The notes beneath the pieces are model-generated. The model saw nothing but the letters and a program-made list of their open reading frames with translations, did not search any database and was not told where the DNA came from. 31,811 nt of DNA, taken from NCBI GenBank assembly GCA_016185875.1, contig JACPMS010000042.1, forward strand, positions 1 to 31,811. The letters run 5' to 3'. The position numbers and the translations under genes are program-made. Source of the DNA: Candidatus Woesearchaeota archaeon. GTDB taxonomy: Archaea > Nanobdellota > Nanobdellia > Woesearchaeales > GW2011-AR4. Within the stretch, counting starts at the first letter, position 1; each line of letters begins with the position of its first letter. Below are positions 1-31,811 of this stretch, piece by piece.

Positions 1-1543
1 TTGCTGAATCTCCTTCAACGCCTTCATGGGTTTGCAGGAATTGAACATAGATGTCGTGCTTCTCCTTCAAATCTTCTCCAAAGTATTTCTTGATTATTGC
101 AGTCACATTTTTTATGGCTTCCTTTGCAATGTCACCGAGCTTTCCAGTTGCTATAATCTCGCTTTCTTTTCCTCCTGGCGTTACTTCTGACTCAATAGGC
201 AGAATAATTCCTGAAAAAGGCGGCACAACTCCAATAACAGCAAGGCCGTTCACCCTTCCAACTCTTTTGCCGCTTGTGACAATAACCTCATATTCTTTCT
301 TTTGCTCGATATATTTGTCAGCCAGCTGCTGCTCAAGGGTCCTTGCAATTTTCTTGGCTCCAACAATGTGTTTTTTCATAACAAGCTTTGATTTTTCTTC
401 CATAGCCATGTCGCCAGCAGCCCTTATCAGGCCGCCAAGCTCCCTTAGCCTTAATGTTAAGTGCCCTTTTCTGTTGGCCCTTCTTCTTGCTTCTTCAACA
501 ATCGCCTCAACAGCTTCCCTGCTGAAATGCGGGATTTTTTTGTCTTTTACAACTTCCTGCGCAACAAAAACAGCAATTTTATCCCTGTTTTCTTCAGTAT
601 CTGGTATAGTTTCCTTCATGTAGACTTCATACCCATAGCCGGAAATCCTGCTTCTTAGCGCAGGATGCATGTGCTTGATTGTTTCAAGGTTGCCTGCAGC
701 GACCATTACAAAATCACACGGCACAGGCTCTGTCCTGACCATTGCGCCTGCGCTCCTCTCGCTCTGCCCGGTAATTGCAAATTTCTTTTCCTGCAAGGAA
801 GACAGCAATTCCTGCTGCGTTGCCGGCTGCAAAGTTGCAATCTCGTCAATAAATAGCACCCCCATATGGGATTTGTGGATCATCCCTGCAACAACCCTTT
901 CATGAGCTGGAGTGCCCAAGCCTCCGCTTTGGAAGGGGTCATGCAAGACATCCCCAAGCAAGGCGCCTGCATGCGCTCCGGTTGCATCATTGAAAGGAGA
1001 CTGTTTTCTCCTGTAATTGTCAACAATAAGCCTTGGTATCTTTACCCTGTTCTCCATTCTTTTGCCCAGGTTGAGGAATATTGCAAATGCAACCAAAAAA
1101 ACAGTGCCTCCCAAAAAGAATGCAGCAAACATTATGTCGGATTTGTAATAAGAGCGCGCCCACCACGGAGCAAACATCGCAATAAGCACCAGAATGAACA
1201 TAATGATGTTCTGGTTCTTGAACATGGTCATGCTTTGCAGCCTTGCCTTTGCTATCAAATCCCTGCCTTGCCCAGCTGGAATTGTCCTTATCAATGGCAT
1301 GTTCTCGTCATTTGGATTTGGGAATGAAACAATGTCGACAAGCTTTTCCATCGGCAAAAGCTCTGCCAAAGCAAAGCCAAGCATTGACTTGCCGGTGCCG
1401 GGCTCGCCAATCAACAGAACATGCCTTCTCTGCTGGGCTGCCTTCTTTACGACTTCAACACCTTCATCCTGGCCTATGACCTGGTCTATGAGCCTTTTAG
1501 GTATCTTTATATCTGCAGTTGAATTGAATTTTAAGCTAGCCAT
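1..1543 (-). CDS. lonB: ATP-dependent Lon protease, archaeal membrane-bound LonB type (3' end runs off the window)
   Basis: Not in the ORF track because it has no stop in the window. Manual translation from ATG at 1543 gives MASLKFNSTADIKIPKRLIDQVIGQ..., Walker A GEPGTGKS, a transmembrane insert, Walker B VLFIDEI and catalytic-Ser region HDIYVQFLQTHEGVEGDSA at the left edge. Confidence 0.95.
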   Translation of the reverse strand, partial: MASLKFNSTADIKIPKRLIDQVIGQDEGVEVVKKAAQQRRHVLLIGEPGTGKSMLGFALAELLPMEKLVDIVSFPNPNDENMPLIRTIPAGQGRDLIAKARLQSMTMFKNQNIIMFILVLIAMFAPWWARSYYKSDIMFAAFFLGGTVFLVAFAIFLNLGKRMENRVKIPRLIVDNYRRKQSPFNDATGAHAGALLGDVLHDPFQSGGLGTPAHERVVAGMIHKSHMGVLFIDEIATLQPATQQELLSSLQEKKFAITGQSERSAGAMVRTEPVPCDFVMVAAGNLETIKHMHPALRSRISGYGYEVYMKETIPDTEENRDKIAVFVAQEVVKDKKIPHFSREAVEAIVEEARRRANRKGHLTLRLRELGGLIRAAGDMAMEEKSKLVMKKHIVGAKKIARTLEQQLADKYIEQKKEYEVIVTSGKRVGRVNGLAVIGVVPPFSGIILPIESEVTPGGKESEIIATGKLGDIAKEAIKNVTAIIKKYFGEDLKEKHDIYVQFLQTHEGVEGDSA

Positions 1544-3594
1544 CCCGCTATTGTAAGTGTTTGTGCATTTTTAAAGGTTGCGTTTAATTCCTGCAAATCC
1601 TTAACCATATAAACCCCTTCCAATTCGTAGCCAATCTTTCTAAAGTATTCTCTCGCTCCGATTCCAGATAGAATAACCATCTTGTCTTTGCCGTTTTGCC
1701 TTGCAATCTCTTCTGCTTTAATTAAAAGAGACCTTCCTATGCCCTTGTGTTGAAAAGATGCTTCATCTTTTTTTCCAATCTGGACTGACGGGGAAAACAC
1801 ATGCAATTCCCTTATTAATGCAGAATCTTTTGTGATTTCATCCCTTAAAAACTGCGATGGAAACCTCAGCCTGCAAAAGCCAAACAAGACATCATTTGCC
1901 AAATCCTCTGCTGCAATGAAAATTTCTTTTCCTTGAGATGCTTCGTATTCCGTGACTGTTGTTTGGATATTATTAAAATTTATTTTTTTATTGCTTTTAA
2001 TGAAAAATCCAGCTTCCCTGCACCTAATGCATTTGCATTTGATATTTTTTTCAATGCAAATTTTTTCAACATACTGCCTCAAATTTGTTCGGTCAACTCC
2101 GGAAGCTGTCACAAATGTCGGTATGTCCCTTTGAACTCGCATTATCCTGCACCATTTTGGGACATGCTGCTTTGCCCCTGCTATTATTCCTGCTGCTTCT
2201 TTTGTGGTCAATGGAGTGAATTTTCCAGCTTTCCAATCCTCATATAATTTTGTTCCTTCCATCACCATGCAAGGGTAAATCTTCAGCATGTCTGGACGAT
2301 AATCGGGATTTTCAAATAATTGCTTTAAGCCATGCAAATCCATCTCTTTTGTCGTCAGAGGAAGCCCTGGCATATAATGGGCATTAATTTTGAATCCCAA
2401 GTCCTTCAAAATACTTATCGACTCGATGTTGTCATTGACTGTATTGCCCCTGCTAGTTGCTTCAAGAACATCGTCATAAATGCTTTGCACTCCAATTTCA
2501 ACCCTTGTGCACCCCAATTCCAGCATCAAATTCCCATGATAGAGCTTTCCAAAGTCGCTTTTTGTCTCTATAGTCAAGCCGACGCACCTTATAAAAGAAG
2601 TTTCATTTTCTTTCTGCATTTGTTTTAATGTAATATTTTTGTTGTCTTCATTATTTAATTTTTGTTGAATATGTTTAATTGAAGTGGTATTTGGATTTTG
2701 AATCGAATTTTCAATGATGCTTAGTTTTGTATTTTGTTCTGACACATTTATTTCATTTGCATTATTGTACTCTATCTTTCTTAACGCATTAAAATTTTGA
2801 ACATTATTTATTTTAAAAAAATCACCTATAAAAACATCATCTCCAAAAAACAAATACTCCGCTTTTTCCTTAACTTTCAAATTATTTAAATCCAAGTTTT
2901 TGATGTACAATAGTTTTTGCTGGGTTTTTTTAATTCTTTTATCCTCTTCGCTTAATACTCTGGGAAGTTCAAAGAATTTCTTGAATTTCAAAATATCCAG
3001 GTTTCCATCCTTGCTAAAAAACAATCTTGAGAAGTCGTTCATCGCCTTCAGCGCGTATTTGACAAAATATTCCTGATAAGCCTTTGGGAAAAAAGTGAAT
3101 GTCCCGCCCTGAATGATTATTTCAGCCTTGTCCGGCACTCTGCCCATGGCAACATAATGCTCAAGCCTGTTGAACACAATCAGGTAAGGGTCATAACTGT
3201 TTCTTATCGCCCTTCTTGTTGACGGCTCTTTTCCTGTATAGCTTTGGGGAACATTGCCAAATGCAGAGCCAGGCCCGCCAGGGCAGTACGTGCAAGGGCC
3301 GATGCCCTGCATGGTATGGGGGCAAGGATAAGGCTCTGACATCAATGCAATTGGCGCAACCCCGCTTATTGTCCTTACTGGCTTTAGGGAAAGCAGCTCC
3401 TTGAATTTTTCCCTTTCATTATCAGAAGCTGCAAGGTAAATATCGGCATTTTTCGGTATTTGTTTTAAGTTCGCCTTTGACTTATATTTACTCAATATTT
3501 TTAATTTTGTTTGGGTTAATTCATGTTGTGTTTTAATACTATTTTTTTTTAGTTCTTCTAGTATTTCAACACATACTTGTTGGAATTTGTCCAT
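1531..3594 (-). CDS. elp3: Elp3 tRNA wobble-uridine acetyltransferase (radical SAM + GNAT) with an AT-rich in-frame insertion
   Basis: CPH...CTYCPGG cluster motif, QSYTGKEP, RVEIGVQS, KIYPC, RVQRDIP, ALIRELHV, FQHKGIG. Overlaps the lonB start by 13 nt. Confidence 0.95.
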   Translation of the reverse strand: MDKFQQVCVEILEELKKNSIKTQHELTQTKLKILSKYKSKANLKQIPKNADIYLAASDNEREKFKELLSLKPVRTISGVAPIALMSEPYPCPHTMQGIGPCTYCPGGPGSAFGNVPQSYTGKEPSTRRAIRNSYDPYLIVFNRLEHYVAMGRVPDKAEIIIQGGTFTFFPKAYQEYFVKYALKAMNDFSRLFFSKDGNLDILKFKKFFELPRVLSEEDKRIKKTQQKLLYIKNLDLNNLKVKEKAEYLFFGDDVFIGDFFKINNVQNFNALRKIEYNNANEINVSEQNTKLSIIENSIQNPNTTSIKHIQQKLNNEDNKNITLKQMQKENETSFIRCVGLTIETKSDFGKLYHGNLMLELGCTRVEIGVQSIYDDVLEATSRGNTVNDNIESISILKDLGFKINAHYMPGLPLTTKEMDLHGLKQLFENPDYRPDMLKIYPCMVMEGTKLYEDWKAGKFTPLTTKEAAGIIAGAKQHVPKWCRIMRVQRDIPTFVTASGVDRTNLRQYVEKICIEKNIKCKCIRCREAGFFIKSNKKINFNNIQTTVTEYEASQGKEIFIAAEDLANDVLFGFCRLRFPSQFLRDEITKDSALIRELHVFSPSVQIGKKDEASFQHKGIGRSLLIKAEEIARQNGKDKMVILSGIGAREYFRKIGYELEGVYMVKDLQELNATFKNAQTLTIAGWLA

Positions 3595-3649
3595 AAATCA
3601 TAGGATTAAATTTTTGATATATAAATGTTCACTTAATGCCATGGCTAAA

Positions 3650-4228
3650 CTAAATATTGTTTCCAATGATAAGAATAACAAAAATCCCAGCAGTATTCAA
3701 AATATAGGAGATAACAGAAAATATTTTCATTGAAATTGTTTTGGAAGCAACCAATAACGAAACTCCAATTTCGTCTGGTAACGGAGAAGCGATTATAAAA
3801 CCAGCTAAAACAGGTACAAGATATTTTTTAAAGATATTGGGAGTTTTGTGATTCAAATACAAAACAATTTTTTCTTTTGACAATTTTTTAAGTTCAGTAT
3901 CTAAGGAATATCTAACAAACATAAAAATAATCAAGTCCCCTGTTAAAGCGCCGAAGCCGCCAATAATGCCGGCTAAAAGAATATTTTGCTCTTTTGCTAA
4001 AATCAATAAGATGGCTGTTGCTGGCGCTGCAGTAAAACCATAAGCAAATAATGCGCCAGCCAAAAATGTGCCAACGTAACCGATTGAAATGATAAAATTG
4101 TGAAATGGTTGGTAATTCCTTTCATAGAATAAAAGGTATGCAATCATGAAAGTTATAATCAATAATAAAAATTTAGGATATTTTATTAATAGTCTATTTA
4201 CAGAATTTTTATTCCTGTTTTTAATCAT
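3650..4228 (-). CDS. Multi-pass membrane protein, possibly DedA/VTT-like
   Basis: 192 aa with several hydrophobic helices and IIASPLPDEIGV. Directly downstream of the P-type ATPase. Confidence 0.6.
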   Translation of the reverse strand: MIKNRNKNSVNRLLIKYPKFLLLIITFMIAYLLFYERNYQPFHNFIISIGYVGTFLAGALFAYGFTAAPATAILLILAKEQNILLAGIIGGFGALTGDLIIFMFVRYSLDTELKKLSKEKIVLYLNHKTPNIFKKYLVPVLAGFIIASPLPDEIGVSLLVASKTISMKIFSVISYILNTAGIFVILIIGNNI

Positions 4229-4245
4229 TTTGTTTTTTATTTTTT

Positions 4246-6870
4246 CTAAGCTTCTATTAGCTCTTTTTTTGATTTAATGTATTTTGATATCTCAATTGTA
4301 ATCGCCCCAATACTTGATACCAATACTATGAAAATAAACTCAAAAATGCTTAATGGCGACATATCCAAAAACTTTCCAAAGGAAGGAATAAATATCGAGG
4401 TAACAACCACACTAAATGAGCTTAAAACTGCCAAAATCAAAAATTTATTTTTGAAGATCCCTACTTTGACTGCAGGATAAATTGTTGAGCGTGAGGCAAA
4501 TGCTTGATAAAGCTCAAACATGCTAATTGTTAGAAAGGTTGCTGTCTGTGCCTGAAAAAGATTTTCTTTTATAAAATAAAACCAGCTGAAAATTAATAAA
4601 GCAGTAATAGTCATAACAATTGGATAATATACAAGAAATGGGTTAAGCCCTTTGAATATCGGCTCGTCTTGTTTGCGCGGCTTTCTTGACATTGCATTTG
4701 GTTCGTAAGGGTCGGCACTTAATGCAAGGGCAGGCAAACCGTCTGTAACGAGGTTGATAAGCAATATCTGAGTAGCTGTTAATGGCAAAGGAAGTCCAAA
4801 AATAATTCCAAGGAATATTATTAGAACTTCGCCTATATTGCCTGATAGAAGAAAACCAATGTATTTTCTTATGTTATCATATACACCACGTCCTTCTTCA
4901 ACTGCATTTACTATAGATGCAAAATTGTCATCTGTTAATATCATTGCGCTTGCTTCCTTGCTCACATCGGTCCCTGTAATTCCCATTGCAATTCCAATAT
5001 CAGCTTTCTTTAATGCAGGTGCATCGTTTACGCCATCGCCAGTCATCGCAACAATATGTCCTTTTTTCTTCAATGCATCAACTATCTTTATCTTGTGCTC
5101 CGGATTTACTCTGGCGTATATTGAAATGTCCGCAACCCAGTCATCAAGATTTTTTATTTCATCAAGCTGCTGCCCATTTATAACTTTCCCGCTTAATCCA
5201 ATTTCTTTTGCAACAGCCCTTGCAGTTATTTCATGATCCCCCGTAATCATGATTACTTTAATGCCTGCTTTTTTGCATTTCTCAATGGCTATTTTTACCT
5301 CTTCTCTTGGAGGGTCAATCATTCCCTGCAATCCTGCAAAGATAAGGTTTTTTTCAGGATCTTTATCAGTAACAATGGTCTTGTAAGCAAAACCAAGGAC
5401 CCTTAACGCTTCATCAGCAAATTCTTTGTTTGTTTCAAGAATCTCTCTTTTCATTTCTTCGGTTAATTTCTCGGTCATTCCATTTATGCAGATATAATTG
5501 CACTGCTTTAGCACAACTTCAGGGGCGCCTTTGACAAAAGCAATTTTTTCGCCATGATGCTTATGCACAGTTGTCATCATCTTTCTTTCGCTTGTGAATT
5601 CTATTTCTTCAACCCTGGGCCACTCTAATTCCAAGTCTTCTTTCATTAAGCCAGCCTTTGCGGCGCTTACAATCAAACACCCTTCAGTCGGGTCGCCAAT
5701 CAAGTTGCTGTCTTTTAGCTCAGCATTGTTGTTTAAAGCGCCAATTCTCAAGAGAAACTCTACCTCATCAAATCCAATTTGCTTGTTTTTATACAAGAAT
5801 TGCCCTTTTGTTTCATAGCCTGTCCCGGTAACTTCAACAACTTTGCCATTGACGAATAATTTTTTAACCGTCATCTCATTTGCTGTTAATGTGCCTGTCT
5901 TGTCAGTGCATATGACGGTTGTAGAGCCAAGAGTTTCAACGCTTGGCAATCTTCTTACCAGCGCATTTCGCTTAAGCATTCTTTGCGTGCCTAATGCGAG
6001 AGCCATGGTGACAATTGCAAGCAAAGCCTCTGGAATTGCAGCTACCGCTACAGCAACGGCAACTATCAAATTATCGAGCAAAGATTTTTCTTGAAAGATG
6101 CTTGCAACAGCAAAAATTATAACTGCAATTGCCATCACAACTTTCCCAATCAATTTTCCAAGATCATCCATCTTCTTTTGCAAAGGAGTAGGCTCAGGCT
6201 TAACCTCTTCCATCATAGTTGCTATTTTGCCAATTTCTGTTTGCATTCCTGTTGTTATAACAACAGCTTTTGCCCTTCCGCTAACAACAATAGTACTAGA
6301 AAATACAATATTCTTCATGTCAGCAATTGGAATTTTTTCCGGCAGAGCATCCGTGTTTTTCTTTACCGGCTGCGACTCGCCTGTCAAAGCAGCTTCCTGC
6401 GTTTGAAAATTGATTGCCTCAAATAATCGCGCATCAGCTGGAACTTTATCGCCTGTTTCCAGAACAATGATGTCGCCTGGCGCAATTTGCCTTGCATCAA
6501 CCTCCTTTTTTTGGCCATCTCTGATTACGGTTGCTTTTAGCGAAGCGAGTTTTTTCAAAGCCTCAATTGACTTTTCTGCGCGGTACTCCAGAATAAAACC
6601 CAAAACTGAAATTAGAATAATTATTACTAGAATTACAATAGCGTCAATGTATTCTTTAAGAAAAGCAGATATAATTGTCGCTGCAATCAAAATCCACACT
6701 ACAACGCTATTAAACTGCTCAATGAAAATTTTCAGGGGAGAAATCCTTTTTTCTTCCTTAATTTCATTTAAGCCGTATTGCTTCAGCCTTTCATCTGCCT
6801 CTGGCTGGGAAATGCCTTTATCTGTTACCTTTAATTCTTTGAAAACTTCGCTTATTGGTTTGTGGTGCAT
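4246..6870 (-). CDS. P-type cation-transporting ATPase (type II, Ca2+-ATPase-like)
   Basis: TGES, PEAL, DKTGTLT phosphorylation site, KGAPE, MITGD, TGDGVNDAPALKKADIG. Confidence 0.95.
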   Translation of the reverse strand: MHHKPISEVFKELKVTDKGISQPEADERLKQYGLNEIKEEKRISPLKIFIEQFNSVVVWILIAATIISAFLKEYIDAIVILVIIILISVLGFILEYRAEKSIEALKKLASLKATVIRDGQKKEVDARQIAPGDIIVLETGDKVPADARLFEAINFQTQEAALTGESQPVKKNTDALPEKIPIADMKNIVFSSTIVVSGRAKAVVITTGMQTEIGKIATMMEEVKPEPTPLQKKMDDLGKLIGKVVMAIAVIIFAVASIFQEKSLLDNLIVAVAVAVAAIPEALLAIVTMALALGTQRMLKRNALVRRLPSVETLGSTTVICTDKTGTLTANEMTVKKLFVNGKVVEVTGTGYETKGQFLYKNKQIGFDEVEFLLRIGALNNNAELKDSNLIGDPTEGCLIVSAAKAGLMKEDLELEWPRVEEIEFTSERKMMTTVHKHHGEKIAFVKGAPEVVLKQCNYICINGMTEKLTEEMKREILETNKEFADEALRVLGFAYKTIVTDKDPEKNLIFAGLQGMIDPPREEVKIAIEKCKKAGIKVIMITGDHEITARAVAKEIGLSGKVINGQQLDEIKNLDDWVADISIYARVNPEHKIKIVDALKKKGHIVAMTGDGVNDAPALKKADIGIAMGITGTDVSKEASAMILTDDNFASIVNAVEEGRGVYDNIRKYIGFLLSGNIGEVLIIFLGIIFGLPLPLTATQILLINLVTDGLPALALSADPYEPNAMSRKPRKQDEPIFKGLNPFLVYYPIVMTITALLIFSWFYFIKENLFQAQTATFLTISMFELYQAFASRSTIYPAVKVGIFKNKFLILAVLSSFSVVVTSIFIPSFGKFLDMSPLSIFEFIFIVLVSSIGAITIEISKYIKSKKELIEA

Positions 6871-6874
6871 TGTA

Positions 6875-7219
6875 TCAGAAATAACCGCTCTTGCTCACGT
6901 TGTCCTCCTTCGGCTTTGTTTTCATGTCCTTCAATTTTATCATGAAATATTCCAGGCAGTCCAGGCCGCAGAAGCTTGCCTTCTTCTTGAAGTCGTCAGG
7001 CCCGAATACCAAAGTGTAGTTGTTTGTCTTGTAAAAGTCCAAGTCATTCGAGCATGTTGCGCATACTTTCTCGTGCTCTTTCAGCTTCCTTTTAATTTTT
7101 TCTTCCAGCAATCTTTTTAAGGTTATTGCTCCTGTGTCCAAGTCGCTCTTGAAGCGCATCAATTCATTGTAATCCAGTATTTCTATTACCTCTTCAAATC
7201 TTCTGCTCATCTGCCTCAC
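6875..7219 (-). CDS. Hypothetical protein with C-terminal TRASH-like metal-binding motif
   Basis: CATC...FCGLDC cysteine pattern. Co-oriented and 4 nt upstream of the ATPase start. Confidence 0.6.
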   Translation of the reverse strand: MRQMSRRFEEVIEILDYNELMRFKSDLDTGAITLKRLLEEKIKRKLKEHEKVCATCSNDLDFYKTNNYTLVFGPDDFKKKASFCGLDCLEYFMIKLKDMKTKPKEDNVSKSGYF

Positions 7220-7346
7220 CTTTTTTCAATAATTTTTTAGTTTATGCTGATTGTTATTGCAAGGGTTACAGCAATTTTCCTGCTTGAAATCCCGCACGGC
7301 GCGCTATTTTTTTATTCTGCCATCAAATTTTATACAACAAAATTCA

Positions 7347-7517
7347 CTATTTTCCTCCTGCCATTTCCTCAAATTTTACGTACCATTTGTTTGCCTCTTC
7401 ATCATAGGCAAAAACAACATTGTATTTCCTGCTCTTGTCAAGCGCAAACAGAAGAGGCATTGGGATTGTAGTCTCGTAGCTAGAGCCGCGCTTGTAGAGC
7501 TTTCTTTTGAACTCCAT
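7347..7517 (-). CDS. Small AbrB/MazE-like DNA-binding protein (56 aa)
   Basis: Manual translation MEFKRKLYKRGSSYETTIPMPLLFALDKSRKYNVVFAYDEEANKWYVKFEEMAGGK. RKLxKxGSSxxxTIP is the swapped-hairpin signature. Below the ORF-track cutoff. Confidence 0.7.
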   Translation of the reverse strand: MEFKRKLYKRGSSYETTIPMPLLFALDKSRKYNVVFAYDEEANKWYVKFEEMAGGK

Positions 7518-7641
7518 TTTTCTTATTTTTTTACTTATTCTAATACTTATATATAAATTTTGCTATTTAAATTTCCAAAACAGGCAAGAAATATACTTAT
7601 TTTATAACTTATTTAAATACTTATTCAATTTGAGAAAAGTT

Positions 7642-7716
7642 TTGTCGCCTTTAGTGGACTTAATCATATTTTTTACCTCTTGTCGCATTAGTGGACTTTG
7701 TTAAAACAAAGCGACA
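7642..7716. repeat. Imperfect direct repeat plus inverted copy in a divergent intergenic region
   Basis: TTGTCGCCTTTAGTGGACTT (7642-7661), TTGTCGCATTAGTGGACTT (7680-7698), inverted GCGACA (7711-7716). Confidence 0.6.
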
Positions 7717-7876
7717 GTTTTATATATTGGATGATATTTAAGAATCCTTCTTAACAAAATGATAACAAAAACAAAATCAAAGGATTGGGTAGATGCATTG
7801 TTTCAAAATGTAGATGAGTTAAAAAGTGGAGATGATGATATTAGCTGGATTTTTGAATTTTTAGGCTGGAGTAAAT

Positions 7877-8122
7877 ATGGGAAAAGAGGCAGAAGAGGAA
7901 CCAAAAGTAATTGGTAAATTTGCTTTAGGGATTCTTTTATGCAGATATTCTAATGGAAAAGTTGAATTTCGATTTCAAAGCAAAAATCAGAATATTCCAA
8001 TTGAAATAATTTTAACACAAGTAAGGGCTTGGTTGCGAAATCAGGAAAATATGTATTTTGATAACTTTGACAAGCATACTCCTCATTCTCAAGGAGATTT
8101 TCCTGATGAAGATGAAAAGTAA
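7877..8122 (+). CDS. Hypothetical protein (AT-rich orphan)
   Basis: 81-aa ORF with protein-like composition, upstream of and co-oriented with dtdA. Confidence 0.5.
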   Translation: MGKEAEEEPKVIGKFALGILLCRYSNGKVEFRFQSKNQNIPIEIILTQVRAWLRNQENMYFDNFDKHTPHSQGDFPDEDEK

Positions 8123-8161
8123 AAGGACAAAAATCAATCCATACGACCTTATTTTTATAGA

Positions 8162-8995
8162 ATGAATATAGCAATCATCTCATCCTCCAAAGACCCTGCA
8201 GGCATCAACATAAGAAATAAGTTGATTGAGTTGTTTAATTTTGAGAAAGCTAACGGGAACTTTGATGATAATCCAATATTTCAATACGATAAAATCCAAA
8301 ACAAAATCATAAAATCATATTTAATCAATGAAGACTTGATTTTTGCAGAAAACATTGACGAAAAAATCAAAGCTGACATCTTTGTTTTCGCTTCAAAGCA
8401 CCGCTCAAAGGAAAATACGCCTTCTTTTACTGTTCATTCAATCGGCAATTGGGGCAAAGCAGAGTTTGGCGGGCAGGAAGGAAAGTTATGTTTCAGTTCT
8501 GCAATATTATTGAAAAACTTGTTTATCGAATTGAATAATGCTGCAAAAGACACAAATTATGAACTCGCAATGGAAGCAACCCATCACGGCCCATTTGTTG
8601 AGAAGCCGGCTGTTTTTGTTGAGATAGGAAGCACGGAAAAGGAGTGGAATGATGTAAAAAACGGAGAGATTATTTCCAAGACGATAATGAAGGGGTTAAA
8701 CAGCCAAAATCAGGAATATAACATTGCTGTTGGGATTGGCGGACCGCATTATTGCAGTAATTTCAATAAAATTGCTTTAAGAACAGATATTGCAGTTTCA
8801 CATATCTGCCCGAAATACCGTCTTGATAAACTAAATGAAGAGTTAATAAAACAATCAATTGCAAAAACAGTTGAGAAGGCTGATTTTGTTTTACTGGATT
8901 GGAAAGGATTGGGGACGGAAAAGCAGAGGATTTTGAATTTATTGAAAAGTTTGGATTTGGAAGTTAAGAGAACCGATAGGATTTTAATGGGTTAG
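8162..8995 (+). CDS. dtdA: D-aminoacyl-tRNA deacylase, archaeal DTD2 type
   Basis: FASKHRS, TVHSIGN, EATHHGP, FVEIGST, GIGGPHYC motifs. Confidence 0.9.
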   Translation: MNIAIISSSKDPAGINIRNKLIELFNFEKANGNFDDNPIFQYDKIQNKIIKSYLINEDLIFAENIDEKIKADIFVFASKHRSKENTPSFTVHSIGNWGKAEFGGQEGKLCFSSAILLKNLFIELNNAAKDTNYELAMEATHHGPFVEKPAVFVEIGSTEKEWNDVKNGEIISKTIMKGLNSQNQEYNIAVGIGGPHYCSNFNKIALRTDIAVSHICPKYRLDKLNEELIKQSIAKTVEKADFVLLDWKGLGTEKQRILNLLKSLDLEVKRTDRILMG

Positions 8996-9576
8996 GCTGC
9001 TTTGTTAAATGTACCCCCTTCTGTTGCAGTCTGCTGATATTCTTTTCTTAGCAGCCCCATTTTCTTGGATAATAGCTGATATTCCGTGATTATATGCTGG
9101 TGCAGGATTGTTTTAAGCTCTGGTATCTTACTTACCAATGCCGTTATTATTGGGTCTTGAACTGGCAAATCAAGAATATACCTATCGATCATCGGGCTGA
9201 TTTTTTCCATAAGCTTCATTGCAGTCGGGACATCAGTTGTTTCCTTCCATAAAAGTTCAAGAGCCTCAACTATGGTGCGGTAGTCACTTTCCCGCTCGGC
9301 TAAACTTATTCCATGCTGTTCTGTATTGCGGCGCAGTTGAGAAATTGCCTCATACAAATGAATAGCTGTTTTATGTATCTTATTTTCGTCTTGTCGAACT
9401 TCTATGTCCAGATTTCGCAATTGTCTGTCTTCTCCAATCATCTGACGTGCCAAGCTAGGTCTGTCACCTGCTGACTTTCTTATTAATGACCATATAATAA
9501 TTACAGCAACAACAATGCCTACTGCTCCACCAATATACCCTAGGTTACTACCACTAAGATAATCTTCAACTGCCAT
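8992..9576 (-). CDS. Hypothetical protein with N-terminal transmembrane helix
   Basis: 194 aa with hydrophobic N-terminus (GAVGIVVAVIIIWSLI) and helical remainder. Converges on dtdA with a 4-nt overlap. Confidence 0.6.
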   Translation of the reverse strand: MAVEDYLSGSNLGYIGGAVGIVVAVIIIWSLIRKSAGDRPSLARQMIGEDRQLRNLDIEVRQDENKIHKTAIHLYEAISQLRRNTEQHGISLAERESDYRTIVEALELLWKETTDVPTAMKLMEKISPMIDRYILDLPVQDPIITALVSKIPELKTILHQHIITEYQLLSKKMGLLRKEYQQTATEGGTFNKAA

Positions 9577-9640
9577 AAATTAAACTCTTTACAACTAAAC
9601 TTTAAATACTTTATCAAAATAAAATAAAAAAGAAATCAGT

Positions 9641-10435
9641 TTATCTCTTCCTCTCTTCCTTCTTTGGGGCTTCTTTCTTTGCTTCAGCTGCCGGTGCTGC
9701 TCCTGCTGCAGGCTTTGCCTCTGCTGCTGCAGCTGCCGCGCCCTCAATTGGCAGCAATTCCTTAATCATGTCGTCTGGAATGCCTGACAGCACAAGCTTT
9801 GCCTTGATTTCCCCTCTGGCCTTGCCAGCCATTGAAGCAATAATCTCCTTGGCAATCTTCTCAAACTCTGCCTTCTTCTTCGCAAGCTCTTCTGCAAGCC
9901 TTTTCTTCTCTTCCTCAAGCTTCGCAAGCTCTTCTGCTGTAAGCTCAGTCTTTTCGAGCCTGATTTCCTCGTCAAACAATCCTGATTCAACATCCTTCAT
10001 AGTTTCCTTTGCAGGCTTGCCCTCAACCAGTATGCCCATTGACTGGCATGTTCCAATCACTTCCTTAACCTTTTCCTTTAATGACTTGCCTAATGTTGCT
10101 GTTTCCTTCATCTTGGCTATTTTGATGACCTGCTCGATAAGAATGTCAGCGACCATCTCGTGCTTTGCCTTGCCAGAGCCTTTTTCCAAATTGGCTTCTT
10201 TTTTTATCAATCCAGAGGCCGGAGGGGTTCCGATTACAATCTCGTATTGTTTTGTTTCCCTGTCTATGAAAATCTTGACAGGCACCTGCATGCCCTGAAA
10301 TGAAGATGTCTTTTTGTTAATGTCAGATACAACCTGCCCTATGTTGACACCCATTGGGCCCAATGCAGGTCCAAGCGGCGGAGCAGCAGTTGCTTTTCCG
10401 CCTTCAACCAAAACCTCAACTTTTTCCTTTGGCAT
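9641..10435 (-). CDS. rpl11: 50S ribosomal protein uL11 with ~100-aa C-terminal extension
   Basis: EGGKATAAPPLGPALGPMGVNIG, GTPPAS, GTCQSMGI. The extension is a Glu/Lys coiled coil followed by an Ala/Pro-rich tail. Confidence 0.95.
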   Translation of the reverse strand: MPKEKVEVLVEGGKATAAPPLGPALGPMGVNIGQVVSDINKKTSSFQGMQVPVKIFIDRETKQYEIVIGTPPASGLIKKEANLEKGSGKAKHEMVADILIEQVIKIAKMKETATLGKSLKEKVKEVIGTCQSMGILVEGKPAKETMKDVESGLFDEEIRLEKTELTAEELAKLEEEKKRLAEELAKKKAEFEKIAKEIIASMAGKARGEIKAKLVLSGIPDDMIKELLPIEGAAAAAAEAKPAAGAAPAAEAKKEAPKKEERKR

Positions 10436-10490
10436 TTTTTATTGGTAATTTTAATTCTAATTTATGTAACAAACCTTCATTTAAAAACCT

Positions 10491-10994
10491 TTACAAGGAT
10501 TCTTCTCCGCTTTCTTCCTCCTTGGCAGGCGTTGTGTCTGTCTCCCTTCTTACAACCTTGACTGCGTCCATCTTTACAGTCAATGGTATAGGCACCGCAG
10601 CTTCAAGAAGCTCAACAACAACTTCTTCTTTTGTCTTGTCGATTCTTGTCACTTTTGCATTTTCCCTCTTGAAAGGGCCTGATATGATTTCAACAATGTC
10701 ATTCTTTTGTATGTTCATCTCGTGCTTTACCTGCTCAAGCATGTGCTCTATCTCAGAGTATTTGACAGGATGCGCTAAAATTCCCCTTGCATAAGGAATG
10801 TTGAAGGCAGCCTGCTCTGCATCTGTTTTTGTTGCAGCCTCTATGAAAATATAACCGCGCATTCCATGGGGCCTTATTACAGAATAAACCTCAATCTTTT
10901 TCTTTATGGCATTGCTTGTAACAAAATCCATGACTTGATCTTCCCTGTTTGCAGTTGTCCTCAATGCAAATATTGTCTCGTCTTCGCGTGTCAT
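10491..10994 (-). CDS. spt5: Transcription elongation factor Spt5 (NusG)
   Basis: NGN domain (GYIFIEA) and KOW motif (VEIISGPFKRENAKV). Lies between secE and rpl11. Confidence 0.95.
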   Translation of the reverse strand: MTREDETIFALRTTANREDQVMDFVTSNAIKKKIEVYSVIRPHGMRGYIFIEAATKTDAEQAAFNIPYARGILAHPVKYSEIEHMLEQVKHEMNIQKNDIVEIISGPFKRENAKVTRIDKTKEEVVVELLEAAVPIPLTVKMDAVKVVRRETDTTPAKEEESGEESL

Positions 10995-11079
10995 TTTAGT
11001 TTACGAACTAGGTTTTTTATTTTGAATAAAAATTTAAGATATATAATACTTTGGATTTTTTACCTGTTTATAAATCTTG

Positions 11080-11274
11080 TTAAAAAAACAGCAGCTTAAT
11101 CATCTGCACGACAAACCCAATCAACCCGATTATCAAGATTCCCAAGCCGCTCACCTTGACTATTGTCCTGAACTCAATCGCATCCGGCTTTTTCGTGACT
11201 TTCAAAACCCTCACTGATTCCTGGAAAAAGGACTTTATTTTGTACTGCCATGATGTGGTATTTTGCTCTTCCAT
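11080..11274 (-). CDS. secE: Protein translocase subunit SecE (Sec61 gamma)
   Basis: RVLKVTKKPDAIEF followed by one transmembrane helix. Conserved ftsZ-secE-spt5-rpl11 order. Confidence 0.9.
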   Translation of the reverse strand: MEEQNTTSWQYKIKSFFQESVRVLKVTKKPDAIEFRTIVKVSGLGILIIGLIGFVVQMIKLLFF

Positions 11275-11362
11275 TTTAAATATAGGTTTTGCTTAATTTT
11301 TTGGATTATTTTTTATTGCTTTGGTTGTTATTGAAATATTCAGAAATCTTTTATAAATTTAT

Positions 11363-12511
11363 CTAATCCAAAAACTCAATTCCAAGGTGCTGCTCAATCT
11401 CCTTTTTTTTCTTGTCAGCTGTTTTCTTTGTGGAGCCGAATATCTGGGAAGATTTCACCCCAGTTACTATGAGCATTGTCCTTATCGTCTTGTCCATGTC
11501 CTTGTAGATTTGAGCGCCCCAGATGACTCTTGCGTCTTCATCAAGCTTTTCTGTAATTGTCTCAACAACTTTTCTTGCTTCATCAAGCGTCATGTCTTCC
11601 CCGCCAATGACATTAATCAAAGCCCCGTTAGCGCCTGAAATGTCGACATCAAGCAATGGGTTGTTTATAGCTTTCTCGACAGCTTCTATTGCCCTGTTTT
11701 CAGTGTCGCTTTCTCCAACACCAATTAAAGCCACTCCACCGCCTTTCATAACAGCCCTTATGTCTGCAAAATCAAGATTTACCAAGCCAGCTTTTGTCAC
11801 AAGCTCTGCAATGCCTTTGACTGCATTAGTCAATATTTCATCAGCAACCTTGAAAGCAGTGTGCAATGGAAGTTCCGGAGCTAACTCAAGCAATTTATCA
11901 TTGGGAATCACAATCAAGGTGTCTGCAACCTGCTCCATTTTTTCCAAGCCAACGACTGCATTTTCATACCTTCTGTGGCCCTCCATTGAAAAGGGCATTG
12001 TTACAACTCCAACTGTCAAAGCGCCAAGCTTTTTGGCTACCTCAGCAACAACTGGAGCAGAACCTGTTCCTGTCCCTCCGCCTAAGCCGCATGTGACAAA
12101 TACCATGTCACAGCCCTGAAGGGCCTTTTTGATGTCTGTTTCATTTTCACGGGCTGCCTCTTCTCCAAGCCTTGGCTCTGAGCCAGCTCCAAGCCCTTTT
12201 GTGAGCTCCCTTCCTATCAGGATTTTCTTATTTGCTGTTGTGTACAGCAAGTCCTGGGCATCTGTGTTGACAGCTATTGTCTCTGCACCTACAATTCCAA
12301 CTTCGCTCATTCTGTTGATTGTGTTGTTGCCCCCTCCGCCGCAGCCAACAACCTTTATCGTAGCCCTTTGCCTTGCCAGCAACTGCTCGAGCTCTGCATC
12401 TATGTTTTGCACTTCCTTATCCCGGGGAAGTTGCCTATTATCAATAGAAAGAAGTTTAGGATTATCGTTATGCAATTCAGCTTCCATTGCCTGCTCAATT
12501 ATAGTGGACAC
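11363..12511 (-). CDS. ftsZ: Cell division protein FtsZ (FtsZ1 type by context)
   Basis: [25 protein letters not shown] tubulin signature, NLDFAD. Confidence 0.97.
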
Positions 12512-12571
12512 AAACTCACCCTTTTATTATCCTTGTTATTATTGCGGAATGGTTTATACTACTATTTAAAT

Positions 12572-13240
12572 TTATTTGTTTTTCTCTTGCGGAATAGTAA
12601 AATCCACTTTTTTTATGCTCGGTATTGAAATCTCGACAATTTTCTTGAACTCTTCCTGTGCCTGACTGGGTATGGTTTCTTTTAGCCTTATTTCTGCTGA
12701 TTCGTCTTTTAACTCTATTTCGGCGTTTTTAATGTGCAAATGCAATTTTAACAGCGAATTCAATTTTTCTTTTGCATCGTCAACAATCCTGTTTATTTTT
12801 ACATCATAGACAATGTCCTTGCCTGCCAAAGGATGGTTGAAGTCTACAAGGCATCTTCCTCCGCTGACAATCTTGACAACGCCAAAAACGCCGTCGATGT
12901 TTAATTGCAAGCCAGGAACCGGCTGTATGTTCTGCTGCCTGAATTTGTTTGTTGGAATAAGCTGTATAAGTTTTGCATTTCTTTTTCCAAAGGCATTCTC
13001 AGAGCTTATCTCAAATGTGTATTCCTTTTCAGTCTCCTTCCCAAGCATCTGCTCGTCAAGAGCCTTTAAAATATTGGCTTCGCCAATGCAGATGACAACA
13101 GGCTCGTAATCTGAGCTCTTGTCATACAATTTGTTATCCTTTGCAATTTTCTCATAAGTTGTGTCAAATACTGCGCTGTCTTCCCTGAGCCTTCCTGTAT
13201 ATTCTATTTCCACAAAATCGTGGTTTTTTATTATTGACAT
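12572..13240 (-). CDS. FKBP-type peptidyl-prolyl cis-trans isomerase (long archaeal/SlyD-like)
   Basis: FVEIEYTGR, VFDTT, AFGKR, VDFNHPLAGK. Likely start is ATG 13240 (the ORF track extends it to 13276). Confidence 0.9.
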   Translation of the reverse strand: MSIIKNHDFVEIEYTGRLREDSAVFDTTYEKIAKDNKLYDKSSDYEPVVICIGEANILKALDEQMLGKETEKEYTFEISSENAFGKRNAKLIQLIPTNKFRQQNIQPVPGLQLNIDGVFGVVKIVSGGRCLVDFNHPLAGKDIVYDVKINRIVDDAKEKLNSLLKLHLHIKNAEIELKDESAEIRLKETIPSQAQEEFKKIVEISIPSIKKVDFTIPQEKNK

Positions 13241-13277
13241 ATTGGTAGAAAAATAGTTAGTGGGACAAAGCAACAAT

Positions 13278-13826
13278 TTATAAAGATTTCTGCTTGGTTT
13301 TCACAAACTTTACTATCTTCTCAACAACTTGATTAGGATTTAGTTTTGTCGTGTCAATCACATAATTATACAATTTCTTGTCCAGATAATTCACCCCATA
13401 ATACTTTTTGTACCTTTTCTTCTCGCTTTCCTCCCTTTTTTTGATGTTTGCTGCTGTTTCTTTCAGGCTTTTGCTTTTTTCCTGCTGCCTCCTGTCCTTC
13501 AGGATTCTTTCTGCCCTCACTTTGTCGTCAGCGCTGAGAAAAACCCTTACATCTGCATTTGGGATGAAAAAAGCAGTCAGCCTTCCGTCAACCACAAAAT
13601 TGTCCTTGGTTTTTCCCATTTCTTTCAGCTTGTTGTCCAGCTCAAAATCTATTGACTTGTCCTTTTCAGCCAGTTTGTTAAGCTCAAGCAGAGCCATTCC
13701 CTTTTCTGCTGCCATTGCCCGCATCAAGTCTCCTATAGAATAATGCCTTAGCTTAAGCTTTTCAGACAGCAATCTTGCAATAGTGCTTTTTCCTGAGCCT
13801 GCCTTTCCAGAGATTGTTATTATCAT
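13278..13826 (-). CDS. cmk: Cytidylate kinase, archaeal type
   Basis: MIITISGKAGSGKST P-loop, VVDGRL, RYKKYYG, VIDTT. Confidence 0.9.
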   Translation of the reverse strand: MIITISGKAGSGKSTIARLLSEKLKLRHYSIGDLMRAMAAEKGMALLELNKLAEKDKSIDFELDNKLKEMGKTKDNFVVDGRLTAFFIPNADVRVFLSADDKVRAERILKDRRQQEKSKSLKETAANIKKREESEKKRYKKYYGVNYLDKKLYNYVIDTTKLNPNQVVEKIVKFVKTKQKSL

Positions 13827-13927
13827 AAATTACTAATTTGGCAATTGGTTTATAATATTTTGTTTTTTTGAATGGGATTTTTAGCCAATAACAACATTTT
13901 TAAATGATAATTTTTTCTATTCCCTCT

Positions 13928-14791
13928 ATGAAGCAAACATTGCTTGATAAAGTAGGCATCTTTTTGCTGAGGAAAGGGTTTACCATAAAAAATCTGACAA
14001 GGACGTGTTTTGACGCACTTGCAAGAAAAAATGGGCAGATTCTTCTCATAAAGGTTCTTGAGGATGCAAACTCCATCAGCAGGCAGTACACAGAGGAGAT
14101 GATTGCCGTAGCATCATACATAAATGCATCGCCTTTGGTAATAGCGGAAAAAGCAGGAGGGAAACTGGAAAACAACATTGTTTACTCAAGATTTGACATT
14201 TACACTGTGAATTTCAGCACATTTTTGAGCTGCGTGAACAATAAGTTCCCTTTTATCAAGAGAAGCAAGGCTGGATTGACAGCCTCTGTTGTGGGCAGAA
14301 AGCTGAAAGAGAAAAGAGAGGAGCTTGGCTACTCCCTGAATGCACTGTCAAAAAAGCTTGGCGTGACAAGCAGGATGGTAATGAAGTATGAGAATGAAAA
14401 TTCCGAAGTGACAATCAGCAGGGCATTGAAGCTGTATGATTTGTTCGGGGAGAATGTCTTCAACGAAGTCAATGTCTTTGTGCAGCACGAGCAGCTTAAA
14501 AGCAAGTTTGAGACAGAGGTTTCAAGAAAATACGTGGAGCTAGGCTTTGACGCGACTGAAACAAAGAAAACCCCTTTTGACATCATTGCAAGGAAAGGCA
14601 ATGAATTGATTCTCACAGAGGTCAGCGACAAAGTAGACCCGCAAATGAAGTCACTGTCAATGCTGTTGGAAGCTGACAACCTGGTTATTTTCCAGAAGAA
14701 AAAGCCGAAGAACATTCCATCAATGACAAAGCAAGAGTTTTTGGATTTTGAGAAGTCAAATGAACTGGTCAGGTTTTTGAAGGAGTTTTAG
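13928..14791 (+). CDS. Archaeal HTH (Cro/C1-type) transcriptional regulator with PD-(D/E)xK-like flanking domains
   Basis: FDALARKNGQILLIKVLED, central HTH KREELGYSLNALSKKLGVTSRMVMKYE, TPFDIIAR. This family is usually found upstream of thermosome genes. TTTTAAA precedes ATG 13928. Confidence 0.8.
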   Translation: MKQTLLDKVGIFLLRKGFTIKNLTRTCFDALARKNGQILLIKVLEDANSISRQYTEEMIAVASYINASPLVIAEKAGGKLENNIVYSRFDIYTVNFSTFLSCVNNKFPFIKRSKAGLTASVVGRKLKEKREELGYSLNALSKKLGVTSRMVMKYENENSEVTISRALKLYDLFGENVFNEVNVFVQHEQLKSKFETEVSRKYVELGFDATETKKTPFDIIARKGNELILTEVSDKVDPQMKSLSMLLEADNLVIFQKKKPKNIPSMTKQEFLDFEKSNELVRFLKEF

Positions 14792-15212
14792 AATTCTGAT
14801 AAGCTGAATAAAAGACCCTCATTAATTTTAGGAATGGGTCATTTCTATTTGTAGTGTAAACACCCTCAATCATTAAAGTTCGTTTGCCTTTATGGTCAGT
14901 TTTGATAGCTCTCGGAAAAGATTCATCTAGGATATAAACACTCGCAAAATAGTGATAATCACCAAAAAACAATCTTCTGTAATTGAATTCTATACCCCTA
15001 TCAATATCACCACTATTATTTAATTTTTGTCTTATTTTATAATTTCTAGATTTAGGTATTTCATGCTCTAGATTTTCCAGAATAACTTCTGCAACACTCT
15101 CGTCTAATAAGAACTTGTATCTTCTAAGAGTTGGAGAATCTTCGTCTTTCTCACGCAGTATACCATCACTTTCTGTATTTTTTAAGATGCCATCTAACGT
15201 CAAATGTTTCAT
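14769..15212 (-). CDS. Hypothetical protein (AT-rich orphan)
   Basis: 147-aa ORF on the opposite strand between the HTH regulator and the thermosome gene. Confidence 0.55.
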   Translation of the reverse strand: MKHLTLDGILKNTESDGILREKDEDSPTLRRYKFLLDESVAEVILENLEHEIPKSRNYKIRQKLNNSGDIDRGIEFNYRRLFFGDYHYFASVYILDESFPRAIKTDHKGKRTLMIEGVYTTNRNDPFLKLMRVFYSAYQNSKTPSKT

Positions 15213-15331
15213 TAGTATAATTTAAACTCAATTATTTTTAAACCTTTCCATTCTTTACTTTTATTTAGTAACGACAAAAAAACAAAACCTTTATATAGAA
15301 CCAAATATGCACAATTTTCGGTGGTTTTATA

Positions 15332-16945
15332 ATGAATCAAGTACAGCCAATATTCATATTGCCGGAAGGCACGCAGAGAAGCGTAGGAAGAGACGCGCAA
15401 AGAACTAACATAATGGCTGCCAAGATAGTGGCAGAAACTGTCAGAACAACTCTTGGCCCAAAAGGAATGGATAAGATGATTGTTGACAGCATGGGAGATG
15501 TTACTGTTACAAATGACGGAGTTACAATTCTTGAGGAAATGCAGATTGAGCATCCTTCAGCAAAGATGATTGTTGAGGTTGCAAAAACACAGGAAGATGA
15601 GGTTGGATTGGCTGGAGAGTTATTGAAGAATGCTGAAGAGCTTCTGGATAAGGATGTGCATCCTGCAATAATCGCCAGAGGATTTAGATTGGCTGCAATC
15701 AAAGCCAATGAAATTCTGGAAAACATATCAGAGCCTGTCTCTGAAAAGGACGACAAAATGCTGAAGCAGATTGCAATGACTGCAATGACAGGCAAGGGCG
15801 CTGAAACTTCAAAAGAAAAGCTGAGCGAAATAACTGTAAAGGCTGTGAAGGATGTCATGGAAAAAGCAGGCAATGGCATAGTGATTGATAAAGATAACAT
15901 AAAGCTTGAGAAAAAAGCTGGAGGCAGGGTTGATGAAACAGAGCTTGTGCAGGGGATTGTTCTTGACAAGGAAAGGGTTCATGCAACAATGCCTAAATCC
16001 GTCAAAAATGCAAGAATCTTGCTGCTGGATTCTGCGCTTGAAATAAAAGACACTACAACAAGCGCGAAAATAAAGATAAAAAATCCAATGCAGATGCAGA
16101 CTTTTCTGGACCAGGAAGAAAAAATGCTGAAAGACATGGCTGAAAAGATTGCCAAGCTGAATGCAAATGTTGTTTTCTGCCAGAAGGGCATTGATGATGC
16201 TGTGCAGCACTATCTTGCCAAGAAGGGGATTTATGCTGCTAGGCGTGTCAAGGAGTCTGACATGAAAGCCTTGACAAAAGCTACAGGCGCATCAATAGTG
16301 TCAAATCTTGATTCTGTCAGCGAGAAAGAGCTGGGAAAAGCAGGATTAGTTGAGGAAGTTAAGATAGGAGATGACAGCATGACTTTTGTTAGGGAATGCA
16401 AAAACCCGAAGTCTGTCACTATTTTAGTAAAAGGCTCGACAAAGCATGTTGTTGACGAAATAAAAAGGGCAATGGACGATGCGATTGGGGATGTTTCTGC
16501 TGCCCTCAAAGATGGAAGGGTGGTCGCTGGAGCTGGCTCGACAGAGATAGAATTGGCGAGACAATTAAGAAAATTTTCAGAGTCATTAAGCGGAAGAGAG
16601 CAGCTTGCAGCTGATGTTTTTGCAAAAGCGATTGAAATTATACCAAAGACGCTGGCAGAGAATGCCGGCTTGGATTCAATTGATGTTTTGACCGAGTTAA
16701 GGGCTTCCCATGACAAAAAGCAGAAATGGGCCGGAATTGATGTTTTTACAGGCAAGGTTATTGATGCCTGGCACAAAGGAATCATTGAGCCGCTGAAGAT
16801 AAAGACTCAGGCTGTTAGCTCAGCTTCGGAAGTTGCAATCATGATTTTAAGAATTGATGATGTTGTGGCTGGAAGCAAGAAAGAGGCAATGCCCCAGATG
16901 CCTCCTCAAGGCATGGGAATGGGCGGAATGCCTCCGATGATGTGA
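15332..16945 (+). CDS. ths: Thermosome (group II chaperonin) subunit, lacking the GDGTTT motif as assembled
   Basis: TTLGPKGMDKM, VTNDG, EHPSAKM, FCQKGIDD, TLAENAG, ILRIDD and Gly/Met tail. Reads EDEVG-LAGELL where EVGDGTTTAVVLAGELL is expected. Confidence 0.93.
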   Translation: MNQVQPIFILPEGTQRSVGRDAQRTNIMAAKIVAETVRTTLGPKGMDKMIVDSMGDVTVTNDGVTILEEMQIEHPSAKMIVEVAKTQEDEVGLAGELLKNAEELLDKDVHPAIIARGFRLAAIKANEILENISEPVSEKDDKMLKQIAMTAMTGKGAETSKEKLSEITVKAVKDVMEKAGNGIVIDKDNIKLEKKAGGRVDETELVQGIVLDKERVHATMPKSVKNARILLLDSALEIKDTTTSAKIKIKNPMQMQTFLDQEEKMLKDMAEKIAKLNANVVFCQKGIDDAVQHYLAKKGIYAARRVKESDMKALTKATGASIVSNLDSVSEKELGKAGLVEEVKIGDDSMTFVRECKNPKSVTILVKGSTKHVVDEIKRAMDDAIGDVSAALKDGRVVAGAGSTEIELARQLRKFSESLSGREQLAADVFAKAIEIIPKTLAENAGLDSIDVLTELRASHDKKQKWAGIDVFTGKVIDAWHKGIIEPLKIKTQAVSSASEVAIMILRIDDVVAGSKKEAMPQMPPQGMGMGGMPPMM

Positions 16946-17012
16946 AAATCAGAATAGAATAACTAAAACTCATCTACGAAAAATCAATAACCAAACTAGG
17001 ATAGAAAAAAAT

Positions 17013-17315
17013 TTAATGTGCCTTTGTGGGGGAATCACGAGGAATGCAGTGAAAACCGTCATAACCTAATTGAAGGATTCCGTCGGTTTTTACTTGGTAA
17101 AAAAATTCTTGACCATTATCTTCATATCTAAGAGCCCAAATTATAGTCAATATTGTTCCTTCTTTTTCTTCCACAGGCCGCCCAGTTGTTGTAGCTCCAT
17201 TGCGTAATAACTTATTTGCTTCATCCACAGATATCGGTACTGGATCACCTTTTTTTAACTGTTCGGCTTCTTGAACCAATTCTTTTAGAGTTCGAATCTT
17301 TGTTTCTGTTGTCAT
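17013..17315 (-). CDS. Hypothetical protein (AT-rich orphan)
   Basis: Likely start is MTTETK at 17315 within the longer track ORF. No recognised motif. Confidence 0.5.
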   Translation of the reverse strand: MTTETKIRTLKELVQEAEQLKKGDPVPISVDEANKLLRNGATTTGRPVEEKEGTILTIIWALRYEDNGQEFFYQVKTDGILQLGYDGFHCIPRDSPTKAH

Positions 17316-17547
17316 ATTAATTCGCCTACTTAATAGGAAAAATCTTACTTTATTAAATTTTTCACTACAAATCAATATTTAAACAAAACATTTAAATATA
17401 ACCATTGCATTATTAACTTAAAATGGCGCATAGCAACAGATTGATTTTAGGAATTTCTGTGATTCTGCTAGTGCTGATTATTTTGGTGGAATAAATCCGC
17501 CTTTATATCTTTTAAAAAATTTCTATAAAGGTTAAAGGTGATATGAT

Positions 17548-17877
17548 ATGGCTATACAAAAAAATGATGCTGGAGGATTGGAAACAACTGTTGGAAAAGC
17601 ACAAAAGTATAGGGGAGTGCATAATGAAGTTGTGAATCTAAATGGTGGACAGTCAGTGATGTCTTTGCCAACCCCTGCAGACGATAAGAGTTTATACGTT
17701 AAAATATTTAAGGCTTACGGTATGCCACACGCATTCAAGTTCTTATTTTTAGAAGGCACTAAGGATCAAAATGGAGTTCCGTATTTGGATGCTGATTTAA
17801 AAGAAGTGTCATTAAACCGAATATATAGAATTCGGGATGGAGATACTGTCTTATATATGGATTTAGTAAGAGATTAA
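17548..17877 (+). CDS. Hypothetical protein
   Basis: 109 aa preceded by an AGGTGA Shine-Dalgarno-like site. Confidence 0.6.
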   Translation: MAIQKNDAGGLETTVGKAQKYRGVHNEVVNLNGGQSVMSLPTPADDKSLYVKIFKAYGMPHAFKFLFLEGTKDQNGVPYLDADLKEVSLNRIYRIRDGDTVLYMDLVRD

Positions 17878-17881
17878 GAAT

Positions 17882-18130
17882 ATGTCACTAGATGCAATAT
17901 CTGGAACAAAGAAGCAAAATCCTGGATATCAACTCAAACCAAATGGCAGTGAATGTCTGGAGCCAATACTTCAAAGAGCGTTAGCGGATGCACTCAAATT
18001 TAGAGAATATCAAGTAGTATTGCACAGGCTTCAAGATTTCCCTGTTGTAAATCCGTATGAAGTTATAGCTATGATGCATTTACCAACTTACTTACAAAAA
18101 TTGCAAGTCGACCTAAAACTGCAACAATGA
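17882..18130 (+). CDS. Hypothetical protein
   Basis: 82 aa, starts 4 nt after the previous stop. Confidence 0.5.
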   Translation: MSLDAISGTKKQNPGYQLKPNGSECLEPILQRALADALKFREYQVVLHRLQDFPVVNPYEVIAMMHLPTYLQKLQVDLKLQQ

Positions 18131-18347
18131 TGCTAAAAAAACGATTTTCAATTCCAATAATTTCAATCTCTTTAATCATCACTATCATCATTATTCACTA
18201 AAGTAAAGGCTGAAATTTTCTGTCCTTTACATCAAAAACAGCTTGAGACAAAACTATAAATCAATATGGAGGTAAAAAATGAAATTAACATTTGACACAT
18301 TCAATTATGAAGACAAAATGGAAGAATTCAAAGAGAAATAAAAAGAG

Positions 18348-18818
18348 GTGGTATTGATGAAGCTTAATCCAGCTGATTTAGAGATACGTGTTAATGGGAT
18401 AAGATTAATCGGTTTAGGTAGGGCATATATATCAAGAAATGGTGTGGGCAGCCATCCAATTACTCTTAATAGTAAAGCATTAGTTTTAAGGCCAGAATAT
18501 GATATTGCATCAGACCCCTCTATTATATATTTAGGGCCAACAAATGGACTTCCTGTTGATAATGGTCAACTTCATAACCTATTGACAAAGCTGCACAGCG
18601 CACCAAGACATCGAGGAGGTAATCCTCTAAAAAAAGAAGATATTCTAGTTTCATATAGGATTAGAGAAGAAGATGGAAAAATAATATTACCTAAAACTGT
18701 TGAATTCAAGGGGTTCTATTTTGAGCAAGAAGGGGCGTTATTAAGACCACATTACGGCGAACCCACATGGGGCAGTGGCAGGAAAGTCTACTCGCCATTA
18801 GTGGAATCCGCTAGATGA
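18348..18818 (+). CDS. Hypothetical protein
   Basis: 156 aa with a GAGGTG site near the start. No recognised motif. Confidence 0.6.
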   Translation: MVLMKLNPADLEIRVNGIRLIGLGRAYISRNGVGSHPITLNSKALVLRPEYDIASDPSIIYLGPTNGLPVDNGQLHNLLTKLHSAPRHRGGNPLKKEDILVSYRIREEDGKIILPKTVEFKGFYFEQEGALLRPHYGEPTWGSGRKVYSPLVESAR

Positions 18819-18933
18819 AATTGTTTGTTAGTAAGTAAATCTTTAATTTTCCGAAATCTTTATATACATTAATTCTATTTTTTAATTTATTAGGGTGGAT
18901 TAGTATACATTTCAAAAAAAGAGGTTGATAGCA

Positions 18934-19524
18934 ATGGCTGAAGAAGATTTGGTTGCGTACAAGGATATTTCTGATTTAAAGAGGGAATTGGAAGGGATGA
19001 AAGGAAGAAAAGACGTCTCTTCAAAAGAGCTTTACGACGCTGTGCAGAAATTAGCACAGACAATGACAGATATGCTCGAGGTTTTTGGCGCAGCAGCAGA
19101 GCAGATGAAACTGGAAGAGAAGGAGTACGAGTCTGAAGCGAGAAAGCATGAGATGATAATATCCAAGCTGGACAAGCTGATTGAGCAGAACAAGACTATT
19201 GCAGAGGGGATGGTTGCAATTGTCGAGATGGTAAAGGAAAGAATAGTTGCTCCTGCAAAGGAAGAGTCTTTGTTCAGGCCAAGACAAGAGCCAAGGCCTT
19301 TCATGAAGCCCCAGCAGGAATGGCAGCCAAGGCCAGAGCCGATGCAAAGAGCCCAGCCTATGATGGCTCCGCCGCAAATGGCACAGCCTCTGCCTGCGCC
19401 TGATTTTGGAATGGAGATGCCGCAAATGCAGCCGACTCCATCGCCTGATTTGGATCTTTCAGATTTGGGGCTGGAGGAGGAAGAGCCAAAGAAAAAAGGG
19501 CTTTTTGGAATGTTCAAGAAGTGA
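18934..19524 (+). CDS. Coiled-coil protein with Pro/Gln/Met-rich linker and C-terminal amphipathic helix
   Basis: GAGGT site before ATG 18934, heptad-rich N-half, ends KKKGLFGMFKK. Codon style resembles the housekeeping genes. Confidence 0.75.
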   Translation: MAEEDLVAYKDISDLKRELEGMKGRKDVSSKELYDAVQKLAQTMTDMLEVFGAAAEQMKLEEKEYESEARKHEMIISKLDKLIEQNKTIAEGMVAIVEMVKERIVAPAKEESLFRPRQEPRPFMKPQQEWQPRPEPMQRAQPMMAPPQMAQPLPAPDFGMEMPQMQPTPSPDLDLSDLGLEEEEPKKKGLFGMFKK

Positions 19525-19576
19525 GTTTTGAATCTTTCATTATAGTTAAAAATATAATAATTAAAGATTGAACAAA

Positions 19577-27113: not shown

Positions 27114-27135
27114 TTTTTTTATTTTTTGTCAAAAA

Positions 27136-27291
27136 CCACCAGTCATAGACTGGTGGCATGATTATATTATGATAAACATAGTGTGGTTTTGGACATTACA
27201 AAATTCCACTTATTGACTGGTAGTTTTTGAGCATATCCAAATTCCATGCACTGTGCTTGTTACACTTAAACCACTTATGAAACATAAGTGG
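27136..27291 (-). mobile_element. Non-autonomous IS200/IS605-like remnant bounded by two hairpins
   Basis: Perfect hairpins CCACCAGTC-ATA-GACTGGTGG (27136-27156) and CCACTTATG-AAA-CATAAGTGG (27271-27291). The interior minus strand has frameshifted NKWNFV/CPK resembling TnpA Y1 N-terminal strands. Confidence 0.5.
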
Positions 27292-27353
27292 AATTTTGAT
27301 ATTTAAAAAAGTTTATAAGGTAATTGAAAATAACCAAAACGGGGGTAACAAAA

Positions 27354-27584
27354 ATGATGGATGGCTATGGAATGATGGGGTACGGCTACTTTGGCTTGGG
27401 ATGGCTGTTCCAGATACTTATTTTGGTATTGTTCTTTGTAGTAATCTGGTGGATGCTCAAAAGCAGCGGAAGCTTTGGATTCAGGGCAAATGAAAGCGCT
27501 ATGGACATTCTTAAAAAAAGGCTGGCAAGCGGCGAGATAAGCCAAAAGGAATATGAAGCATTAAGAAAAGAGATTGAAAAATAA
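27354..27584 (+). CDS. SHOCT-domain membrane protein
   Basis: MMGYG-rich N-terminus, one transmembrane helix, AMDILKKRLASGEISQKEYE SHOCT motif. Confidence 0.85.
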   Translation: MMDGYGMMGYGYFGLGWLFQILILVLFFVVIWWMLKSSGSFGFRANESAMDILKKRLASGEISQKEYEALRKEIEK

Positions 27585-27590
27585 GCCAAT

Positions 27591-28004
27591 ATGGAAATTG
27601 ACAACAAAAGGCTTGTCATTGGATTAAGCCTTGTTTTTGTGCTGGGCATTTTATTTGCTATAGTCAATGGAATTTATACCTCATCCACAAACCACCAGCT
27701 GCCTTTGATTGTTTATGGCATTTCCTTTCTTTCAATTTTGATTGGGGCTTTCATTGTTGTCATGTTTCAATTTAAAATCAGCAAAATCCAGCTTGAAAGG
27801 GTCTTAAAGATACTGCCGAAGGAGGAAAGAATTGTAGTCAAGATTTTATTGGACAATAATAACTCCATAGAGCAGAACAAATTGGTTGTATTGTCAGGCT
27901 ATACAAAAGTCCAGATTTCAAGAATAGTTCAAAAACTGGTTGAAAGGGATGTTGTTGAGAAAAAGAATATGGGGAATACGAATTTGGTTATGCTGAAGAT
28001 TTAG
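27591..28004 (+). CDS. Membrane-anchored winged-helix transcriptional regulator
   Basis: Two N-terminal transmembrane helices, then LPKEERIVV...IEQNKLVVLSGYTKVQISRIVQKLVERDVVEKKNMGNTN. Confidence 0.8.
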   Translation: MEIDNKRLVIGLSLVFVLGILFAIVNGIYTSSTNHQLPLIVYGISFLSILIGAFIVVMFQFKISKIQLERVLKILPKEERIVVKILLDNNNSIEQNKLVVLSGYTKVQISRIVQKLVERDVVEKKNMGNTNLVMLKI

Positions 28005-28011
28005 GATAAAA

Positions 28012-28605
28012 TTAGCTTTTTGTTTGCGTAGATGTCCTATATGCTTCAATTTTAGATTGAAGATACCTTGCATCTCTCCTTACCTGGGATGTCTCATATC
28101 TATGTGATGAAAGAGCTAATCCACCGACAAATCCAATCCCAGCTGATGCATATAACGGTAAATTTTTAATAAAGTGTCTTCTATCTATCTTTTTTGGGGC
28201 TGAAGGAGTATAGTCTATTTGTTTACGGCCAACTTTTTCTGCTGCCGCACCCACTCCAGCGAATACTGTTCCTAAAGTAACTGGATTCAAAACTAAATTA
28301 TAAAAATTATTATGAAGGGGGTATCCTAGAAGTTCTCTTAATTCTTGAAATGTTAATAACTCTTCATTGCTAAGAATATTGTAATGAGGATAAAAAGTCT
28401 TTAAACCACCAACCCTCCTTATAGCTTTTTCCAGTTCTGAAGGAATGGTAGTTTCGCCCTCCATTGCTCTTCTTAAAATCGAGTTATTTGGACGAAGTCT
28501 TTCCAAAGCTTTATTGTATTCCTTACCTTTATCTACTTGAACGTAAGGTGAAATTCCTTGAATTTCTCTTAAAGTTTGGACCAGTGTCTCTTCCATATCT
28601 TCCAT
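28012..28605 (-). CDS. Hypothetical membrane-associated protein (AT-rich orphan)
   Basis: 197 aa, two hydrophobic segments, internal IDRRHFIK motif. Confidence 0.6.
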   Translation of the reverse strand: MEDMEETLVQTLREIQGISPYVQVDKGKEYNKALERLRPNNSILRRAMEGETTIPSELEKAIRRVGGLKTFYPHYNILSNEELLTFQELRELLGYPLHNNFYNLVLNPVTLGTVFAGVGAAAEKVGRKQIDYTPSAPKKIDRRHFIKNLPLYASAGIGFVGGLALSSHRYETSQVRRDARYLQSKIEAYRTSTQTKS

Positions 28606-28666
28606 GGAAAAGAGTGATAGTTTCCCCTTTTTAAATCTTTCTTTTGTAACTACTGTTAAGTTATGC

Positions 28667-29674
28667 TTAGACTTTGTCCCCCATCTTCAAAACCTTATCA
28701 TAATTATATCTTAAAGCCTTATTGTCAGGATGCTTCTTCAACTGCTCTTCCAAAATTTTCTTTGCCTGCTCAAATTTTCCAGTTGACATGTAGACAACTG
28801 CAAGATTATTTGCAGGACTTGGGTTGTCTGGATTATATTTCATGCTTTTTTTATAATATTCAATTGCCCTGTTCTTGTCATTCATTTGCAGGTATATTTT
28901 TGCAATCTCTGAAAACACTAACTTGTAATTGGGGTTTATTTTTGCAGTTTTTCCAAAGTATTTCAATGCATTTCCAAAATCACTTCTGCCAAGATGCATC
29001 CTTGCTGCCTGATAGTTATAGCGATCACTTTTTGGGTCTTCCTCCAATTGCTTCAATATGATTTTTGAATATTGTACTGTTTTGCCGCTTATTAATTTTG
29101 CATCTTTCAAAGATCCGAAATGGTGCAGAACAACATCAATCTTCTTATACTCCATATTTTTTTCAATGATTGAGTCCTCAATTAATTCGTGAACCCTGTG
29201 CTTGAAGTAAAGCCCTAATTTGTTCCTGAACAGCCTGACTAGATGATGGGAAATATAAAACTGGCAATCTTTCACTAAACTAAAATCTGAATCGTTTTTT
29301 AAAGCGCCTTCAAAAAAATCATTAATGTAAGACCTTTGCTCTATTGTAAAACCAACTATGCCATTATCTGCATTTTCAATTTCATTTTTTATCTTTCTTA
29401 AATCATTCTTTTCGATAACTTCATCAGCATCAAGCACAAGTATCCAGTCCTTTGTTGCATGCTTTATGCTTTCGTTCCTTGCAGCAGAGAAATCATCAAT
29501 CCATTTAAAATGGAACATTTTTGCGCTAAATTTTTTAGCGATTTCCAAAGTTTTATCTTCGCTTCCAGTATCGACAATAATAATCTCATCAACAATATCT
29601 TTTACAGAGTTTAGGCATTGCTCTAGGAAAACCTCTTCATTCTTTGTTATCATGCATAGAGAGATTGTTGGCAT
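28667..29674 (-). CDS. Family 2 glycosyltransferase with C-terminal TPR repeats
   Basis: ISLCMITKNEE, IIVDTGSED, DFSAARN, WILVLDADE, HRVHE, HHFG, then TPRs (ANNLAVVY). Confidence 0.9.
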   Translation of the reverse strand: MPTISLCMITKNEEVFLEQCLNSVKDIVDEIIIVDTGSEDKTLEIAKKFSAKMFHFKWIDDFSAARNESIKHATKDWILVLDADEVIEKNDLRKIKNEIENADNGIVGFTIEQRSYINDFFEGALKNDSDFSLVKDCQFYISHHLVRLFRNKLGLYFKHRVHELIEDSIIEKNMEYKKIDVVLHHFGSLKDAKLISGKTVQYSKIILKQLEEDPKSDRYNYQAARMHLGRSDFGNALKYFGKTAKINPNYKLVFSEIAKIYLQMNDKNRAIEYYKKSMKYNPDNPSPANNLAVVYMSTGKFEQAKKILEEQLKKHPDNKALRYNYDKVLKMGDKV

Positions 29675-29675
29675 T

Positions 29676-30671
29676 TTATGGGTAAGTATAGCTCAATATC
29701 AATTCCTTATTTGAGTTTCTTAGGTATAAGGTATCACCATCATCATTCCAAATACATGGGCTGTATTTGTTCCAATAAAGTTTTGTTGCTGTATTAGTGC
29801 CACTGCCACTGTACAAACTGAATATCGCTCCACTTTCTAATTCATAGCTTTGGAATCTGTAACTGTGTATGGAATCATCACTCATATTCCACCCCGTCAT
29901 GTCACATGAGAAAGAGCAGCTATTCTTAAATATTACATATTCGCCATTTGGAGTTTGACAATCATTTCCCTCTGCATTATAATTAAAATCCAAAATTGAA
30001 ATACACTTATCATCACATATATTTTGCTGCGGCTGCGTCGAATTTGTCTGATTTTGGCTTGTTGAGTCTAAGCATTGCCCGTTTTCACATCCATACTCAC
30101 ATATGTTATGGTACAGCCATAAATTGCCATCTTCATTGCATTCCATCAGTACATCACTCCTGCAGCTGAAATCGCCTGGGTTGCATAGGTTAATGCAGCT
30201 GTCATTCATGCAGCCCCTGTCGCAACGCTCAGCAAGCGTGAAGGAGCAGTTGGAAAGCCTGTAGCTCCTCTCGAATTTGGATATGCATTTCCAGCCCTCT
30301 TCGCAAGCTGGCAGATTTTCTTGAATTGGATAATCTGATATTCCTTCTGCAGAAATTTTGCATTTTGAGAGACAATTGAAGTCACTGTAAGTTTCATTTA
30401 CCCACTGCCCTGTCTTCAAATCGCACTCCATATAAGCAAAGTCATTCTTGCATTTCTCTTCTGTTTGGCAGCATTTTTCCTCGCAGAACTTCTCGCTTGG
30501 GTATTTGCATGCCCTTAAAATTTCAGTTGCAGCATGCCCAGTAATTGCTGGATTTTTGTCTGAATTCATTTCTTCGGTTATCTTTTCTGAACATCCATTT
30601 ATAATGAGCATCAAAATTGGCAAAGCTATGATCAAATAGATGAATACCTTAGATTTGTCAAGATTATTCAA
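29676..30671 (-). CDS. Probable lipoprotein with Cys-rich repeats and C-terminal lamin-tail (LTD) domain
   Basis: True start is near TTG 30671 (or GTG 30689), since the longer track ORF reads through the tRNA-Ser gene. Lipobox-like LIINGC, many Cys clusters, EYVIFKN...DMTGW...IWNDDGDTLYLRN. Confidence 0.75.
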   Translation of the reverse strand: MNNLDKSKVFIYLIIALPILMLIINGCSEKITEEMNSDKNPAITGHAATEILRACKYPSEKFCEEKCCQTEEKCKNDFAYMECDLKTGQWVNETYSDFNCLSKCKISAEGISDYPIQENLPACEEGWKCISKFERSYRLSNCSFTLAERCDRGCMNDSCINLCNPGDFSCRSDVLMECNEDGNLWLYHNICEYGCENGQCLDSTSQNQTNSTQPQQNICDDKCISILDFNYNAEGNDCQTPNGEYVIFKNSCSFSCDMTGWNMSDDSIHSYRFQSYELESGAIFSLYSGSGTNTATKLYWNKYSPCIWNDDGDTLYLRNSNKELILSYTYP

Positions 30672-30701
30672 TATAGCTATTATTACCACCCCTTTTTTGA
30701 A

Positions 30702-30974
30702 CGCCAAGGCCCGGATTACTTGGAATTGTTTAACGCCATAGCTCGAATTCTGCGAATTCGCGGACCTCGTGCATAGCCCGAGGTTTCGAGACCGCCGCAC
30801 TACCAGATTATGCGACAGTGGCACAACAATTCCAAGTTCCCAAAAACCTCTCAGTTTTTGCGATGAACCGAGAAGCCCTTGCGGGCAGCAGTTCTCTTGA
30901 AAAATTCGAGACTGCCGCAATATTCTGATTGTGAGGCTCGTTCCTCGCCAACTGCCAGATTCTGCCACCTTGGC
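30702..30974 (-). tRNA. tRNA-Ser(CGA) with three introns (20/21 at 30953-30922; 37/38 at 30904-30894; 57/58 at 30863-30718)
   Basis: Acceptor GCCAAGG/CCTTGGC, G73, anticodon stem GCAGT/ACTGC, variable arm GCCC-GCAA-GGGC, T stem CTCGG/CCGGG. Splicing gives an 84-nt cloverleaf with a TTCAAAT loop. Confidence 0.88.
30734..30822 (-). ncRNA. T-armless tRNA-Ser(CGA)-like element nested in the T-loop intron
   Basis: 31 of the first 38 nt match the spliced host tRNA. Enclosed by a perfect 12-bp stem CTTGGAATTGTT/AACAATTCCAAG. Confidence 0.7.
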
Positions 30975-30997
30975 GTATGAAGAGAAGAACATAACCA

Positions 30998-31005
30998 CTT
31001 TAAAA
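30998..31005 (-). promoter_or_regulatory. TATA box of tRNA-Ser
   Basis: AAAAG-TTTTAAAG on the minus strand at -31..-24 relative to tRNA position 1. Confidence 0.6.
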
Positions 31006-31015
31006 CTTTTACCTT

Positions 31016-31129
31016 TTAATCACTGCAATCCCACATAAATCCGCAATTTAAGCACACTAGCTTGCAATGCCTTTCTATCATCTCAAATCCGCAGACTTCA
31101 CATATAATTTTTTCAGATTTTTCCTTCAC
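31016..31129 (-). CDS. Small Cys/His zinc-finger protein (37 aa)
   Basis: GTG start with GGTG site upstream. Translates as MKEKSEKIICEVCGFEMIERHCKLVCLNCGFMWDCSD, matching the CxxCG..HCKxxCxxCG..DCSD pattern of small archaeal zinc fingers. Confidence 0.78.
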   Translation of the reverse strand: MKEKSEKIICEVCGFEMIERHCKLVCLNCGFMWDCSD

Positions 31130-31469
31130 ATTTGACACCAAAGGAGCCATAGCTTAGGCTTAAATTGAACTTCTTGCACAAGAGGTTCATGACTATTAAA
31201 TTTTTCTCAGACGAGTCCCTGACAATGCACTGCCTGAATCCCTTGTTGTCCCATATTGATGCGCCGTCAACCTTGTCGCAGAATGTGATAAACTCATTGG
31301 GCTTCTCGACGTTAAAAGTCTCTGTTGCATTCCTTAACTCTTTTTCTATCTTTTTAACGTCATCCGGCACTGTTATAAATGCCCAAAACACGCTTGTAAG
31401 CACAACTCCAATGACTAAAGCACCTACAAAAATGCCCCATGCTTCCAATTCAGAGTATGTTTTTGCCAT
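31113..31469 (-). CDS. Hypothetical protein with N-terminal transmembrane helix and four Cys
   Basis: TATA-like TTTTTAAAC upstream, hydrophobic N-terminus. Overlaps the zinc-finger gene start. Confidence 0.6.
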   Translation of the reverse strand: MAKTYSELEAWGIFVGALVIGVVLTSVFWAFITVPDDVKKIEKELRNATETFNVEKPNEFITFCDKVDGASIWDNKGFRQCIVRDSSEKNLIVMNLLCKKFNLSLSYGSFGVKCEGKI

Positions 31470-31628
31470 CACAGAGTAGGAATGAAAATGAGTTTAAAAA
31501 GGTTTATTCCATTTAGTGGTTTGGAATGCCAATATTTTAATAAAAAACTGGGATAAATTTTATTTAGAAATAAATGCTCCCGCCGTGCTATACACGTTTT
31601 TGTTAAAAATTAGAGCTTATTTTTCCCG

Positions 31629-31811
31629 TTATTTCAATATTTTCTTTAGCTTTTTCTTAAATCCAGCTATATAAATTGGTTTTTGAAAATATTCAACAGG
31701 CTTTAATTTTTTTACAGTTTTTACACCCTCTTGGCCTAAATGTACAAGGGTTAAGAAAGCTACTTTCTGGTTCTTTAGCTTTGGATTAGCCCTAATATTT
31801 TCCAATACTTC
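31629..31811 (-). CDS. Response-regulator receiver (CheY-like) domain, C-terminal part
   Basis: Manual translation EVLENIRANPKLKNQKVAFLT...VEYFQKPIYIAGFKKKLKKILK with the conserved beta4 Thr and KP motif. The start lies outside the window. Confidence 0.75.
   Translation of the reverse strand, partial: EVLENIRANPKLKNQKVAFLTLVHLGQEGVKTVKKLKPVEYFQKPIYIAGFKKKLKKILK

What the first reader, a model, noticed from the sequence alone, without database searches (positions are those of the whole stretch)
15590..15625. Thermosome subunit with a clean in-frame loss of the GDGTTT ATP-binding loop
Seen in sequence: ...GAG GTT GGA|TTG GCT GGA GAG... encodes EVG-LAGE, about 8 residues (DGTTTAVV) shorter than the near-invariant EVGDGTTTAVVLAGE, and the frame is preserved. 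The rest of the gene looks intact. Established: GDGTTT binds the nucleotide phosphates and Mg2+ in all chaperonins. Inference: either an ATPase-dead structural or holdase subunit, a recent deleterious deletion, or an assembly error.
Basis: partly seen in the sequence, partly recalled or inferred. Interest (0 to 1): 0.7.

Follow-up and report, generated by a model that had tools for sequence, protein, structure and literature searches.

The report
Thermosome gene missing its ATP loop
The assembled chaperonin (thermosome) gene of this small groundwater archaeon really lacks the 24 bases that encode its ATP-binding loop. No other sequence examined shares the gap, and contigs of the same strain disagree with it at that spot, so it is most likely an assembly error or a rare variant, not a new kind of chaperonin.

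Summary
The ORF at 15332-16945 (+) is a full-length group II chaperonin, and it reads EVG|LAGE where every relative reads EVG-DGTTTAVV-LAGE. The 24-nt, codon-aligned gap lies between 15607 and 15608.

The gap is private to this assembly. It is absent from 29 relatives' loci, 119 of 119 nearest full-length homologues, all 146 diverse representatives that cover the site, 119 partial proteins and a syntenic sister contig (92-93% nt identity). A degenerate DNA pattern for the gapped form matched nothing in two large collections.

The rest of the gene shows no decay. All other nucleotide-site motifs are kept, and the terminal branch is no longer than the sister's.

The gene lies in a stretch that many co-occurring Woesearchaeota share. 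In four public groundwater runs holding this strain, an own-depth contig fits the window up to 15602 and then continues with 18 letters unlike the window. That is the pattern expected of an intact allele.

My reading:
- about 60%: local assembly error or minority molecule;
- about 30%: real, very recent strain-private loss-of-function deletion, possibly buffered by a second paralogue that four of the eight other clade-A genomes carry;
- about 5%: a functional ATP-dead subunit.

Raw reads were not available, so the question is not settled.

The parts
15332..16945 (+). Thermosome (group II chaperonin) gene, paralogue clade A of this Woesearchaeota-like genus; 537 aa as assembled
   Evidence: Pfam PF00118 with E 1.3e-173 over profile positions 1-487 of 490. 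PDB 3kfb with E 7.8e-192 from end to end. Falls in clade A with 100/100 support in the tree.
15599..15613 (+). Junction E90-V91-G92 | L93-A94. The 24 nt coding DGTTTAVV are missing between 15607 and 15608.
   Evidence: The sister contig L033 has the 24 nt (GAT GGA ACA ACA ACT GCT GTT GTT) at this point.
15452..15466 (+). LGPKG nucleotide-site motif (L41-G45), retained
   Evidence: Translation; invariant columns.
15509..15520 (+). TNDG motif (T60-G63), retained
   Evidence: Translation; invariant columns.
16478..16480 (+). D383, the counterpart of the residue that differs between the two best PDB chains (DD in 3kfb, DA in 5w74); retained. That it is the catalytic Asp (D386 of the M. maripaludis chaperonin) is from my own knowledge.
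   Evidence: Alignment to 3kfb and 5w74; invariant column D383.
15335..15602 (.). Stretch shared almost letter for letter with many co-occurring relatives (an assembly 'hub')
   Evidence: Summed word depth is 290-4950 here, against about 5-30 for this organism's own contigs in four runs (tables 2 and 8).
16240..16249 (+). Patch of six synonymous differences (codons for A-R-R-V) between the window and all own-depth contigs of the four runs
   Evidence: table 3 (other_depth equals all_depth in X1-X4); one search shows that all six changes are synonymous.

Best explanation
The gene is an ordinary, selectively maintained thermosome gene. The 24-nt gap is most likely not the genotype of the population. 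It would be either a local assembly error or a rare or chimeric molecule that the assembler followed, in a stretch of the gene that many co-occurring Woesearchaeota share nearly letter for letter. Shown: the gap is present in the assembly, it is unique, the gene is otherwise undecayed, the region is a hub, and same-strain contigs depart from the window at the site. Inferred: how the assembler produced the join. One possibility is that it joined two graph pieces that end at third-codon-position branch points, which would always look clean and in frame.
For: (1) The gap is unique. It is absent from 29 relatives' loci, 119/119 nearest homologues, all 146 diverse representatives that cover the site, 119 partial proteins and the syntenic sister contig L033 at 92-93% nt identity. 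A degenerate pattern for the gapped junction gave 0 hits in genome contigs and metagenome contigs (the window's own record may be left out).
(2) There is no sign of relaxed constraint. The protein has one deviation at conserved columns against a family median of 2. Its terminal branch is 0.028 against 0.021 for the sister. It is the only one of 120 sequences with a core deletion longer than 3 aa.
(3) In one search, X4 record 28 (205 nt, depth 30.6, similar to this organism's other contigs there, 1 mismatch) fits 15602-15788. It then has 18 further letters to the left that do not fit the window. Those 18, plus the 6 letters laid on GTTGGA, make 24. X1 record 3 likewise starts at 15602 only from its second letter. 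In X2, 11 contigs that fit the left flank continue with GAC GG. ACA ACA ACA GCA GTT GT. (table 7).
(4) The site lies at the edge of a hub with word depth 290-4950. Thermosome genes are missing from 16 of 43 MAGs of this genus and cut at contig ends in others. The near relative G019 has a contig that stops 8 codons before the site.
(5) The same gene has a second local disagreement with all four runs, at 16240-16249.
(6) Both breakpoints lie just after wobble bases that vary among relatives.
(7) Local assembly errors that no read supports are documented in MAGs (PMC7111523).
Against: Only Logan contigs could be laid, not raw reads, and contigs drop rare variants. I could not read the 18 unmatched letters of X4 record 28, so calling it an intact allele rests on length and position alone. 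A de Bruijn graph cannot make this junction without words that span it, and there is no usable overlap at the breakpoints (0-1 nt). An error would therefore need a scaffolding, merging or gap-closing step, or a real chimeric molecule. The assembler and source run are unknown to me. The window also differs from the four runs at 16240-16249, so its source may be another sample in which a gap-bearing strain dominates.
Confidence: 0.6

Rival explanations
1. The deletion is real and very recent, private to one strain, and inactivates the clade-A thermosome paralogue (a loss-of-function allele on its way to becoming a pseudogene). It is tolerated because the lineage also has a clade-B thermosome.
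For: The junction stands in the longest contig of the assembly, with identical same-strain sequence on both sides. Graph assemblers normally need real words across a junction. G003, G017, G021 and G048 carry both clade A and clade B genes, and their B copies group together, so redundancy is plausible. The lack of decay fits a very young event.
Against: No second thermosome is present in this assembly, which is 63% complete. G006 (93% complete) has clade A alone. The own-depth contig in X4 departs from the window at the site, and the one in X1 begins there with a letter that does not fit. No microhomology of 2 nt or more is present to explain slippage. No other record carries the junction.
Confidence: 0.3
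2. The protein is a functional, naturally ATP-dead subunit. It co-assembles with a clade-B subunit into a mixed ring, or acts as a passive holdase.
For: The frame is kept and every other motif is intact. In yeast, GDGTT to AAAAA in Cct6 has little effect (PMC3268035), so mixed rings can carry a dead subunit.
Against: A selected trait should be shared by relatives or show adaptive change, and neither is seen. In the T. acidophilum thermosome, point mutations of the P-loop Asp and last Thr already disturb ring formation, and blocking ATP binding in either subunit stops hydrolysis by the complex (PMC5983026). Here the whole loop and three residues beyond it are missing. The AlphaFold2 model of the gapped protein has pLDDT below 50 for residues 1-91. 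The intact sister, folded with the same 27-row alignment, scores in the 70s for residues 21-40 and 71-100. This last point is a weak indicator only.
Confidence: 0.05

Closest known systems
Methanococcus maripaludis group II chaperonin (Mm-cpn; PDB 3kfb, 3rus and others)
   Same: Alignment from end to end with E 7.8e-192. LGPKG, TNDG, the Asp counterpart (D383), the apical lid region and the Gly/Met-rich C-terminal tail all match.
   Different: The window's protein lacks the eight residues DGTTTAVV, which are the nucleotide-binding P-loop and the three residues after it.
Intact clade-A thermosome of the sister species (P0002, contig L033) and of G017, G006, G003 and G021
   Same: 94-96% aa and 92% nt identity to P0002, with the same gene neighbourhood (FtsZ, FKBP, kinase-like, HTH/PDDEXK genes).
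   Different: All of them have the 24 nt. The window alone does not.
Engineered P-loop mutants: yeast CCT subunits (GDGTT to AAAAA) and T. acidophilum thermosome alpha/beta point mutants
   Same: They show what a subunit without a working P-loop does. It is tolerated in Cct6 and lethal in Cct1 (PMC3268035). In the archaeal alpha/beta complex it disturbs assembly and blocks ATP cycling (PMC5983026).
   Different: Those are laboratory substitutions that keep the chain length. This would be a natural 8-residue deletion.
Local assembly errors in metagenome-assembled genomes (Chen et al. 2020, PMC7111523)
   Same: Consensus sequence that reads do not support, which yields wrong protein sequences in public MAGs. 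It is expected where the sequence is not unique.
   Different: Read support could not be examined here, so this case is not proven to belong to that class.

Membership tests
Group II chaperonin / thermosome (Pfam PF00118 Cpn60_TCP1) | Full-length match to the family profile and to solved thermosomes | tested here: met
   PF00118 at 578.7 bits (cut-off 34.3), covering profile positions 1-487 of 490. 3kfb with E 7.8e-192.
Group II chaperonin / thermosome (Pfam PF00118 Cpn60_TCP1) | GDGTT(T) P-loop of the equatorial nucleotide site | tested here: not met
   Only the first G (G92) remains and DGTTTAVV is absent from the assembled sequence. By descent the gene is a thermosome gene. As assembled, its product fails this functional criterion.
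Group II chaperonin / thermosome (Pfam PF00118 Cpn60_TCP1) | Other nucleotide-site motifs: LGPKG, TNDG, the Asp counterpart, and the Gly-rich loop (AGAGS in this clade) | tested here: met
   L41-G45, T60-G63, D383 and G400/G402 are present and lie in invariant or nearly invariant columns.
Group II chaperonin / thermosome (Pfam PF00118 Cpn60_TCP1) | Built-in lid (apical helical protrusion) instead of a GroES partner | tested here: met
   The alignment with 3kfb across residues 205-310 has no gap. The model has confident apical-domain secondary structure.
Group II chaperonin / thermosome (Pfam PF00118 Cpn60_TCP1) | Double-ring assembly and ATP-driven closure | not testable with these tools
   Needs the purified protein, tested by native gel or EM and an ATPase assay.
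Local assembly error of a MAG | No read supports the consensus across the junction | tested here: inconclusive
   Only contigs of four runs could be laid. An own-depth contig in X4 departs from the window at 15602, and one in X1 begins there with a letter that does not fit. Raw reads were not available.
Naturally nucleotide-dead chaperonin paralogue | Loss of the loop shared by a clade and maintained by selection | tested here: not met
   The gap is a singleton among all sequences examined.

The most novel reading that the evidence does not exclude
A DPANN archaeon with two thermosome paralogues has turned one of them into a P-loop-less, nucleotide-blind subunit. This subunit still enters the ring, making it a natural archaeal counterpart of the low-ATP-use subunits of eukaryotic CCT.
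Probability: 0.05. Interest if true: 0.6.

Novelty: not a real feature. Interest (0 to 1): 0.15.

Why it matters
If the gap were real and functional, it would be the first natural group II chaperonin subunit without a nucleotide-binding loop. It would then bear on how unequal ATP use among ring subunits evolved. As the evidence stands, its main value is as a caution. Highly conserved genes in communities with many close relatives are where MAG consensus sequences are least reliable, and a clean in-frame loss of a catalytic motif there should be checked against reads before it is interpreted or passed into protein databases.

Tried and rejected
- Junction-only search for runs (window 15578-15637): only 2 sampled words, and none was listed. 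This is no evidence either way.
- Bridging contigs: no listed contig bridges 15607|15608 in the gapped form, and no 24-letter insertion row appears. Own-strain contigs break in this hub, so this hole proves nothing.
- Short protein fragments of the same strain: P0001:93-160 found nothing. P0001:1-200 found only fragments of at most 88% identity, all with the loop.
- Slipped-strand deletion between direct repeats: rejected. The breakpoints share 0-1 nt.
- A specific scaffolder rule (short-overlap merging, recalled from memory): not supported. The only N-run in the genome is one of 30 N, in C54, which says nothing about this join.
- Imprecise loss of an intein: rejected. An intein-like insert does sit in the P-loop of a distant thermosome (P0137), but the sister at 92% nt identity has no insert.
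- Branch-wise nonsynonymous and synonymous counts: 12/53 for the window against 7/64 for the sister. The method is crude, the counts overlap and no clear difference emerges.
- Earlier notes of this scan: nothing bears on this gene.
- AlphaFold2 contrast: kept only as a weak hint, because such models do not reliably report the effect of a deletion.

Full report
**What is there.** The ORF at 15332-16945 (+) encodes a 537-aa protein. It matches Pfam Cpn60_TCP1 over profile positions 1-487 of 490 (E 1.3e-173). It also aligns from end to end with solved archaeal group II chaperonins, best with the M. maripaludis chaperonin 3kfb (E 7.8e-192). In that alignment one 8-residue gap lies exactly opposite 'dgtttavv'. 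In window coordinates E90 is 15599-15601, V91 is 15602-15604, G92 is 15605-15607 and L93 is 15608-15610, so the breakpoint is 15607|15608.

**The organism.** Sources name the nearest homologues as Woesearchaeota or Nanoarchaeota. The assembly has 770 kb in 95 contigs and is 63% complete. The window is its longest contig.

**How unusual the gap is.**
- All 29 relatives' loci that could be read at the site encode GDGTTTA(V/I/A)(V/I/L).
- Among the 120 best full-length database homologues, 119 of 119 others have D, G, T, T, T, A and V in these columns. P0001 is the only sequence with a core deletion longer than 3 residues.
- The nearest protein, P0002 (94-96% identical), lies on a 10.3-kb contig with the same gene order and 92-93% nt identity. 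It has the 24 nt in place.
- Among 150 representatives of 50%-identity clusters, every one that covers the site (146) keeps an xDGxxx loop, apart from one GDDAIA variant. None has a gap there.
- All but one of 120 partial proteins show the loop in a motif scan. The exception (P0273) has an internal duplication that pushes the site outside the 60-residue stretch scanned.
- A degenerate DNA pattern for the gapped junction (K-T-Q-D/E-D/E-E-V-G-x-A-G-E) found nothing in 185,579 species genomes or in the JGI metagenome contigs. The window's own record may be left out of those scans.

**State of the rest of the gene.** LGPKG, TNDG, the counterpart of the Asp that differs between the 3kfb and 5w74 chains (D383), and the clade's AGAGS loop are all present. 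The protein deviates from columns that are at least 95% conserved at one position only (P449S), where the family median is 2. In a maximum-likelihood tree its terminal branch (0.028) is about as short as the sister's (0.021). Whatever happened is very young, or it did not happen in the organism.

**Paralogues.** The tree shows two clades of thermosome within the genus, each with 100/100 support.
- Clade A holds the window, its sister, G017, G006, G003, G021, G053, G047 and one copy of G048.
- Clade B holds 16 rows.
- G003, G017, G021 and G048 carry both clades, and their B copies group together.
- This assembly holds only the one gene and no other DNA coding DGTTT, but 37% of the genome is unaccounted for.
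- G006, at 93% completeness, has clade A alone.

A buffering second copy is therefore plausible but not shown.

**Evidence from public runs.** Four groundwater runs of one study hold 69-78% of the sampled words of 15000-17000. Only Logan contigs could be laid on the window.
- The organism's own contigs have depth of about 5 in X1-X3 and about 22-38 in X4. They match the window with 0-1 mismatches over 15000-15520 and 15608-16139.
- Between 15335 and 15602 the summed depth rises to 290-4950, because many related organisms share this sequence.
- X4 record 28 (205 nt, depth 30.6, 1 mismatch) fits 15602-15788 and then has 18 more letters to the left that do not fit the window. If the contig carried the gapped form, those letters would match 15584-15601.
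- Eighteen letters plus the six laid on GTTGGA make 24, the size of the missing piece, so the contig would begin at its first base.
- X1 record 3 fits from its second letter at 15602, so its first letter is not the G of 15601.
- In X2, 11 contigs that fit the left flank go on with the loop-coding sequence (table 7).
- I could not see the 18 letters themselves, and contigs cannot show rare variants. This is good evidence that the dominant allele of this strain in X4, and probably in X1, is not the window's junction. It is not proof that the junction is absent from the reads.

**Further signs that the gene is hard to assemble.**
- All four runs differ from the window by six synonymous changes within 16240-16249, in the conserved A-A-R-R-V codons, while the flanking 570 nt agree.
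- In this genus 16 of 43 MAGs have no thermosome match and several have genes cut at contig ends. G019, a near relative, has a contig that stops 8 codons before the site.
- Both breakpoints follow third-codon positions that vary among relatives. Strain branch points in an assembly graph fall at such positions, so a join between them would always look clean and in frame.
- Chen et al. 2020 (PMC7111523) describe local assembly errors, meaning consensus that no read supports, as a regular source of wrong protein sequences in MAGs.

**Against an artefact.** A pure k-mer graph needs words that span the junction, and the breakpoints share no useful overlap. An error would therefore need a scaffolding or merging step, or a real chimeric or rare molecule. 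I know neither the assembler nor the source run.

**Consequences if the gap is real.**
- GDGTT is the conserved nucleotide-binding motif of all chaperonins, and GroEL D87 mutants lose ATPase activity (PMC3268035).
- In the T. acidophilum alpha/beta thermosome, mutations of the P-loop Asp and last Thr disturb ring formation. Blocking ATP binding in either subunit stops hydrolysis by the whole complex (PMC5983026).
- In yeast, GDGTT to AAAAA is tolerated in Cct6 but lethal in Cct1.
- A deletion of the loop plus three further residues is harsher than any of these.
- AlphaFold2 gives pLDDT below 50 for residues 1-91 of the gapped protein. The intact sister, folded with the same 27-row alignment, scores in the 70s for residues 21-40 and 71-100. 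This is a weak hint of a disturbed equatorial domain.

**Verdict.** My estimates are:
- about 0.6 that the gap is an assembly error or a minority molecule;
- about 0.3 that it is a real, recent, strain-private loss-of-function deletion;
- about 0.05 that it is a functional ATP-dead subunit.

Raw reads across 15607|15608 would decide it.

Noticed in passing
window 16240-16249: Six synonymous differences within 10 nt (GCT AGG CGT GTC in the window, GCC CGA AGG GTA in the runs). They separate the window from all own-depth contigs of the four public runs, while the flanks agree. This is either a small recombination tract or a strain mosaic in the assembly.
   Followed up: partly
loci L003-L006, L033-L044 (relatives' thermosome genes): The genus has two well-separated thermosome clades, A and B, each with 100/100 support. 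Four genomes carry both, and most carry one.
   Followed up: partly
protein P0137 (863 aa, representative): A thermosome with an insert of about 330 residues inside the P-loop (GDG ... TTS). The insert ends in THN followed by T, as inteins do, and has no Pfam match at E 0.001 or better.
   Followed up: partly
proteins P0121 (1057 aa) and P0126 (1047 aa): Two representatives of about twice the normal length, each matching the query in two stretches. P0121 also matches Cpn60_TCP1 in two stretches. They are either tandem thermosome fusions or gene-calling read-through.
   Followed up: no
genus-wide: 16 of 43 MAGs of the genus have no chaperonin match, including ones 90-92% complete, and several have genes cut at contig ends. 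The gene appears to be systematically hard to assemble or bin in these communities.
   Followed up: no
own genome, contig C54 18937-18966: The only N-run of the assembly (30 N). It is flanked on both sides by GAGCAGGCAA, so it is a scaffold gap or a masked stretch inside a short repeat.
   Followed up: no
window 11363-14791: The genes upstream of the thermosome (FtsZ, FKBP-type isomerase, a cytidylate-kinase-like protein, and a protein with HTH and PDDEXK_19 domains) keep the same order in the sister contig L033.
   Followed up: partly

What the first reader, a model, noticed from the sequence alone, without database searches (positions are those of the whole stretch)
30718..30863. A tRNA-like element nested inside the T-loop intron of its own tRNA-Ser(CGA) gene
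Seen in sequence: the 146-nt insertion in the T-loop contains GCCACTG-TC-GCAT-AATCTGGTA-GTGC-G-GCGGT-CT-CGA-A...TCCGC-hairpin-CTATGGC-G (30822-30734). It matches the spliced host at 31 of 38 nt. Its D-loop has no intron although the host gene does. It keeps the CGA anticodon, shows a compensatory A-U to G-C change in the anticodon stem, has no T arm, and is clamped by a perfect 12-bp stem. Established: excised archaeal BHB introns are circularised and can be stable. Inference: the intron may release a circular tRNA mimic (SerRS, anticodon-nuclease or modification-enzyme decoy), or it records capture of a processed tRNA into an intron. I know of no described example.
Basis: partly seen in the sequence, partly recalled or inferred. 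Interest (0 to 1): 0.92.

Follow-up and report, generated by a model that had tools for sequence, protein, structure and literature searches.

The report
Broken tRNA nested inside tRNA gene
The "tRNA-like element" is the broken remnant of a second serine-tRNA gene that sits, Russian-doll fashion, inside an insertion in the T-loop of another serine-tRNA gene. Intact versions in related groundwater archaea point to a recurring way of duplicating, interrupting and replacing tRNA genes, which I could not find described.

Summary
The host is real. Removing three intervening sequences gives an 84-nt tRNA-Ser(CGA), and the T-loop insert is exactly 30863-30718 (146 nt, position 57/58).

The inner element is real but was mis-parsed. 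It is not an armless tRNA mimic. Relatives show that it is a truncated copy of a complete nested tRNA-Ser(CGA) gene:
- a 38-nt 5' half;
- a 40-nt deletion;
- the last 5 nt, TGGCG.

Intact nested pairs occur in other Woesearchaeota genomes (G006, G010, G044, G261). In G016 and G255 the outer copy is the one that decayed.

The ends of the insert belong to a conserved, covarying two-hairpin element of about 55 nt. The nested tRNA sits in its second hairpin. This element shows no bulge-helix-bulge motif at its boundaries in any of six loci.

My best reading is that a small tRNA-carrying cassette entered the resident gene's T-loop, and that lineages then lost one of the two redundant copies, here the inner one. 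Whether the outer tRNA is still spliced is unproven (about 0.6).

The scan had already noted nested tRNAs on other DNA (DPANN Ser-UGA, CPR Ile). I found no paper describing them.

The parts
30702..30974 (-). Outer (host) tRNA-Ser(CGA) gene, acceptor type GCCAAGG. Exons are 30974-30954, 30921-30905, 30893-30864 and 30717-30702 (84 nt in all).
   Evidence: ARAGORN on the spliced sequence gives tRNA-Ser(cga) of 84 nt. The exons differ at one D-loop base from the free-standing gene of G035.
30922..30953 (-). D-loop intron (32 nt) with a canonical hBHBh' motif.
   Evidence: My BHB scan finds H = TCTG/CAGA, 3-nt bulges, h = 2 and h' = 4. Homologous D-loop introns occur in G035, G036 and G013.
30894..30904 (-). 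11-nt intron at the canonical 37/38 position, with a relaxed motif.
   Evidence: Read directly from the sequence. The central helix has 3 of 4 pairs and the 5' site lies in the loop. Its removal is needed for the ARAGORN call.
30718..30863 (-). T-loop intervening sequence (146 nt) between A57 and A58. It consists of the two-hairpin element 'E' with the remnant of a nested tRNA gene in the loop of its second hairpin.
   Evidence: A community DNA contig lacks exactly these 146 nt. Homologous insertions occur in G006 and G016.
30838..30863 (-). Element E, hairpin 1 plus the conserved GGGA: TCGC-AAAAAC-loop-GTTTTT-GGGA.
   Evidence: Matches the family consensus of 22 free-standing copies (A1).
30825..30837 (-). 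Element E, 5' strand of hairpin 2 (13-nt clamp, ACTTGGAATTGTT).
   Evidence: It is the perfect reverse complement of 30730-30718. The stem covaries between G000 and G006 (GTT/AAC against GCAA/TTGC).
30785..30822 (-). 5' half (positions 1-37) of the nested tRNA-Ser(CGA) gene, acceptor type GCCACTG.
   Evidence: 100% identical to G027, and identical to the inner gene of G006.
30739..30784 (-). The nested gene's own 45-nt 37/38 intron plus A38.
   Evidence: Alignment A2 with the syntenic free-standing gene of G028. In G028 this intron has a perfect BHB (H = CTCG/CGAG).
30734..30738 (-). Last 5 nt (TGGCG) of the nested gene. The junction 30739|30738 marks a 40-nt deletion that removed the 3' anticodon-stem strand, the variable arm, the T arm and three acceptor bases.
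   Evidence: Alignment A2. ARAGORN finds no tRNA here.
30718..30730 (-). Element E, 3' strand of hairpin 2 (AACAATTCCAAGT), ending in the family's conserved AAGT.
31016..31150 (-). Small zinc-ribbon ORF (44 aa) just upstream. It serves as the synteny marker of the tRNA-Ser(CGA) locus in this genus.
   Evidence: tblastn finds it next to the tRNA-Ser(CGA) gene in 13 relatives, whatever the tRNA's acceptor type.

Best explanation
The inner element is a pseudogene. It is the remnant of a complete tRNA-Ser(CGA) gene (acceptor GCCACTG, with its own 37/38 intron) that lay nested in the resident tRNA-Ser(CGA) gene (acceptor GCCAAGG).

How it got there (inferred). The nested gene sits in the loop of the second hairpin of a conserved two-hairpin element of about 55 nt (E). 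E is inserted precisely between T-loop positions 57 and 58. I infer that the cassette 'E plus tRNA' entered the resident gene as DNA. This created two redundant copies of the same isoacceptor under one promoter.

What happened next (shown by comparison). Lineages then lose one copy.
- In G016 and G255 the outer shell decayed.
- In G028 and G007 only the inner type is left at this locus.
- In this genome a 40-nt deletion destroyed the inner copy and the outer copy stayed intact.

Consequence (inferred, not shown). The outer gene is the working tRNA-Ser(CGA) here. Its 146-nt insertion must then be cut out of the precursor at A57|U and U|A58, where the two ends of E abut on one continuous helix. 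No canonical bulge-helix-bulge motif is available there.

The truncated inner element has no function of its own.
For: Inner element is a truncated nested gene:
- A2 shows the 5' half, a homologous 45-nt intron, A38, a 40-nt gap and TGGCG.
- The complete inner genes in relatives are called as tRNAs by ARAGORN: Ser(cga) in G006 and G010, Ser(tga) in G044 and G261 (sequences).

Same locus:
- The zinc-ribbon ORF lies upstream in 13 relatives.
- G028's free-standing ACTG-type gene has both flanks homologous to those of the window's outer gene.

Element E:
- 22 free-standing copies have 98% paired cells and 7 pairs with changes on both sides. No shuffle out of 500 reaches these values.
- TTTTTGGGAAYTT occurs 104 times against 33 for the control in 43 genomes of the genus.
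- At orthologous sites E is 91-94% identical while its flanks are 62-81% identical.

Either copy can be lost:
- The G016 outer gene lacks its anticodon arm, and hairpin 1 of E is also broken.
- In G255 the outer 5' part and E's 5' part are deleted. The inner gene sits directly behind the same promoter, and the outer 3' end is left as a scar.
- The window shows the opposite outcome.

Outer gene probably in use:
- It gives a perfect cloverleaf.
- It has a good D-loop BHB.
- Between G000 and G006, four outer stem pairs differ on both sides and still pair.
- Every genome of the genus that is at least 90% complete has a match to parts of this tRNA-Ser(CGA) locus. I checked the sequence in only some of them.
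- No other tRNA-Ser(CGA) is found in this assembly.
Against: - At the 57/58 boundaries, 0-1 of 4 central-helix pairs can form in all six loci. The known archaeal splicing signal is therefore missing, and removal of the insert is unexplained.
- No RNA data exist. Only groundwater DNA runs hold the sequence.
- In a trm1-like ORF of G017 the element is 54 nt long, in frame and without a stop. This fits a DNA-level palindromic insertion that need not be spliced.
- The assembly is only 63% complete, so another tRNA-Ser(CGA) could exist elsewhere.
- A 94%-similar strain variant that shares the truncated junction carries two substitutions in the outer 3' exon. I could not check these for compensation.
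- No contig that I saw spans the whole locus.
- How the cassette inserts, and why it inserts into the cognate tRNA, is unknown.
Confidence: 0.6

Rival explanations
1. Dead shell. The cassette killed the resident (outer) gene on arrival and its own tRNA took over, as earlier agents proposed for CPR tRNA-Ile cassettes. Because the inner copy is now truncated as well, the whole locus in this genome or strain is a double pseudogene. UCG codons would then be read by another tRNA-Ser, or by a copy in the unassembled 37% of the genome.
For: - There is no BHB at the insert boundaries in six loci.
- The outer shells of G016 and G255 are clearly decayed or deleted.
- The element sits in frame in a protein gene, like a DNA-level palindromic element.
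- A strain variant has two changes in the outer 3' exon.
- The earlier notes e1-2118543 and e1-4542931 read similar shells as dead.
Against: - The outer exons are intact in G000, G010, G044 and G261, and nearly so in G006. Stem differences are compensated.
- Hairpin 1 of E is broken only where the outer gene is also dead (G016).
- Loss of the inner copy would leave no tRNA-Ser(CGA) at the locus where the other members of the genus that I examined keep one.
- Alternative loss of either copy is what is expected when both worked.
Confidence: 0.3
2. The inner element is a selected, functional armless tRNA mimic. It would be released as a stable circular intron and act as a decoy for SerRS, anticodon nucleases or modification enzymes.
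For: - The 5' half is perfectly conserved.
- The 13-bp clamp is intact.
- The region folds strongly (z = -6.2).
Against: - The supposed anticodon-stem, variable and acceptor strands are intron sequence.
- Relatives hold a normal full tRNA gene in this slot.
- The truncated form is seen only here and in near-identical strains. A full-length variant co-occurs in the same samples.
Confidence: 0.03
3. Assembly artefact. The locus is a chimera of two tRNA-Ser alleles from co-occurring strains.
For: - The samples hold many related tRNA-Ser variants.
- Contigs break inside the locus, and none that I saw spans it whole.
- One exact contig leaves the window at 30739 and continues into a full-length 3' half.
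Against: - The same nested architecture is present in independently assembled genomes: G006, G016, G010, G044 and G261.
- A contig of a 94%-similar strain crosses the truncation junction in two samples.
- No repeat is shared across the 30739|30738 junction that could cause a false join.
Confidence: 0.05
4. RNA-level origin. The nested copy arose from a spliced precursor tRNA that was ligated or reverse-spliced into the hairpin tip of an existing T-loop intron and was then copied back into DNA.
For: - The inner genes of G006, G010, G044 and G261 have no introns although their outer genes do.
- In G010 and G044 the inner body is identical to the outer exons.
- In G010 and G044 the inner gene keeps a T-run directly after it, like a primary transcript.
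Against: - The window's inner copy and that of G016 carry introns. The window's intron is orthologous to the intron of genomic genes.
- No reverse transcriptase was looked for or seen.
- The acceptor stems of inner and outer copies always differ.
Confidence: 0.1

Closest known systems
Multi-intron archaeal tRNA genes with BHB introns at non-canonical positions (Thermoproteales, ARMAN; e.g. PMC3239211, PMC4090602)
   Same: The host has three intervening sequences (D-loop, 37/38, T-loop). The D-loop intron has a canonical hBHBh' motif. The lineage is a DPANN archaeon with many interrupted tRNAs.
   Different: The T-loop insert lies at 57/58 and has no strict or relaxed BHB that I could find. It belongs to a sequence-conserved two-hairpin family that also occurs outside tRNAs, and it contains (the remnant of) a whole tRNA gene.
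Split, tri-split and permuted tRNA genes (Nanoarchaeum equitans, Caldivirga, Thermofilum; PMC3218864, PMC3978253)
   Same: A long, perfectly complementary leader and trailer (13 bp here, 14 bp in G261) hold the two parts of the outer tRNA together, as in split tRNAs. Once RNase P and RNase Z had released an intact inner tRNA, the outer tRNA would in effect be a split tRNA.
   Different: All parts lie contiguously behind one promoter. The sequence between the halves is another copy of the same tRNA. No BHB lies at the junction of clamp and tRNA.
tRNA gene disruption by integrating mobile elements (Caldiarchaeum tRNA-Thr, PMC3293823; integrase-type elements that target tRNA genes)
   Same: A tRNA gene is interrupted and duplicated tRNA sequence is left behind. 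Alleles differ within a natural population.
   Different: There is no recombinase gene. The insert is only 51-146 nt. A whole tRNA is nested, instead of a 3' part repeated directly. No target-site duplication is present.
Small palindromic insertion elements such as Rickettsia palindromic elements and MITEs (from my own knowledge, not tested here)
   Same: The element is short, lacks a gene, is hairpin-rich and is present in 1-7 copies per genome. One copy is inserted in frame in a protein gene.
   Different: E is more conserved than its flanks at orthologous sites, and its stems covary. It always has the host's orientation and always lies at 57/58 in tRNAs. It carries a tRNA as cargo.
Nested tRNA genes noted earlier in this scan (e1-3233800 DPANN tRNA-Ser(UGA); e1-2118543, e1-4379453 and e1-4550697 CPR tRNA-Ile; e1-4542931 tRNA-Val)
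   Same: A complete tRNA of the same isoacceptor, wrapped in a hairpin, lies inside an interrupted copy. The arrangement recurs in relatives. I saw the Ser(UGA) arrangement myself in G044 and G261.
   Different: Here the inner copy is the one that decayed. The carrier is a defined two-hairpin element in the T-loop. The CPR cases are bacterial, lie in the anticodon or D-loop, and were read as dead shells.

Membership tests
Functional tRNA gene (claim for the inner element) | A complete cloverleaf: acceptor, D, anticodon and T arms, plus the long variable arm for tRNA-Ser. | tested here: not met
   ARAGORN finds nothing in the inner element or the intron. A2 shows that 40 nt are missing, which include the 3' anticodon-stem strand, the variable arm and the T arm.
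Functional tRNA gene (claim for the outer gene) | Removal of the intervening sequences gives a canonical tRNA with the identity elements of its isoacceptor. | tested here: met
   The product is an 84-nt tRNA-Ser(cga) with G73, a long variable arm and a TTCAAAT T-loop.
Archaeal BHB intron spliced by EndA (claim for the 146-nt T-loop insert) | A bulge-helix-bulge motif at the exon-intron boundaries: a 4-bp helix flanked by two bulges, or a relaxed hBH/HBh' form (PMC3239211). | tested here: not met
   With the register that fits the 37/38 introns of G028 and G027, 0-1 of 4 central pairs form at the 57/58 boundaries in G000, G006, G010, G044, G261 and G324. Folding gives a three-way junction instead.
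Archaeal BHB intron spliced by EndA (claim for the 146-nt T-loop insert) | The insert is excised from the precursor RNA and the exons are ligated. | not testable with these tools
   No RNA run holds the locus.
Archaeal BHB intron (claim for the D-loop intron of the host) | An hBHBh' motif. | tested here: met
   H = TCTG/CAGA, 3-nt bulges, h = 2, h' = 4.
Nested tRNA-in-tRNA arrangement (known so far only from this scan) | Relatives hold a complete tRNA of the same isoacceptor inside an interruption of a second copy. | tested here: met
   Seen in G006, G016 and G010 (Ser-CGA) and in G044 and G261 (Ser-UGA).
Two-hairpin element E (family defined here) | 5' TC, an A-run/T-run hairpin, GGGAAC, a second hairpin ending in AAGT, with the two ends abutting on one helix. 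| tested here: met
   The window's 30863-30825 and 30730-18 fit the consensus and structure of A1.
Transposon or MITE | Target-site duplication and terminal inverted repeats; an associated transposase. | tested here: not met
   The insertion is precise, with no duplication (TTCA|AAT). No transposase was seen. In G004 the repeat that contains E is only 282 nt long. Having several copies per genome is met.
Split tRNA | The halves are transcribed from separate units and joined in trans. | not tested
   The parts are contiguous behind one promoter-like TATA region. The T5 run inside hairpin 1 could terminate transcription, but this was not tested.
Known RNA families (Rfam 15) | A match at or above the gathering score. 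| tested here: not met
   No family matches the locus or the free-standing copies of E.

The most novel reading that the evidence does not exclude
The two-hairpin element E may be a new kind of archaeal intervening element. In this reading it is removed from RNA without a bulge-helix-bulge motif: its two ends abut on a conserved 8-bp helix, so excision would leave a rod-like RNA circle of about 55 nt. It would also be mobile and able to carry a whole tRNA gene in its second hairpin. Insertion into the T-loop of the cognate tRNA gene, followed by loss of either copy, would then drive a 'Russian-doll' turnover of tRNA genes in Woesearchaeota. It would also offer a visible route by which tRNA introns, and possibly split tRNAs, arise.
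Probability: 0.3. Interest if true: 0.85.

Novelty: new variant of a known kind. Interest (0 to 1): 0.62.

Why it matters
How archaeal tRNA introns and split tRNAs arise is an open question. A 2026 census of Asgard tRNA introns found no general route of arrival (bioRxiv 10.64898/2026.10.13.758758).

This locus and its relatives show several stages side by side at one syntenic site:
- the resident gene alone;
- the resident gene with a small conserved element carrying a second tRNA in its T-loop;
- shells that are decaying;
- clean replacement by the inner type;
- here, the reverse outcome, with the inner copy destroyed.

If the outer genes are spliced, these archaea remove an insert that lacks the only splicing signal known in Archaea. 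If they are not spliced, the cassette is a gene-less selfish element that replaces the tRNA gene it destroys. Either answer is new.

The finding also matters for annotation. ARAGORN finds no tRNA in this window, and Rfam finds one.

Tried and rejected
- ARAGORN on the window found no genes. Rfam at gathering score found only the tRNA-Met at 25902-26026. Rfam at permissive E-values on the locus and on free-standing copies of E gave only chance hits or nothing.
- I looked for a canonical or relaxed BHB at the 57/58 boundaries. I tried several registers by hand and a scripted check on six loci, and found none. A GUUC/GAAC pairing between the T-loop and the conserved GGGAAC would cut at the wrong places, so I rejected it. 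I also considered K-turn, Sm-site, hammerhead and other small-ribozyme signatures, integron attC and IS200/IS605 ends. I did this from memory only, and none fitted.
- The genome-contig scan with GGTTCATC..TTTTNGRGAAC was too unspecific and gave mostly bacterial chance hits. The order-wide pattern GGTTCATCNNNAAAA mostly hit coding regions. The stricter order-wide pattern left only G000, G044, G261 and G324 as true T-loop elements among 401 genomes after I inspected the candidates that looked plausible.
- The search for related loci with the downstream ORF found nothing.
- Sequencing runs: only DNA runs hold the locus, so splicing could not be tested.
- The EndA (PF01974) search of the genome gave only a 20-position match at a contig end, below the cut-off. 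It is uninformative about the enzyme type.
- I looked for a larger mobile element around E in G004. The shared repeat is only 282 nt and contains no gene.
- Four literature searches found no description of a tRNA gene nested in a tRNA gene.

Full report
**What is at the coordinates**

On the minus strand, 30974-30702 encodes a tRNA-Ser(CGA) interrupted three times. I removed a 32-nt D-loop sequence (30953-30922), an 11-nt sequence at 37/38 (30904-30894) and the 146-nt T-loop sequence (30863-30718). ARAGORN then calls an 84-nt tRNA-Ser(cga) with a long variable arm, a TTCAAAT T-loop and G73.

ARAGORN finds nothing in the unspliced gene, and Rfam's tRNA model does not reach it. The D-loop sequence has a canonical hBHBh' motif (H = TCTG/CAGA, h = 2, h' = 4).

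- the insert coordinates;
- 31 of 38 identities between the inner 5' part and the spliced host;
- a perfect clamp, which is 13 bp, not 12 (30837-30825 with 30730-30718).

**What the inner element is**

A search of 60 related genomes with the locus found the insert itself in relatives:
- G006: 82% identity over query positions 99-288;
- G016: 77%;
- G028: 79%, over the inner part only;
- G027: 39 nt that are 100% identical.

Reading these loci settles the anatomy.
- In G006 the same T-loop position of the same outer gene holds a complete, intron-less tRNA-Ser(CGA) with acceptor GCCACTG. ARAGORN calls it.
- In G016 the inner gene is complete, with a 20-nt 37/38 intron. The outer gene has lost its anticodon arm, variable arm and T-stem strand.
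- G028 has, at the syntenic site, only a free-standing GCCACTG-type gene. Its 45-nt 37/38 intron forms a perfect BHB and is homologous to window 30784-30740.

Alignment A2 shows the window's inner element as:
- a 38-nt 5' half;
- that 45-nt intron;
- A38;
- a 40-nt gap;
- TGGCG.

The real 3' anticodon-stem strand, variable arm and T arm are deleted. There is no anticodon stem in this copy, and so no compensatory pair.

**The carrier**

The 5' 39 nt and the 3' 13 nt of the insert are not arbitrary. The same architecture occurs as free-standing copies of 47-58 nt in the genus. It reads: TC, an A-run/T-run hairpin, GGGAAC, and a second hairpin ending in AAGT.

- The signature TTTTTGGGAAYTT occurs 104 times against 33 for the reversed control in 43 genomes. 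This genome holds only the one copy.
- Twenty-two copies align as A1. The consensus fold has two abutting hairpins, so the first and last bases of the element pair with adjacent bases of the GGGAAC strand.
- In A1, 98% of cells are paired and 7 pairs change on both sides. No shuffle out of 500 reaches these values, and the slid controls collapse.
- At orthologous sites the element is 91-94% identical while its flanks are 62-81% identical.
- No Rfam family matches.

In the nested loci the inner tRNA sits in the loop of hairpin 2.

**How general the nesting is**

- **G010.** The locus is the same as the window's, with the same zinc-ribbon ORF upstream. The outer gene is of the GCCACTG type, and E at 57/58 holds an intron-less GCCGGCG-type Ser(CGA).
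- **G044.** This genome belongs to another family. A three-intron tRNA-Ser(UGA) has E at 57/58, which holds an intron-less Ser(UGA).
- **G261.** This is a third family. A complete outer Ser(UGA) has an empty E at 57/58. Its nested copy lies in a separate intervening sequence between the variable arm and the T stem, held by a 14-bp clamp.
- **G324.** An empty E lies in the T-loop of a partial 3' duplicate behind what I read as a tRNA-Glu.
- **G255.** This is a congener of G044 with the same promoter. The outer 5' part and the 5' part of E are deleted, and the inner gene sits directly behind the promoter. The 3' part of E and the outer 3' end remain as a scar.

In G010, G044 and G261 the inner copy shares the outer copy's anticodon and variable arms, but the acceptor stem always differs at pairs 4-7.

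Among 401 genomes sampled across the order, only G000, G044, G261 and G324 have E in a T-loop. In the genus, 4 of 43 do.

One relative is recorded as Candidatus Woesearchaeota archaeon from groundwater.

**The locus through the genus**

The small zinc-ribbon ORF lies next to the tRNA-Ser(CGA) gene in 13 relatives, whatever the acceptor type. The GCCAAGG and GCCACTG types are therefore positional orthologs.

The gene varies greatly in intron content between species.

By the downstream gene, this genome is closest to G028 and G007. Both keep only the GCCACTG type, with both flanks homologous to those of the window's outer gene.

The simplest ordering is as follows:
1. The resident gene is of the GCCAAGG type.
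2. E carrying a GCCACTG-type gene inserts into its T-loop.
3. One copy is then lost. Either the shell goes (partly in G016 and G255, completely in G028, G007 and G027), or the inner copy goes, as here.
4. In G010 a further round follows.

Short direct repeats could mediate scarless loss of the shell: GCCA at the two gene starts and TGGCGTT at the two gene ends. This is my inference.

**Does the outer gene work?**

In favour:
- The outer exons are intact here and in G010, G044 and G261.
- Between G000 and G006 four outer stem pairs differ on both sides and still pair, and one is broken.
- Hairpin 1 of E is degraded only where the outer gene is dead (G016).
- Every genome of the genus that is at least 90% complete has a match to parts of this locus. 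Where I read the sequence, it was a tRNA-Ser(CGA) gene.
- This assembly shows no other tRNA-Ser(CGA).
- Alternative loss of either copy is what is expected if both worked.

Against:
- At the 57/58 boundaries, 0-1 of 4 central-helix pairs can form in six loci. I used the register that fits the canonical introns of G028 and G027.
- Folding gives a three-way junction: T stem, then UUCA, hairpin 1, hairpin 2 and AAU. This is not a known substrate form. The relaxed forms described for DPANN and crenarchaeal enzymes still have a bulge next to a 4-bp helix (PMC3239211).
- In a trm1-like ORF of G017 the element is 54 nt long, in frame and free of stops. It may therefore behave as a DNA-level palindromic element.
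- Earlier agents read similar bacterial shells as dead.

I put the outer gene's function at about 0.6.

**Assembly check**

Only groundwater DNA runs hold the sequence. Their contigs are short and break inside the locus.
- Exact contigs cover 30739-30813 and 30864-31148.
- A contig of a 94%-similar strain crosses the truncation junction in two samples.
- One contig joins 30717 to 30864. It represents an insert-free allele of a relative, and it confirms that the boundaries are precise and without duplication.
- One exact contig leaves the window at 30739 and continues into a full-length 3' half, so a full-length variant co-occurs.

No contig that I saw spans the whole locus. The independent assemblies of G006, G016, G010, G044 and G261 argue against a chimera.

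**Comparison and novelty**

Multi-intron, split and permuted tRNAs, and tRNA disruption by integrating elements, are known (PMC4090602, PMC3218864, PMC3293823). I found no paper describing a tRNA gene nested in a tRNA gene.

The scan had noted such nests before on other DNA:
- e1-3233800, for DPANN Ser(UGA). I saw this arrangement myself in G044 and G261.
- Several CPR tRNA-Ile and tRNA-Val cases.

This window adds three things:
- a defined, covarying carrier element in the T-loop;
- a syntenic series of states within one genus;
- the first case I know of where the inner copy, not the shell, was lost.

Noticed in passing
L041-L044 (G004), L057/L082, L036/L061/L068/L074 and others; family alignment A1: The two-hairpin element E occurs free-standing at 1-7 copies per genome in the genus. 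At orthologous sites it is more conserved than its flanks, and its stems covary. In G004 it lies near one end of a 282-nt gene-less repeat present in at least four copies, inside a further 11-bp stem.
   Followed up: partly
L059:1485-1538 (G017): One copy of E (54 nt) sits in frame and without a stop inside a trm1-like ORF, adding 18 residues. This resembles the in-frame palindromic elements of Rickettsia.
   Followed up: partly
window 29676-30998 (-): A mechanical 440-aa ORF runs open through the whole tRNA-Ser locus. The real downstream gene probably starts near 30611. Gene callers could mask the tRNA here.
   Followed up: partly
window 31016-31150 (-): A 44-aa ORF with four cysteines in CxxC-like pairs (a zinc-ribbon type) is conserved directly upstream of the tRNA-Ser(CGA) gene in 13 relatives.
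   Followed up: partly
G000:C16, about 2031-2190 (+): A type-II tRNA with a Ser-like D arm and G73 reads GAG as anticodon in the canonical register. It has an insertion of about 29 nt just after the T-loop.
   Followed up: no
L280 + L264 (G261:C44, about 17565-17910): The outer tRNA-Ser(UGA) has three interruptions. The complete inner tRNA-Ser(UGA) lies in a separate intervening sequence between the variable arm and the T stem, held by a perfect 14-bp clamp. An empty E occupies 57/58.
   Followed up: partly
L236 (G324:C22, about 33900-34260): What looks by eye like a tRNA-Glu(UUC) with a variable-region insertion is followed, after about 60 nt, by a partial 3' duplicate (T arm plus acceptor strand). 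That duplicate's T-loop holds an empty E. An antisense T-arm-like stretch lies just before it.
   Followed up: no
L016-L033: The tRNA-Ser(CGA) gene at this one syntenic locus differs between species of the genus in almost every intron. D-loop, 37/38, variable-arm and several kinds of T-loop introns come and go. A 45-nt 37/38 intron is shared by both acceptor types.
   Followed up: partly
window, whole: ARAGORN finds no tRNA in the window, and Rfam's tRNA model finds only 7 in the whole 770-kb assembly.
   Followed up: no

What the first reader, a model, noticed from the sequence alone, without database searches (positions are those of the whole stretch)
30715..30872. Possible intron-within-intron (ordered two-step splicing) in the tRNA-Ser T-loop
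Seen in sequence: a single BHB cannot join TTCA to AAT, because GGTT and CCAA are not antiparallel complements. The duplicated GGAA-CTT-GGAA allows an alternative fold (TTG/TAA helix, AAG bulge, GGAA/TTCC helix, loop) that would excise 30834-30720. This leaves AACT-GT-AAT, which completes an outer GGTT/AACT motif with CAT and GTA bulges around the CAAAAAC/GTTTTTG hairpin. The second cut gives exactly the canonical TTCAAAT loop. Inference: a nested twintron, competing with the more stable 12-bp stem that could act as a splicing switch. The 12-bp complement also resembles split-tRNA pairing arms.
Basis: inference. Interest (0 to 1): 0.75.

Follow-up and report, generated by a model that had tools for sequence, protein, structure and literature searches.

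The report
tRNA intron built from hairpin repeat
The supposed intron-inside-an-intron is a small two-hairpin repeat element in the T-loop of a serine tRNA gene that carries the remains of a second serine tRNA; related genomes do not back the proposed two-step splicing, and how the insert is removed is still open.

Summary
The sequence features are real. On the minus strand lies an intact tRNA-Ser(CGA) gene (30974-30702) with three introns. The 146-nt T-loop intron (30863-30718, position 57/58) cannot form a single canonical BHB: GGTT against CCAA gives 0 of 4 pairs. The alternative GGAA/TTCC motif exists with correct geometry.

Comparison with relatives changes the reading. The intron is exactly one copy of a dispersed twin-hairpin repeat, matched in 41 of 43 genomes of the genus and mostly intergenic. 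Its second hairpin is the "12-bp stem". In four relatives the loop of that hairpin holds a complete second tRNA-Ser. Here the inner gene is a truncated relic that keeps its own BHB intron.

His inner BHB has these weaknesses:
- It costs about 22 kcal/mol.
- It shows no compensatory change.
- It is equally available in 19 of 23 non-tRNA copies.
- It fails in two T-loop homologues (2/4 and 3/4 pairs).

Only the 5' half-site is conserved in every T-loop case: GGUU/AACU, a CA|U bulge and hairpin 1. Ordered two-step splicing is therefore unlikely (about 0.1). One-pass excision by a relaxed EndA plus RtcB is my best guess and is unproven.

This scan has already noted hairpin repeats in DPANN tRNA introns on other genomes.

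The parts
30999..31005 (-). TATA-like box TTTTAAA, centred about 28 nt upstream of tRNA position 1. It is the only promoter-like element for the whole nested unit.
   Evidence: Read directly from the sequence. No comparable box lies in front of the inner tRNA-like element. Inference only.
30702..30974 (-). tRNA-Ser(CGA) gene, 273 nt, with four exons totalling 86 nt: 30974-30953, 30922-30905, 30893-30864 and 30717-30702.
   Evidence: ARAGORN calls tRNA-Ser(cga) once the three introns are removed. It is missed by ARAGORN and Rfam on the raw DNA. The exons are nearly identical to intron-poor orthologues.
30923..30952 (-). D-loop intron, 30 nt, with a strict hBHBh' motif (central CTGG/TCAG).
   Evidence: BHB scan gives h1=3, h2=3. 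The central helix covaries with relatives: CCGG/TCGG, CTGG/CCAG.
30894..30904 (-). Canonical 37/38 intron, 11 nt, relaxed motif of bulge-helix-loop type.
   Evidence: Sequence reading. ARAGORN result after its removal.
30718..30863 (-). T-loop intron at 57/58, 146 nt. It equals one twin-hairpin repeat element with an expanded second hairpin.
   Evidence: Filled and empty sites in relatives. DNA joint 30717|30864. Homology to the repeat family.
30838..30863 (-). Hairpin 1 (T-CGCAAAAAC / GTTTTTGGG-A, loop TGAGAG). It could serve as helix H2 of the 5' half-BHB.
   Evidence: Folds. Family covariation: alignment A1 columns 2-12 with 21-30.
30835..30838 (-). AACT box between the two hairpins. It is complementary to exon GGTT (positions 52-55), which places CA|T in a 3-nt bulge.
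   Evidence: 4 of 4 pairs in all T-loop cases, against 0-2 of 4 at the 23 non-tRNA insertion sites. Forming it costs +4.6 to +10.8 kcal/mol against the T-arm minimum-energy fold.
30825..30837 (-). Hairpin 2 (helix X), 5' strand ACTTGGAATTGTT.
   Evidence: Pair probability 0.92-1.0. Compensatory changes in G006, G010, G044 and G261 and across the family.
30718..30730 (-). Hairpin 2 (helix X), 3' strand AACAATTCCAAGT.
   Evidence: Same evidence as for the 5' strand.
30734..30822 (-). Truncated inner tRNA-Ser(CGA) relic. It keeps acceptor 5' strand GCCACTG, the D arm, the anticodon stem 5' strand, the loop CTCGAA, an intron and then only A-TGGCG. About 40 nt (positions 39 to about 68) are missing.
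   Evidence: ARAGORN finds no tRNA here. It is 88% identical over 84 nt to the free-standing gene of G028. The same slot holds complete tRNAs in G006, G010, G016 and G044.
30740..30784 (-). Relic 45-nt 37/38 intron of the inner gene, with an intact BHB core (CTCG/CGAG, bulges AAA and CTA). This is a literal intron inside the intron.
   Evidence: Homologous to the introns of G028 and G035 tRNA-Ser genes. ARAGORN calls a 45-nt intron in G028.

Best explanation
The stretch is the T-arm of a live, triple-intron tRNA-Ser(CGA) gene of a small groundwater DPANN archaeon (Nanobdellota-like).

It is exactly one copy of a dispersed twin-hairpin repeat, built as T-[hairpin 1]-A-[hairpin 2]-T and inserted between A57 and A58 without target duplication. 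The top of hairpin 2 carries a second tRNA-Ser gene. That inner gene is complete in relatives. Here it is reduced to a 5' half plus its own BHB intron.

The GGAA-CTT-GGAA repeat and the 12-bp stem are the conserved GGGAACT box and the foot of hairpin 2.

In the lowest-energy fold the T-stem is closed. The mature loop bases UUCA and AAU are the only single strands, and the two hairpins abut. Both splice sites therefore sit at hairpin feet.

Most likely (inferred, about 0.4-0.45) the whole insert is removed in one pass by the lineage's single-subunit, relaxed-specificity EndA, and RtcB seals the ends. The 5' site would be set by the conserved half-BHB: exon GGUU with intron AACU, a CA|U bulge and hairpin 1. 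The 3' site, AGU|A at the foot of hairpin 2, would be set non-canonically, with hairpin 2 looped out or stacked.

The identity and anatomy are shown, with confidence about 0.9. The cleavage mechanism is not shown.
For: Gene:
- ARAGORN calls tRNA-Ser(cga) after the introns are removed.
- The D-loop BHB covaries with relatives, and the exons are near-identical to intron-poor orthologues. G006's outer copy has a compensated anticodon stem, with one T-T mismatch, which points to selection after the shared insertion.

Repeat family:
- BLAST matches in 41 of 43 genus genomes.
- 23 compact copies of 48-55 nt with T...T ends; 22 are intergenic.
- Twin-hairpin structure is 97.7% paired, with 8 pairs changed on both sides, and 0 of 500 shuffles reach this.

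Nested tRNAs:
- G006, G010, G016 and G044 hold a complete tRNA in the hairpin-2 loop at 57/58.
- G261 has a bare 51-nt twin hairpin at 57/58 and a complete tRNA in another intron.

Folds and half-site:
- The three-way-junction fold is the minimum-energy fold in all five T-arms.
- The GGUU/AACU half-site scores 4 of 4 only in T-loop cases.

Splicing toolkit:
- EndA catalytic subunit is present (full-length in the relatives searched; only a fragment cut by a contig end in G000), with best PDB match the N. equitans alpha subunit.
- RtcB is present in all five genomes searched.
- DPANN alpha4-type EndAs with the L3 loop are linked to disrupted tRNA genes (PMC5829648).
- Splice sites can be independent hBH/HBh' units (PMC4090602).
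Against: - No RNA data exist for this organism, so neither splicing nor the cut sites are shown.
- The 3' site fits no described BHB, hBH, HBh' or BHL geometry.
- The GGUU/AACU conformer lies 4.6-10.8 kcal/mol above the T-arm minimum-energy fold.
- AACT is conserved in all copies regardless of context, so it was not shaped by the tRNA.
- A second EndA subunit was not found, and EndA specificity is unknown.
- tRNA-Ser(CGA) may be dispensable if a UGA isoacceptor reads UCG, so the outer gene could be dead despite looking intact.
- Logan contigs did not give one piece spanning the inner relic, so the assembly across 30740-30795 is not independently verified.
Confidence: 0.5

Rival explanations
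1. Hairpin 2 with its cargo is an inner intron. It is cut out first at an alternative BHB: UUG/UAA, GGAA/UUCC, with bulges CU|U and AA|G. Ligation then creates AACU-GU|A, which completes the outer BHB for a second cut. The 12-bp stem acts as a switch.
For: - The geometry is exact in G000.
- The same formal motif can be drawn in G010, G044 and G016, and in 19 of 23 compact copies.
- After step 1 the outer motif would be a good BHB lacking only the outer helix, like G030's 53/54 intron.
- The chance of such a motif at one pre-chosen pair of sites is about 0.25%.
Against: - It fails in G261 (2 of 4 pairs) and is weakened in G006 (3 of 4). Both are T-loop cases with otherwise intact outer tRNAs.
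- There are no compensatory changes, and it is still 71-79% pairable when slid by one base. This is a by-product of U-tract and purine-tract composition.
- Its 'bulges' are conserved and covarying pairs of hairpin 2.
- It also requires melting the foot of hairpin 1, and it costs +21.9 kcal/mol with ensemble probability about 0.
- It is equally common in copies that need no splicing.
- No outer-only intron was found in 70 family genomes.
Confidence: 0.12
2. The T-loop insert is never removed. The outer tRNA-Ser has been non-functional since a selfish repeat landed in it. In relatives it survives only as promoter, leader and trailer for the inner tRNA. In this genome both copies are dead.
For: - The repeat is mostly intergenic. 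The one copy found inside an ORF is 54 nt and in frame, as expected if it is not spliced.
- There is no canonical 3' splice motif.
- In G016 the outer gene has lost its anticodon and variable arms while the inner gene is intact.
- The CGA isoacceptor may be dispensable.
- No other tRNA-Ser(CGA) was found in the 63%-complete assembly.
Against: - The outer genes of G000, G006, G010, G044 and G261 keep complete cloverleaves and matched but different acceptor stems.
- They also keep working-looking BHBs in their other introns and compensated stem changes across three families.
- Among several hundred genomes searched, the element in a T-loop was found only where GGTT-CA precedes it, which gives a proper half-BHB.
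- Inner and outer acceptor stems are kept orthogonal, as expected if both must fold.
Confidence: 0.15
3. The two hairpins are cut at their feet by the tRNA end-processing enzymes. RNase P would cut 5' of hairpin 1. RNase Z would cut after the single base that follows hairpin 2. The nick in the T-loop is then sealed by a 5'-P/3'-OH RNA ligase.
For: - Both splice sites coincide with helix feet in the minimum-energy fold.
- RNase P RNA and RNase Z are present.
- In relatives these enzymes must in any case cut inside hairpin 2 to free the inner tRNA.
Against: - No ATP-dependent RNA ligase (PF09414) was found in G000, G006, G010 or G044; only G261 has one.
- RtcB needs the opposite end chemistry.
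- The hairpins lack T-loop-like features, and no precedent is known to me.
Confidence: 0.05

Closest known systems
Non-canonical, multiple BHB introns of archaeal tRNA genes (Thermoproteales, ARMAN/DPANN), including 'transposed' introns (Marck and Grosjean 2003; Fujishima 2010, as summarised in PMC4090602)
   Same: Several introns in one tRNA gene, including D-loop and T-loop positions. EndA and RtcB are present. The same intron sequence occurs at unrelated sites. Splice sites may be independent hBH/HBh' units.
   Different: The two ends of the T-loop intron cannot form one BHB, and the 3' site fits no described motif. The intron is exactly one copy of a mostly intergenic repeat. It carries a tRNA gene.
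Split and tri-split tRNAs of Nanoarchaeum equitans and Caldivirga (Randau 2005, via PMC4090602)
   Same: A long helix of complementary arms lies next to the splice sites. In relatives, release of the inner tRNA by RNase P and RNase Z would leave two outer halves held by that helix. EndA is closest to the N. equitans alpha subunit.
   Different: This is one contiguous gene with one promoter-like box. The break is at 57/58, not 37/38. There is no relaxed BHB between the arms and the tRNA body.
Box C/D sRNA nested in the archaeal tRNA-Trp intron (PMC4090602)
   Same: A second functional RNA is encoded inside a tRNA intron and co-transcribed with the host tRNA.
   Different: The passenger here is a full tRNA of the same isoacceptor (a relic in this genome). 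It sits in a T-loop intron, not at 37/38.
Twintrons of Euglena plastids and euglenid nuclear genes (my own knowledge; the term appears in PMC3935182)
   Different: Those are group II/III or spliceosomal introns with demonstrated sequential splicing. Here the inner splice motif is not conserved, and no intermediates are known.
REP / BIME / REPIN and MITE-like palindromic repeats of bacteria
   Same: Short, multi-copy, hairpin pairs that are mostly intergenic, insert precisely, and show stem covariation.
   Different: No transposase has been linked. The host is archaeal. One copy sits in a tRNA T-loop and carries a tRNA gene.

Membership tests
tRNA-Ser (class II tRNA gene) | Cloverleaf with a 7-bp acceptor stem, D arm, anticodon arm, long variable arm, T arm with GGTTCAAATCC, and G73 | tested here: met
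   The 86-nt spliced sequence is called tRNA-Ser(cga) by ARAGORN. The inner element 30822-30734 fails the same test.
Strict BHB (hBHBh') intron | A 4-bp central helix between the exon bases -6..-3 of the 5' site and the intron bases -6..-3 of the 3' site, flanked by two 3-nt bulges | tested here: not met
   GGTT against CCAA gives 0 of 4 pairs, and no motif joins the two true sites. By contrast, the D-loop intron of the same gene meets it.
Strict BHB (hBHBh') intron | EndA and RtcB are encoded | tested here: met
   EndA is full-length in G006, G010, G016 and G028 and is cut by a contig end in G000. RtcB is in G000 and four relatives.
Relaxed independent splice sites (hBH / HBh' / BHL) | The 5' site lies in a 3-nt bulge, cut after the second base, between two helices | tested here: met
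   GGUU/AACU helix, CA|U bulge and hairpin 1 are present in G000, G006, G010, G044 and G261. This is not the minimum-energy fold: it costs +4.6 to +10.8 kcal/mol.
Relaxed independent splice sites (hBH / HBh' / BHL) | The 3' site lies in a 3-nt bulge or loop at the ruler distance from the central helix | tested here: not met
   Hairpin 2 (with its cargo) lies between AACU and AGU|A. In the minimum-energy fold the cut is at the foot of hairpin 2.
Relaxed independent splice sites (hBH / HBh' / BHL) | Actual cleavage by EndA at these sites | not testable with these tools
   No RNA runs hold this sequence.
Twintron (ordered two-step splicing) | The inner intron has its own complete and conserved splice motif | tested here: not met
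   The motif is formally present in G000. It has only 2 of 4 pairs in G261 and 3 of 4 in G006, and shows 0 double-sided changes. It is equally present in 19 of 23 non-tRNA copies.
Twintron (ordered two-step splicing) | The outer intron exists on its own in some relatives | tested here: not met
   The pattern for hairpin 1 + AACT + RY + AAT occurs at background level in 70 family genomes. It was not found in those searched.
Twintron (ordered two-step splicing) | A splicing intermediate with the inner intron removed | not testable with these tools
   No RNA data.
Split tRNA (N. equitans type) | The halves are on separate genes, each with its own promoter | tested here: not met
   This is one contiguous 273-nt gene with a single TATA-like box upstream.
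Dispersed twin-hairpin repeat (REP/MITE-like) | Many dispersed copies with conserved ends and covarying stems | tested here: met
   41 of 43 genomes have matches. 23 copies were extracted. Covariation was counted. Related subfamilies occur in G000.
Dispersed twin-hairpin repeat (REP/MITE-like) | Precise insertion without target-site duplication | tested here: met
   The filled site TTCA[T...T]AAT compares with the empty site TTCAAAT in G002, G008, G026 and in a metagenome contig.
Dispersed twin-hairpin repeat (REP/MITE-like) | An associated transposase (RAYT or TnpA type) | not tested
   Not searched.

The most novel reading that the evidence does not exclude
The twin-hairpin element is a context-independent, structure-defined RNA-level intron. 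It would be cut at the feet of its two abutting hairpins, which is why its genomic ends coincide exactly with the tRNA splice sites. It can carry a whole tRNA gene as cargo in hairpin 2. That would make it a mobile intron that both seeds new archaeal tRNA introns and nests or duplicates tRNA genes.
Probability: 0.12. Interest if true: 0.9.

Novelty: new variant of a known kind. Interest (0 to 1): 0.6.

Why it matters
How archaeal tRNA genes gain introns at non-canonical sites is unresolved.

Here a T-loop intron has ends identical to those of a dispersed repeat. It lacks a canonical BHB. In relatives it carries a second, complete tRNA of the same isoacceptor, with an orthogonal acceptor stem. 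I found no description of a tRNA gene nested in an archaeal tRNA intron in the papers searched.

The locus gives a small, concrete substrate for experiment: the 68-nt T-arm of G261 and the 163-nt T-arm of this genome. With it one can ask what the relaxed DPANN endonuclease really recognises. One can also ask whether repeat insertion is the route of intron gain and of tRNA gene nesting.

The reciprocal decay seen here would show that both copies work from one promoter. In this genome the inner gene is dead. In G016 the outer gene appears dead. In G006, G010 and G044 both look intact.

Tried and rejected
- ARAGORN and Rfam on the raw DNA find nothing at the locus.
- Exact-pattern scans of metagenome contigs and genome contigs with a 15-mer were too unspecific.
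- An 11-mer pattern in the genus matched at control level. It was useful only together with the BLAST hits.
- No RNA runs were found. Laying DNA contigs gave the intron-less allele but no piece across the inner relic.
- A permissive BHB scan returns about 77 formal motifs in the 273-nt precursor and is uninformative on its own.
- I considered single-BHB alternatives. These were shifted splice positions, helix X as H2, an exon-exon GGUU/AAUC helix, and a second AACU in the hairpin-1 loop pairing with CUUCUC-GGUU (G000 and G006 only). None places both true sites in canonical bulges.
- The RNase P / RNase Z plus ligase route was weakened by the missing PF09414 ligase.
- No hairpin-1-only intron was found.
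- A search of G261's family (7 genomes) added no case.
- A second EndA subunit was not found by protein search at E <= 1.
- Literature searches for nested tRNA, twintron and DPANN tRNA introns found no prior description.

Full report
**What is at the coordinates**

Read on the minus strand, 30974-30702 is a tRNA-Ser(CGA) gene of 273 nt. ARAGORN and Rfam miss it on the raw DNA. Three inserts interrupt it:
- a 30-nt D-loop intron (30952-30923);
- an 11-nt intron at 37/38 (30904-30894);
- a 146-nt T-loop intron between A57 and A58 (30863-30718).

With these removed, ARAGORN calls an 86-nt tRNA-Ser(cga). The D-loop intron has a strict BHB. Its central helix covaries with relatives: CTGG/TCAG here, CCGG/TCGG or CTGG/CCAG elsewhere. 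That also fixes the cutting rule used below: four pairs, then a 3-nt bulge cut after its second base.

The genome is a 770-kb assembly in 95 contigs, 63% complete. It comes from groundwater metagenomes. A neighbouring protein's nearest Atlas cluster is mostly Nanobdellota.

**Checking the observation**

- Exon GGTT (52-55) and intron CCAA (-6..-3 from the 3' site) make 0 of 4 antiparallel pairs. No BHB in my scan joins the two true sites.
- The alternative motif is TTG/TAA, GGAA/TTCC, with bulges CT|T and AA|G. It has correct geometry and would excise 30834-30720, leaving GGAACT|GTAAT.
- The 12-bp stem (13 bp with an A-T closing pair) dominates the ensemble, with pair probability 0.92-1.0. Forcing the alternative fold costs 21.9 kcal/mol.

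The intron ends are fixed independently. G002, G008 and G026 have the same gene with an uninterrupted TTCAAAT loop. A DNA contig in one groundwater run joins 30717 directly to 30864.

**What the intron is**

BLAST against 60 relatives and reading of the loci gave the key result.
- In G006 and G010 the same T-loop site holds the same 5' hairpin, the same GGGAACT box and a helix X. Helix X flanks a complete second tRNA-Ser(CGA) (ARAGORN).
- In G016 the inner tRNA is intact, while the outer gene has lost its anticodon and variable arms.
- In G044, from another family, an outer tRNA-Ser(UGA) with three introns holds a complete inner tRNA-Ser(UGA) in the same slot.
- In G261, from a third family, the T-loop 57/58 site holds a bare 51-nt two-hairpin insert. 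A complete inner tRNA-Ser(UGA) sits in another intron, again between 12-bp arms.

Inner and outer genes share body and anticodon but have different, internally matched acceptor stems.

In the window the inner element (30822-30734) is 88% identical over 84 nt to the free-standing gene of G028. It has lost about 40 nt (positions 39 to about 68). It keeps that gene's 45-nt 37/38 intron with an intact BHB core, CTCG/CGAG (30784-30740). So there is literally an intron inside the intron, but as a relic of a dead passenger gene.

**The intron is a copy of a dispersed repeat**

Parts of the intron (5' hairpin, GGGAACT, start of helix X) also matched places outside tRNA genes.
- An 80-nt query from one such copy matched 41 of 43 genomes of the genus, often many times per genome.
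- I extracted 23 compact copies of 48-55 nt. Each reads T, hairpin 1 (CCTAAAAAAT...ATTTTTGGG), A, hairpin 2 (ACTTGAAAAT...ATTTTCAAGT).
- 22 are intergenic. One is a 54-nt in-frame, stop-free insert in a trm1-like ORF.
- RNAalifold and pair counting give 97.7% paired cells, 8 pairs with changes on both sides, and 0 of 500 shuffles as good.
- Related subfamilies occur in the window's own genome.

The T-loop intron begins with the first T of the element and ends with its last T. Helix X is hairpin 2, with the tRNA (or its relic) in its loop. Earlier notes of this scan describe similar twin-hairpin repeats in tRNA introns of other DPANN genomes. I reached the family independently and treat those notes only as agreement.

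**Testing the two-step model**

1. The proposed bulges CTT and AAG are the second to fourth pairs of hairpin 2. They are invariant or covarying: CTC/GAG in G010 and G261, and columns 35-57 show UA 22, CG 1.
2. The proposed central helix GGAA with the four bases before AAG is pairable in 97% of cells. It has no double-sided change and remains 79% and 71% pairable when slid by one base. It pairs one U-tract-plus-purine strand with another, which is a composition effect.
3. The full inner BHB (4 of 4 central plus 3 of 3 outer pairs) can be drawn in 19 of 23 copies that lie outside tRNAs. It is therefore not a feature kept for T-loop splicing.
4. Among the six T-loop cases it is 4 of 4 in G000, G010, G044 and G016 (outer gene dead). 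It is 3 of 4 in G006 and 2 of 4 in G261, whose outer tRNA is otherwise intact.
5. It needs the feet of both hairpins melted, at +21.9 kcal/mol.
6. Formal BHBs of this quality are as common in shuffled sequence: 77 real against 73 shuffled.
7. A hairpin-1-only intron, the expected outer intron, was not found above background in 70 genomes of the family.

I put the two-step route at about 0.12.

**What is conserved, and the likely mechanism**

In all five T-arms folded alone, the minimum-energy structure is the same three-way junction. The T-stem is closed, UUCA is single-stranded, hairpin 1 and hairpin 2 abut, and AAU is single-stranded. Both splice sites lie at hairpin feet, and the mature loop bases are already in place.

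The one canonical element is the 5' half-site. Exon GGUU pairs with the AACU between the hairpins, which puts CA|U in a 3-nt bulge next to hairpin 1.
- It is 4 of 4 in every T-loop case and 0-2 of 4 at the 23 other insertion sites. This suggests that only an insertion creating it survives in a tRNA.
- It costs 4.6-10.8 kcal/mol.

The 3' site (AGU|A) fits no described motif, because hairpin 2 lies between AACU and the cut.

The genomes encode one EndA catalytic subunit of about 200 aa, closest to N. equitans alpha. They also encode RtcB, RNase P RNA and RNase Z. Four of five lack a PF09414 ligase.

From the literature:
- DPANN alpha4-type enzymes with an L3 loop accompany heavy tRNA gene disruption (PMC5829648).
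- Splice sites can act as independent hBH/HBh' units (PMC4090602).

My best inference, at about 0.4-0.45, is one-pass excision by a relaxed EndA, with hairpin 2 looped out or stacked, followed by RtcB ligation.

The outer gene being dead is a real rival, at about 0.15. Against it stand the intact and compensated outer genes in five genomes of three families.

**Novelty and limits**

I found no paper describing a tRNA gene nested in an archaeal tRNA intron, or a twintron of this type.

No RNA data exist, so nothing about cleavage is shown. The collection scans were wasted on too short a pattern. The assembly across the inner relic is not independently confirmed. A sibling report on the nested tRNA-like element exists and was withheld.

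Noticed in passing
L353 (G261:C44) about 1100-1580, plus strand: The outer tRNA-Ser(UGA) has three introns. One lies between the variable arm and the T-stem. It holds a complete second tRNA-Ser(UGA) flanked by the 12-bp arms GAGAATTTCCCT/AGGGAAATTCTC. Nesting of tRNA genes is therefore not tied to the T-loop site.
   Followed up: partly
L309 (G017:C25) 480-533, plus strand: A 54-nt copy of the twin hairpin lies inside a trm1-like ORF, in frame and without stops (18 extra residues). It is the only one of 23 copies found inside a long ORF.
   Followed up: partly
23 compact copies in loci L282-L339: The two bases after the element are purines in 20 of 23 copies, mostly AA. The five bases before it often read CAANN, resembling the element's own end CAAGT. 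This is a possible target or cleavage-site signal for whatever moves the element.
   Followed up: no
L314, L315, L325, L326, L300, L339, L327 and L328, flanks of the element: A second recurrent motif, AAAAGCTTGACCAAAA, lies next to many copies. Small hairpin modules (CAACGG..CCGTTGAC, GGCATAAAGCC) recur both in tRNA introns (G026 37/38 intron, decayed G016 outer gene) and beside the repeats. Introns here look modular.
   Followed up: no
window 30852-30858 with 30865-30877 (minus strand): In G000 and G006 only, the loop of hairpin 1 plus a second AACU (AACUGAGAGG) is complementary to exon CUUCUCGGUU. This gives a 10-bp exon-intron helix that competes with hairpin 1 in the full-length minimum-energy fold.
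   Followed up: partly
window 30685-30700 (minus strand), also in G026, G028 and G008 loci: A conserved AAAGGGG(T/C)GG lies just downstream of tRNA-Ser genes. It looks like the ribosome-binding site of a syntenic downstream gene on the same strand.
   Followed up: no
L276 (G010:C6) 216-1788: The EndA gene (200 aa) overlaps, tail to head on opposite strands, an RNase Z-like metallo-beta-lactamase gene (369 aa). G006 shows a second, partial EndA-like match at a contig end.
   Followed up: no
G000 contigs C9:595-641, C47:7421-7467, C1:4655-4701, C85:6875-6930, C62:6454-6496: The window's own genome holds other subfamilies of twin hairpins: CAAAAAT..ATTTTTG followed by GAAAAT..ATTTTC, with different linkers. 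The exact GGGAACT subfamily is rare there (the tRNA intron and C6:2489-2526).
   Followed up: partly
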